This document shows positions 1 to 34,359 of a DNA stretch of 34,359 nt, piece by piece (the first letter of the stretch is position 1; each line of letters begins with the position of its first letter). Origin of the DNA: a virus (Duplodnaviria; Caudoviricetes); IMG/VR virus record IMGVR_UViG_3300009435_000026, positions 1-34,359 of that record; one strand, 5' to 3'. A program made the translations under genes and the position numbers. The notes below the pieces were generated by a model. That model had not been told where the DNA came from. It saw only the letters and a program-made list of their open reading frames with translations, and made no database searches.

Positions 1-732
1 TACGACGAAGAAGCACTTGCAAGAATTGAGAAAGCTGTTGGCCCAAGAGACTGGTCAGCACTGTACCAACAGAATCCAGTAGCTGATGACGGTGATTACT
101 TCACCAGAGACATGATCAACTACTACGACCGCGAAGATGTGGACGAAGACCGTATGCGTTACTACTGCGCATGGGATTTGGCTATTGGTAAGAACGATCG
201 AAACGATTACACCGTCGGTATGGTTGTAGGCGTCGATGAGCATGATCAGATATTCATAATGGATATGGTCAGAGGCCGGTTTGATGGATTTGAACTGGTT
301 GAGCAGATCTTAGATATGTACGAGGTCTGGAAGCCTTCGATCATTGGTATCGAGAAAGGGCACATCGAGATGGCTTTAGGGCCGTTCCTCGAGAAGCGTG
401 TTCGTGAGCGCGGATTATACGAAGCGTACTTTAGAGATTTAAAAACTGGCCGCAGGGATAAAGAAGCGCGGGCCAGAGCAATCCAAGGACGAATGCAACA
501 GGGCATGGTGTTCATGCCGAGAGATGAAGAATTTACAGGCCCTCTGGTAGCAGAGTTATTGCGCTTTCCGAATGGGGTACACGACGACCAAGTAGATGCG
601 TTGGCTTGGGTAGGTCTCATGATGACGGAATTCAGCACATTTGTTGAACGCGTTGAGCATGTGCCGACCTGGCGAGACAGATTACCTGGCCTATTCAAGG
701 GCGAAAAAACCAAATCAGCAATGAGCGCATAA
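1..732 (+). CDS. terL: Terminase large subunit, C-terminal nuclease part (5'-truncated by window)
   Basis: Frame is open from base 1 (YDEEALARIEKAVGPRDWSALYQQNP...) into the 112..732 ORF. TerL RNaseH-like motifs: ALYQQNP, AWDLA, DYTVG, IGIEK, FPNGVHDDQVDA. Directly upstream of portal. Confidence 0.93.
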   Translation, partial: YDEEALARIEKAVGPRDWSALYQQNPVADDGDYFTRDMINYYDREDVDEDRMRYYCAWDLAIGKNDRNDYTVGMVVGVDEHDQIFIMDMVRGRFDGFELVEQILDMYEVWKPSIIGIEKGHIEMALGPFLEKRVRERGLYEAYFRDLKTGRRDKEARARAIQGRMQQGMVFMPRDEEFTGPLVAELLRFPNGVHDDQVDALAWVGLMMTEFSTFVERVEHVPTWRDRLPGLFKGEKTKSAMSA

Positions 733-734
733 CA

Positions 735-2837
735 ATGGCTAAGAAAAAGATCGATCCTGCAAAGGAAGAAGAAATTACCCGCACCCAGTGGGCTCGTTAC
801 GAGCGCGCGCGGGACAACGGGCACCTAGACTATGTCGAGATGGCCCTAAAGTGCGACGAGTACTACCGAGGGGACCAGTGGGACTTGGACGATCAGTCTG
901 CTCTTGAGGCAGAAGGGCGTCCCGCGCTTACTATTAATACGATTCTACCTACTGTTAATACCATCCTTGGTGAGCAGTCGACGCGTAGAGCTGACATACA
1001 GTTTAAACCCCGCAGAGGGGGTGATGCTGAAGTGGCACACACCCTGACTAAGTTGTACATGCAGATCGCCGATAACAATAAGCTCGACTGGGTCGAGCAA
1101 CAGGTGTTCAGCGACGGTTTGATTATGGACGGTCGCGGTTATTTCGACGTACGTATGGACTTCAGCGATCACGTTGAAGGCGAAGTTCGGATCACGGCCA
1201 AAGATCCACTAGACATACTTATTGACCCAGATGCTAAAGACTCAGACCCTAAGACTTGGAACGAAGTGTTCGAGTCTAAATGGATGACATTGGATGAGAT
1301 CTCAGAGTTGTACGGAGAGAAGCAGGCTGAGCGCCTATTGTTTGTCGCTGAGAACGGTATGAGTTTCGGCCCTGACTCTGTTGAGTATCAGGAAACCCGC
1401 TTTGGTGATACGGAAACTAACGACGATTACTTCGGCGCAGGAGTTCCTGGTGACGAAGAGTACCGTAATGTAAAAGCCTTACGAGTGATTGAACGCCAGC
1501 ACAAGAAGTTGAGCCGTGCTCAGTTCTTCGTTGACCCTGATACAGGTGACCAGCGACAAGCGCCCGATGAGTGGAGCGACGCTAAGAATAAAAAGTTTGC
1601 TAAGCAGTATAACCTCACCCTTATTAGTAAGGTTGTTAGGAAGATCCGATGGACCGTAACCTGCGACAAAGTTGTGCTGCACGATGATTGGTCTCCGTAC
1701 AACCAGTTCACCCTTATACCATTCTTCTGTTACTTCCGTCGCGGTAATCCCTTCGGTGTTGTACGTAACCTTCTATCCCCGCAGGAGCAGCTGAACAAGA
1801 TTGCGTCTCAAGAGCTGCATATCGTTAATACTACAGCTAATAGTGGTTGGATGGTTGAAGCAGGCTCACTGGTCGGTATGACCGCGGACGACTTAGAAGA
1901 GCATGGCGCAGAGACAGGTCTTGTACTCGAATATGCCCGCGGTACTTCACCCCCTAGTAAGATTCAACCTAACCAGATACCTACTGGCCTTGATCGTATT
2001 GCTATGAAAGCGGCAGCAAACATTAAGACTATATCCGGCGTAAACGACAGCATGTTGGGCACGGACAGCGCGGAAGTATCCGGCATTGCAATCCAGGCCA
2101 AGCAGAACCGTGGCGCGATTATGATCCAAGTACCTTTGGATAATTTACGCAAGTCACGCCAATACCTTGCTGAAAGTATCTTGAACCTCATTCAAGCATT
2201 CTACACAGAGCAACGTGTGATCCAGGTTACTAACGAAGCTGACCCAATGAAGCCTCGTGAAGAGATGATCGTCAACGAGATGACCCCTGAAGGGGCGATT
2301 ATTAACGACCTTACTCTTGGAGAATACGACGTAATTGTAGCCACTGCGCCCGCGAGAGACAGCTTTGACGAGACTCAGTTCGCAGAAGCGCTCAGCTTGA
2401 GACAGGCCGGTGTTGTCATCCCAGACGATGCAATCATTGAGTACAGCCACCTAGCGCGTAAGGGAGAACTTGCTACACGCATCCGTCAGATGACTGGGCA
2501 AGAGCCCCCGACTCCAGAGCAGCAAGAAGCACAGGCACAGCAGCAGCAGATCCAGATGCAGCAGCTACAGCTTGAGATGGCTAAGCAGGATGCCGAAGTT
2601 AAGAAGCTACAGTCTGAAGTTGCCTTGAATATAGCGAAAGCGCAAGACGCTACAGACGTTGATCCTCAAGTACGTATGGCAGAGATACAGGCCAAGCTAG
2701 AAATCAACGAGCGTCAGCTAGAGCTTAGACGCGAACTTGCCAACCTAAATAACACAGCTAAAGAAACACAGTCACAAACCTCTGCGGCAACGAAGTTAGC
2801 CACCGCAGCTTTTAGTAACACCAATAGGAACAAATAG
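735..2837 (+). CDS. Portal protein, P22-like, with Q-rich coiled-coil C-terminal barrel
   Basis: 700 aa; YYRGDQW, GRPALTINTI, PFGVVRNLLSPQEQLNK, ISGVND...SGIAIQAKQ motifs typical of P22/933W-type portals; follows terL. Confidence 0.9.
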   Translation: MAKKKIDPAKEEEITRTQWARYERARDNGHLDYVEMALKCDEYYRGDQWDLDDQSALEAEGRPALTINTILPTVNTILGEQSTRRADIQFKPRRGGDAEVAHTLTKLYMQIADNNKLDWVEQQVFSDGLIMDGRGYFDVRMDFSDHVEGEVRITAKDPLDILIDPDAKDSDPKTWNEVFESKWMTLDEISELYGEKQAERLLFVAENGMSFGPDSVEYQETRFGDTETNDDYFGAGVPGDEEYRNVKALRVIERQHKKLSRAQFFVDPDTGDQRQAPDEWSDAKNKKFAKQYNLTLISKVVRKIRWTVTCDKVVLHDDWSPYNQFTLIPFFCYFRRGNPFGVVRNLLSPQEQLNKIASQELHIVNTTANSGWMVEAGSLVGMTADDLEEHGAETGLVLEYARGTSPPSKIQPNQIPTGLDRIAMKAAANIKTISGVNDSMLGTDSAEVSGIAIQAKQNRGAIMIQVPLDNLRKSRQYLAESILNLIQAFYTEQRVIQVTNEADPMKPREEMIVNEMTPEGAIINDLTLGEYDVIVATAPARDSFDETQFAEALSLRQAGVVIPDDAIIEYSHLARKGELATRIRQMTGQEPPTPEQQEAQAQQQQIQMQQLQLEMAKQDAEVKKLQSEVALNIAKAQDATDVDPQVRMAEIQAKLEINERQLELRRELANLNNTAKETQSQTSAATKLATAAFSNTNRNK

Positions 2838-2847
2838 GAGTTCTTAA

Positions 2848-3861
2848 ATGAGTAAGCAAAACGAAGAAGTAGAAGATAAAGCCCTAGATTTTGACGTAAT
2901 GCCAGGAGCAGATCGTGTTGAAGACGACGATATGCCTAACTTGGACTTGAGTTTTGACACTGTTGCAGAGGAGCCAGAAGTAGTTGAAGAGCCAGCAGAA
3001 GTTATGGCAGAGGATGCAGAAGAGGAAGCCGCCACTGAAGATTCTGAAGAAGCCGTGGCCGAAGACGAAGGGGATGAACCCGAAGCAGAGCTCGACGAAG
3101 AATTAGAAGAGGAAGAGCCTGTAGCCGAAGAACCAAAAGCTAAGAAGAAGCCAATGGTGCCCAAGGCTAGACTTGATGAAGTCCTCGCCAAACAGAAAGC
3201 TCTGCAAAAACAGCTTGATGAAATGAATGCAGCTAATGTCAAAGACGAAGAAGCGCCTGAGACCTACGATTTTGACGCAAAAGAAGTCGAATATCAGAAT
3301 ATGGTACTGGATGGTGAGTCGGCCAAAGCGGTTGCCCTGCGCAGAGAGATCAGAAAGGCGGAACGCGCCGAGCTAGAGTTCGAAATGCGCCAAGAAATGT
3401 CGCAGACAGTCAATCAAGACCGTCAGCAGACTGCCCTTCAGCAAGCGGCAAACGCTATGGAAGAGGCTTACCCTGTTTTTGATCGTAACTCGGATACTTT
3501 TAGCGAAGATATGACTAATGAAGTCGTTGAACTGCGCGATGCTTTCATGATGAAAGGGTATGAAGCTGTAGATGCGCTGTCGAAGGCTGTTCGATATGTT
3601 GTAAAAGACAACGATCTGGGCGAGTCCGGCCAAGAAGCACCCAGTTTGGCCGGAAAAGCTGCAAAAACAGACGAGCTGTCCAAAAAGAGAGCGGCTGTAA
3701 GCCGTAAATTGAAGGCTGCAGATGCTCAACCCCCTGAACTTCCTGGTGAAAGCTCATCGATGCATGGCGAGAAGGCTTTAGATGTAGCTTCCATGACTGA
3801 AGAAGAGTTCAACGCCCTGCCTGAAGCCACTTTAAGACGTCTACGCGGCGATATTATTTAA
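2848..3861 (+). CDS. Capsid scaffolding protein (putative)
   Basis: 337 aa; very acidic N-terminus, VPKARLDEV motif then coiled coil, C-terminal MTEEEFNALPE; lies between portal and capsid; RBS AGGAG. Confidence 0.75.
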   Translation: MSKQNEEVEDKALDFDVMPGADRVEDDDMPNLDLSFDTVAEEPEVVEEPAEVMAEDAEEEAATEDSEEAVAEDEGDEPEAELDEELEEEEPVAEEPKAKKKPMVPKARLDEVLAKQKALQKQLDEMNAANVKDEEAPETYDFDAKEVEYQNMVLDGESAKAVALRREIRKAERAELEFEMRQEMSQTVNQDRQQTALQQAANAMEEAYPVFDRNSDTFSEDMTNEVVELRDAFMMKGYEAVDALSKAVRYVVKDNDLGESGQEAPSLAGKAAKTDELSKKRAAVSRKLKAADAQPPELPGESSSMHGEKALDVASMTEEEFNALPEATLRRLRGDII

Positions 3862-4034
3862 TGGCAACGGACTGCTGGGCATGTGGCGGCGAGCTTATAT
3901 GGGGAGGTGACCATGACCTCGAGGAAGATGACTCCGAAGAGTTCTCCATTATCACGAATCTAAGCTGTCCGAATTGCAACGCCTTCGTTCAGGTCTACCA
4001 CGGCCTGCGCGAGGGGTATACAGAAGAGGGATAA
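3861..4034 (+). CDS. Small zinc-ribbon protein, 57 aa (absent from the ORF track)
   Basis: ATG overlaps the scaffold stop (TAATG). Translates MATDCWACGGELIWGGDHDLEEDDSEEFSIITNLSCPNCNAFVQVYHGLREGYTEEG with two CxxC pairs, and fills the gap up to 4039. Confidence 0.75.
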   Translation: MATDCWACGGELIWGGDHDLEEDDSEEFSIITNLSCPNCNAFVQVYHGLREGYTEEG

Positions 4035-4038
4035 AACT

Positions 4039-4329
4039 ATGGCAGTTAAAAAAGACCCACGATTAGCCCGAGCAGGAGTCTCCGGCTTTAATAAGCCTAA
4101 ACGAACGCCTAGCCACGCTAAAAAATCCCACATTGTTGTAGCAAAAGAGGGCTCTACAATCAAAACAATTCGTTTTGGTGAGCAGGGCGCGTCGACCGCT
4201 GGCCAACCCAAGGCTGGTGAGTCTGAAAAGATGAAGAAGAAGCGCGCGAGCTTCAAAGCACGACACGGAAAGAACATAGCTAAGGGAAAAATGTCGGCGG
4301 CTTACTGGGCTGACAAAGTGAAGTGGTGA
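4039..4329 (+). CDS. Small basic phage protein of unknown function
   Basis: 96 aa, K/R-rich; KTIRFG, RASFKARH and AAYWA segments resemble a family recurrent in aquatic viruses; RBS GAGG. Confidence 0.75.
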   Translation: MAVKKDPRLARAGVSGFNKPKRTPSHAKKSHIVVAKEGSTIKTIRFGEQGASTAGQPKAGESEKMKKKRASFKARHGKNIAKGKMSAAYWADKVKW

Positions 4330-4529
4330 AACAGCTTGTTTTTGCCCTAATAGTGTCTGTGAGCGGAGATATAACGGATACAAAAAGCTATTGGGAGTCT
4401 TTAGAGCGGTGTCGGTGGTTTGCGCAGAAGTTAACTACCCAGGGCAGACCAGTGACGCATGCGACGCCAGTATTCGCGTACTGCGTCCCTGAGTATGTAG
4501 ATAATGAAAAAACGACTATCCATCGATAG
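4323..4529 (+). CDS. Hypothetical small protein, hydrophobic N-terminus, two Cys
   Basis: GTG start overlapping the previous stop; LVFALIVSV segment; ERC...AYCVP pair may form a disulfide. Confidence 0.6.
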   Translation: MVKQLVFALIVSVSGDITDTKSYWESLERCRWFAQKLTTQGRPVTHATPVFAYCVPEYVDNEKTTIHR

Positions 4530-4532
4530 TGG

Positions 4533-4567
4533 TTGCATTATAATATTAGCTGTACTAATATTATGAT
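4533..4567 (+). promoter_or_regulatory. Putative sigma70-like promoter with overlapping palindromic operator (site 1)
   Basis: TTGCAT (4533-4538), 17 nt, TAATAT (4556-4561); alternative -10 TATTAT 4559-4564. Inverted repeat ATAATATTAG-CTGTA-CTAATATTAT at 4540-4564. Confidence 0.65.
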
Positions 4568-4785
4568 ACGTCTATCAGTACGATAACTGGTCGGCCCGTA
4601 GCCGTAAAAAACGTACCCCTTCGCCTGCACAGGCGTGAAACCTGCCGAGGGCGACCCTCGTTAATCAACGCTAAACGTTCTTCTACACGATAGTAGAAAA
4701 ACGGATTAGCCGCTCCTTAAGTCGGCTTGTAAGGCGGCGTGTGCCGCACTAATTATTTGCCCATTTAATTATCAAGGAGCCAATC
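4568..4785 (+). ncRNA. Candidate structured cis-regulatory leader RNA of the major capsid gene
   Basis: ~220 nt ORF-free region with at least six hairpins: CAGT-ACGATA-ACTG (4576-4589), CGCCTG/CAGGCG (4622-4635), CGAGGG/CCCTCG (4646-4660), TTCTAC-ACGATA-GTAGAA (4681-4698), AGCCG/CGGCT (4708-4727), GCGGC/GCCGC (4734-4747); then RBS AAGGAG 4774-4779. Confidence 0.55.
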
Positions 4786-5937
4786 ATGGCTGTAACAAAT
4801 TTCGGTACGCTTACGGGCGACCAACTCCAAACTTGGAGCCGCGACTTCTGGAAAGTAGCTCGCAATCAATCTTTCATCAACCAATTTGCTGGTAGCGGTT
4901 CAAACGCTATGGTTCAGCGCGTAACTGAGTTGACCAAGAACAACAAAGGCACTAAAGCTAACATCACTTTGCTAGCTGACATGACCGGCGACGGTATCAC
5001 TGGTGATTTTACTCTGGAAGGCAACGAAGAAGCCCTCCGCGCGTATGACATCAGCATCGAGCTAGACCAGTTACGTTTCGCTAACCGCATCGCTGGCCGT
5101 ATGACTGACCAGAAGACTGTTGTTAACTTCCGTGAGCAATCTCGTGACGCACTTGCTTATGCAATCGCGGATCGTTGTGACCAGTTGGCATTCTTGACTT
5201 TGTCAGGTGTTGCTTACACTCACAAGAACAACGGTGGCCTTCGTACTGTAGTTGGCGGCGCTGTAAACGGACAAGAGCTTGTTGATCTTGAGTTTGCTTC
5301 TGACGTTTCTGCACCTACTGCTTCACGACACCGTCGTGTTGATGGCGACAACATCGTTGCTGGTGACACTACTGCTTTGGTAGCTGGTGACAAACTCAAG
5401 TACAAGCACATCGTTAACTTGAAAGCCTATGCTAAAGATCAATACATCCGTGGTATTCGTGGTGCTGGTAACCAGGAAACTTATCACATGTTTGTTACTC
5501 CATCACAGATGGCTAACTTGAAGCTAGATGCTGACTTCATCGCTAACGTTCGTAACGCTGGTGTACGTGGTGCTTCTAACAGCTTGTTCGCTGGTTCTTC
5601 TAGCCTGATGGTTGACGGTGTAATGATCCACGAGTTCCGCCATGTGTTTAACACTTCTGGCGCTACTACTGGCGCTTCTGGTAACGCTGGTGCAGCTGGC
5701 TACAAGTGGGGCGCAGACGCTTCTATTGTTGGCGGTCGTGCTTTGTTCTGTGGTGCTCAGGCTCTAGCTCTAGCTGACATCGGACTACCTGAAATGGTTG
5801 AAGATACTTTCGACTATGGCAACCAGTCTGGTATTTCTGTCGGTAAGATCTTCGGATTCCGTAAGCCTAAGTACAACAGTGATATCACTGGTGACGTACA
5901 GGACTTCGGCGTTATCTGCTTAGATACTGCACAGTAA
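4786..5937 (+). CDS. Major capsid protein, N4-gp56/DUF4043-like
   Basis: 383 aa; GDGITGDFTLEGNEEAL, RALFCGAQAL, DYGNQSGISVGKIFGFRKPKY, DFGVI motifs; strong RBS; followed by a terminator. Confidence 0.9.
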   Translation: MAVTNFGTLTGDQLQTWSRDFWKVARNQSFINQFAGSGSNAMVQRVTELTKNNKGTKANITLLADMTGDGITGDFTLEGNEEALRAYDISIELDQLRFANRIAGRMTDQKTVVNFREQSRDALAYAIADRCDQLAFLTLSGVAYTHKNNGGLRTVVGGAVNGQELVDLEFASDVSAPTASRHRRVDGDNIVAGDTTALVAGDKLKYKHIVNLKAYAKDQYIRGIRGAGNQETYHMFVTPSQMANLKLDADFIANVRNAGVRGASNSLFAGSSSLMVDGVMIHEFRHVFNTSGATTGASGNAGAAGYKWGADASIVGGRALFCGAQALALADIGLPEMVEDTFDYGNQSGISVGKIFGFRKPKYNSDITGDVQDFGVICLDTAQ

Positions 5938-5948
5938 GTAAGACAATC

Positions 5949-5978
5949 GCCCCCTTCTTCGGGAGGGGGCTTTCTTTT
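5949..5978 (+). terminator. Rho-independent terminator after the capsid gene
   Basis: GCCCCCTTC-TTCG-GGAGGGGGC stem with C(UUCG)G tetraloop followed by TTTCTTTT. Confidence 0.88.
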
Positions 5979-5993
5979 ATATAGGAACTAATC

Positions 5994-6395
5994 ATGAAGA
6001 TTGTAAGTAGCAAGTCATTACGAGTGACCACGATGGGCGGAACAGCCGTCTTGTTTGAAGCAGGCGTGCCTCGAGAGATGTCTGAAGAAATTGGCCTATT
6101 AGCTATACAGATGGGCGCAAAAGAATACACCACCAAATTTGTTGAAGAGGCTGCAGCTGAAGAAGCAGTGTTCGAAGAAGTAGACAAAGTAATAGATGAA
6201 CTTTTTGTCGCGCCGACAGAAATAAAGCACAACACCGTCCTCGTTACTGCTCTTGAAAGAATGATGGACGAAGGCGACCCAAAGAATTTTAAAGCTGACG
6301 GCTACCCCAAAGCCGCGGCAGTGAACAAGGTTATGGGCGAGACGATCGACACTGACGCCCGAGAAACCGCGTGGGAATCAATACTAAACTCATAG
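5994..6395 (+). CDS. Hypothetical head-associated protein
   Basis: 133 aa ORF with RBS AGGA; C-terminal NFKADGYPKAAAV..RETAW resembles a small HeH-like domain. Confidence 0.7.
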   Translation: MKIVSSKSLRVTTMGGTAVLFEAGVPREMSEEIGLLAIQMGAKEYTTKFVEEAAAEEAVFEEVDKVIDELFVAPTEIKHNTVLVTALERMMDEGDPKNFKADGYPKAAAVNKVMGETIDTDARETAWESILNS

Positions 6396-6405
6396 GTATA
6401 AGATC

Positions 6406-7101
6406 ATGGCAGTAACAGTACAAAGCGTAATAGACAGAGCGCAGACAGTGCTTCAAGACACCACTGGTGTTAGATGGCCTGTTGTTGCAGAGCTCGTTTT
6501 GTGGATCAACGACGCGCAAAGGGAGATAGCCTTATTAAAGCCCGATGCTAGTGCTACTAACGCCACAGTCACACTTGATACTGGGACCAAGCAGGATATT
6601 CCTTCTGGTGGGAACCGCCTGTTGAAAGTTGTACGTAATATGTCTGCGGCGAGTAACGGAAACGGAAAGCGAGCAGTACGTTTAGTTGACCGTGAAGTAC
6701 TTGACGCACAGACACCTGACTGGCATGACCCCACTGTTGCGGGCGATGCTGCTCATACAACGATTGTTAAGCACTACATTTATGATGAGTCCAACCCCCG
6801 CAATTTTTATGTCTATCCAGGCGTAGCTGGCAGTGCGTTTTTAGAAATAATTTACAGTTCGAATCCTGCGACTGTTGCCCAGAATGCTAACTTATCAATA
6901 CCAGATATCTTCGCCAACGCGGTCATGAACTACGTCTTGTACATGGCCTACATGAAAGACGCGGAATATGCAGGTAATGCGCAAAGAGCTAGCAGTCATT
7001 TTCAGATCTTTACTACATCTGTTACTGGTAAGGGGCAGATTGACGCCATTACTAATCCGAATATGGAACGAAGAAATCCAGCACAGCAACGGCAGGGATA
7101 A
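6406..7101 (+). CDS. Head-tail adaptor-like protein (DUF6682-like)
   Basis: 231 aa; LQDTTGVRW..ELVLWINDAQREI, FYVYP, YMAYMKDAEY motifs; podovirus adaptor position. Confidence 0.75.
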   Translation: MAVTVQSVIDRAQTVLQDTTGVRWPVVAELVLWINDAQREIALLKPDASATNATVTLDTGTKQDIPSGGNRLLKVVRNMSAASNGNGKRAVRLVDREVLDAQTPDWHDPTVAGDAAHTTIVKHYIYDESNPRNFYVYPGVAGSAFLEIIYSSNPATVAQNANLSIPDIFANAVMNYVLYMAYMKDAEYAGNAQRASSHFQIFTTSVTGKGQIDAITNPNMERRNPAQQRQG

Positions 7102-7107
7102 TAACGT

Positions 7108-7785
7108 ATGGCGATTTCCTATGAGACGCTACTACCTGAAATACTACCAATGGTTCCAGGCTGCCCTGACTCCCTAATCCAAAACAATATTAGAGCAGCT
7201 GTGGTTGAGCTGTGCGAACGCGCGAGTGTTTATCAGCAAGAGCTAGACCCTTTAACTACGGTAGCTAATATTTATGAGTACGACTTAGAAGCACCCTCGG
7301 GTACTAGTGTCCAAAAGATCCTGTGGGTTACTCATGCAGGCGTTGATTTAGAGCCTATTACTAGTTCCTTGTTGGAGCAGCGTATACCCAAATGGCGTAC
7401 GGAAGCGGGCGTACCTGAATACTTTCTACAGCAAACATCAAGCCTGTTTTCGCTAGCGCCTGTACCGGCAGCTACCGCGGTAAGCAGTACTGTTATAAGA
7501 GCTGTTTTAAAACCGTCACACTCAAGCACTGCATGCGACAACGACGTGATGAACGACTATCGAGACACGATCGTAAATGGCGCACTTTTTAGATTACTAA
7601 GAATTCCAAACAAAGACTGGTCTGACATTCAAGGTGCATCAGTCTATGGACAATTATTTAACCAAGGTGTAGAAGCCGCTGAGCGTAGAGCGCGAAACGC
7701 GGACACCGGAGTACGCAGGAGCGTTAGGTATGGCGGAACAGGCGCATGGCGAACAAGACGCAGACGTTACGGTAACGGCGGTTGA
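7108..7785 (+). CDS. Second adaptor-like virion protein
   Basis: 225 aa; ILPMVPGCP...IRAAVVELC, LAPVP, IVNGALFRLLRIPNKDWSD; tandem with the previous adaptor. Confidence 0.65.
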   Translation: MAISYETLLPEILPMVPGCPDSLIQNNIRAAVVELCERASVYQQELDPLTTVANIYEYDLEAPSGTSVQKILWVTHAGVDLEPITSSLLEQRIPKWRTEAGVPEYFLQQTSSLFSLAPVPAATAVSSTVIRAVLKPSHSSTACDNDVMNDYRDTIVNGALFRLLRIPNKDWSDIQGASVYGQLFNQGVEAAERRARNADTGVRRSVRYGGTGAWRTRRRRYGNGG

Positions 7786-8182
7786 ACCAGTACTTGCCCA
7801 CATACGTGAAGAATGGAATTGGGTAAAACGCGGTATCGAAGAGATTTTAGCTGAGCAACCTCAGCTTACGTTCAGAGCAGAAGATGTTTATGCAGCTTGC
7901 CTGAATGAAGAAGCGCACCTCTGGGTTGCACCCGAGGGATTTGTAATTAGCACCGCAGAGCGGGATGAGTTTACAGGGGCGAGAACGTTCTTTCTCTGGT
8001 TGGCCTGGACAAAGGACCGCGGACAAAGTTGCGCGATTAAGTACATACCTTTTTTCACCAATGTAGCGAAAGAAAGTGGGTTCAAGACCCTTGAAACGCG
8101 AACGCCAGTTACAGCCCTAGAAAGATATTTCTTGGCAGACGGCTGGAGAAAGGAAACAGTGGTTTACACGAGAGAACTGTAA
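7730..8182 (+). CDS. GNAT-fold / T7 gp13-position virion assembly protein (putative)
   Basis: 150 aa; GFVI..TFFLWLAW, AKESGF, GW pattern of phage acetyltransferase-like proteins; sits just before ejection genes. Exact start uncertain. Confidence 0.55.
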   Translation: MAEQAHGEQDADVTVTAVEPVLAHIREEWNWVKRGIEEILAEQPQLTFRAEDVYAACLNEEAHLWVAPEGFVISTAERDEFTGARTFFLWLAWTKDRGQSCAIKYIPFFTNVAKESGFKTLETRTPVTALERYFLADGWRKETVVYTREL

Positions 8183-8880
8183 TGAGCAGCAAACCTAAAA
8201 AATCCGAATATAAACCTTCTGCTGCTGAGAAAGCGTCAGCTGCTGTTGCGTTGGCCGAGAACAAATACTTCAAGCAAAAGTACGACCCTCTTCTCCAGAA
8301 AATGCGCGATACGTCTACAAACGATAATAGCGTTGAGACACTTAGGGGTCGAGCTAACGCGGATACTATGCAGACACTTGCAGGTAAAGCGAGCTATGAC
8401 CGCGCGGCGACTGGAGCAAATGGTGGAGCAGAAGCTCAAGCCTACCAAGCGCAGTTGGGGCTAGCAGATAAAGCGGGGCTCGAAAGAAAAAACAATATGC
8501 AGCTTGGCGTACTAGGTACAGCTAGAGGGCAGGCTGCAGACGCAACCACGGGCATGACTGCAGCGGCAAACATGGGCGCGTCGAGAGTACTGACCCAGGC
8601 GAAAGCGAAGCAAGAAGTTCGTTCAGCGAAATTCGGTGCATTAGCAGAAGCAGGCACTGCTTTTGTTATACAGGGCGCTAAGAATATGAAGTCAGAGGGC
8701 CAGCGTCAAAAGACCGATGCAAACGGTAACAAAATGACCAAGGCAGGCCCTGACGGAAATCAAGTACCAGATATGGAAACGGTAAAGGGCAGCTTTACGT
8801 CTCCAGTCGATGGCGCGGGCAATAAAGTCTCCGGCTTGGGTAATCGACTATCGTACTCAAACGCGTTTAGCACATATTAA
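8182..8880 (+). CDS. Internal virion / ejection protein (putative)
   Basis: 232 aa Ala/Gly/Gln-rich; TAATG coupling; position typical of podovirus ejection genes. Confidence 0.6.
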   Translation: MSSKPKKSEYKPSAAEKASAAVALAENKYFKQKYDPLLQKMRDTSTNDNSVETLRGRANADTMQTLAGKASYDRAATGANGGAEAQAYQAQLGLADKAGLERKNNMQLGVLGTARGQAADATTGMTAAANMGASRVLTQAKAKQEVRSAKFGALAEAGTAFVIQGAKNMKSEGQRQKTDANGNKMTKAGPDGNQVPDMETVKGSFTSPVDGAGNKVSGLGNRLSYSNAFSTY

Positions 8881-8893
8881 GGAGCGCTAAAAA

Positions 8894-9487
8894 ATGTCAC
8901 GAATAGCAATGGATTACAGCAGAGGCGGGGCAGGGATAGGCAGTGTTGGCGGCGATTTTGTTTCCCAGTTGCCAGAAGTTACCGACCCCGACAAGACCTA
9001 CGCGAGCATTACTCGCAACGACTACATGGATTATGTGAGCCAGTATCGCGGCTTCGAAGAGGACCTTCTTGATAGAGCGCAGAATGACACCTCACTAATT
9101 GATGACGCGCGAGTTAACGCCAAAGAAGCTCAGGGGCTTATGGCCGGAGTAGCTAATCGCAACGCAAACAGATATGGCGTATCACTAACTCCAGCACAGC
9201 AGCAAGAACAGTCACGCGGCCTAGCGCGCGCGAATAATCTTGGGGCGGCTCAATCAGTAAACGATGCGCGCATTGCCCAAAAAGATTTAAACCAGGCTGC
9301 TATAGGCGACCTTATTAACATCGGACAAGGGGTCAATCGCTCCTCACTTGGTCAGATGCAAGGCGCGGCGCAGAGCGCGACTCAACGCAAGAACGCATAC
9401 GACTCTGCTAAGGCGGCTTCTAAAGCGCAAACTTATAGTGCAGTAGGTGGTCTCGCCGCTGCCGCAATTTTCGCATTCGCATTTTAG
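8894..9487 (+). CDS. Internal virion / ejection protein with hydrophobic C-terminus (putative)
   Basis: 197 aa A/Q/N-rich ending AVGGLAAAAIFAFAF; RBS AAGGAG. Confidence 0.65.
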   Translation: MSRIAMDYSRGGAGIGSVGGDFVSQLPEVTDPDKTYASITRNDYMDYVSQYRGFEEDLLDRAQNDTSLIDDARVNAKEAQGLMAGVANRNANRYGVSLTPAQQQEQSRGLARANNLGAAQSVNDARIAQKDLNQAAIGDLINIGQGVNRSSLGQMQGAAQSATQRKNAYDSAKAASKAQTYSAVGGLAAAAIFAFAF

Positions 9488-9497
9488 GTAACTACCG

Positions 9498-11771
9498 ATG
9501 AGCATAGCAGCAGGAATAGAACGAGCAGTGTCAGGCGCGCAAGCATCCTACCGTGACCAACGTGACTCTAACCGCCAACGCGAATCGCTAAAACTGGCTC
9601 GTGAACAGCAAGACATCATTAATACCGAAGAAAACGAGAGGCTCAACGTACAGGGCTTTCGCGAGGTTATAGGTACTATTGCTCAGCACACTGGCAATAT
9701 TACTGAGAAGCAAGACTACCTTTCGGTATATAACGAACGCCCAGAGGAGATTGTTCGCCTTAGTAACTTACGGCCTGAGTTTAATACATTCTTAAAATCT
9801 GACGGTACTCTGGGAGAAGCAGAACTACATAGTTTTAAAAAAAGAGGTGACCTAATAGTTCCGATGGTCAAGCGAAGGGACACTGGCGAAGTTGTTCCAA
9901 TGACGAGAGGAAAGTCTGAAGCTGGTGATGACGAAGTAGTAGAGCTAACCGAGCAACAGTTTAATGACCACTTTAAAAGCCGGTGGGAATCAGGTATCAG
10001 TAAAGGGGCACTACGAGATAACGATGGAGTCCTCTACACAGGCGCGCAAGACATGGCCAGATGGCAAGCCCAAGCCCAGAGCTCAGCGCTTAGAGAGAAG
10101 TCGCTGGATATTGTTGGCGGAGATCCCGAAAGAAGTCCTGCCCAGAAAGCGCAATTTTACCAACTTGTAAATGACACGGACGATGTAGACGCTTTAAAGC
10201 AAGTCTATGCGTCTGTTGGCGGCGACGTGGACGCATTAATTGCTGACGCTGAAGCAGCCGCAACAGCTGAATGGGAGAATAGCGTTCAAGGTAAAGCAGA
10301 GCGTGAGAAACAAGACTCAGAGGAGGATCGCACCCCGCTACAGCGCGCATTAAACCCCCGAAACCAAAGAGCTATGGGACGCACTGTCGGCGACCAAATG
10401 TCTGTCTTAGGTATAACAGATCCCGAAGAATATGACATGTTGCAGACTGTAACGACTGCGGTCGAGGAGTCTGGAATCAACGCCGCCGGTGGTAAGTCAG
10501 GGTTTTTATTCCAAAACCAAACTAACGAAGTTTATGAAAAAAACACTGCAGCTGAAAAATTCTACGATAGGCAGACCAATACTGTCGCTGTGGCTAAGGC
10601 GCTATTCCGTAACCCAGAGCTAAAAACCGAGTTCGACAAACTCGGCCCGATGGCGTTTTACGAGAAGTATGGGGACAATATTCAACAGCTTGGCAAGCCT
10701 GAGCGTACTCCACCAGACCCTTCGCAAGGCGGGTACACGCCAAAAGGTACAACTGTTGGTGGCAGACCCTCTGGGAATGCGACTACCGCACCCCAGCTGA
10801 AAACCCAACCGCCGTTCGAGCTGACTGCGGGGAACATACGCATGGCTATCAAGAATAAGACGGAGAAGGTTACAGCGGAGCAGACTGCTGAAATCGGTTC
10901 GTTCCTTGATCGTAATGGTATTAATACCGACCAAGAATTAATTGAAGCGGCTAACAACGGCACAATAGCGCCTGAAGATGCGTTCAAAACCGCCTACATA
11001 ATGGGTATGACGCATAAGGGTTCAACAACTGAAAGGATGGGTGAGGCACAAAAACTCATAAACGCCTTTACGTTTGGTGACCGAGACGTTGGTATAGCGG
11101 AAAAATCAACAATGGATTACAACGCCGCCAGCTCTGCAAGGGCCGGTGCGACTTTGCGACTTCAATACGAGCAGCACAACCTAGCCGTCAAGCAGTACGA
11201 TACAGAAGCTGGACAGCAAATAGTTGAGGACACGCAGGCTTGGTCGAATGAACTGTTTGCTACTATCGGCTATATGGAAAAAGGTGATGACGGCGAATAC
11301 TCAGTAGTCGAAGGTGCCACCTTTGACGGGACAAAAGATGAAGCGACTGCAATAGGTAACTTAATTAGCAGGCTAATCCCAAAAATCAATCAGGCATCTT
11401 CATCAGGTGTCTACACCGACGCAAATGGAGAACCTATCGCAAGTCCGCAGTCGCAGGCATACCTTGACCGTCTAAACCCCGCTTTAAATTTTTATGCGCA
11501 GGCAATGGCAAACGCCGATGAGGGAAGCATCTTTGGAGGACAGTTTTACGCAGACTTCTTTAGGCCAAATGCTGATGGCACTACTGACTTTGATTTAAAA
11601 AGAATTCGTATTGCCCGTAAGGGGCCAAAGGGCGTTATACAGAGAATCGCATATGTTGATGAAGACGGTGTAAACAGCCAAGAAATCGACATGAGCGATA
11701 TCCAGAGCGACAACCCCATCGTCGCTAGACTTTTGGCCAAAGCAGCCACCGTTAACGGTATGGTTAAATAG
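9498..11771 (+). CDS. Internal virion / ejection protein (putative)
   Basis: 757 aa; MSIAAGIERAVSG N-terminus then Q/R/E-rich coiled coil; between small and giant ejection genes. Confidence 0.6.
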   Translation: MSIAAGIERAVSGAQASYRDQRDSNRQRESLKLAREQQDIINTEENERLNVQGFREVIGTIAQHTGNITEKQDYLSVYNERPEEIVRLSNLRPEFNTFLKSDGTLGEAELHSFKKRGDLIVPMVKRRDTGEVVPMTRGKSEAGDDEVVELTEQQFNDHFKSRWESGISKGALRDNDGVLYTGAQDMARWQAQAQSSALREKSLDIVGGDPERSPAQKAQFYQLVNDTDDVDALKQVYASVGGDVDALIADAEAAATAEWENSVQGKAEREKQDSEEDRTPLQRALNPRNQRAMGRTVGDQMSVLGITDPEEYDMLQTVTTAVEESGINAAGGKSGFLFQNQTNEVYEKNTAAEKFYDRQTNTVAVAKALFRNPELKTEFDKLGPMAFYEKYGDNIQQLGKPERTPPDPSQGGYTPKGTTVGGRPSGNATTAPQLKTQPPFELTAGNIRMAIKNKTEKVTAEQTAEIGSFLDRNGINTDQELIEAANNGTIAPEDAFKTAYIMGMTHKGSTTERMGEAQKLINAFTFGDRDVGIAEKSTMDYNAASSARAGATLRLQYEQHNLAVKQYDTEAGQQIVEDTQAWSNELFATIGYMEKGDDGEYSVVEGATFDGTKDEATAIGNLISRLIPKINQASSSGVYTDANGEPIASPQSQAYLDRLNPALNFYAQAMANADEGSIFGGQFYADFFRPNADGTTDFDLKRIRIARKGPKGVIQRIAYVDEDGVNSQEIDMSDIQSDNPIVARLLAKAATVNGMVK

Positions 11772-11781
11772 AGGGCAGTAC

Positions 11782-14700
11782 GTGTCTAATCTTGGAGTCC
11801 GTAACAATAATTGGCTGAACATACGCTACAACCCCTCTAATGATTGGGTCGGGCAGACTGGCGGGGATGGTAATAACTACGCCAAATTTGATGACCCAGT
11901 GAACGGGCTTCGAGCAGCAGACATCGTCCTAAAAAACTATGGGGCAAAGCACGGCATCGACAATCTAAACGATGCTATATTCCGCTTCGCCCCTCCCGCA
12001 GACAATAACCCGACTCCTGCATACGCAAAGTTCGTAGCGGATAAGATGGGAATCGGTGCTGACGACAAGATTGATTTAGCTGACCCCAATACGCGTGAAA
12101 AGATGATTTCTGCGATGGTGCAGTTTGAAACGCCTGATGCGACGGATATGTACTCGTCAACTTTATTGGATAAAGCTAGAGGAGTAGATACGAGTGCTAG
12201 CTCAAAGCCAGGACTTGTCGCTAGTTTTAAACAACAAACCGCTCAGCCTACGAAAGCCAAGCAGTCTATAGAAGTAGACCAGTCAACCGACGTGGTTAGT
12301 AGTTTTAGGAAGCAGCCAAGAACACCTGAGCAAGCAGTGCTCGACACTCTTGGTGAAATGCGTGGTGATTCAAACAACTCCGTCGATGGATTGCGTAGCG
12401 GTAGACTCCAAGCTGATGACATAACTTTTGCACCCTCTGGATTAGTTGAAAGTTTCAGGCGTGGTGTTACTAGCGGCGCGCAGTCGCTTTCTTCGGATTT
12501 AACTTATATGGGCGCGGGTATTGACGCGCTTCTAGGTGATAAAGAAGGTGTCGCTACATCTATTGAGAACGCGCGAATCCAAGAAGAGTTTGCTGCTATC
12601 CCGATGGAAGGGATGCAAACCTTCGGAGAGTTTGTAGACGAGCCGACAGTCGGCGGGTTCTTTGAGCAAGTTACATCGGGTACAGGCCAGCTAGTACCTA
12701 GCGTAATTTCTACTATTTCTGGGGCAGGCGTCGGCAGTGTCGCCATGCTTCTTGGTAAGGAAACTCTAAAACAAAGTAGTCGCCAAGCCGCTAAAAACCT
12801 CATTAAAGATTCTTTGGTTGCAGTCTCCAAAAAGCAGGCTACTCCTGACCAGACGGATATTGCACAAGCTGCATTCGAAGCGACAAAAGAAGCACATGTA
12901 CTAGCTAGAAATGGGTATCTACGAAATAAGACCGCTAAGCAGGGCGGCCTTATAGGCGCGGGCTTGTCTGAGTACGCCCCGTTATCAGGTTCAAATGTTA
13001 GCGAAGCGCTAGAGTCAGGCCGCGAGCTCGACGCAGGGCAAGCTGTCCGTGCAGGACTAGTCGCATTACCCCAAGCAGCTGTTGGCCTCTTTGGTGAAGT
13101 AGGCTTGTTGAAGTTAATCGCCAAGCAGGCGTCGGCAAAATCGGCAGGGCCAAACTCTGTCATGGGTAGACTAGCTGCTGCTGCTGGTGGAGGTTACGTC
13201 AAAGGTGGTGCGCTGGAAGGTGGAGCTGAACTCGTACAAGAAGAGATCGCAATCCGTAACCGTATGGATATGGACGATACTTTCACTGATGCTGACGCAA
13301 ATCTCCGGCGCATGAATGCCGGTTTCGTTGGGTTCTTCGGAGGCGGTGCTGCAGGCGGAGTAGGTTCACTCGCTGTACAAGGAGCACAAGAAATTGGCGG
13401 TGCCCCGTTGCTAGATACCGCAGCGGCAGTTGCCGAAAAAGCGTCTGATATGACGGACAGTATCAAAGAATTTATGACTCGCGCAAAAGCGCAAGACGAT
13501 ATAGCCGGTGCAGACGCGGACCAAACTACGCAAGAATCTGAGCGTGACATCAATGCGCAAATAGGCGCAATGCTTGACCCCTCTAGTTCCAAGGAAGCCG
13601 TTTGGATAAGCGGGACTGAACCTGATCCTAAATATAGTAAGCGCCCTAATAAAGTTAAGCAGATATTTATTAACGGCAAAGAGGTATACACAGCTTTTAT
13701 ACCTGGCCGCGGAACTATTATTTCGCCAGATGCAGGTGTTGTAGAAGCTGTCGTTAAGGGGCAAGCGTCTGATGCCGTACTAGCCTCGGCCCTCGGTTAT
13801 AGCGCCGTAAAGACCGGCACAGAAACCGGCGTTTTCCGAGTGTATGACAGAGATGGTGGTATCGTTTCAGAGCAAGTAGTTGATGTAGCACCTGAGTCAA
13901 TGGCCTCTGCTCAGAAGGCAGCCGAAGGGCTAAAGCCTGATGGTGGGCGTGTAGAGTTTATGACGACTGAAGACGCTATCGCTGATAGAGCGCGCCGCGC
14001 TGAGCCCGATGTAAAGTTTATGGATGATGACGAGGACGCAGACGCGCTTGAGACTGACCAAGATTCTAACGAGACGCAAGGCGACCAAGCGTTCGAACCT
14101 GAAACTCGTACACACAGTTTTGAAAACAAAGGCGAGACCATCGAGTCATACCAAGCTGTCGAAGGCGACAATAGCTTCGATGGCGTCGAGGAGGCTCGTA
14201 CAGCATATAGCGAGATGCTTGGGTATGCCGTTGATTTCAGTACACCGTTTTATAAGCGCATGTCTAAAAGCATGCTCAATACCGCCGTTGCACTACAGAA
14301 AGCTAATACTGATGAAGTAGTTCAAATTGCAGTTAATAGCAACGGCTCTTACCGCATTGATATTGAGACTACCCCTGACACACAAAAAATAAGAAGCCGT
14401 AACGGAAAAGGCGTGGAAGAAGAAATCTCCATGTCGGAGTTTGTACGGCGGTCGATTAGTAAGGCCGCGAGTAGTTTATCTAAGTTCAGAACCGTAAACA
14501 TTACGGCCCCTGGGTCAGATAAAGCTACCACCGTAAATCCTGTTGATTTGATGAACGCTGGACGGCGGATAGAAGAATCGGTATCGGGTAGTTTTACGGG
14601 TGGTGGTGCAACACAGTCATCGCGACAAGGGCTGCTTGCTATGTTGGGCGAGTTGCAGACGCGTGGGTATGAGGTAGATATTCAAGGCGTGCCTATAGCT

Positions 14701-17700
14701 GACATTATGGCAAACTTAGCTGACCCCACTAAAGATTTAGACCCCGCAATATCAGGACTAACTGTAGGCTTTAACGACGGCGGTAAGCCCGTTAAATTAG
14801 GCTCATTACTGAAGCCTTATGTCCCAGGTGCGCCAAAAGTGACTATGCTAGAGGAGATCACTGATGAGCTAGGCGATATAACGTTAGTAGCAGAAGAAGA
14901 CGCCCGCGAAGCTGCGCAAGATGCAGACCCTATCGAACCTTACGATATGGCTGAAAACAATGCCCGCACACCTGACGGCATCCCCCTTACTACAATGAAC
15001 ATCGAAGATGAGCGCAACGTAAATACTACGCAGAATCGCCCAGTAGGAAGTGCTCCGCTTACAGGACCCGCGAGAGATCCGAAGCCTCAGTTAAACTTAA
15101 AGTCAGGTGTGACATTCCCATTTGGCGAGGTCAATGAGCTAGTAGCCTCGTTAGTACGACGGCTATCTCGACGCCTAAAGTTAAAGAATCCAGTGGCGAT
15201 GATAAGCCTAAAGAAGTTTAACGAGTCTACTCGTGCCCAGCTCGCTAGCTACATCACTGCTAAAGGTAAAAAGTCTGCCAAAGGCAAGATCGCAATGCGC
15301 ACGCTGATGGGCGATACCAAGACGAAGCCTTTAGACCTAAGTGACAAGAAAGCGGTCGGCGAGTTTGGGCAGCAGCTACAGAAAGATGGGTTGTTGAAAA
15401 AGACTATGGATGTTGAGGTAGCTAAAGTTACTGACCCAACGCTTGTTGGCCACAGCATAGTTCAGCGCGCGGCCTTTGAAGTATTGCAACCTCTGACTAA
15501 TTCTACGCTGGTGGCTAAAGAGCTGGCAGAGTACTTAGTCGATAGCTTTGGTAAACAGAGCCGGAAAGGGTTCCACAAAAAGTATGACGGCGCGACAGTG
15601 ATCATGCTCAATGATTTAAACAATATCAACGAAGCAGCGATTGCTATGACCGCGGCCCATGAGATGGGGCACGCGCTGTTTAATGAAGAGATCGACGGCG
15701 TTATTACTAACAAGCAGTTATTTAGTCGATTGGTTAAGAGGTTTGAGCGAGATAGGCAGGCAGCCCGAGACGCGGGTAAGCCGATACCGCAGTGGGAAAC
15801 TGTCGGGTTCGAAGAGTGGTATGCAGACCAAGTTGCGGCATGGGCAAAGAAAGATATGCTGGCAGACAAGCGTACCGCAAACGATGCTGTGGATAGCCAC
15901 TTCAAGCGTGTTGCACGTCGCTTCAAGCAGCTGTGGCGGGAAGTTAAATCCCACAACATCTTTAAGCGTACAGATAAAGTCGCGCCTGAATTCGACAAGT
16001 ACATGACCGCCGTGACGAAAGCGCGGAGAGCGAACCGCGAAGTAATAACAGCACCCGTGCGTAACGAGGCGGGTGAGATCGTTGCGTATGCTGCGGCACT
16101 TAGGTCGGCGCAACTCACAGCTCCAGTACAAGAAGCCCCCAACGCCGAAAGCCCAACAGAGCAAGCTCCGTTAGATTTACAGCCGCAAGAAGGCGGAGGT
16201 TCAGGTAACGACGGCTATGACGGCCCACCGCCACAACTGCCTGTCCCAGACGAGCCTTCTTGGGAGCAAAAGGCCCTTGTTATAGCCCTTAAAAATCAGA
16301 TTAATATTCAGTCTGGCGCACAGGCGCGAGCTGAAGCATGGCGTAGAAAATTCGAAAAGTGGCAGAAAGCCTTCTTAGAGAACAACCCTCACGCGACTGC
16401 GATTTTAGGCATTATCCGCACAGCGGATGGCATGCTTCGGATGACTGCTGGCGACACTTTTGCTGATATGTTCTATGTAAGATCGAACACTAGATCAGGT
16501 CTAGGGTTTGTGCAGGCTAGACAGCTGGCTCGAGATAAGTGGCGCGCAGGATTGTTCGATGCGATAGGGACGGATTGGACTACGAAAGAAGTGGAAGATG
16601 CATTGGGAGAAGCGCAGAGCAGAACACCTACGTCGGAACTTAAGGGCAAAGCAAAAGCTATTCGTGAGTATCTTGAGAAGATGCACCGTGAGTATGTAGA
16701 GCCGTCCAACTCGGACATCGGCTTCCGTGAGAATTATTTCCCCGTTCTATTAAGTTTGCCTGAAATAGCAAACGATCCAAAAGCATTCGTTGACTTGGTA
16801 ATGCAGTACAACCCAAAAGCAGACCGTAAAGCTGTAGAAAAAACCGTCGCTCGTTTAGGTAAGTACCAGCGGATTATTGAGTCAGACCAAGATGTACCAA
16901 GTGATCTTGACGCGCTGAACCCCGCTGCTGCTGTTGAGAAGAGCATACAACTAACACGAGATATTCCTCTAGATGTGCTAGCGGAGTTAGGGTTTGCACA
17001 ATCTCCAGAAGTCGCTCTCATGAGCTATGTCGACAACATCACTAAGCGCGTCGAGTGGAACCGTGCGACCAAAGGTGCAGATGGTAAAGATAAGGTCGGT
17101 CCTGCGTTAGCCGCTATGACAAAAGCACAGCGCGCGAATGCTGAGTCTGTACTTAACGCTTATGTCGGTAACGTTACGCATCTGTCACCTTTCTGGCGCA
17201 AGACGAATAGTTACCTCGCTACCTTAAACCTAGTCACTTTATTGCCTTTTGCTACGCTAGCGTCGATCCCCGACTTTGCAGGCGCGGTTGTACAGACTAG
17301 AGAGTTCAATGGTTTTGGTATGGCGCTCAAGCAGATCATGAGCACGATACAAGACAAAGAAGCGGCGAAACGTTTAGCTAATGACATCGGTGTAGTCATG
17401 CCGGAAGCTGCTGCAAATGCCTGGATGTCGCAGGCAGATAGCGACATGCTTGATCCTACTGCAAGAATGGCGACTGATAAGTTCTTTAAGTGGACTGGAC
17501 TTAGCGGATTAACCAACCTGTCTCGGGAGTTCGCATCAGGTATGGGTAAGCGCTTTTTAATTGAACATGCTAACAACCCTTCAGAACGCTCAGAGCGTTA
17601 TCTTTCTCAGCTCGGCGTAACGTACGATCAGGTACGCCGATGGGAGGCTAATGATTTCTCCTTCGACGGCCAAGACGGTCAGGCAGTTAAAGAGGCATTG

Positions 17701-18291
17701 CAGCGTTTTGTAGAAAGTTCTGTGTTGCGTCCTAATGCTGCTGAGAGACCTATCTGGGCATCAGATCCACGTTTCGCTTTGATCTGGCAGATGAAGTCTT
17801 TCATATACGCTTTCAACAGCGTGATCCTAACCGGCCTAGAGCGCGAAGGCTTTATGCGTTTCTTAGAAGGGAAAGGTATGGTGCCTGCGATGGCACCTCT
17901 GTTGTTGATGACGCTTGCTGCGTTTATGCCATTAGCGGCGCTGGGCCTAGAGCTACGCGAATACGCGAAGGTCGGACTGTCTTACGCAATTCCTGGGATT
18001 GATGGAAGCCTTAAATACCTCAGAACCGACCAGATGGATTACGGCACATATTTCATTGAGCTGTTCGGACGCGCAGGTTTAGACGGCCCTCTAGGTCTTA
18101 TTACTATGGCTCAACGGTCGGGTGATTGGGGTGGCTCATCTTTAGCAACAATACTTGGCCCAACAGCTGAGCTAGTGGACAAGGTTATTCAAGATGGCCC
18201 GTTCGATGGCGCATACACGCGCATGAACTCACCGCAAGAAGCGGCTGGGACAATCCTAGGAATTGGCGCAATCGCGAGAACTTTACTATGA
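11782..18291 (+). CDS. Giant multidomain ejection protein (putative peptidoglycan-hydrolase N-terminus, Gly/Ala membrane-like region, zincin-like HEXXH domain)
   Basis: 2169 aa, GTG start; GVRNNNWLNIRY...FDDPVNGLRA...RFAPPADNNPT.AY; HEMGH (15658-15672) with downstream EEWYAD (15811-15828); ENYFP and hydrophobic C-terminal region like podovirus gp16-type proteins. Confidence 0.75.
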   Translation: MSNLGVRNNNWLNIRYNPSNDWVGQTGGDGNNYAKFDDPVNGLRAADIVLKNYGAKHGIDNLNDAIFRFAPPADNNPTPAYAKFVADKMGIGADDKIDLADPNTREKMISAMVQFETPDATDMYSSTLLDKARGVDTSASSKPGLVASFKQQTAQPTKAKQSIEVDQSTDVVSSFRKQPRTPEQAVLDTLGEMRGDSNNSVDGLRSGRLQADDITFAPSGLVESFRRGVTSGAQSLSSDLTYMGAGIDALLGDKEGVATSIENARIQEEFAAIPMEGMQTFGEFVDEPTVGGFFEQVTSGTGQLVPSVISTISGAGVGSVAMLLGKETLKQSSRQAAKNLIKDSLVAVSKKQATPDQTDIAQAAFEATKEAHVLARNGYLRNKTAKQGGLIGAGLSEYAPLSGSNVSEALESGRELDAGQAVRAGLVALPQAAVGLFGEVGLLKLIAKQASAKSAGPNSVMGRLAAAAGGGYVKGGALEGGAELVQEEIAIRNRMDMDDTFTDADANLRRMNAGFVGFFGGGAAGGVGSLAVQGAQEIGGAPLLDTAAAVAEKASDMTDSIKEFMTRAKAQDDIAGADADQTTQESERDINAQIGAMLDPSSSKEAVWISGTEPDPKYSKRPNKVKQIFINGKEVYTAFIPGRGTIISPDAGVVEAVVKGQASDAVLASALGYSAVKTGTETGVFRVYDRDGGIVSEQVVDVAPESMASAQKAAEGLKPDGGRVEFMTTEDAIADRARRAEPDVKFMDDDEDADALETDQDSNETQGDQAFEPETRTHSFENKGETIESYQAVEGDNSFDGVEEARTAYSEMLGYAVDFSTPFYKRMSKSMLNTAVALQKANTDEVVQIAVNSNGSYRIDIETTPDTQKIRSRNGKGVEEEISMSEFVRRSISKAASSLSKFRTVNITAPGSDKATTVNPVDLMNAGRRIEESVSGSFTGGGATQSSRQGLLAMLGELQTRGYEVDIQGVPIADIMANLADPTKDLDPAISGLTVGFNDGGKPVKLGSLLKPYVPGAPKVTMLEEITDELGDITLVAEEDAREAAQDADPIEPYDMAENNARTPDGIPLTTMNIEDERNVNTTQNRPVGSAPLTGPARDPKPQLNLKSGVTFPFGEVNELVASLVRRLSRRLKLKNPVAMISLKKFNESTRAQLASYITAKGKKSAKGKIAMRTLMGDTKTKPLDLSDKKAVGEFGQQLQKDGLLKKTMDVEVAKVTDPTLVGHSIVQRAAFEVLQPLTNSTLVAKELAEYLVDSFGKQSRKGFHKKYDGATVIMLNDLNNINEAAIAMTAAHEMGHALFNEEIDGVITNKQLFSRLVKRFERDRQAARDAGKPIPQWETVGFEEWYADQVAAWAKKDMLADKRTANDAVDSHFKRVARRFKQLWREVKSHNIFKRTDKVAPEFDKYMTAVTKARRANREVITAPVRNEAGEIVAYAAALRSAQLTAPVQEAPNAESPTEQAPLDLQPQEGGGSGNDGYDGPPPQLPVPDEPSWEQKALVIALKNQINIQSGAQARAEAWRRKFEKWQKAFLENNPHATAILGIIRTADGMLRMTAGDTFADMFYVRSNTRSGLGFVQARQLARDKWRAGLFDAIGTDWTTKEVEDALGEAQSRTPTSELKGKAKAIREYLEKMHREYVEPSNSDIGFRENYFPVLLSLPEIANDPKAFVDLVMQYNPKADRKAVEKTVARLGKYQRIIESDQDVPSDLDALNPAAAVEKSIQLTRDIPLDVLAELGFAQSPEVALMSYVDNITKRVEWNRATKGADGKDKVGPALAAMTKAQRANAESVLNAYVGNVTHLSPFWRKTNSYLATLNLVTLLPFATLASIPDFAGAVVQTREFNGFGMALKQIMSTIQDKEAAKRLANDIGVVMPEAAANAWMSQADSDMLDPTARMATDKFFKWTGLSGLTNLSREFASGMGKRFLIEHANNPSERSERYLSQLGVTYDQVRRWEANDFSFDGQDGQAVKEALQRFVESSVLRPNAAERPIWASDPRFALIWQMKSFIYAFNSVILTGLEREGFMRFLEGKGMVPAMAPLLLMTLAAFMPLAALGLELREYAKVGLSYAIPGIDGSLKYLRTDQMDYGTYFIELFGRAGLDGPLGLITMAQRSGDWGGSSLATILGPTAELVDKVIQDGPFDGAYTRMNSPQEAAGTILGIGAIARTLL

Positions 18292-18671
18292 GCATATTCA
18301 CAGCACTACTCGGGCCCGTTGCTGAACTAGGCAAGGCTTACTTGGGCAACAAAGCTGAAGAGAAGCAGGCTATCCATCAACGCAAGATTACATCTATAAA
18401 CAACGACGCGGACTGGGAAGGCAAGATGGCTGATGCGTCAGCGGCCTCGTGGAAAGATGAGTATTTAGTAATTTTATTAACCTCGCCCGTCATCGCAATT
18501 ATGTACGGCGCAATGACAGATGACCCACAACTTATCGAACGGGTGCAATTTGGCCTGCAAACTTTAGAGCTCCTCCCTGACTGGTTTAGTTATTTGCTAG
18601 CGGTAGCGGTAACGGCATCGTTTGGAGTTAAAGGCGCAGACAAACTTATGAAGCTGCGGAGTAAGTCATGA
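18288..18671 (+). CDS. Holin, 3TM/GTA-type (putative)
   Basis: 127 aa; ALLGPV N-terminus, SWKDEY, LPDWF..AVTASFGVK, hydrophobic segments; ATGA overlap; two genes upstream of the endolysin. Confidence 0.7.
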   Translation: MSIFTALLGPVAELGKAYLGNKAEEKQAIHQRKITSINNDADWEGKMADASAASWKDEYLVILLTSPVIAIMYGAMTDDPQLIERVQFGLQTLELLPDWFSYLLAVAVTASFGVKGADKLMKLRSKS

Positions 18672-18949
18672 TCGACGAAGAGTCTAGCCGTCGGTTCGAT
18701 CGTATAGAAACGAAGATCGACAAGCTGACTGACATCCTCGCGAGCGTGGCGCGGGTGGAAGAAAAGATGATAGGCGCGGATGCGCGATTGAAGCGCCATG
18801 AATTCCGGCTCGATGAGAATGAGAGGAAGGTAGACGACCTAGCAGAATCGGTAGCTACTAATTCGCAAGTTGTTAAGGTCGGCCAAGGCATAGTCGCATC
18901 AATGTGGGCTGCTTTTATCGGCGCTGTTATTTATATAGTAAAGGATTAG
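18668..18949 (+). CDS. Coiled-coil protein with C-terminal membrane anchor (lysis cassette)
   Basis: 93 aa; RFDRIETKIDKL..ARVEEK coiled coil and IVASMWAAFIGAVIYIV TM segment. Confidence 0.65.
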   Translation: MIDEESSRRFDRIETKIDKLTDILASVARVEEKMIGADARLKRHEFRLDENERKVDDLAESVATNSQVVKVGQGIVASMWAAFIGAVIYIVKD

Positions 18950-18951
18950 AA

Positions 18952-19299
18952 ATGTTTAAATATTTTAAGATCGAAGATTTTGATTGCCAGGAAACAGGCG
19001 AGAACGAGATGAGTGAAGCGTTTATCTGGAAGCTGGACCACCTAAGAGAGATTTGCGGATTCCCCTTCGTGATAACTAGTGGGTATCGTGATCCCAGCCA
19101 CAGCATTGAGCGAGATAAACCGAATGGCGGGGGACAACACACAAAAGGGCTGGCCGCTGATATTCGCGCCCGTAACGGCTCGGAGCGATATCAAATACAG
19201 AAGCACGCGTATGCGTTAGGTTTTACTGGGGTAGGCGTACACAAGGCATTTATCCACCTAGATATCCGCGATGCAGAGCCAGTATCTTGGCCATATTAA
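18952..19299 (+). CDS. Endolysin, peptidase M15A family
   Basis: MFKYFKIEDFDC, ITSGYR, QHTKGLAADI, FIHLDIR motifs. Start moved from 18904 to ATG 18952 (in frame, RBS AAGGA at 18941). Confidence 0.88.
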   Translation: MFKYFKIEDFDCQETGENEMSEAFIWKLDHLREICGFPFVITSGYRDPSHSIERDKPNGGGQHTKGLAADIRARNGSERYQIQKHAYALGFTGVGVHKAFIHLDIRDAEPVSWPY

Positions 19300-19308
19300 C
19301 TACTGGAT

Positions 19309-19332
19309 TTATATTAGCCAAGCTAATATAAT
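19309..19332 (+). promoter_or_regulatory. Palindromic operator overlapping a TATAAT -10 box (site 2)
   Basis: TTATATTAGC-CAA-GCTAATATAA (19309-19331); TATAAT at 19327-19332; intergenic, ahead of the tail cassette. Confidence 0.65.
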
Positions 19333-19355
19333 CAACCAATCTATAGGTATATAAC

Positions 19356-19730
19356 ATGGCATATTCTGACACTTTAAAACTAGTCACTGGCGATACGCTA
19401 CCAGAGCTGACTTTCACATTGAAAGACAGTAATACAGCGGTGGCGGGCTTAAATCTAGACGAGTCTAACAGCGCCACTTGGGCACCAATCAACGTTGCAG
19501 GTGCGACTGTAAAGCTAAGATTACGAGAGCTAGGTAGTACTGCTGTGAAGGCTACTTTAACCTGCTCGGTAACTGACGGTGCTGCTGGCAAAGTAGCGAC
19601 AGATTTTCCTGCGGGAACTTTAGATACTGCCGGTACTTTTGAAGGCGAGTTAGAATTAACCTTCCCTGGCGGCGGCATACAGACTGTTAATGATTTAATC
19701 AAGTTTAAAGTACGCAGTGACTTTGATTAA
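19356..19730 (+). CDS. BppU-like tail/baseplate adaptor domain protein
   Basis: 124 aa; GDTLPELTFTLKD, INVAGATVKL, LDTAGTFEGELELTF.GG.IQT pattern. Confidence 0.7.
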   Translation: MAYSDTLKLVTGDTLPELTFTLKDSNTAVAGLNLDESNSATWAPINVAGATVKLRLRELGSTAVKATLTCSVTDGAAGKVATDFPAGTLDTAGTFEGELELTFPGGGIQTVNDLIKFKVRSDFD

Positions 19731-20657
19731 ATGGCCTATAGAGTTGTAGTCGAGAAACCACAACGAGTTCGTGCTCTAGCTAGTAGCGCGAATATTGTTG
19801 TTGCGGACGCACAACTTGTAAAGACACAAGTATTAGTAACAAAGGCATCATACGCTGCGTCAATTAGTTCTCGCGTCGCGAACGTTTTTTCTGCGTATGT
19901 CTATCCTGTTACCGAAATCTACTATCGAAATGTTTCTGCTGAAGACGTAGCGCTCGACCCTTTCTCGCTTAACAAGTACTTTCGCTTGGACCAGGCTGTA
20001 ATGGCCGAGGCGCTAAGTGTGCTTGCTAGTAAAGGGGTTGATGATGTAAGTGGACTATCCGACCGGCAAGACTTCCTAATTGGAAAAGGTATTTCGGATG
20101 GTTTTGCTATGGGCGACGAAGCTGTTGTTCTTTTAGAGATACTACGAGAATTTACAGAAGACGCTTTTGTAACAGACTCACAGGAGCGGTCGTTAGGGGT
20201 TGTTAAGTCGGAAGCGATAGGGGTTGCCGATATAGCGGTAACGCTTACAACCAAGTCTTTATCTGACGGTACAGATCTTTCTGAACAAGCTATCTTTGAT
20301 ACTGCCAAACCGCTAATTGAATCAGCTAGCCTCTCAGACCAGTTCACTAGAGCCGCAGTATTTCAACGCTCCTTCTCTGACGCTTTAGTGCTAGATGATT
20401 TCACAGACGTCAACGCGGTCCAAAAGGACACTATAGCTACCAAAACTAACGTTATTGGGTTCTCTGACACGCAAAATTTTGCTACAGATAAGACCTTTGC
20501 TGATGCGATTAACTTTGCAGAACAAACAGTAGCTGCTTTTGAAAAGAGTCTTTTAGACAGCGCAACAATAACCGAATCAATACAAATATCAGTTTCTTCA
20601 CTGGCGTCATCTGTACTAAATGCTTCTGCGCTAAACAGTGCGCCACTTAACAACTAG
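19731..20657 (+). CDS. Virion structural protein with degenerate short repeats
   Basis: 308 aa; repeated K.L.D....SD units; C-terminal VLNASALNSAPLN. Confidence 0.6.
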   Translation: MAYRVVVEKPQRVRALASSANIVVADAQLVKTQVLVTKASYAASISSRVANVFSAYVYPVTEIYYRNVSAEDVALDPFSLNKYFRLDQAVMAEALSVLASKGVDDVSGLSDRQDFLIGKGISDGFAMGDEAVVLLEILREFTEDAFVTDSQERSLGVVKSEAIGVADIAVTLTTKSLSDGTDLSEQAIFDTAKPLIESASLSDQFTRAAVFQRSFSDALVLDDFTDVNAVQKDTIATKTNVIGFSDTQNFATDKTFADAINFAEQTVAAFEKSLLDSATITESIQISVSSLASSVLNASALNSAPLNN

Positions 20658-20668
20658 GAGTCAACCTA

Positions 20669-21094
20669 ATGCTACATGATAATTTCAACATGATCGGACA
20701 CTTGTCTATCTCTATTAATGACGAGGTCGTTCAAGAAGTGCCTAACTTGGTAGTTACCGATGGAAAAGAGTATGTCGCTAGCCGCATGAAAGACACAACT
20801 AAAGCTGCGATGTCACACATGGCTATCGGCACAGTTTCGACTGCTGCGGCAGCAAGTGACTCTGCGCTTGGCGGTCAAGCCAATCGTGGAGCTCTCACCT
20901 CAGCTACCGTTACTGGCACAACCATTACTTACATCGCTACATTTGGCGCGGGCAGTGGTACCGGAGCAATAACTGAAGCAGGTTTATTCAACGCTAGCAG
21001 TGCCGGTGACATGCTTTGCCGCACAGTGTTCGCGGTTATTAACAAGGGATCTAGCGATTCGATGACTATTACTTGGACTGTAACAGTAAGTTAA
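20669..21094 (+). CDS. Virion structural protein (tail/fibre-associated)
   Basis: 141 aa; NLVVTDGK, MAIGT, GTGAITEAGLFNASSAGDMLCRTVF; RBS AGGAG. Confidence 0.7.
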   Translation: MLHDNFNMIGHLSISINDEVVQEVPNLVVTDGKEYVASRMKDTTKAAMSHMAIGTVSTAAAASDSALGGQANRGALTSATVTGTTITYIATFGAGSGTGAITEAGLFNASSAGDMLCRTVFAVINKGSSDSMTITWTVTVS

Positions 21095-21121
21095 TCCAAC
21101 TAATATCCTGAGGTATCTAGC

Positions 21122-24100
21122 ATGGCAGTAGTTTTTTCAAACAACGCCAAAACAACGTTGGCATCTACCGTATCTACATCTGCGACGAGCATAACAGTCG
21201 CGGATGGTAGTGTGTTTCCTGCACTTAACGGTTCAGATTACACATACGTCACTTTTGAGGACTCTAGTGGCAACGTTGAGATCGTAAAGGTTACAGCACT
21301 TAGCGGTAACACGCTTACGGTTGTCCGAGCGCAAGACAACACTTCTGCCAGAGCATTCAGTTCTGGCGGCAAGTGCGAACTTCGCTTAACTTCGGCGGGG
21401 CTGAATGACGTAACTACTACTACGGCTTCGGTAACTGCCGCAGGCGCGTTAATGGATAGCGAAATTAGTAACATTGAGGCTATCAAAACGCTTAACCAAA
21501 GCGTAAGAACTGTAGACAGCGTTAACTTCGGTGCTGTGAACACCACAGGCGATATTGAAACTGGATCTAAGTTAATTTTCGGAACCCACGACAGCGAGCT
21601 AGGCAATAACTATCTTCAGTTTAACGCCAACTCTCATGCTTTTATTGGTCATAATGTTGTTGGAAAAACTTTAAGTTTTAAAATCTCTGTAGCTGCGCCA
21701 CTGGATACCACACCATTCACCTTGACGCAATATGGAATGACCATCAACGGCACGATGGCCACGACCGGCTCAATCACTGGCGGCGGTACAATAAAAACCG
21801 GCAACGATACCGGCAAAATTATGCTGGGTACGTCGAACGACCTCCAAATCTATCACGATGGAAATCACAGTCACCTTCGCAACGCTACCGGAGACTTACG
21901 AATCAGAAGTGACGGATTTAAAATCCAAAATTATGGAGCAAATAGCTCCTATATGACTGGCGTTAATGGCGGTGCTGTTAGCTTGTACTTTGCCGGTGTG
22001 TCTAAAGTAACAACGACAGCCAACGGCGTTACTGTAACGGGAAGCCTTTCAGCAGCAGGCGGCAGCTCCACCAACTGGAATGCAGCCTACGGCTGGGGTA
22101 ACCATGCATCTGCGGGTTACTTAACAAGCTACACCGATACAAACACAACTTACTCTATCCAAGATGGAGAGCTTTCGCAGAACAACTTTACAAACGCAGA
22201 CCATACGAAACTCAATGGCATTGCTGCTAATGCAAACAACTATGTGCTGCCATTTACAAACAACTCTACCAACTGGAATACTGCATACGGTTGGGGTAAC
22301 CACGCTAGTGCTGGGTACTACGCTGCGAGCAACCCTAACGGTTACACCAACGACCAAACTGCCGCTGAGATACTTACTGCTATTAAGACTGTTGACGGCT
22401 CAGGCTCTGGCTTAGATGCTGATTTGTTAGATGGGCAACATGGTTCTTACTATGCAGCTAATTCTTCACTAAACAGTTACATGCCTATAAGGATGTCTAC
22501 CCCCTACGCTGTGATACCTACTGGCGGCTGGGCTGGCTATAACTTAGGCAATGGAACCATGTTGCAGGCGAGTTCTACTGGACTCCCATCTGGAGGAACG
22601 CATGGTTACTGGCATGTTACTGGTAGACGAGATACCAGCGGCGGCTATGTTGGTCTCTATTTCCAAGATTACAGCGCATCGTCTGGCATGTGGATTGGTA
22701 AAAGTTTAACTAGTGCTGATCCAACATGGGAGAGAGTATGGAGTGCTGGTACAGACGGCTCAGGCTCTGGCTTAGATGCTGATCTACTTGATGGGCTTAA
22801 CAGCACTTCATTTGTACGCTCTGATGCTAACGATACAATGAATGCCCTGTTGACAATAAACACAACCAACGATGCTCAACTTAGCTTAACGTCTGCCAAT
22901 GGCTGGACAGGAATATCGTTTAACGATGGGGCTGCGCGAGGTGCTGAGTACCTTTGGCACAACGGCAATCACGGAACCTTTGCTTTGGGCGGCGGCGGTT
23001 CCGATGTAGCAGGCAAAAAACTTCATGTAGATGGCGGATTGTCAGTAGGCGCTAGCTCGGATACCACAGCAACTCCTGCTAACGGTATATATTCAGAAGG
23101 CAATGTATCTGCCAATGGAACTACTATAGGAGCGGACGGGACATACGCAGGATACAGCGTTACAGGATTTGGCGGCACGACCAATGGTTACAATAGAGTG
23201 TTCGGACACAACAGCAACGCTGACGGCTTGTATTTAGCTGCTGCTTCTGGGCGAGGTATAATCTTCAGGGTAAACGGCTCTGGTGCTAACTCTTTTGCGT
23301 TTAATTCTACGGGACATTTCCAACTCAACAACACCACAGTAATAGACTCAAGCCGCAACCTGACTAACATTGGCACTATCTCCAGTGGCGTAATAACAAG
23401 CACAGGTGCAATTACATCTGCTGACTTCTTTAAAGCGACAGGTAGCAACTTAAAGTTTAGTGCTGGTGGGAATCACATCTTTAACGTGGATTTAAACGGA
23501 AAGATCTATCCACAAACGCACAATGCGGTGGATATAGGTTTTAATAATACTACTGCGTTTAGAAATCTATACTTGTCTGGAACTGTTAATAGTACTAGCG
23601 GTAATTATACTACTACTACTTCTAGGAATAGATTTACAACCAGTTCGGGCTACATAGAGCTTGGCCCAATGAACGCAACTTGGGCGCATATTTACACTGA
23701 TAGAGCAAACTTTTACTTTAACAAAAACCTATATGTTTTAGGTAGCAAAGTCTGGCACGCAGGCAACGATGGCTCTGGCTCTGGTCTTGATGCTGATTTA
23801 TTGGATGGACAGCAGGGTTCTTACTACTATAGCTCGGCTAACCCGCCACCTTTAACTGCCGACCCCACTCTAACTTTGACTGGAGATGTTACAGGCTCTG
23901 CTACGTTTACTAATTTAGGTAACGCTACACTAACCGCTGTAGTTAACAACGATAGCCACTACCATTCACAAGTATACATACCAGACACTCGTGGAGCGCA
24001 GAGAGCGCCTAGTTACTATAATGATAGATATGCTCAGTGGGATTTTCAGCAGAACACTGATACTTTAGCTGGTGGAGATTCATGGCACGCCCTTCAGACC

Positions 24101-25306
24101 GTTGCTCCGTGGTCGGTTTATAACAGCGCCCATCGTCAACAGCAGCTTGCTTGGACTGGAACTGGCGGATTAAAGTTTCGATACGCAACTAGCGAAAGCG
24201 CATGGGCAGGGTGGCAGACACTTTGGACATCTGGCAATGACGGTTCAGGTTCTGGCTTAGATGCTGATACGCTTGACGGGATTCAGGGAGCATCATTTTT
24301 ACGAAGTGATGCATCAGATTCTATTGCGGCGGGAACCACCTATACTTTTGGGACTTCTAATGCAGAAGGATTCAGATTTACAAACAGTTCTTATAGTAAA
24401 TCACTTTATATTGGTGGTTGGTCTGGTTCCTTAAATTCATCTGGTATCTCAAGAATACGAAACTCTAATGATAATTTGCACATTGACTGTGGCTCTGCGG
24501 GCAATTTGTATTTTAACCACTACGCTACTGGCAACATCTATTATCGCGGATCTACTCTTTGGGGCGCGGTAAACGATGGCTCAGGCTCTGGTCTTGATGC
24601 TGATACGGTTGATGGAATACAAGGTGCTTCATTCCTGCGCTCCGATGCTACTGACTATCAGAACAACACTATCTACCAACGTGGTTACTTAGTAAATGAA
24701 ACTGCTTATCGCAACAGAGGCGTTTATGGTAACTATAACTCAAGCAAAACTAACCACATCTGGTCTATGGGTGTTGCATACAAAAACCATGCCTCTGGAA
24801 CTAACTTTGGCAACCTCTACGGTCTAGCTTATAAGCACACCAATAACGGAACTGGTGGCACTATGGCTGGTGGGCATCAGATGGTGTGGTGTCAGAACGG
24901 TACTGGTTATGCTGCAATGGGTTCAAACATCTGGACTTCAGGTAACGTGACGGCTTACTCAGATATTCGAGTTAAAGAAAACCTAAAAGTAATCCCTAAT
25001 GCCTTAAATAAAGTAATGCAACTTAATGGGTATACATACGATAGGACTGATTTAAGCCCTGCAACCACTGAAGAAGAAGACATTACCTACGCCCACAACC
25101 CAACAGGTAGACACGTTGGTGTAATTGCACAAGAAGTTCTAAAGGTGTTACCTGAAGCAGTAACTGGTGGCCCGAACAGTATGGATGGGACTGATGATGA
25201 CCACTATTCAGTTGCCTACGGTAATATGGTTGCACTGCTAATAGAGTCCATAAAAGAACTTAAAGCCGATGTCGATGACCTCAAAACCCAATTGGAGAAT
25301 AAATAA
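21122..25306 (+). CDS. Long tail fibre with C-terminal intramolecular chaperone (peptidase S74-like)
   Basis: 1394 aa G/S/T/N-rich; N-terminal FSNNAKTTL..EIVKVT..LTVVRAQD anchor; five DGSGSGLDAD.LDG repeats; C-terminal GNVTAYSDIRVKEN..GVIAQEV..PEAV..YGNMVALLIESIKEL. Confidence 0.9.
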   Translation: MAVVFSNNAKTTLASTVSTSATSITVADGSVFPALNGSDYTYVTFEDSSGNVEIVKVTALSGNTLTVVRAQDNTSARAFSSGGKCELRLTSAGLNDVTTTTASVTAAGALMDSEISNIEAIKTLNQSVRTVDSVNFGAVNTTGDIETGSKLIFGTHDSELGNNYLQFNANSHAFIGHNVVGKTLSFKISVAAPLDTTPFTLTQYGMTINGTMATTGSITGGGTIKTGNDTGKIMLGTSNDLQIYHDGNHSHLRNATGDLRIRSDGFKIQNYGANSSYMTGVNGGAVSLYFAGVSKVTTTANGVTVTGSLSAAGGSSTNWNAAYGWGNHASAGYLTSYTDTNTTYSIQDGELSQNNFTNADHTKLNGIAANANNYVLPFTNNSTNWNTAYGWGNHASAGYYAASNPNGYTNDQTAAEILTAIKTVDGSGSGLDADLLDGQHGSYYAANSSLNSYMPIRMSTPYAVIPTGGWAGYNLGNGTMLQASSTGLPSGGTHGYWHVTGRRDTSGGYVGLYFQDYSASSGMWIGKSLTSADPTWERVWSAGTDGSGSGLDADLLDGLNSTSFVRSDANDTMNALLTINTTNDAQLSLTSANGWTGISFNDGAARGAEYLWHNGNHGTFALGGGGSDVAGKKLHVDGGLSVGASSDTTATPANGIYSEGNVSANGTTIGADGTYAGYSVTGFGGTTNGYNRVFGHNSNADGLYLAAASGRGIIFRVNGSGANSFAFNSTGHFQLNNTTVIDSSRNLTNIGTISSGVITSTGAITSADFFKATGSNLKFSAGGNHIFNVDLNGKIYPQTHNAVDIGFNNTTAFRNLYLSGTVNSTSGNYTTTTSRNRFTTSSGYIELGPMNATWAHIYTDRANFYFNKNLYVLGSKVWHAGNDGSGSGLDADLLDGQQGSYYYSSANPPPLTADPTLTLTGDVTGSATFTNLGNATLTAVVNNDSHYHSQVYIPDTRGAQRAPSYYNDRYAQWDFQQNTDTLAGGDSWHALQTVAPWSVYNSAHRQQQLAWTGTGGLKFRYATSESAWAGWQTLWTSGNDGSGSGLDADTLDGIQGASFLRSDASDSIAAGTTYTFGTSNAEGFRFTNSSYSKSLYIGGWSGSLNSSGISRIRNSNDNLHIDCGSAGNLYFNHYATGNIYYRGSTLWGAVNDGSGSGLDADTVDGIQGASFLRSDATDYQNNTIYQRGYLVNETAYRNRGVYGNYNSSKTNHIWSMGVAYKNHASGTNFGNLYGLAYKHTNNGTGGTMAGGHQMVWCQNGTGYAAMGSNIWTSGNVTAYSDIRVKENLKVIPNALNKVMQLNGYTYDRTDLSPATTEEEDITYAHNPTGRHVGVIAQEVLKVLPEAVTGGPNSMDGTDDDHYSVAYGNMVALLIESIKELKADVDDLKTQLENK
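22067..22318 (+). repeat. Two-copy intragenic repeat STNWN.AYGWGNHASAGY
   Basis: Copies at about 22067-22120 and 22265-22318; 17 of 18 aa identical, with synonymous codon differences. Confidence 0.85.
22394..24616 (+). repeat. Five dispersed intragenic repeats DGSGSGLDAD(L/T)(L/V)DG
   Basis: Copies start at 22394, 22754, 23768, 24239, 24575; the first two share 30 identical nt (GACGGCTCAGGCTCTGGCTTAGATGCTGAT). Confidence 0.9.
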
Positions 25307-25581
25307 TGTCAGTAACTTACGAGCTACTAGAAGAATACACAGGCACTCGCACCACTGAAATGCCTGACCCCGATAACGAAGGTGAGACTGTTTCTACTGA
25401 AACTGATTGCCGTGACATTCAGGTTCGCTTTACTTGTGGTGATACCGATTGCGTCCATGAGCGTTCTGTAAATGTCTGCTTTGATGCTGACGGTGCATAC
25501 GATGCAGCGGCTACCTTAGTCCGTGTTGGTGAGGTTGCTATGGGCGTAGAGCAGAAAATAGCCTGCGGTGTAATTAGTTAA
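25306..25581 (+). CDS. Small acidic protein following the tail fibre
   Basis: 91 aa, TAATG-coupled to fibre, RBS GGAG; several Cys. Confidence 0.7.
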   Translation: MSVTYELLEEYTGTRTTEMPDPDNEGETVSTETDCRDIQVRFTCGDTDCVHERSVNVCFDADGAYDAAATLVRVGEVAMGVEQKIACGVIS

Positions 25582-26099
25582 TGGCTCTACCAACGTCAGG
25601 TGCCATATCGTTTGCTAACCTACAGTCTGAGTTTGGAGGCTCTAACCCTATAACTATGGGGGAGTATGCAGCCTTCCGTGTGTCTGGCAGTGGCAACACA
25701 ATTAGCATGAACCAGTTTTATGGTGCAGTCGGTACTGACACACAGACTGTAACTGTAGGAAGATATTTCGATGGTACAGCTTATGTCCCAACCGATAACT
25801 ACGGCTTTAGCTTAACCTTTGGTGGTGGGTTTGGGTCAATCAGTGACGGAACGCTAAGTCTTACTGGAAACACCACCATAAAAGATATTAGATGGAACAA
25901 CCTCGTGCCTGAAATATATCTACAACTTTCAGCGATAGTCCCTAACTCTGGGTGGACAACTATGACTATAGCTGGGTCGGCTCTTAGTAGGTCTTCGGCT
26001 AGCTTTTCTCAATCATCAGGTATTACAACATGGAAGTGGACTAGCGCGAATCTTTTTGGCACAACCGTTGGCGCAACTAAATCGGTGGTGTTTACATGA
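25581..26099 (+). CDS. Putative tail-fibre tip/adhesin-associated protein
   Basis: 172 aa; MALPTSGAISFANLQSEFGGSNPI..ISMNQFYG N-terminus typical of proteins following S74-chaperone fibres; G/S/T-rich beta region. Confidence 0.65.
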   Translation: MALPTSGAISFANLQSEFGGSNPITMGEYAAFRVSGSGNTISMNQFYGAVGTDTQTVTVGRYFDGTAYVPTDNYGFSLTFGGGFGSISDGTLSLTGNTTIKDIRWNNLVPEIYLQLSAIVPNSGWTTMTIAGSALSRSSASFSQSSGITTWKWTSANLFGTTVGATKSVVFT

Positions 26100-26881
26100 G
26101 CAGAGTGTATACAACAAGAAATGACGGTGATGATAGTTACATCTGCTATTCCAAGAATGGTGCGTACTTTGAGATACCTTTAGAAACTGATGAAGGGGAG
26201 ATACAAGACAAACTAGACTTTGCTTTGGTATCAGGGGCATTGTCAAACTATGAGTTACAGCAGTGTCACGATGATGTGTACGTTAATCAAGATGTAGTAA
26301 GACAAGACTACACTTTGGAAACTGAAGAAGGTGCGTTGATACTTGAAGAGTTAAAGCAAGAGTTTCCTAGTTACGTTAACTATGAACGATCAGAGTTTAA
26401 CTTTGTTGGTAAGTATGATGGATATAGGGAGCCTTATCAGAACAGTAGTATTAGCTTCTACGACTTTGGAGTTTTCCCAAGCGAGTCATTACTGCTTAAC
26501 TTCAACACGAGCTATCTAGCTAGTAACCTAAAGCATTGGTATGGCCTGAAGTTTGACCTTGTGAGTAAAGAGGTTCTGCTAAAGGCGGTCATCATAGACT
26601 ATGACGGAAGCAAGCCAGCATTGCCCAAGGAAGATAGGGCATACAAGACGTTCTACGCAATCACACACGCCCAAGACGGGACTGTGGCTGACTGGATAGA
26701 TGCCTATGTCTTTGCAACACCAAGGCGTATTAAGGATTTCTGTGCAGCTCAGGGGCTAGATTACCCTCTCTTTGACAACACACACACTGAGTGTGATGTA
26801 GTCTGGTGTTGGGGTTTTGTATTTCATAAAGACACATTGGAGTATGGGGCTGTTAAAGCCTACGCTCGATACAATCAATAA
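26096..26881 (+). CDS. Hypothetical protein
   Basis: 261 aa, ATGA-coupled; aromatic/acidic-rich; no motif recognised. Confidence 0.65.
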   Translation: MSRVYTTRNDGDDSYICYSKNGAYFEIPLETDEGEIQDKLDFALVSGALSNYELQQCHDDVYVNQDVVRQDYTLETEEGALILEELKQEFPSYVNYERSEFNFVGKYDGYREPYQNSSISFYDFGVFPSESLLLNFNTSYLASNLKHWYGLKFDLVSKEVLLKAVIIDYDGSKPALPKEDRAYKTFYAITHAQDGTVADWIDAYVFATPRRIKDFCAAQGLDYPLFDNTHTECDVVWCWGFVFHKDTLEYGAVKAYARYNQ

Positions 26882-26928
26882 TTAAAGATAGATGGCAATA
26901 ACGCCAAACAACAAGACAAACTTTTTTA

Positions 26929-26965
26929 ACTACCATTATATTAGCCAGACTAATATAATGGTAGT
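26929..26965 (+). promoter_or_regulatory. Palindromic operator with 16-bp perfect arms containing TATAAT (site 3)
   Basis: ACTACCATTATATTAG-CCAGA-CTAATATAATGGTAGT; TATAAT at 26954-26959; intergenic. Confidence 0.7.
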
Positions 26966-26989
26966 CCATACACCCTGAAGGAATCTACG

Positions 26990-27214
26990 ATGACTGAATT
27001 AGCAGATAAAACCGAAGCAGAACAAACAATTACGATTGGCGAAAAAACTTACCCAGTCGCTGGGCTGAGCGATCAAGTCAAAGAAATGCTTTCGCTGCAT
27101 CAGCAAGCAAGCGAAATGGCGATGGGCGCGAAGCGTCAAGCAACTATCCATGATATTGCTGTCCAGAACTTGGCTGCAATGATCGAGAAGGCTGTAACTG
27201 ACGCCGACGAATGA
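26990..27214 (+). CDS. Small hypothetical protein (DUF6447-like)
   Basis: 74 aa; TITIGEKTY...LSDQVK then a helical segment; RBS AAGGA. Confidence 0.65.
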   Translation: MTELADKTEAEQTITIGEKTYPVAGLSDQVKEMLSLHQQASEMAMGAKRQATIHDIAVQNLAAMIEKAVTDADE

Positions 27215-27221
27215 GGTATAA

Positions 27222-28922
27222 ATGGTTTATTTTAAGAGGGACAGGTTCAGCGGTATCGCTCCAGCGGTCACCGCTCGTCTGCTTAACGAAAAGTTTGGCC
27301 AGATAGCGGAGAACATAGACTTCGAATCTGGTCGACTGGCCGCGACTAACGCAGACGTAGACGCGTACACCCTGCAAAATACTGGGCGTCGGTCAATATA
27401 CTACTATCGCGATACTTCATGGCTAGAGTGGTCTAATGAAGATGTATCCGTAGTCCCTGGTCCGATCCCTGGCGATACTACTGACCGTCTATACTTTACG
27501 GGTGATGATTACCCTCGCGTCGGTACAGTGGCTACGCTCGTGAGTGGTAGTTCAGGGTATCCGGTTAACTCTTACCGGCTCGGTGTTCCCGCTCCATCGG
27601 CAGGTCTTACTGCTGAGAAGTCCGGCGATGTTGCGGAAGGTGAGACCCCGAATAGCGTTTCGTACGTTTATACTTTGGTTACAGCTATGGGCGAAGAAGG
27701 CCCCCCGAGTGCGGCGTCTGGAATTCTAGACATCACTACTACGGAAACTGTTGCGCTAACACTACCTACGTCCAACAATCCTTCAGGCAACTATAACTTC
27801 GGTGCTGGCTCGTTAAAGCGGATCTACCGCAGCAATACTGGTTCTACGAATACGCAGTTTCAGTTCCTCACACAGATCTCCTACAACTCGACGACGTACA
27901 CAGACACTACGTCTTCTGCTAACTTGGGGGAGATTATACCCAGCGCTACGTGGATTGGTCCGCCAGACGATAGTAGCTTGTATCCCGATGGCCCTTTGAA
28001 AGGTTTAATACCTTTATCTCAAGGCACGATGGCAGGTTTTACAGGCAAACGGTTCTGCTTATCTGAACCATTTTTACCACACGCCTGGCCAATCCAATAC
28101 AGGATCACGACTGAAGAAGACATCGTTGCTATTGCTTCAACGGCTAATGGTGTTGCAGCGTTGACCGATGGACAACCTTATTTTATCACGGGCACCGAAC
28201 CGTCAGCCATGACCGCGATCCGCGTTGATCTAGCGCAAGCGTGTGTGAACGCACGCAGTGTAGTAGACATGGGTGATTATGTACTCTATGCAGGGCCAGA
28301 CGGTTTATGTTCTTTGCAAAGCTCGCAGGGACAAGTAGTAACTAAGTCACAGGTTTCGGTTAAGCAATGGAACGCGGACTTCAATCCTACAACGATTCGC
28401 GCTTTTCGTCACGAAGGTACATACGTTGCATTTCACGCGGGTGGGGGTTGGGTCTATGATCCGCGAGGCGGTGAGGCCGCACTCTCTACACTGACCGTGG
28501 CAGCCGATATTCGAGGCGGCTACCGTAACCCTAAAGATGGCCAGCTATATGTCATCGTCGGTAACAAGATTAAAAAGTATCAGGGTGCTAGCGGTAAAAA
28601 CACACTGAAGTTTAAGAGTAAAAAGTTTATAAGCACCTCACCTATTTCTATGGGTTGGGTCTCTGTAGACGCAGATGTCTACCCAGTTACTGTAAAAGTC
28701 TGGGGGGACGGGGTACTTGTTGCTCATTATGTACTAAGTAAACCAGGAGCAACATATACGCAGGCTACCACTGTACCAAGCAACATAAGTGACGGTACTT
28801 TGCGCGAACCGATAATGCGTATGCCAGCTGTGGTCGCTCAACAGTGGGAGATCCAAGTCGAGGGTACTGACATTAATGAGTTTTGTTTAGCGCAGAGCAT
28901 GGACGAGGTGCGTCAATCGTGA
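27222..28922 (+). CDS. Tail nozzle / DNA stabilisation protein (putative)
   Basis: 566 aa; FSGIAP, RLGVPAP, YVYTLVT..GEEGPPS, RIYRS, SEPFLPHAWP, FKSKKF motifs of podovirus nozzle-like proteins. Confidence 0.7.
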   Translation: MVYFKRDRFSGIAPAVTARLLNEKFGQIAENIDFESGRLAATNADVDAYTLQNTGRRSIYYYRDTSWLEWSNEDVSVVPGPIPGDTTDRLYFTGDDYPRVGTVATLVSGSSGYPVNSYRLGVPAPSAGLTAEKSGDVAEGETPNSVSYVYTLVTAMGEEGPPSAASGILDITTTETVALTLPTSNNPSGNYNFGAGSLKRIYRSNTGSTNTQFQFLTQISYNSTTYTDTTSSANLGEIIPSATWIGPPDDSSLYPDGPLKGLIPLSQGTMAGFTGKRFCLSEPFLPHAWPIQYRITTEEDIVAIASTANGVAALTDGQPYFITGTEPSAMTAIRVDLAQACVNARSVVDMGDYVLYAGPDGLCSLQSSQGQVVTKSQVSVKQWNADFNPTTIRAFRHEGTYVAFHAGGGWVYDPRGGEAALSTLTVAADIRGGYRNPKDGQLYVIVGNKIKKYQGASGKNTLKFKSKKFISTSPISMGWVSVDADVYPVTVKVWGDGVLVAHYVLSKPGATYTQATTVPSNISDGTLREPIMRMPAVVAQQWEIQVEGTDINEFCLAQSMDEVRQS

Positions 28923-30739
28923 CAGTACGCACTGTTGAGCCTACTAAAGTCCCAGGCATACCGAAACCGCCAGCTTCTGTAGATGCAGAAACCAGGCGTT
29001 ACTTAGAAGCCTTAGCTGAAGCCGTAGAAATACGGCTGGGTCGTAGGGGTGATCCGATTGATCGGGCGATAACCCTGCGTGAACTTGTCGCTGGCGGGTT
29101 AGCTGCGAATCTTGACGGTGCTAATTTTAACGAGCGGTACTTCAACTCTAGCAACATAGATATGGGGCCGATTGATATAAGCCTAGTAACTGATTTGACG
29201 CCTCCGTCAGTTATTACTAACCTAACAGTCACTGGGGCCTACTCAGTTATAAATATGTCATGGACAGCTCCAATCGACGGGAACTTTAGTCAGACTGAAG
29301 TTTGGTCCCACACTTCCGACTCTCTTGGCGACGCTACTTTAACTGGGATTACACCTACCTTTACTTTCTCAGATCCTGTTGGCGGAGATGCTACTCGCTA
29401 CTATTGGGTTCGGGCCGTCTCTACATCTAATATCTATGGGCCGTTTAACTCTGCGGCAGGCACCGTAGGCACAACAGCCACTGATGTTGCTCACCAGCTA
29501 GAAGTGTTAGCGGGCGCGATAACTGATAGCCAGTTGGCTGTTAGTCTTAGTTCGAGTATCACTGGTGTTGCCACTAATGCGGCGGCGGCTGCGTCTGATG
29601 CGGCGGAGGCAATAGCAGCGAAGACAGCAGCTTTATTAGCGCAAGCTGGTGCCGAAACTGCTGAAGATAATGCAGAGATCGCTGAGACAAATGCAGAGAC
29701 TGCACAATCTGCGGCGAGCACTTCTGCAAATGCCGCGTCGAATTCTGCAACTGGCGCTGCGGGTTCTGCTTCCTCTGCATCGACATCTGCTACCAATGCG
29801 GCATCTAGCGAAAATAACGCAGGCTCTTCAGCAACCGCAGCCTCGACCAGCGCGTCAAATGCCAACACTTATGCAACTGCTGCTGGGACGGCCTCTACCG
29901 CATCACAGAATGCGAGTGTCACCGCTACAACTGCTAAAACTAATGCAGAGACTGCTGAGTCAAATTCGGCTAACTCGGCTAGTGCTGCATCAACTAGCGC
30001 AAGTAATGCGTCTGCAAGTGAGTCGGCTGCTGGTACGTCTGCCAGCGCTGCTAACACATCTGCGACTAATGCTGCTTCTAGTGCCTCGAGCGCCGGTACT
30101 TATTCGACTAATGCTGCTTCTAGTGCAACGGCTGCTGATGGCTCTGCAACAGCGGCGTCGTCTACAGTCAATGGCTTGACTGCTAGATTAAATAATACTG
30201 GTGGGACAGGTGTAACCGTAGAGCAAGCATACTCAGCTAACGCCAGTGACATCGGTGACTTAGAAGGGCAGTACTCTGTAAAGATTGACGCGAACGGACA
30301 CGTAGCCGGTTTCGGTTTAAGTAACACGCTCACGACCGCGGGGCCAAGCTCTGCATTCATTGTCCGCGCTGATAAGTTCGCGGTCATTGACCCCGCTTCA
30401 GTAGCTGACGGTCTTGGTACTACTAGTCCCACCGCAGCGAACATCCCGTTTTTTATTCAAGGCGGTACTACCTACATCAAAGCAGCCGCGATCCTCGATG
30501 CAAGTATCACTGACGCAAAGATTGGAACTCTGGGCGCAGATAAAATAACGTCGGGCTTTATTAGTTCAGATCGAATTGATTCAGGCAGTATTAACGTCAA
30601 TAAACTAGAGCTTGTTGGTACAGGTGCGACGATTAATTTGAAGAGCGCGAACACCGGAGCACGAATGGTTATTCAAGGGAGCAACATCCAGGTCTTCGAT
30701 TCGACGGGCGCGCTCCGTGTCAAGTTGGGGGCTCTGTAA
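28919..30739 (+). CDS. Tail fibre/tip protein: FN3-like domain, Ala/Ser-rich stalk, lambda-J/DUF1983-like C-terminus
   Basis: Likely start GTG 28919 (GTGA overlap, GAGG RBS; in frame with the 28883 ORF). RYYWVRAV..YGPFN, YSVKIDANGHVAGFGL, FIVRADKFAV, ITDAKIGTL.ADKI, LRVKLG motifs. Confidence 0.78.
   Translation: MTVRTVEPTKVPGIPKPPASVDAETRRYLEALAEAVEIRLGRRGDPIDRAITLRELVAGGLAANLDGANFNERYFNSSNIDMGPIDISLVTDLTPPSVITNLTVTGAYSVINMSWTAPIDGNFSQTEVWSHTSDSLGDATLTGITPTFTFSDPVGGDATRYYWVRAVSTSNIYGPFNSAAGTVGTTATDVAHQLEVLAGAITDSQLAVSLSSSITGVATNAAAAASDAAEAIAAKTAALLAQAGAETAEDNAEIAETNAETAQSAASTSANAASNSATGAAGSASSASTSATNAASSENNAGSSATAASTSASNANTYATAAGTASTASQNASVTATTAKTNAETAESNSANSASAASTSASNASASESAAGTSASAANTSATNAASSASSAGTYSTNAASSATAADGSATAASSTVNGLTARLNNTGGTGVTVEQAYSANASDIGDLEGQYSVKIDANGHVAGFGLSNTLTTAGPSSAFIVRADKFAVIDPASVADGLGTTSPTAANIPFFIQGGTTYIKAAAILDASITDAKIGTLGADKITSGFISSDRIDSGSINVNKLELVGTGATINLKSANTGARMVIQGSNIQVFDSTGALRVKLGAL
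29560..30165 (+). repeat. Low-complexity Ala/Ser/Thr/Asn heptad-like repeats (SA..A.TSA.NA) in the fibre stalk
   Basis: AASTSANAASNSATGAAGSASSASTSATNAASSE...; similar in composition to lambda Stf stalk repeats. Boundaries approximate. Confidence 0.75.
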
Positions 30740-31059
30740 TGGCTCATGGCATTCGCGTTTGGACTAATGATAATCCGCCGAAACTGCGCCTAGATCCAGG
30801 TGACAAACAAGTCATGCATTATGCATATTATTCTGGGACTTTATTAGGCGGCGGTAGCGCTACGGCTACAATTACTGTTGGCGGCGGGTATGATATTAGT
30901 AGTGGTGATTGGGGCATGAATGTTATACCCGTTAATTACTTTCTCGAGGCGGAGTCAACTACGAACACCATTACCGTTCGTAATAAAAACCCCGCATACA
31001 ATACTTCTGGGTATGGCTCGATCCAGTACCGTGTAAGCGTATTTAAGTTGAATCAATAA
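30739..31059 (+). CDS. Small tail-tip-associated protein (putative)
   Basis: 106 aa, TAATG-coupled; MAHGIRVW N-terminus typical of genes following J-like tips. Confidence 0.6.
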   Translation: MAHGIRVWTNDNPPKLRLDPGDKQVMHYAYYSGTLLGGGSATATITVGGGYDISSGDWGMNVIPVNYFLEAESTTNTITVRNKNPAYNTSGYGSIQYRVSVFKLNQ

Positions 31060-31820
31060 TGGCTTACGGATTCCGTGCATATAATAACTCTGGGTTTACT
31101 CAAATCGATGAGACTACTCAAGGGTTCCAAGTTTTATCGACCGGCATTGTACCAGCTAGTGATGCTTACTCAGTTAATTACGTGACAATACCTTCTAGTT
31201 ATCCAGACGACATATTGGTCATCGCGAAACCGCATGACCCCAACACGACTTTACAGTATCGGATATTCGCGAATTACATGGACACTACTACTCCAGGCGG
31301 GACCAGGATTCGCAGAGCGTACATGAACTGTGCTTACGGTACGGTAATCTTAGCAATGGCGGCTTGCGACTACGCAATTATTCAGCGCTGCAGCTTGTTT
31401 GATGACTCTTTAATCAGCGGGCAAAGTCCTGCGAACTACGGGCTAAATGTATACCGCACGGATGGCACACTTAGTTTTACGACAGAGAAGCCCACGTTCC
31501 GTGTTCGTTCAGCGCGACATCATGAAGTTACAGAAACCGATTTCGGTGCTGGGGTCTGGCACACAGCGACCAGCGTTACTGACTTACTGAACACCTACGC
31601 GTTAGCAATGAATTACGGCGGGTTGTACCGCAGAACTTTTGGGCCTTCCGCAGATAGGGAGTATGTTACTAAATCACGGCTAGGAGCTTGGAACTACAAC
31701 ACAACTCCTCCGACTTTTAGCACACATGTTCAAAGTGCAGGCGGTGGTACGAATGAACAAACTGAATACACACGGGTATGGAAAGGGCATAGGACAGAAA
31801 TGGTTGGGTATATCGTATGA
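31059..31820 (+). CDS. Tail-tip-associated protein (putative)
   Basis: 253 aa; MAYGFRAYNNSG.TQID and internal YGLNVYRTDGTLSF motifs seen in tip accessory proteins. Confidence 0.65.
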   Translation: MAYGFRAYNNSGFTQIDETTQGFQVLSTGIVPASDAYSVNYVTIPSSYPDDILVIAKPHDPNTTLQYRIFANYMDTTTPGGTRIRRAYMNCAYGTVILAMAACDYAIIQRCSLFDDSLISGQSPANYGLNVYRTDGTLSFTTEKPTFRVRSARHHEVTETDFGAGVWHTATSVTDLLNTYALAMNYGGLYRRTFGPSADREYVTKSRLGAWNYNTTPPTFSTHVQSAGGGTNEQTEYTRVWKGHRTEMVGYIV

Positions 31821-32263
31821 TGAAGTTTGCGTTTGTGAACACACATGGTGAGATCAAATCTATCGTTCACCCTTCGGAAGACACAGCGTTTACTGAGGGT
31901 GAACAGGTCGGCGAAGAAACGGTGCATGGGTTTGCCTATACAGAAGATGATATTAACGTGGCGACTAATTGGTACTGGCGCGACGTCTGGGTCAAAACCA
32001 AACCTGAACGCCCCTCAATCTACCACTATTGGGAAAACTACCAATGGAACCTAGACGCTGTAGATCTAGCGGCTGAGCTGCGTGATCTCCGCGACAGGAA
32101 GCTGTTTCGTTCGGACTGGACACAGTTCCCAGACAGCCCTCTGACTGACGAAGTTCAAGCAGCATGGGTGACCTATAGACAGGCATTGCGAGACGTTCCC
32201 GCAAACTACTCTGAAATCAATTCACTAGATGAGGTGTCATGGCCGACTGTTCCTGGAGGCTAA
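31817..32263 (+). CDS. Tail fibre assembly chaperone
   Basis: 148 aa; LRDLRDRKLFRSDWTQFPDSPL...WVTYRQALRDVP...WP motif. Confidence 0.85.
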   Translation: MMKFAFVNTHGEIKSIVHPSEDTAFTEGEQVGEETVHGFAYTEDDINVATNWYWRDVWVKTKPERPSIYHYWENYQWNLDAVDLAAELRDLRDRKLFRSDWTQFPDSPLTDEVQAAWVTYRQALRDVPANYSEINSLDEVSWPTVPGG

Positions 32264-32264
32264 G

Positions 32265-32753
32265 ATGGACCCGATCACTGCTATTGCGACAGCGACCGCT
32301 GCGTTCAACACCGTTAAAAAAATGGTGTCGATGGGACGTGACGTCGAAGAAACACTAGGTCAAATTGGCAAGTGGTATGGGGCTATGTCAGACCTGCAAG
32401 AGGCCGAGCGTGAGGCTAACAACCCTCCGTTGTTTAAACGGATCGTTGCAGGTAGGTCGGTAGAAGAAGAAGCACTTAATATTTATTCGGCCAAAAAGAA
32501 AGCGCTGGTGCAAGAAAAAGAGCTTCGCACGTTGCTTTTGTATGCGTATGGACCTACTGGATACCAAGAATTGGTAGACCTCCGCCGAAGGATTAAGGCG
32601 CAGCGCGAGAAAACAATTTATCAGCAGGCGCGCAAACGTAAGAACGCCTTCTGGGCAACCGTGCAGAGTGCGCTGATTCTTGTGATGTGTGGCGCTCTAT
32701 ACAAAATATACATGTTCTTGGCCGTAACTATTCAACAAGCCAACGTGGCTTAG
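32265..32753 (+). CDS. Hypothetical protein with C-terminal TM segment
   Basis: Start moved to ATG 32265 (RBS GGAGG); MDPITAIATATAAF...; coiled coil then a hydrophobic tail. Confidence 0.72.
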   Translation: MDPITAIATATAAFNTVKKMVSMGRDVEETLGQIGKWYGAMSDLQEAEREANNPPLFKRIVAGRSVEEEALNIYSAKKKALVQEKELRTLLLYAYGPTGYQELVDLRRRIKAQREKTIYQQARKRKNAFWATVQSALILVMCGALYKIYMFLAVTIQQANVA

Positions 32754-32762
32754 GAGAAAATT

Positions 32763-32843
32763 ATGCACGTAGAAAAAGGTAAGCAGTGTTATCTGAATCA
32801 GAAAGACAAGCCTAAGAAGAAGCCTAAGAAGAAGGTCAAGTAG
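32763..32843 (+). CDS. Lys-rich microprotein, 26 aa
   Basis: AGGAG RBS at 32752-32756; MHVEKGKQCYLNQKDKPKKKPKKKVK. Confidence 0.55.
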   Translation: MHVEKGKQCYLNQKDKPKKKPKKKVK

Positions 32844-32846
32844 TGA

Positions 32847-32872
32847 TGGTACCGTAATCGATTACGGTACCA
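32847..32872. repeat. Perfect 26-bp palindrome without spacer
   Basis: TGGTACCGTAATCGATTACGGTACCA is its own reverse complement. Confidence 0.92.
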
Positions 32873-32915
32873 AAAGCCATATCATATAAGGTATGGAATG
32901 CATTAAAAGTAAGCA

Positions 32916-32945
32916 TTATCAATCATCTACGATAGTATTTATAAT
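32916..32945 (+). promoter_or_regulatory. Putative sigma70 promoter for the small hydrophobic peptide
   Basis: TTATCA (32916-32921), 18 nt, TATAAT (32940-32945). Confidence 0.45.
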
Positions 32946-32971
32946 TGCACCTCAATCAACCAGAGGTAGTT

Positions 32972-33037
32972 ATGATACTGTACGTAATAGGATTTATACT
33001 TGTAGCACTAGGCGCGATAGCCAAGCAAGACCTGTAA
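32972..33037 (+). CDS. Hydrophobic single-TM microprotein, 21 aa
   Basis: RBS AGAGGT 32962-32967; MILYVIGFILVALGAIAKQDL. Confidence 0.6.
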   Translation: MILYVIGFILVALGAIAKQDL

Positions 33038-33086
33038 GTGTGCCAATGGCACAATAAGAAATAACCTAAACTAAAATATATAGAGT

Positions 33087-33099
33087 TATCAATAGGTTA
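33087..33099 (+). promoter_or_regulatory. IHF binding site in attP
   Basis: TATCAATAGGTTA matches WATCAANNNNTTR exactly, with an AT-rich tract upstream; lies between arm repeats and core. Confidence 0.65.
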
Positions 33100-33212
33100 G
33101 CCAACGCCAAGATAATATTAGTAATAGTATTATATAGAAGGTAACCCCCTGAAATAGAACAACTTTATCCATTACACGGTAGAAAATCCCTCTTTCTCCG
33201 CCAATCATTAGG

Positions 33213-33246
33213 GCCCCTACAGCCATTGAGCTGTAGGGGCTTTTTT
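33213..33246 (+). terminator. Rho-independent terminator downstream of the tRNA fragment
   Basis: GCCCCTACAGC-CATTGA-GCTGTAGGGGC followed by TTTTTT. Confidence 0.9.
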
Positions 33247-33295
33247 GATACATTGCGACTCTCAGGCACAATTTTGGCACACCCAGGAGGGAGTT

Positions 33296-34303
33296 ATGGC
33301 AACGATACGAAAAAGAGGGGGGCAGTATCACGTCCAGATCAGGCGTAAAAAATTTCCAACCCAAACAAAATCCTTTACTTCTAAAGCTTCAGCAGCAGCC
33401 TGGGCGGTCGGCATAGAGGCGAGCATGAACAACGGTTCGTGGATCGATACCCGCGCTCAAGACTCACATATCATTGACCACATTATCGATCAGCTTATAT
33501 ATTCTTACACAAGGTTTGGGCTTGAAGTGTGCGGCCCTAAACTTGGGCAGCTCAATATGCTCAAACGACATTTTCAGGGGCAGTCGATTCATGACCTAAC
33601 CGCTGATGATATTCTTAACTTCGCAGCAGACCGGCGCAAAGAAGTTGCAGCGTCTACGTTGCAGTATCAGATCTACTATTTTAAGCAAGCCCTAACGCAC
33701 AGTCGTATTCGCACTGAAGTTGATGCTATCGATATAGCAATTACTGAGCTTAAAAAGAAAAAAATCATAATGGGTAGTGAAGAACGCGACCGTCGCCTGG
33801 AGAAAGGGGAGTATGAATTGCTCATGGGTGCAGTAGGGCCGCAACGTTCTCGTTATCTTGCTGCTGCGATAGACATTGCTATTGAGTCAGGCATGCGCCA
33901 GGGCGAAATACACGCTCTTAAATGGAGCATGATCGACTTTGACAAAGGGCTTATTACCCTATGGCGTAAAAACAAGCATGCTGAAGGGGGTAAGAAGAAG
34001 GCTATAATACCCCTATTAAAGGGCGTGAGAGAGGCGCTCGTACGCCATCAGAATGTACTTGGCAAGGCTGACGTACTGTTTGAGGTGAAACGAGCAGCGT
34101 CCATTTCTGACGCATTCGCTAAGCTACGTAAAAAAGTTGGAATATACGACATGCATTTCCATGACTTGCGCCATGAAGCAATTTCACGGTTGTTCGAGAG
34201 CGGTATGAGTGTTGCGCAGGTTCGCTTAATAAGCGGACATAGCAGCCTTGACCAGTTATCTCGTTACGTGAATCTTAGAGCTGAAGACTTTGGAGGTTAT
34301 TAG
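33296..34303 (+). CDS. int: Tyrosine recombinase / phage integrase
   Basis: Start moved to ATG 33296 (RBS AGGAGG); MATIRKR..VQIRRK arm-binding N-terminus; catalytic GMRQGEI, FHDLRHEAISRLFE, ISGH, RY. Confidence 0.95.
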   Translation: MATIRKRGGQYHVQIRRKKFPTQTKSFTSKASAAAWAVGIEASMNNGSWIDTRAQDSHIIDHIIDQLIYSYTRFGLEVCGPKLGQLNMLKRHFQGQSIHDLTADDILNFAADRRKEVAASTLQYQIYYFKQALTHSRIRTEVDAIDIAITELKKKKIIMGSEERDRRLEKGEYELLMGAVGPQRSRYLAAAIDIAIESGMRQGEIHALKWSMIDFDKGLITLWRKNKHAEGGKKKAIIPLLKGVREALVRHQNVLGKADVLFEVKRAASISDAFAKLRKKVGIYDMHFHDLRHEAISRLFESGMSVAQVRLISGHSSLDQLSRYVNLRAEDFGGY

Positions 34304-34359
34304 ACCCGAGTCTCATCTAGCTTACCGTCAAGATAAATTGCAACTTCGTGGGTAGGGAA
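34300..34359 (-). CDS. C-terminus of a convergent gene, possibly excisionase/HTH-like (truncated by window)
   Basis: Minus strand reads FPTHEVAIYLDGKLDETRV*; its stop overlaps the integrase stop. Only 19 aa are visible. Confidence 0.4.
   Translation of the reverse strand, partial: FPTHEVAIYLDGKLDETRV

Follow-up and report, generated by a model that had tools for sequence, protein, structure and literature searches.

A predicted chain of six compact pseudoknots ahead of the capsid gene in uncultured marine phages

In phages, the RNAs GP20-a (RF02991) and GP20-b, together with six related candidates, precede GP20 scaffold genes, as the accessible part of PMC10690425 reports. Consecutive pseudoknot arrays are known from plant-virus 3′ UTRs, and in TMV the UPD, in which three pseudoknots are stacked, acts as a translation enhancer (10.1101/2025.10.12.681957 and PMC7749636, in the portions available). 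On the tisB mRNA, whose RBS is sequestered, S1 standby depends on a 5′ H-type pseudoknot plus a single strand, according to the available text of PMC7708055. RNase E, which is used by Proteobacteria, is impeded by pseudoknots of 8-15 coaxial pairs in a graded fashion with a plateau near 15; when hairpins were swapped for the pseudoknot, protection went from 31 to 2, and plain hairpins are bypassed by the enzyme (PMC9943677, accessible sections). In the open-licence literature that we searched, we found no description of a consecutive-pseudoknot array serving as a phage 5′ leader, and the available portion of the Minerva preprint does not mention capsid leaders.

We predict that the leader of a phage capsid gene of the PF13252 family folds into a chain of six compact H-type pseudoknots at 4569-4727. 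The locus lies in the virus record IMGVR_UViG_3300009435_000026 (Duplodnaviria; Caudoviricetes), one strand of which was analysed over positions 1-34,359 (hereafter the window). Terminase, portal, a probable scaffold, the PF13252/phrog_334 capsid, virion and tail-fibre proteins and an integrase are encoded in this 34-kb window, in which no tRNA gene was found. The nearest cultured capsids are those of the Pseudomonas phages KPP25/phiR18 (52% identity), Aeromonas phage phiA008 and Acidovorax phage AP1, and Proteobacteria are the hosts of the cultured relatives. One GTDB contig carried both capsid and leader, and no host could be assigned from that contig. The elements around the leader are arranged as follows.

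2848-3861, plus strand: probable scaffolding protein gene with an acidic product, in the portal-capsid interval (weak phrog_8865 scaffold match, E 0.0096)
4533-4561, plus strand: predicted sigma70-type late promoter (-35 TTGCAT 4533-4538, 17-nt spacer, -10 TAATAT 4556-4561), same spacing in relatives
4734-4773, plus strand: variable hairpin (4734-4747), then an AU-rich single-stranded stretch
4774-4791, plus strand: Shine-Dalgarno (SD) sequence AAGGAG (4774-4779) and predicted start-codon hairpin AGCCA 4778-4782/TGGCT 4787-4791
4786-5937, plus strand: major capsid protein gene, PF13252/phrog_334 (profile matches)
5949-5978, plus strand: intrinsic-terminator-like hairpin 3′ of the capsid gene

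The scaffold gene lies upstream of the capsid gene in 56 of 60 loci, and by a crude rule a terminator-like hairpin follows the capsid gene in 81 of 190 relatives. The program-made ORF list leaves a gap of 456 nt (4330-4785). Since tblastn against the fetched loci finds homologues of a 67-codon ORF at 4326-4529 (29 hits, the most divergent at 31% identity), the genuine non-coding stretch is 4530-4785. This agrees with the non-coding leader of about 220 nt named in the original prediction, and a direct check of the letters placed all motifs quoted there where they had been reported. The 67-aa product of the ORF has a hydrophobic N-terminus, a small ORF at 3861-4034 encodes a 57-aa protein with two CxxC motifs, and the gene content between scaffold and capsid promoter varies freely across relatives. 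A palindrome (ACTATC-CATC-GATAGT, 4516-4531) at the end of the 67-aa ORF, just 5′ of the -35 box, is unconserved in most relatives. Elsewhere in the window, a 491-nt AT-rich gap 5′ of the integrase gene (32754-33244) holds palindromes and a GC-rich hairpin with a T-run; it is possibly an attachment site or a promoter region.

The region 4560-4800 folds with a z score of -2.94 (1 of 200 shuffles was as good). Its most conspicuous letters had been read as independent hairpins with exposed loops, two of them identical and offered as protein-binding sites, accompanied by related CG-rich units:

4574-4591, plus strand: ATCAGT-ACGATA-ACTGGT
4676-4703, plus strand: CGTT.TTCTAC-ACGATA-GTAGAA.AACG
4603, 4634, 4659 and 4669, plus strand: units of CG plus an A-rich run

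In 196 non-redundant leaders we counted 295 hairpins with an NCGAHA loop, whereas dinucleotide shuffles averaged 23.2, the reverse strand had 40 and capsid coding sequence 6. Of 55 diverse relatives, 33 carry ACGATA twice, and 52 keep the CGA core at both sites. When the relatives are compared, however, it becomes apparent that most of the supposed loops are second stems of pseudoknots. In the model, which was drawn by eye from divergent leaders, each hairpin loop pairs with a flanking strand, and the ACG of each ACGATA would pair with an upstream CGT instead of lying exposed. Two module types can be distinguished. Type A (knots 1 and 5, the two ACGATA sites) has a 3-bp CGT/ACG stem, a second stem of 5-6 bp and an ATA loop, whereas type B (knots 2-4, the former CG-plus-A-rich units) has a 4-5-bp stem with CG at its start and end, a second stem of 2-3 bp and a TAAAA-like loop.

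4569-4591, plus strand: pseudoknot 1, type A; S1 4569-4571/4580-4582 (CGT/ACG), S2 4574-4578/4587-4591, loop 3 ATA(A)
4592-4613, plus strand: pseudoknot 2, type B; S1 4592-4595/4601-4604, S2 4597-4599/4611-4613, A-rich loop 3
4622-4645, plus strand: pseudoknot 3, type B; S1 4622-4625/4632-4635, S2 4627-4629/4643-4645
4646-4670, plus strand: pseudoknot 4, type B; S1 4646-4650/4656-4660, S2 4652-4653/4669-4670
4676-4698, plus strand: pseudoknot 5, second copy of type A; S1 4676-4678/4687-4689, S2 4681-4686/4693-4698
4703-4727, plus strand: pseudoknot 6; S1 4703-4705 (GGA)/4714-4716 (TCC), S2 4708-4712/4723-4727

Knot 2 adjoins knot 1 without a linker, as knot 4 adjoins knot 3, and both junctions are gap-free in 55 of 55 leaders. 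Loop 3 measures 3-10 nt with 50-71% A and 4-22% G+C, the A-rich composition expected of H-type pseudoknots. The hairpin at 4734-4747, on the other hand, differs or is absent in distant relatives.

The whole leader together with TTGCAT-N17-TAATAT is conserved between divergent flanks in the 80 closest of 420 loci with a relative. Further scans yielded 475 leaders no shorter than 250 nt; without near-duplicates 196 are left, with capsid identities of 42-100%. The leader belongs to a widespread group of uncultured marine phages. In a plain MAFFT alignment of 55 leaders below 86% identity, 91.8% of 2414 cells pair and 35 of the 45 pairs change on both sides, while slid controls gave 31-41%. The central claim, that a structured RNA with conservation and covariation sits in cis ahead of the capsid gene, was thus borne out. 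The 18 crossing pairs alone are paired in 89.7% of cells, with 78 double-change cells vs 26 after shuffling. Since G-U combinations (97) outnumber A-C (41), an RNA of the plus strand is favoured.

Taken knot by knot, the picture is uneven. In S1 of knot 1 the third pair is UA in 40, CG in 9 and GC in 1 of the 55 leaders and the second pair is GC in 53 and UA in 2, and all five S2 pairs change on both sides. All four S1 pairs of knot 2 do so as well, and its S2 consists of two near-invariant CG pairs and a weak third; this crossing stem pairs in 87% of cells and varies little (z 1.8, 41/1000). Knot 3 has both-side changes in all three S2 pairs (11, 9 and 19 sequences) and 14 compensatory events on the tree. 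The S2 of knot 4 extends to 3-5 bp in relatives. S2 of knot 5 covaries; its S1 pairs in 91% of cells and is near-invariant within the clade (z -0.3), and the case for it comes from its identity with that of knot 1 and from the family-wide table of type-A crossing pairs. In knot 6, the third S1 pair is AU in 28, GC in 11, GU in 7 and UA in 2 of 55, and S2 changes on both sides in five of five pairs.

The family-wide table was obtained with an anchor test blind to complementarity, in which 269 of the 295 NCGAHA hairpins have a CG 8-13 nt upstream. The base that follows this CG can make a crossing pair with the one that precedes the CG of the loop, and the two are Watson-Crick partners in 242 (T:A 171, C:G 57, G:C 10, A:T 4) and G-U in 10; complementarity thus holds in 252 of 269 modules, compared with a permutation mean of 140 and a maximum of 165 in 20,000. 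The type-A module is present in 160 of the 196 non-redundant leaders. Permuting loops against tails in 81 leaders, stratified by identity, gave z scores of 6.5, 1.8, 9.0, 8.2, -0.3 and 2.7 for knots 1-6; such permutations take the leaders as unrelated, and the structure was drawn from the same set of sequences. An all-against-all G-test with a tree-based null (89 sequences) placed ten model pairs among its top 11. Significance was reached by four pairs (rate-aware null) or seven (uniform null), and by no crossing pair; 4627-4645, the best of that kind and paired in 100%, ranked 11th with E 2.9-4.7. Counted by helix, compensatory events on the tree are clear for both stems of knots 1 and 3 and borderline for the crossing stem of knot 4 (p 0.04), and in the same alignment those of knots 2, 5 and 6 were not significant. 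Accordingly graded, knots 1, 3 and 4 appear well supported and knot 6 moderately so, whereas the crossing stems of knots 2 and 5, mostly paired but near-invariant, are tentative and do not show covariation within the clade.

A simple descriptor finds knots 1-5 as the only such cluster in the 34-kb window. Applied to the relatives, it counts 4.9 knots per leader in close ones and 1.6-1.7 in distant ones; shuffles give 0.3-0.4, coding sequence 0.3-0.7 and the reverse strand 0.8-2.8. Distant relatives have 1-4 modules and close ones mostly 5 (by descriptor), which fits an additive device. In one capsid leader (L232:1150-1449) the module block is duplicated internally, showing how module number can grow. 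Conservation, covariation, position and modular repetition are what these leaders show.

The mutually exclusive pairings of the original prediction fared less well. CAGG at 4630 is complementary to 4622-4627 and to 4641-4644; CCTG at 4641-4644, however, belongs to the partner strand of the 4627-4629 loop, and this loop pairing, which is compatible with the 4622-4635 stem, scores z 9.0 vs 1.0, with no covariation, for CAGG with CCTG. For the second switch (GCCG at 4709 and 4743, CGGC at 4735), the 4709 x 4735 alternative is strong in 15 of 81 leaders vs 58 of 81 for the own partner. Its z of 3.1-3.3 stems, on inspection, largely from distant members without the 4734-4747 hairpin; it is as strong as the own partner in 11 of 81, and in the close clade this pairing may form. 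Further candidates were rejected. Nested alternatives (the 5′ end with 4611-4613, 4569-4571 with 4591-4593, the base of knot 5 with ACGG, and loop 6 with the SD) had 0 compensatory events, kissing of the two ACGATA loops had z -1.4, and pairings across modules had z -0.8 to 1.2.

Outside the family, blastn of the leader against 50,697 phage records gave 24 short chance matches, none covering more than 12% of the query. A pattern scan of viral contigs for knots 1-2 found full elements before this capsid; the other matches were coding look-alikes, many in one prophage gene. With a strict descriptor we found 0 knots before the KPP25 capsid and the TP901-1 scaffold gene, one each in phiA008, A118, KLEP18-1 and Bcep22, two in AP1 and, before P22 gene 8, 1-2 weak ones; epsilon15 lacks a leader. 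A looser pattern of two CGTAAAA units was followed in 120 viral loci, 80 of them with full flanks: 15 fit the descriptor in at least one unit, and 18 have an SD-led ORF behind. Five of these 18 ORFs are scaffolds by PHROGs and one more by Pfam below cut-off, one belongs to the PF13252 capsid family and one encodes another capsid without the knot geometry; among the six scaffold cases three fail the strict descriptor and one is the A118 sequence. Similar units thus stand 16-26 nt 5′ of scaffold genes in unrelated phages, which suggests that the module recurs at head genes.

In the Listeria phage A118 (L637:4511-4590), as in L653, L658 and L669, two CG-stem/TAAAA units fill the pre-scaffold gap and can be drawn as tandem pseudoknots; in this Firmicutes phage the units are intergenic, next to the SD and not behind a detected promoter. 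Two phages showed features of another kind. The capsid gene of Burkholderia phage Bcep22, a distant relative of the present one, has a CsrA-like gene directly 5′ (L636:2172-2462) and a 95-nt leader in which the loop of a hairpin contains GGA; phage-encoded Csr control of capsid synthesis is possible there. Aeromonas phage phiA008 carries a 9-nt stretch (L083:2388-2397) exactly complementary to the capsid start region, about 110 nt upstream of it and close to the predicted 5′ end.

The knot array begins about 7 nt 3′ of the conserved sigma70-type -10 box. We looked for the promoter pattern in 138 leaders with at least two knots and found it in 79, in 66 of which knot 1 starts 7-13 nt past the -10 box, so knot 1 would be the 5′ end of the transcript; in the present phage, we place the start at about 4566-4568. 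A simple promoter scan of the sequence did not list TTGCAT-N17-TAATAT. Parts of 4400-5900 are included in 14 metatranscriptome runs. In the 8 runs examined of 21 listed, RNA-library contigs cover 4593-4717, 4688-5040 and 4653-6500. The leader is therefore joined to capsid sequence in RNA libraries, which give neither strand, level nor start site and may contain carried-over DNA. No listed piece covers 4330-4592 in these 8 runs, and as a run of unknown kind lacks this part likewise, the missing 5′ coverage is uninformative on the start site.

Between array and gene, knot 6 ends 28-63 nt 5′ of the AUG in 78 of 81 leaders, with a variable spacer, so that the array itself leaves the SD uncovered; pairing of the knot 6 loop with the SD shows no covariation (z 0.1; 81 leaders). 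The AT fraction is 0.75 at -35 to -13. The start codon is predicted to lie in a hairpin of its own (-6.8 kcal/mol locally). Capsid start regions fold at -4.9 vs -1.3 kcal/mol for the next gene (142 pairs, p 1e-19). Natively, the pairing amounts to -4.14 in the 32 leaders with a second codon other than GCN, vs -2.35 with swapped starts (0 of 300); the covariation signal comes from these 32, which include related clades. Seven leaders have GAC at +3 to +5, and all seven have GTC in the spacer. The hairpin shifts in step with codon 2 across the family (GCC/GGC, GTC/GAC and others), and such a start-codon hairpin covarying with codon 2 would be new here. In the 81 closer leaders it shows no covariation (z -0.3), and 61 of 160 ATGGC leaders lack the GCC partner.

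What might such a leader do? Our preferred reading, to which we give a probability of roughly 0.45, is that it would act as a 5′ barrier to mRNA decay with a ribosome (S1) loading function. Transcription from a host sigma70-type promoter would begin 1-3 nt ahead of knot 1, so that hardly any 5′ end would be free. With about 15 base pairs each, the coaxial blocks expected from knots 1+2 and from knots 3+4 would match the size at which RNase E scanning is maximally blocked in E. coli, and by this analogy geometry and position would fit an obstacle to RNase E scanning. A long-lived mRNA could ensure that capsid protein outnumbers portal, terminase and tail proteins, as head assembly needs. As in tisB, the 30S subunit would be held via S1 at the knots and the AU-rich stretch and could then open the weak start-codon hairpin. 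The start site, folding in vivo, the decay barrier and S1 loading are inferences. Against this reading, six knots in fixed order exceed what a barrier needs, since protection levels off near 15 coaxial pairs, and in a leader that is purely constitutive and made for maximal output one would hardly expect a conserved start-codon hairpin, which fits regulation. Moreover, S1 prefers a less folded pseudoknot, as the available part of PMC7038950 describes.

The main rival is a feedback operator, which we regard as rather unlikely. Free scaffold or unassembled capsid would bind the repeated knots, with several copies attached at a time, and block 30S/S1 loading, so that the start codon stays hairpinned and capsid synthesis tracks assembly. 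Autoregulation by the P22 scaffold is a precedent. Repeated modules with invariant CG pairs, their fixed order, the start-codon hairpin covarying with codon 2, the upstream scaffold gene and the similar units before scaffold genes of unrelated phages would all suit such an operator, but the array ends well short of the AUG behind a variable spacer, the same module occurs in a plant-virus UTR, and the leader here precedes the capsid and not the scaffold gene. The 96-aa basic protein, which had been suggested as a ligand, would seem excluded as a required partner, judged by gene content: its gene is missing in 26 of 60 loci, and all 26 keep at least three knots.

Less probable still is a leader that enhances translation in the first place, with the knots as S1/30S standby sites that open the start-codon hairpin and stabilisation as a secondary effect. 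The three parts of tisB, a 5′ pseudoknot, an AU-rich single strand and a structured RBS, are present. However, the start hairpin, at a mean of about -5 kcal/mol, is weak and often lacks its GCC partner, and related units occur in Firmicutes phages such as A118, whose hosts depend little on S1. The enhancing effect of the TMV UPD pseudoknots (10.1101/2025.10.12.681957, accessible part) speaks for this alternative.

Quite improbable in our view is a processed stand-alone RNA (a packaging or assembly RNA or a protein sponge) or a ligand-sensing riboswitch. The compact multi-domain fold might suggest either, but, against the stand-alone RNA of the original prediction, a terminator-like hairpin lies between the knots and the SD in only 4 of 81 leaders, and the RNA-library contigs run from leader into capsid gene. 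The riboswitch version draws on a weak look-alike of SAM-II (RF00521) at S1 and loop 3 of knot 4 (11.5 vs 36 bits), in which 21 model positions, the ligand-pocket segment in P1, are replaced by 3 nt. As to a Csr/Rsm sponge, ACGGAT at 4701 resembles a Csr site, but this single GGA is variable (kept in about 30 of 55) and paired in knot 6. The least probable reading is a nascent-RNA antiterminator like HK022 put that lets RNA polymerase read past the 5949 terminator and on into the tail genes. For this we found no positive evidence beyond a promoter-proximal position, the terminator-like hairpin after the capsid gene and one RNA-library contig spanning 4653-6500, while put is built differently, the A118 units lie next to the SD, and partial termination after a capsid gene is ordinary.

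Hundreds of capsid subunits are needed per portal ring, which is usually credited to promoters and terminators. The leader would point to an additional layer of RNA structure in capsid output and suggests a testable job for the orphan GP20 motifs. If the decay barrier holds, it would by analogy be a natural example of the obstacle type that stops RNase E in engineered reporters, and it is a compact, modular candidate mRNA stabiliser. Since standard folding programs miss the array (RNAalifold recovers the nested halves only), such leaders are probably under-catalogued. A wider generalisation, which we put forward as speculation and consider doubtful, is that tailed phages share a head-assembly control RNA, in which arrays of CG-based mini-pseudoknots sense free scaffold or capsid multivalently. 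Scaffold or capsid would then compete with S1 for the knots and decide on the opening of the start hairpin, GP20-a/b and the six-knot leader would be one class, and the autoregulation of head proteins, long observed, would gain a sequence-defined operator.

The leader matches no Rfam family: there were 0 matches at gathering score in the window and 0 at E<=10 over 3800-4900 (1.1 kb), and a scan of 176 nt gave four weak matches of 11.5-13.1 bits. The preQ1-I riboswitch is not among the Rfam matches at E<=10. Type III antitoxin repeats are near-identical tandem pseudoknots before a toxin endoribonuclease gene; here the units differ in sequence and type, and the downstream gene encodes a capsid. 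The T4 gene 32 operator has an AU-rich stretch after its pseudoknot and before the RBS. It resembles the present leader as a pseudoknot before the RBS and is bound by gp32 (PMC10690425, accessible part), which also lends support to feedback, but it is a single knot with a ssDNA-binding protein as ligand and does not serve a capsid gene. The tisB +42 mRNA shares a 5′-terminal H-type pseudoknot, a single strand and a sequestered RBS (PMC7708055, same sections as above); it has, however, one knot, made by processing and antisense-controlled, versus six knots and a much weaker RBS hairpin here. HK022 put is likewise a structured RNA just behind a phage promoter, but forms a 73-nt V of two long stem-loops that binds the beta′ zinc domain (PMC9378689, as far as available), an architecture other than six short knots.

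DNAVirus_3698 comprises 85 nt and 180 marine and freshwater sequences, 37 of which lie no more than 25 nt from a capsid gene labelled N4-gp56 family; this capsid and that of TP901-1 bear the label as well. Compared by description only, DNAVirus_3698 may be part of this leader (PMC10690425, accessible part). Part of the fold may already be shown in the supplement of PMC5737381 or in the alignment files of PMC10690425.

The plant-virus UPD (RF01111, SBWMV2 UPD-PKk) contains a 3-bp CGU/ACG stem followed by AUA, as in knots 1 and 5, and is the best weak match at knot 5 with 13.1 bits vs 35, too low for membership. TMV PK1-3, in the accessible descriptions, are likewise consecutive compact H-type pseudoknots stacked in sequence, but the UPD lies in the 3′ UTR of eukaryotic RNA viruses and adjoins a tRNA-like structure. 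The resemblance is likely convergence on a stable fold, and the presence of the type-A letters in the plant-virus model suggests that the conserved letters are structural and not a code for a phage protein. GP20-b (RF03003) matched weakly at knot 2 with 12.2 bits vs a gathering score of 36.2, again too low for membership. A loose search placed it once in the 34-kb record, at knot 2, and once in A118, at the scaffold leader, with both scores far below cut-off; the same search also matched 9 of 14 control genomes. GP20-b spans 62 positions with two units versus six and precedes a scaffold gene, not a capsid gene with its own promoter. Like the present element, however, it is the leader of a phage head gene, and its consensus consists of two short stems, each with a UAAAA tract; the six-knot leader is a tandem pseudoknot leader akin to GP20-b.
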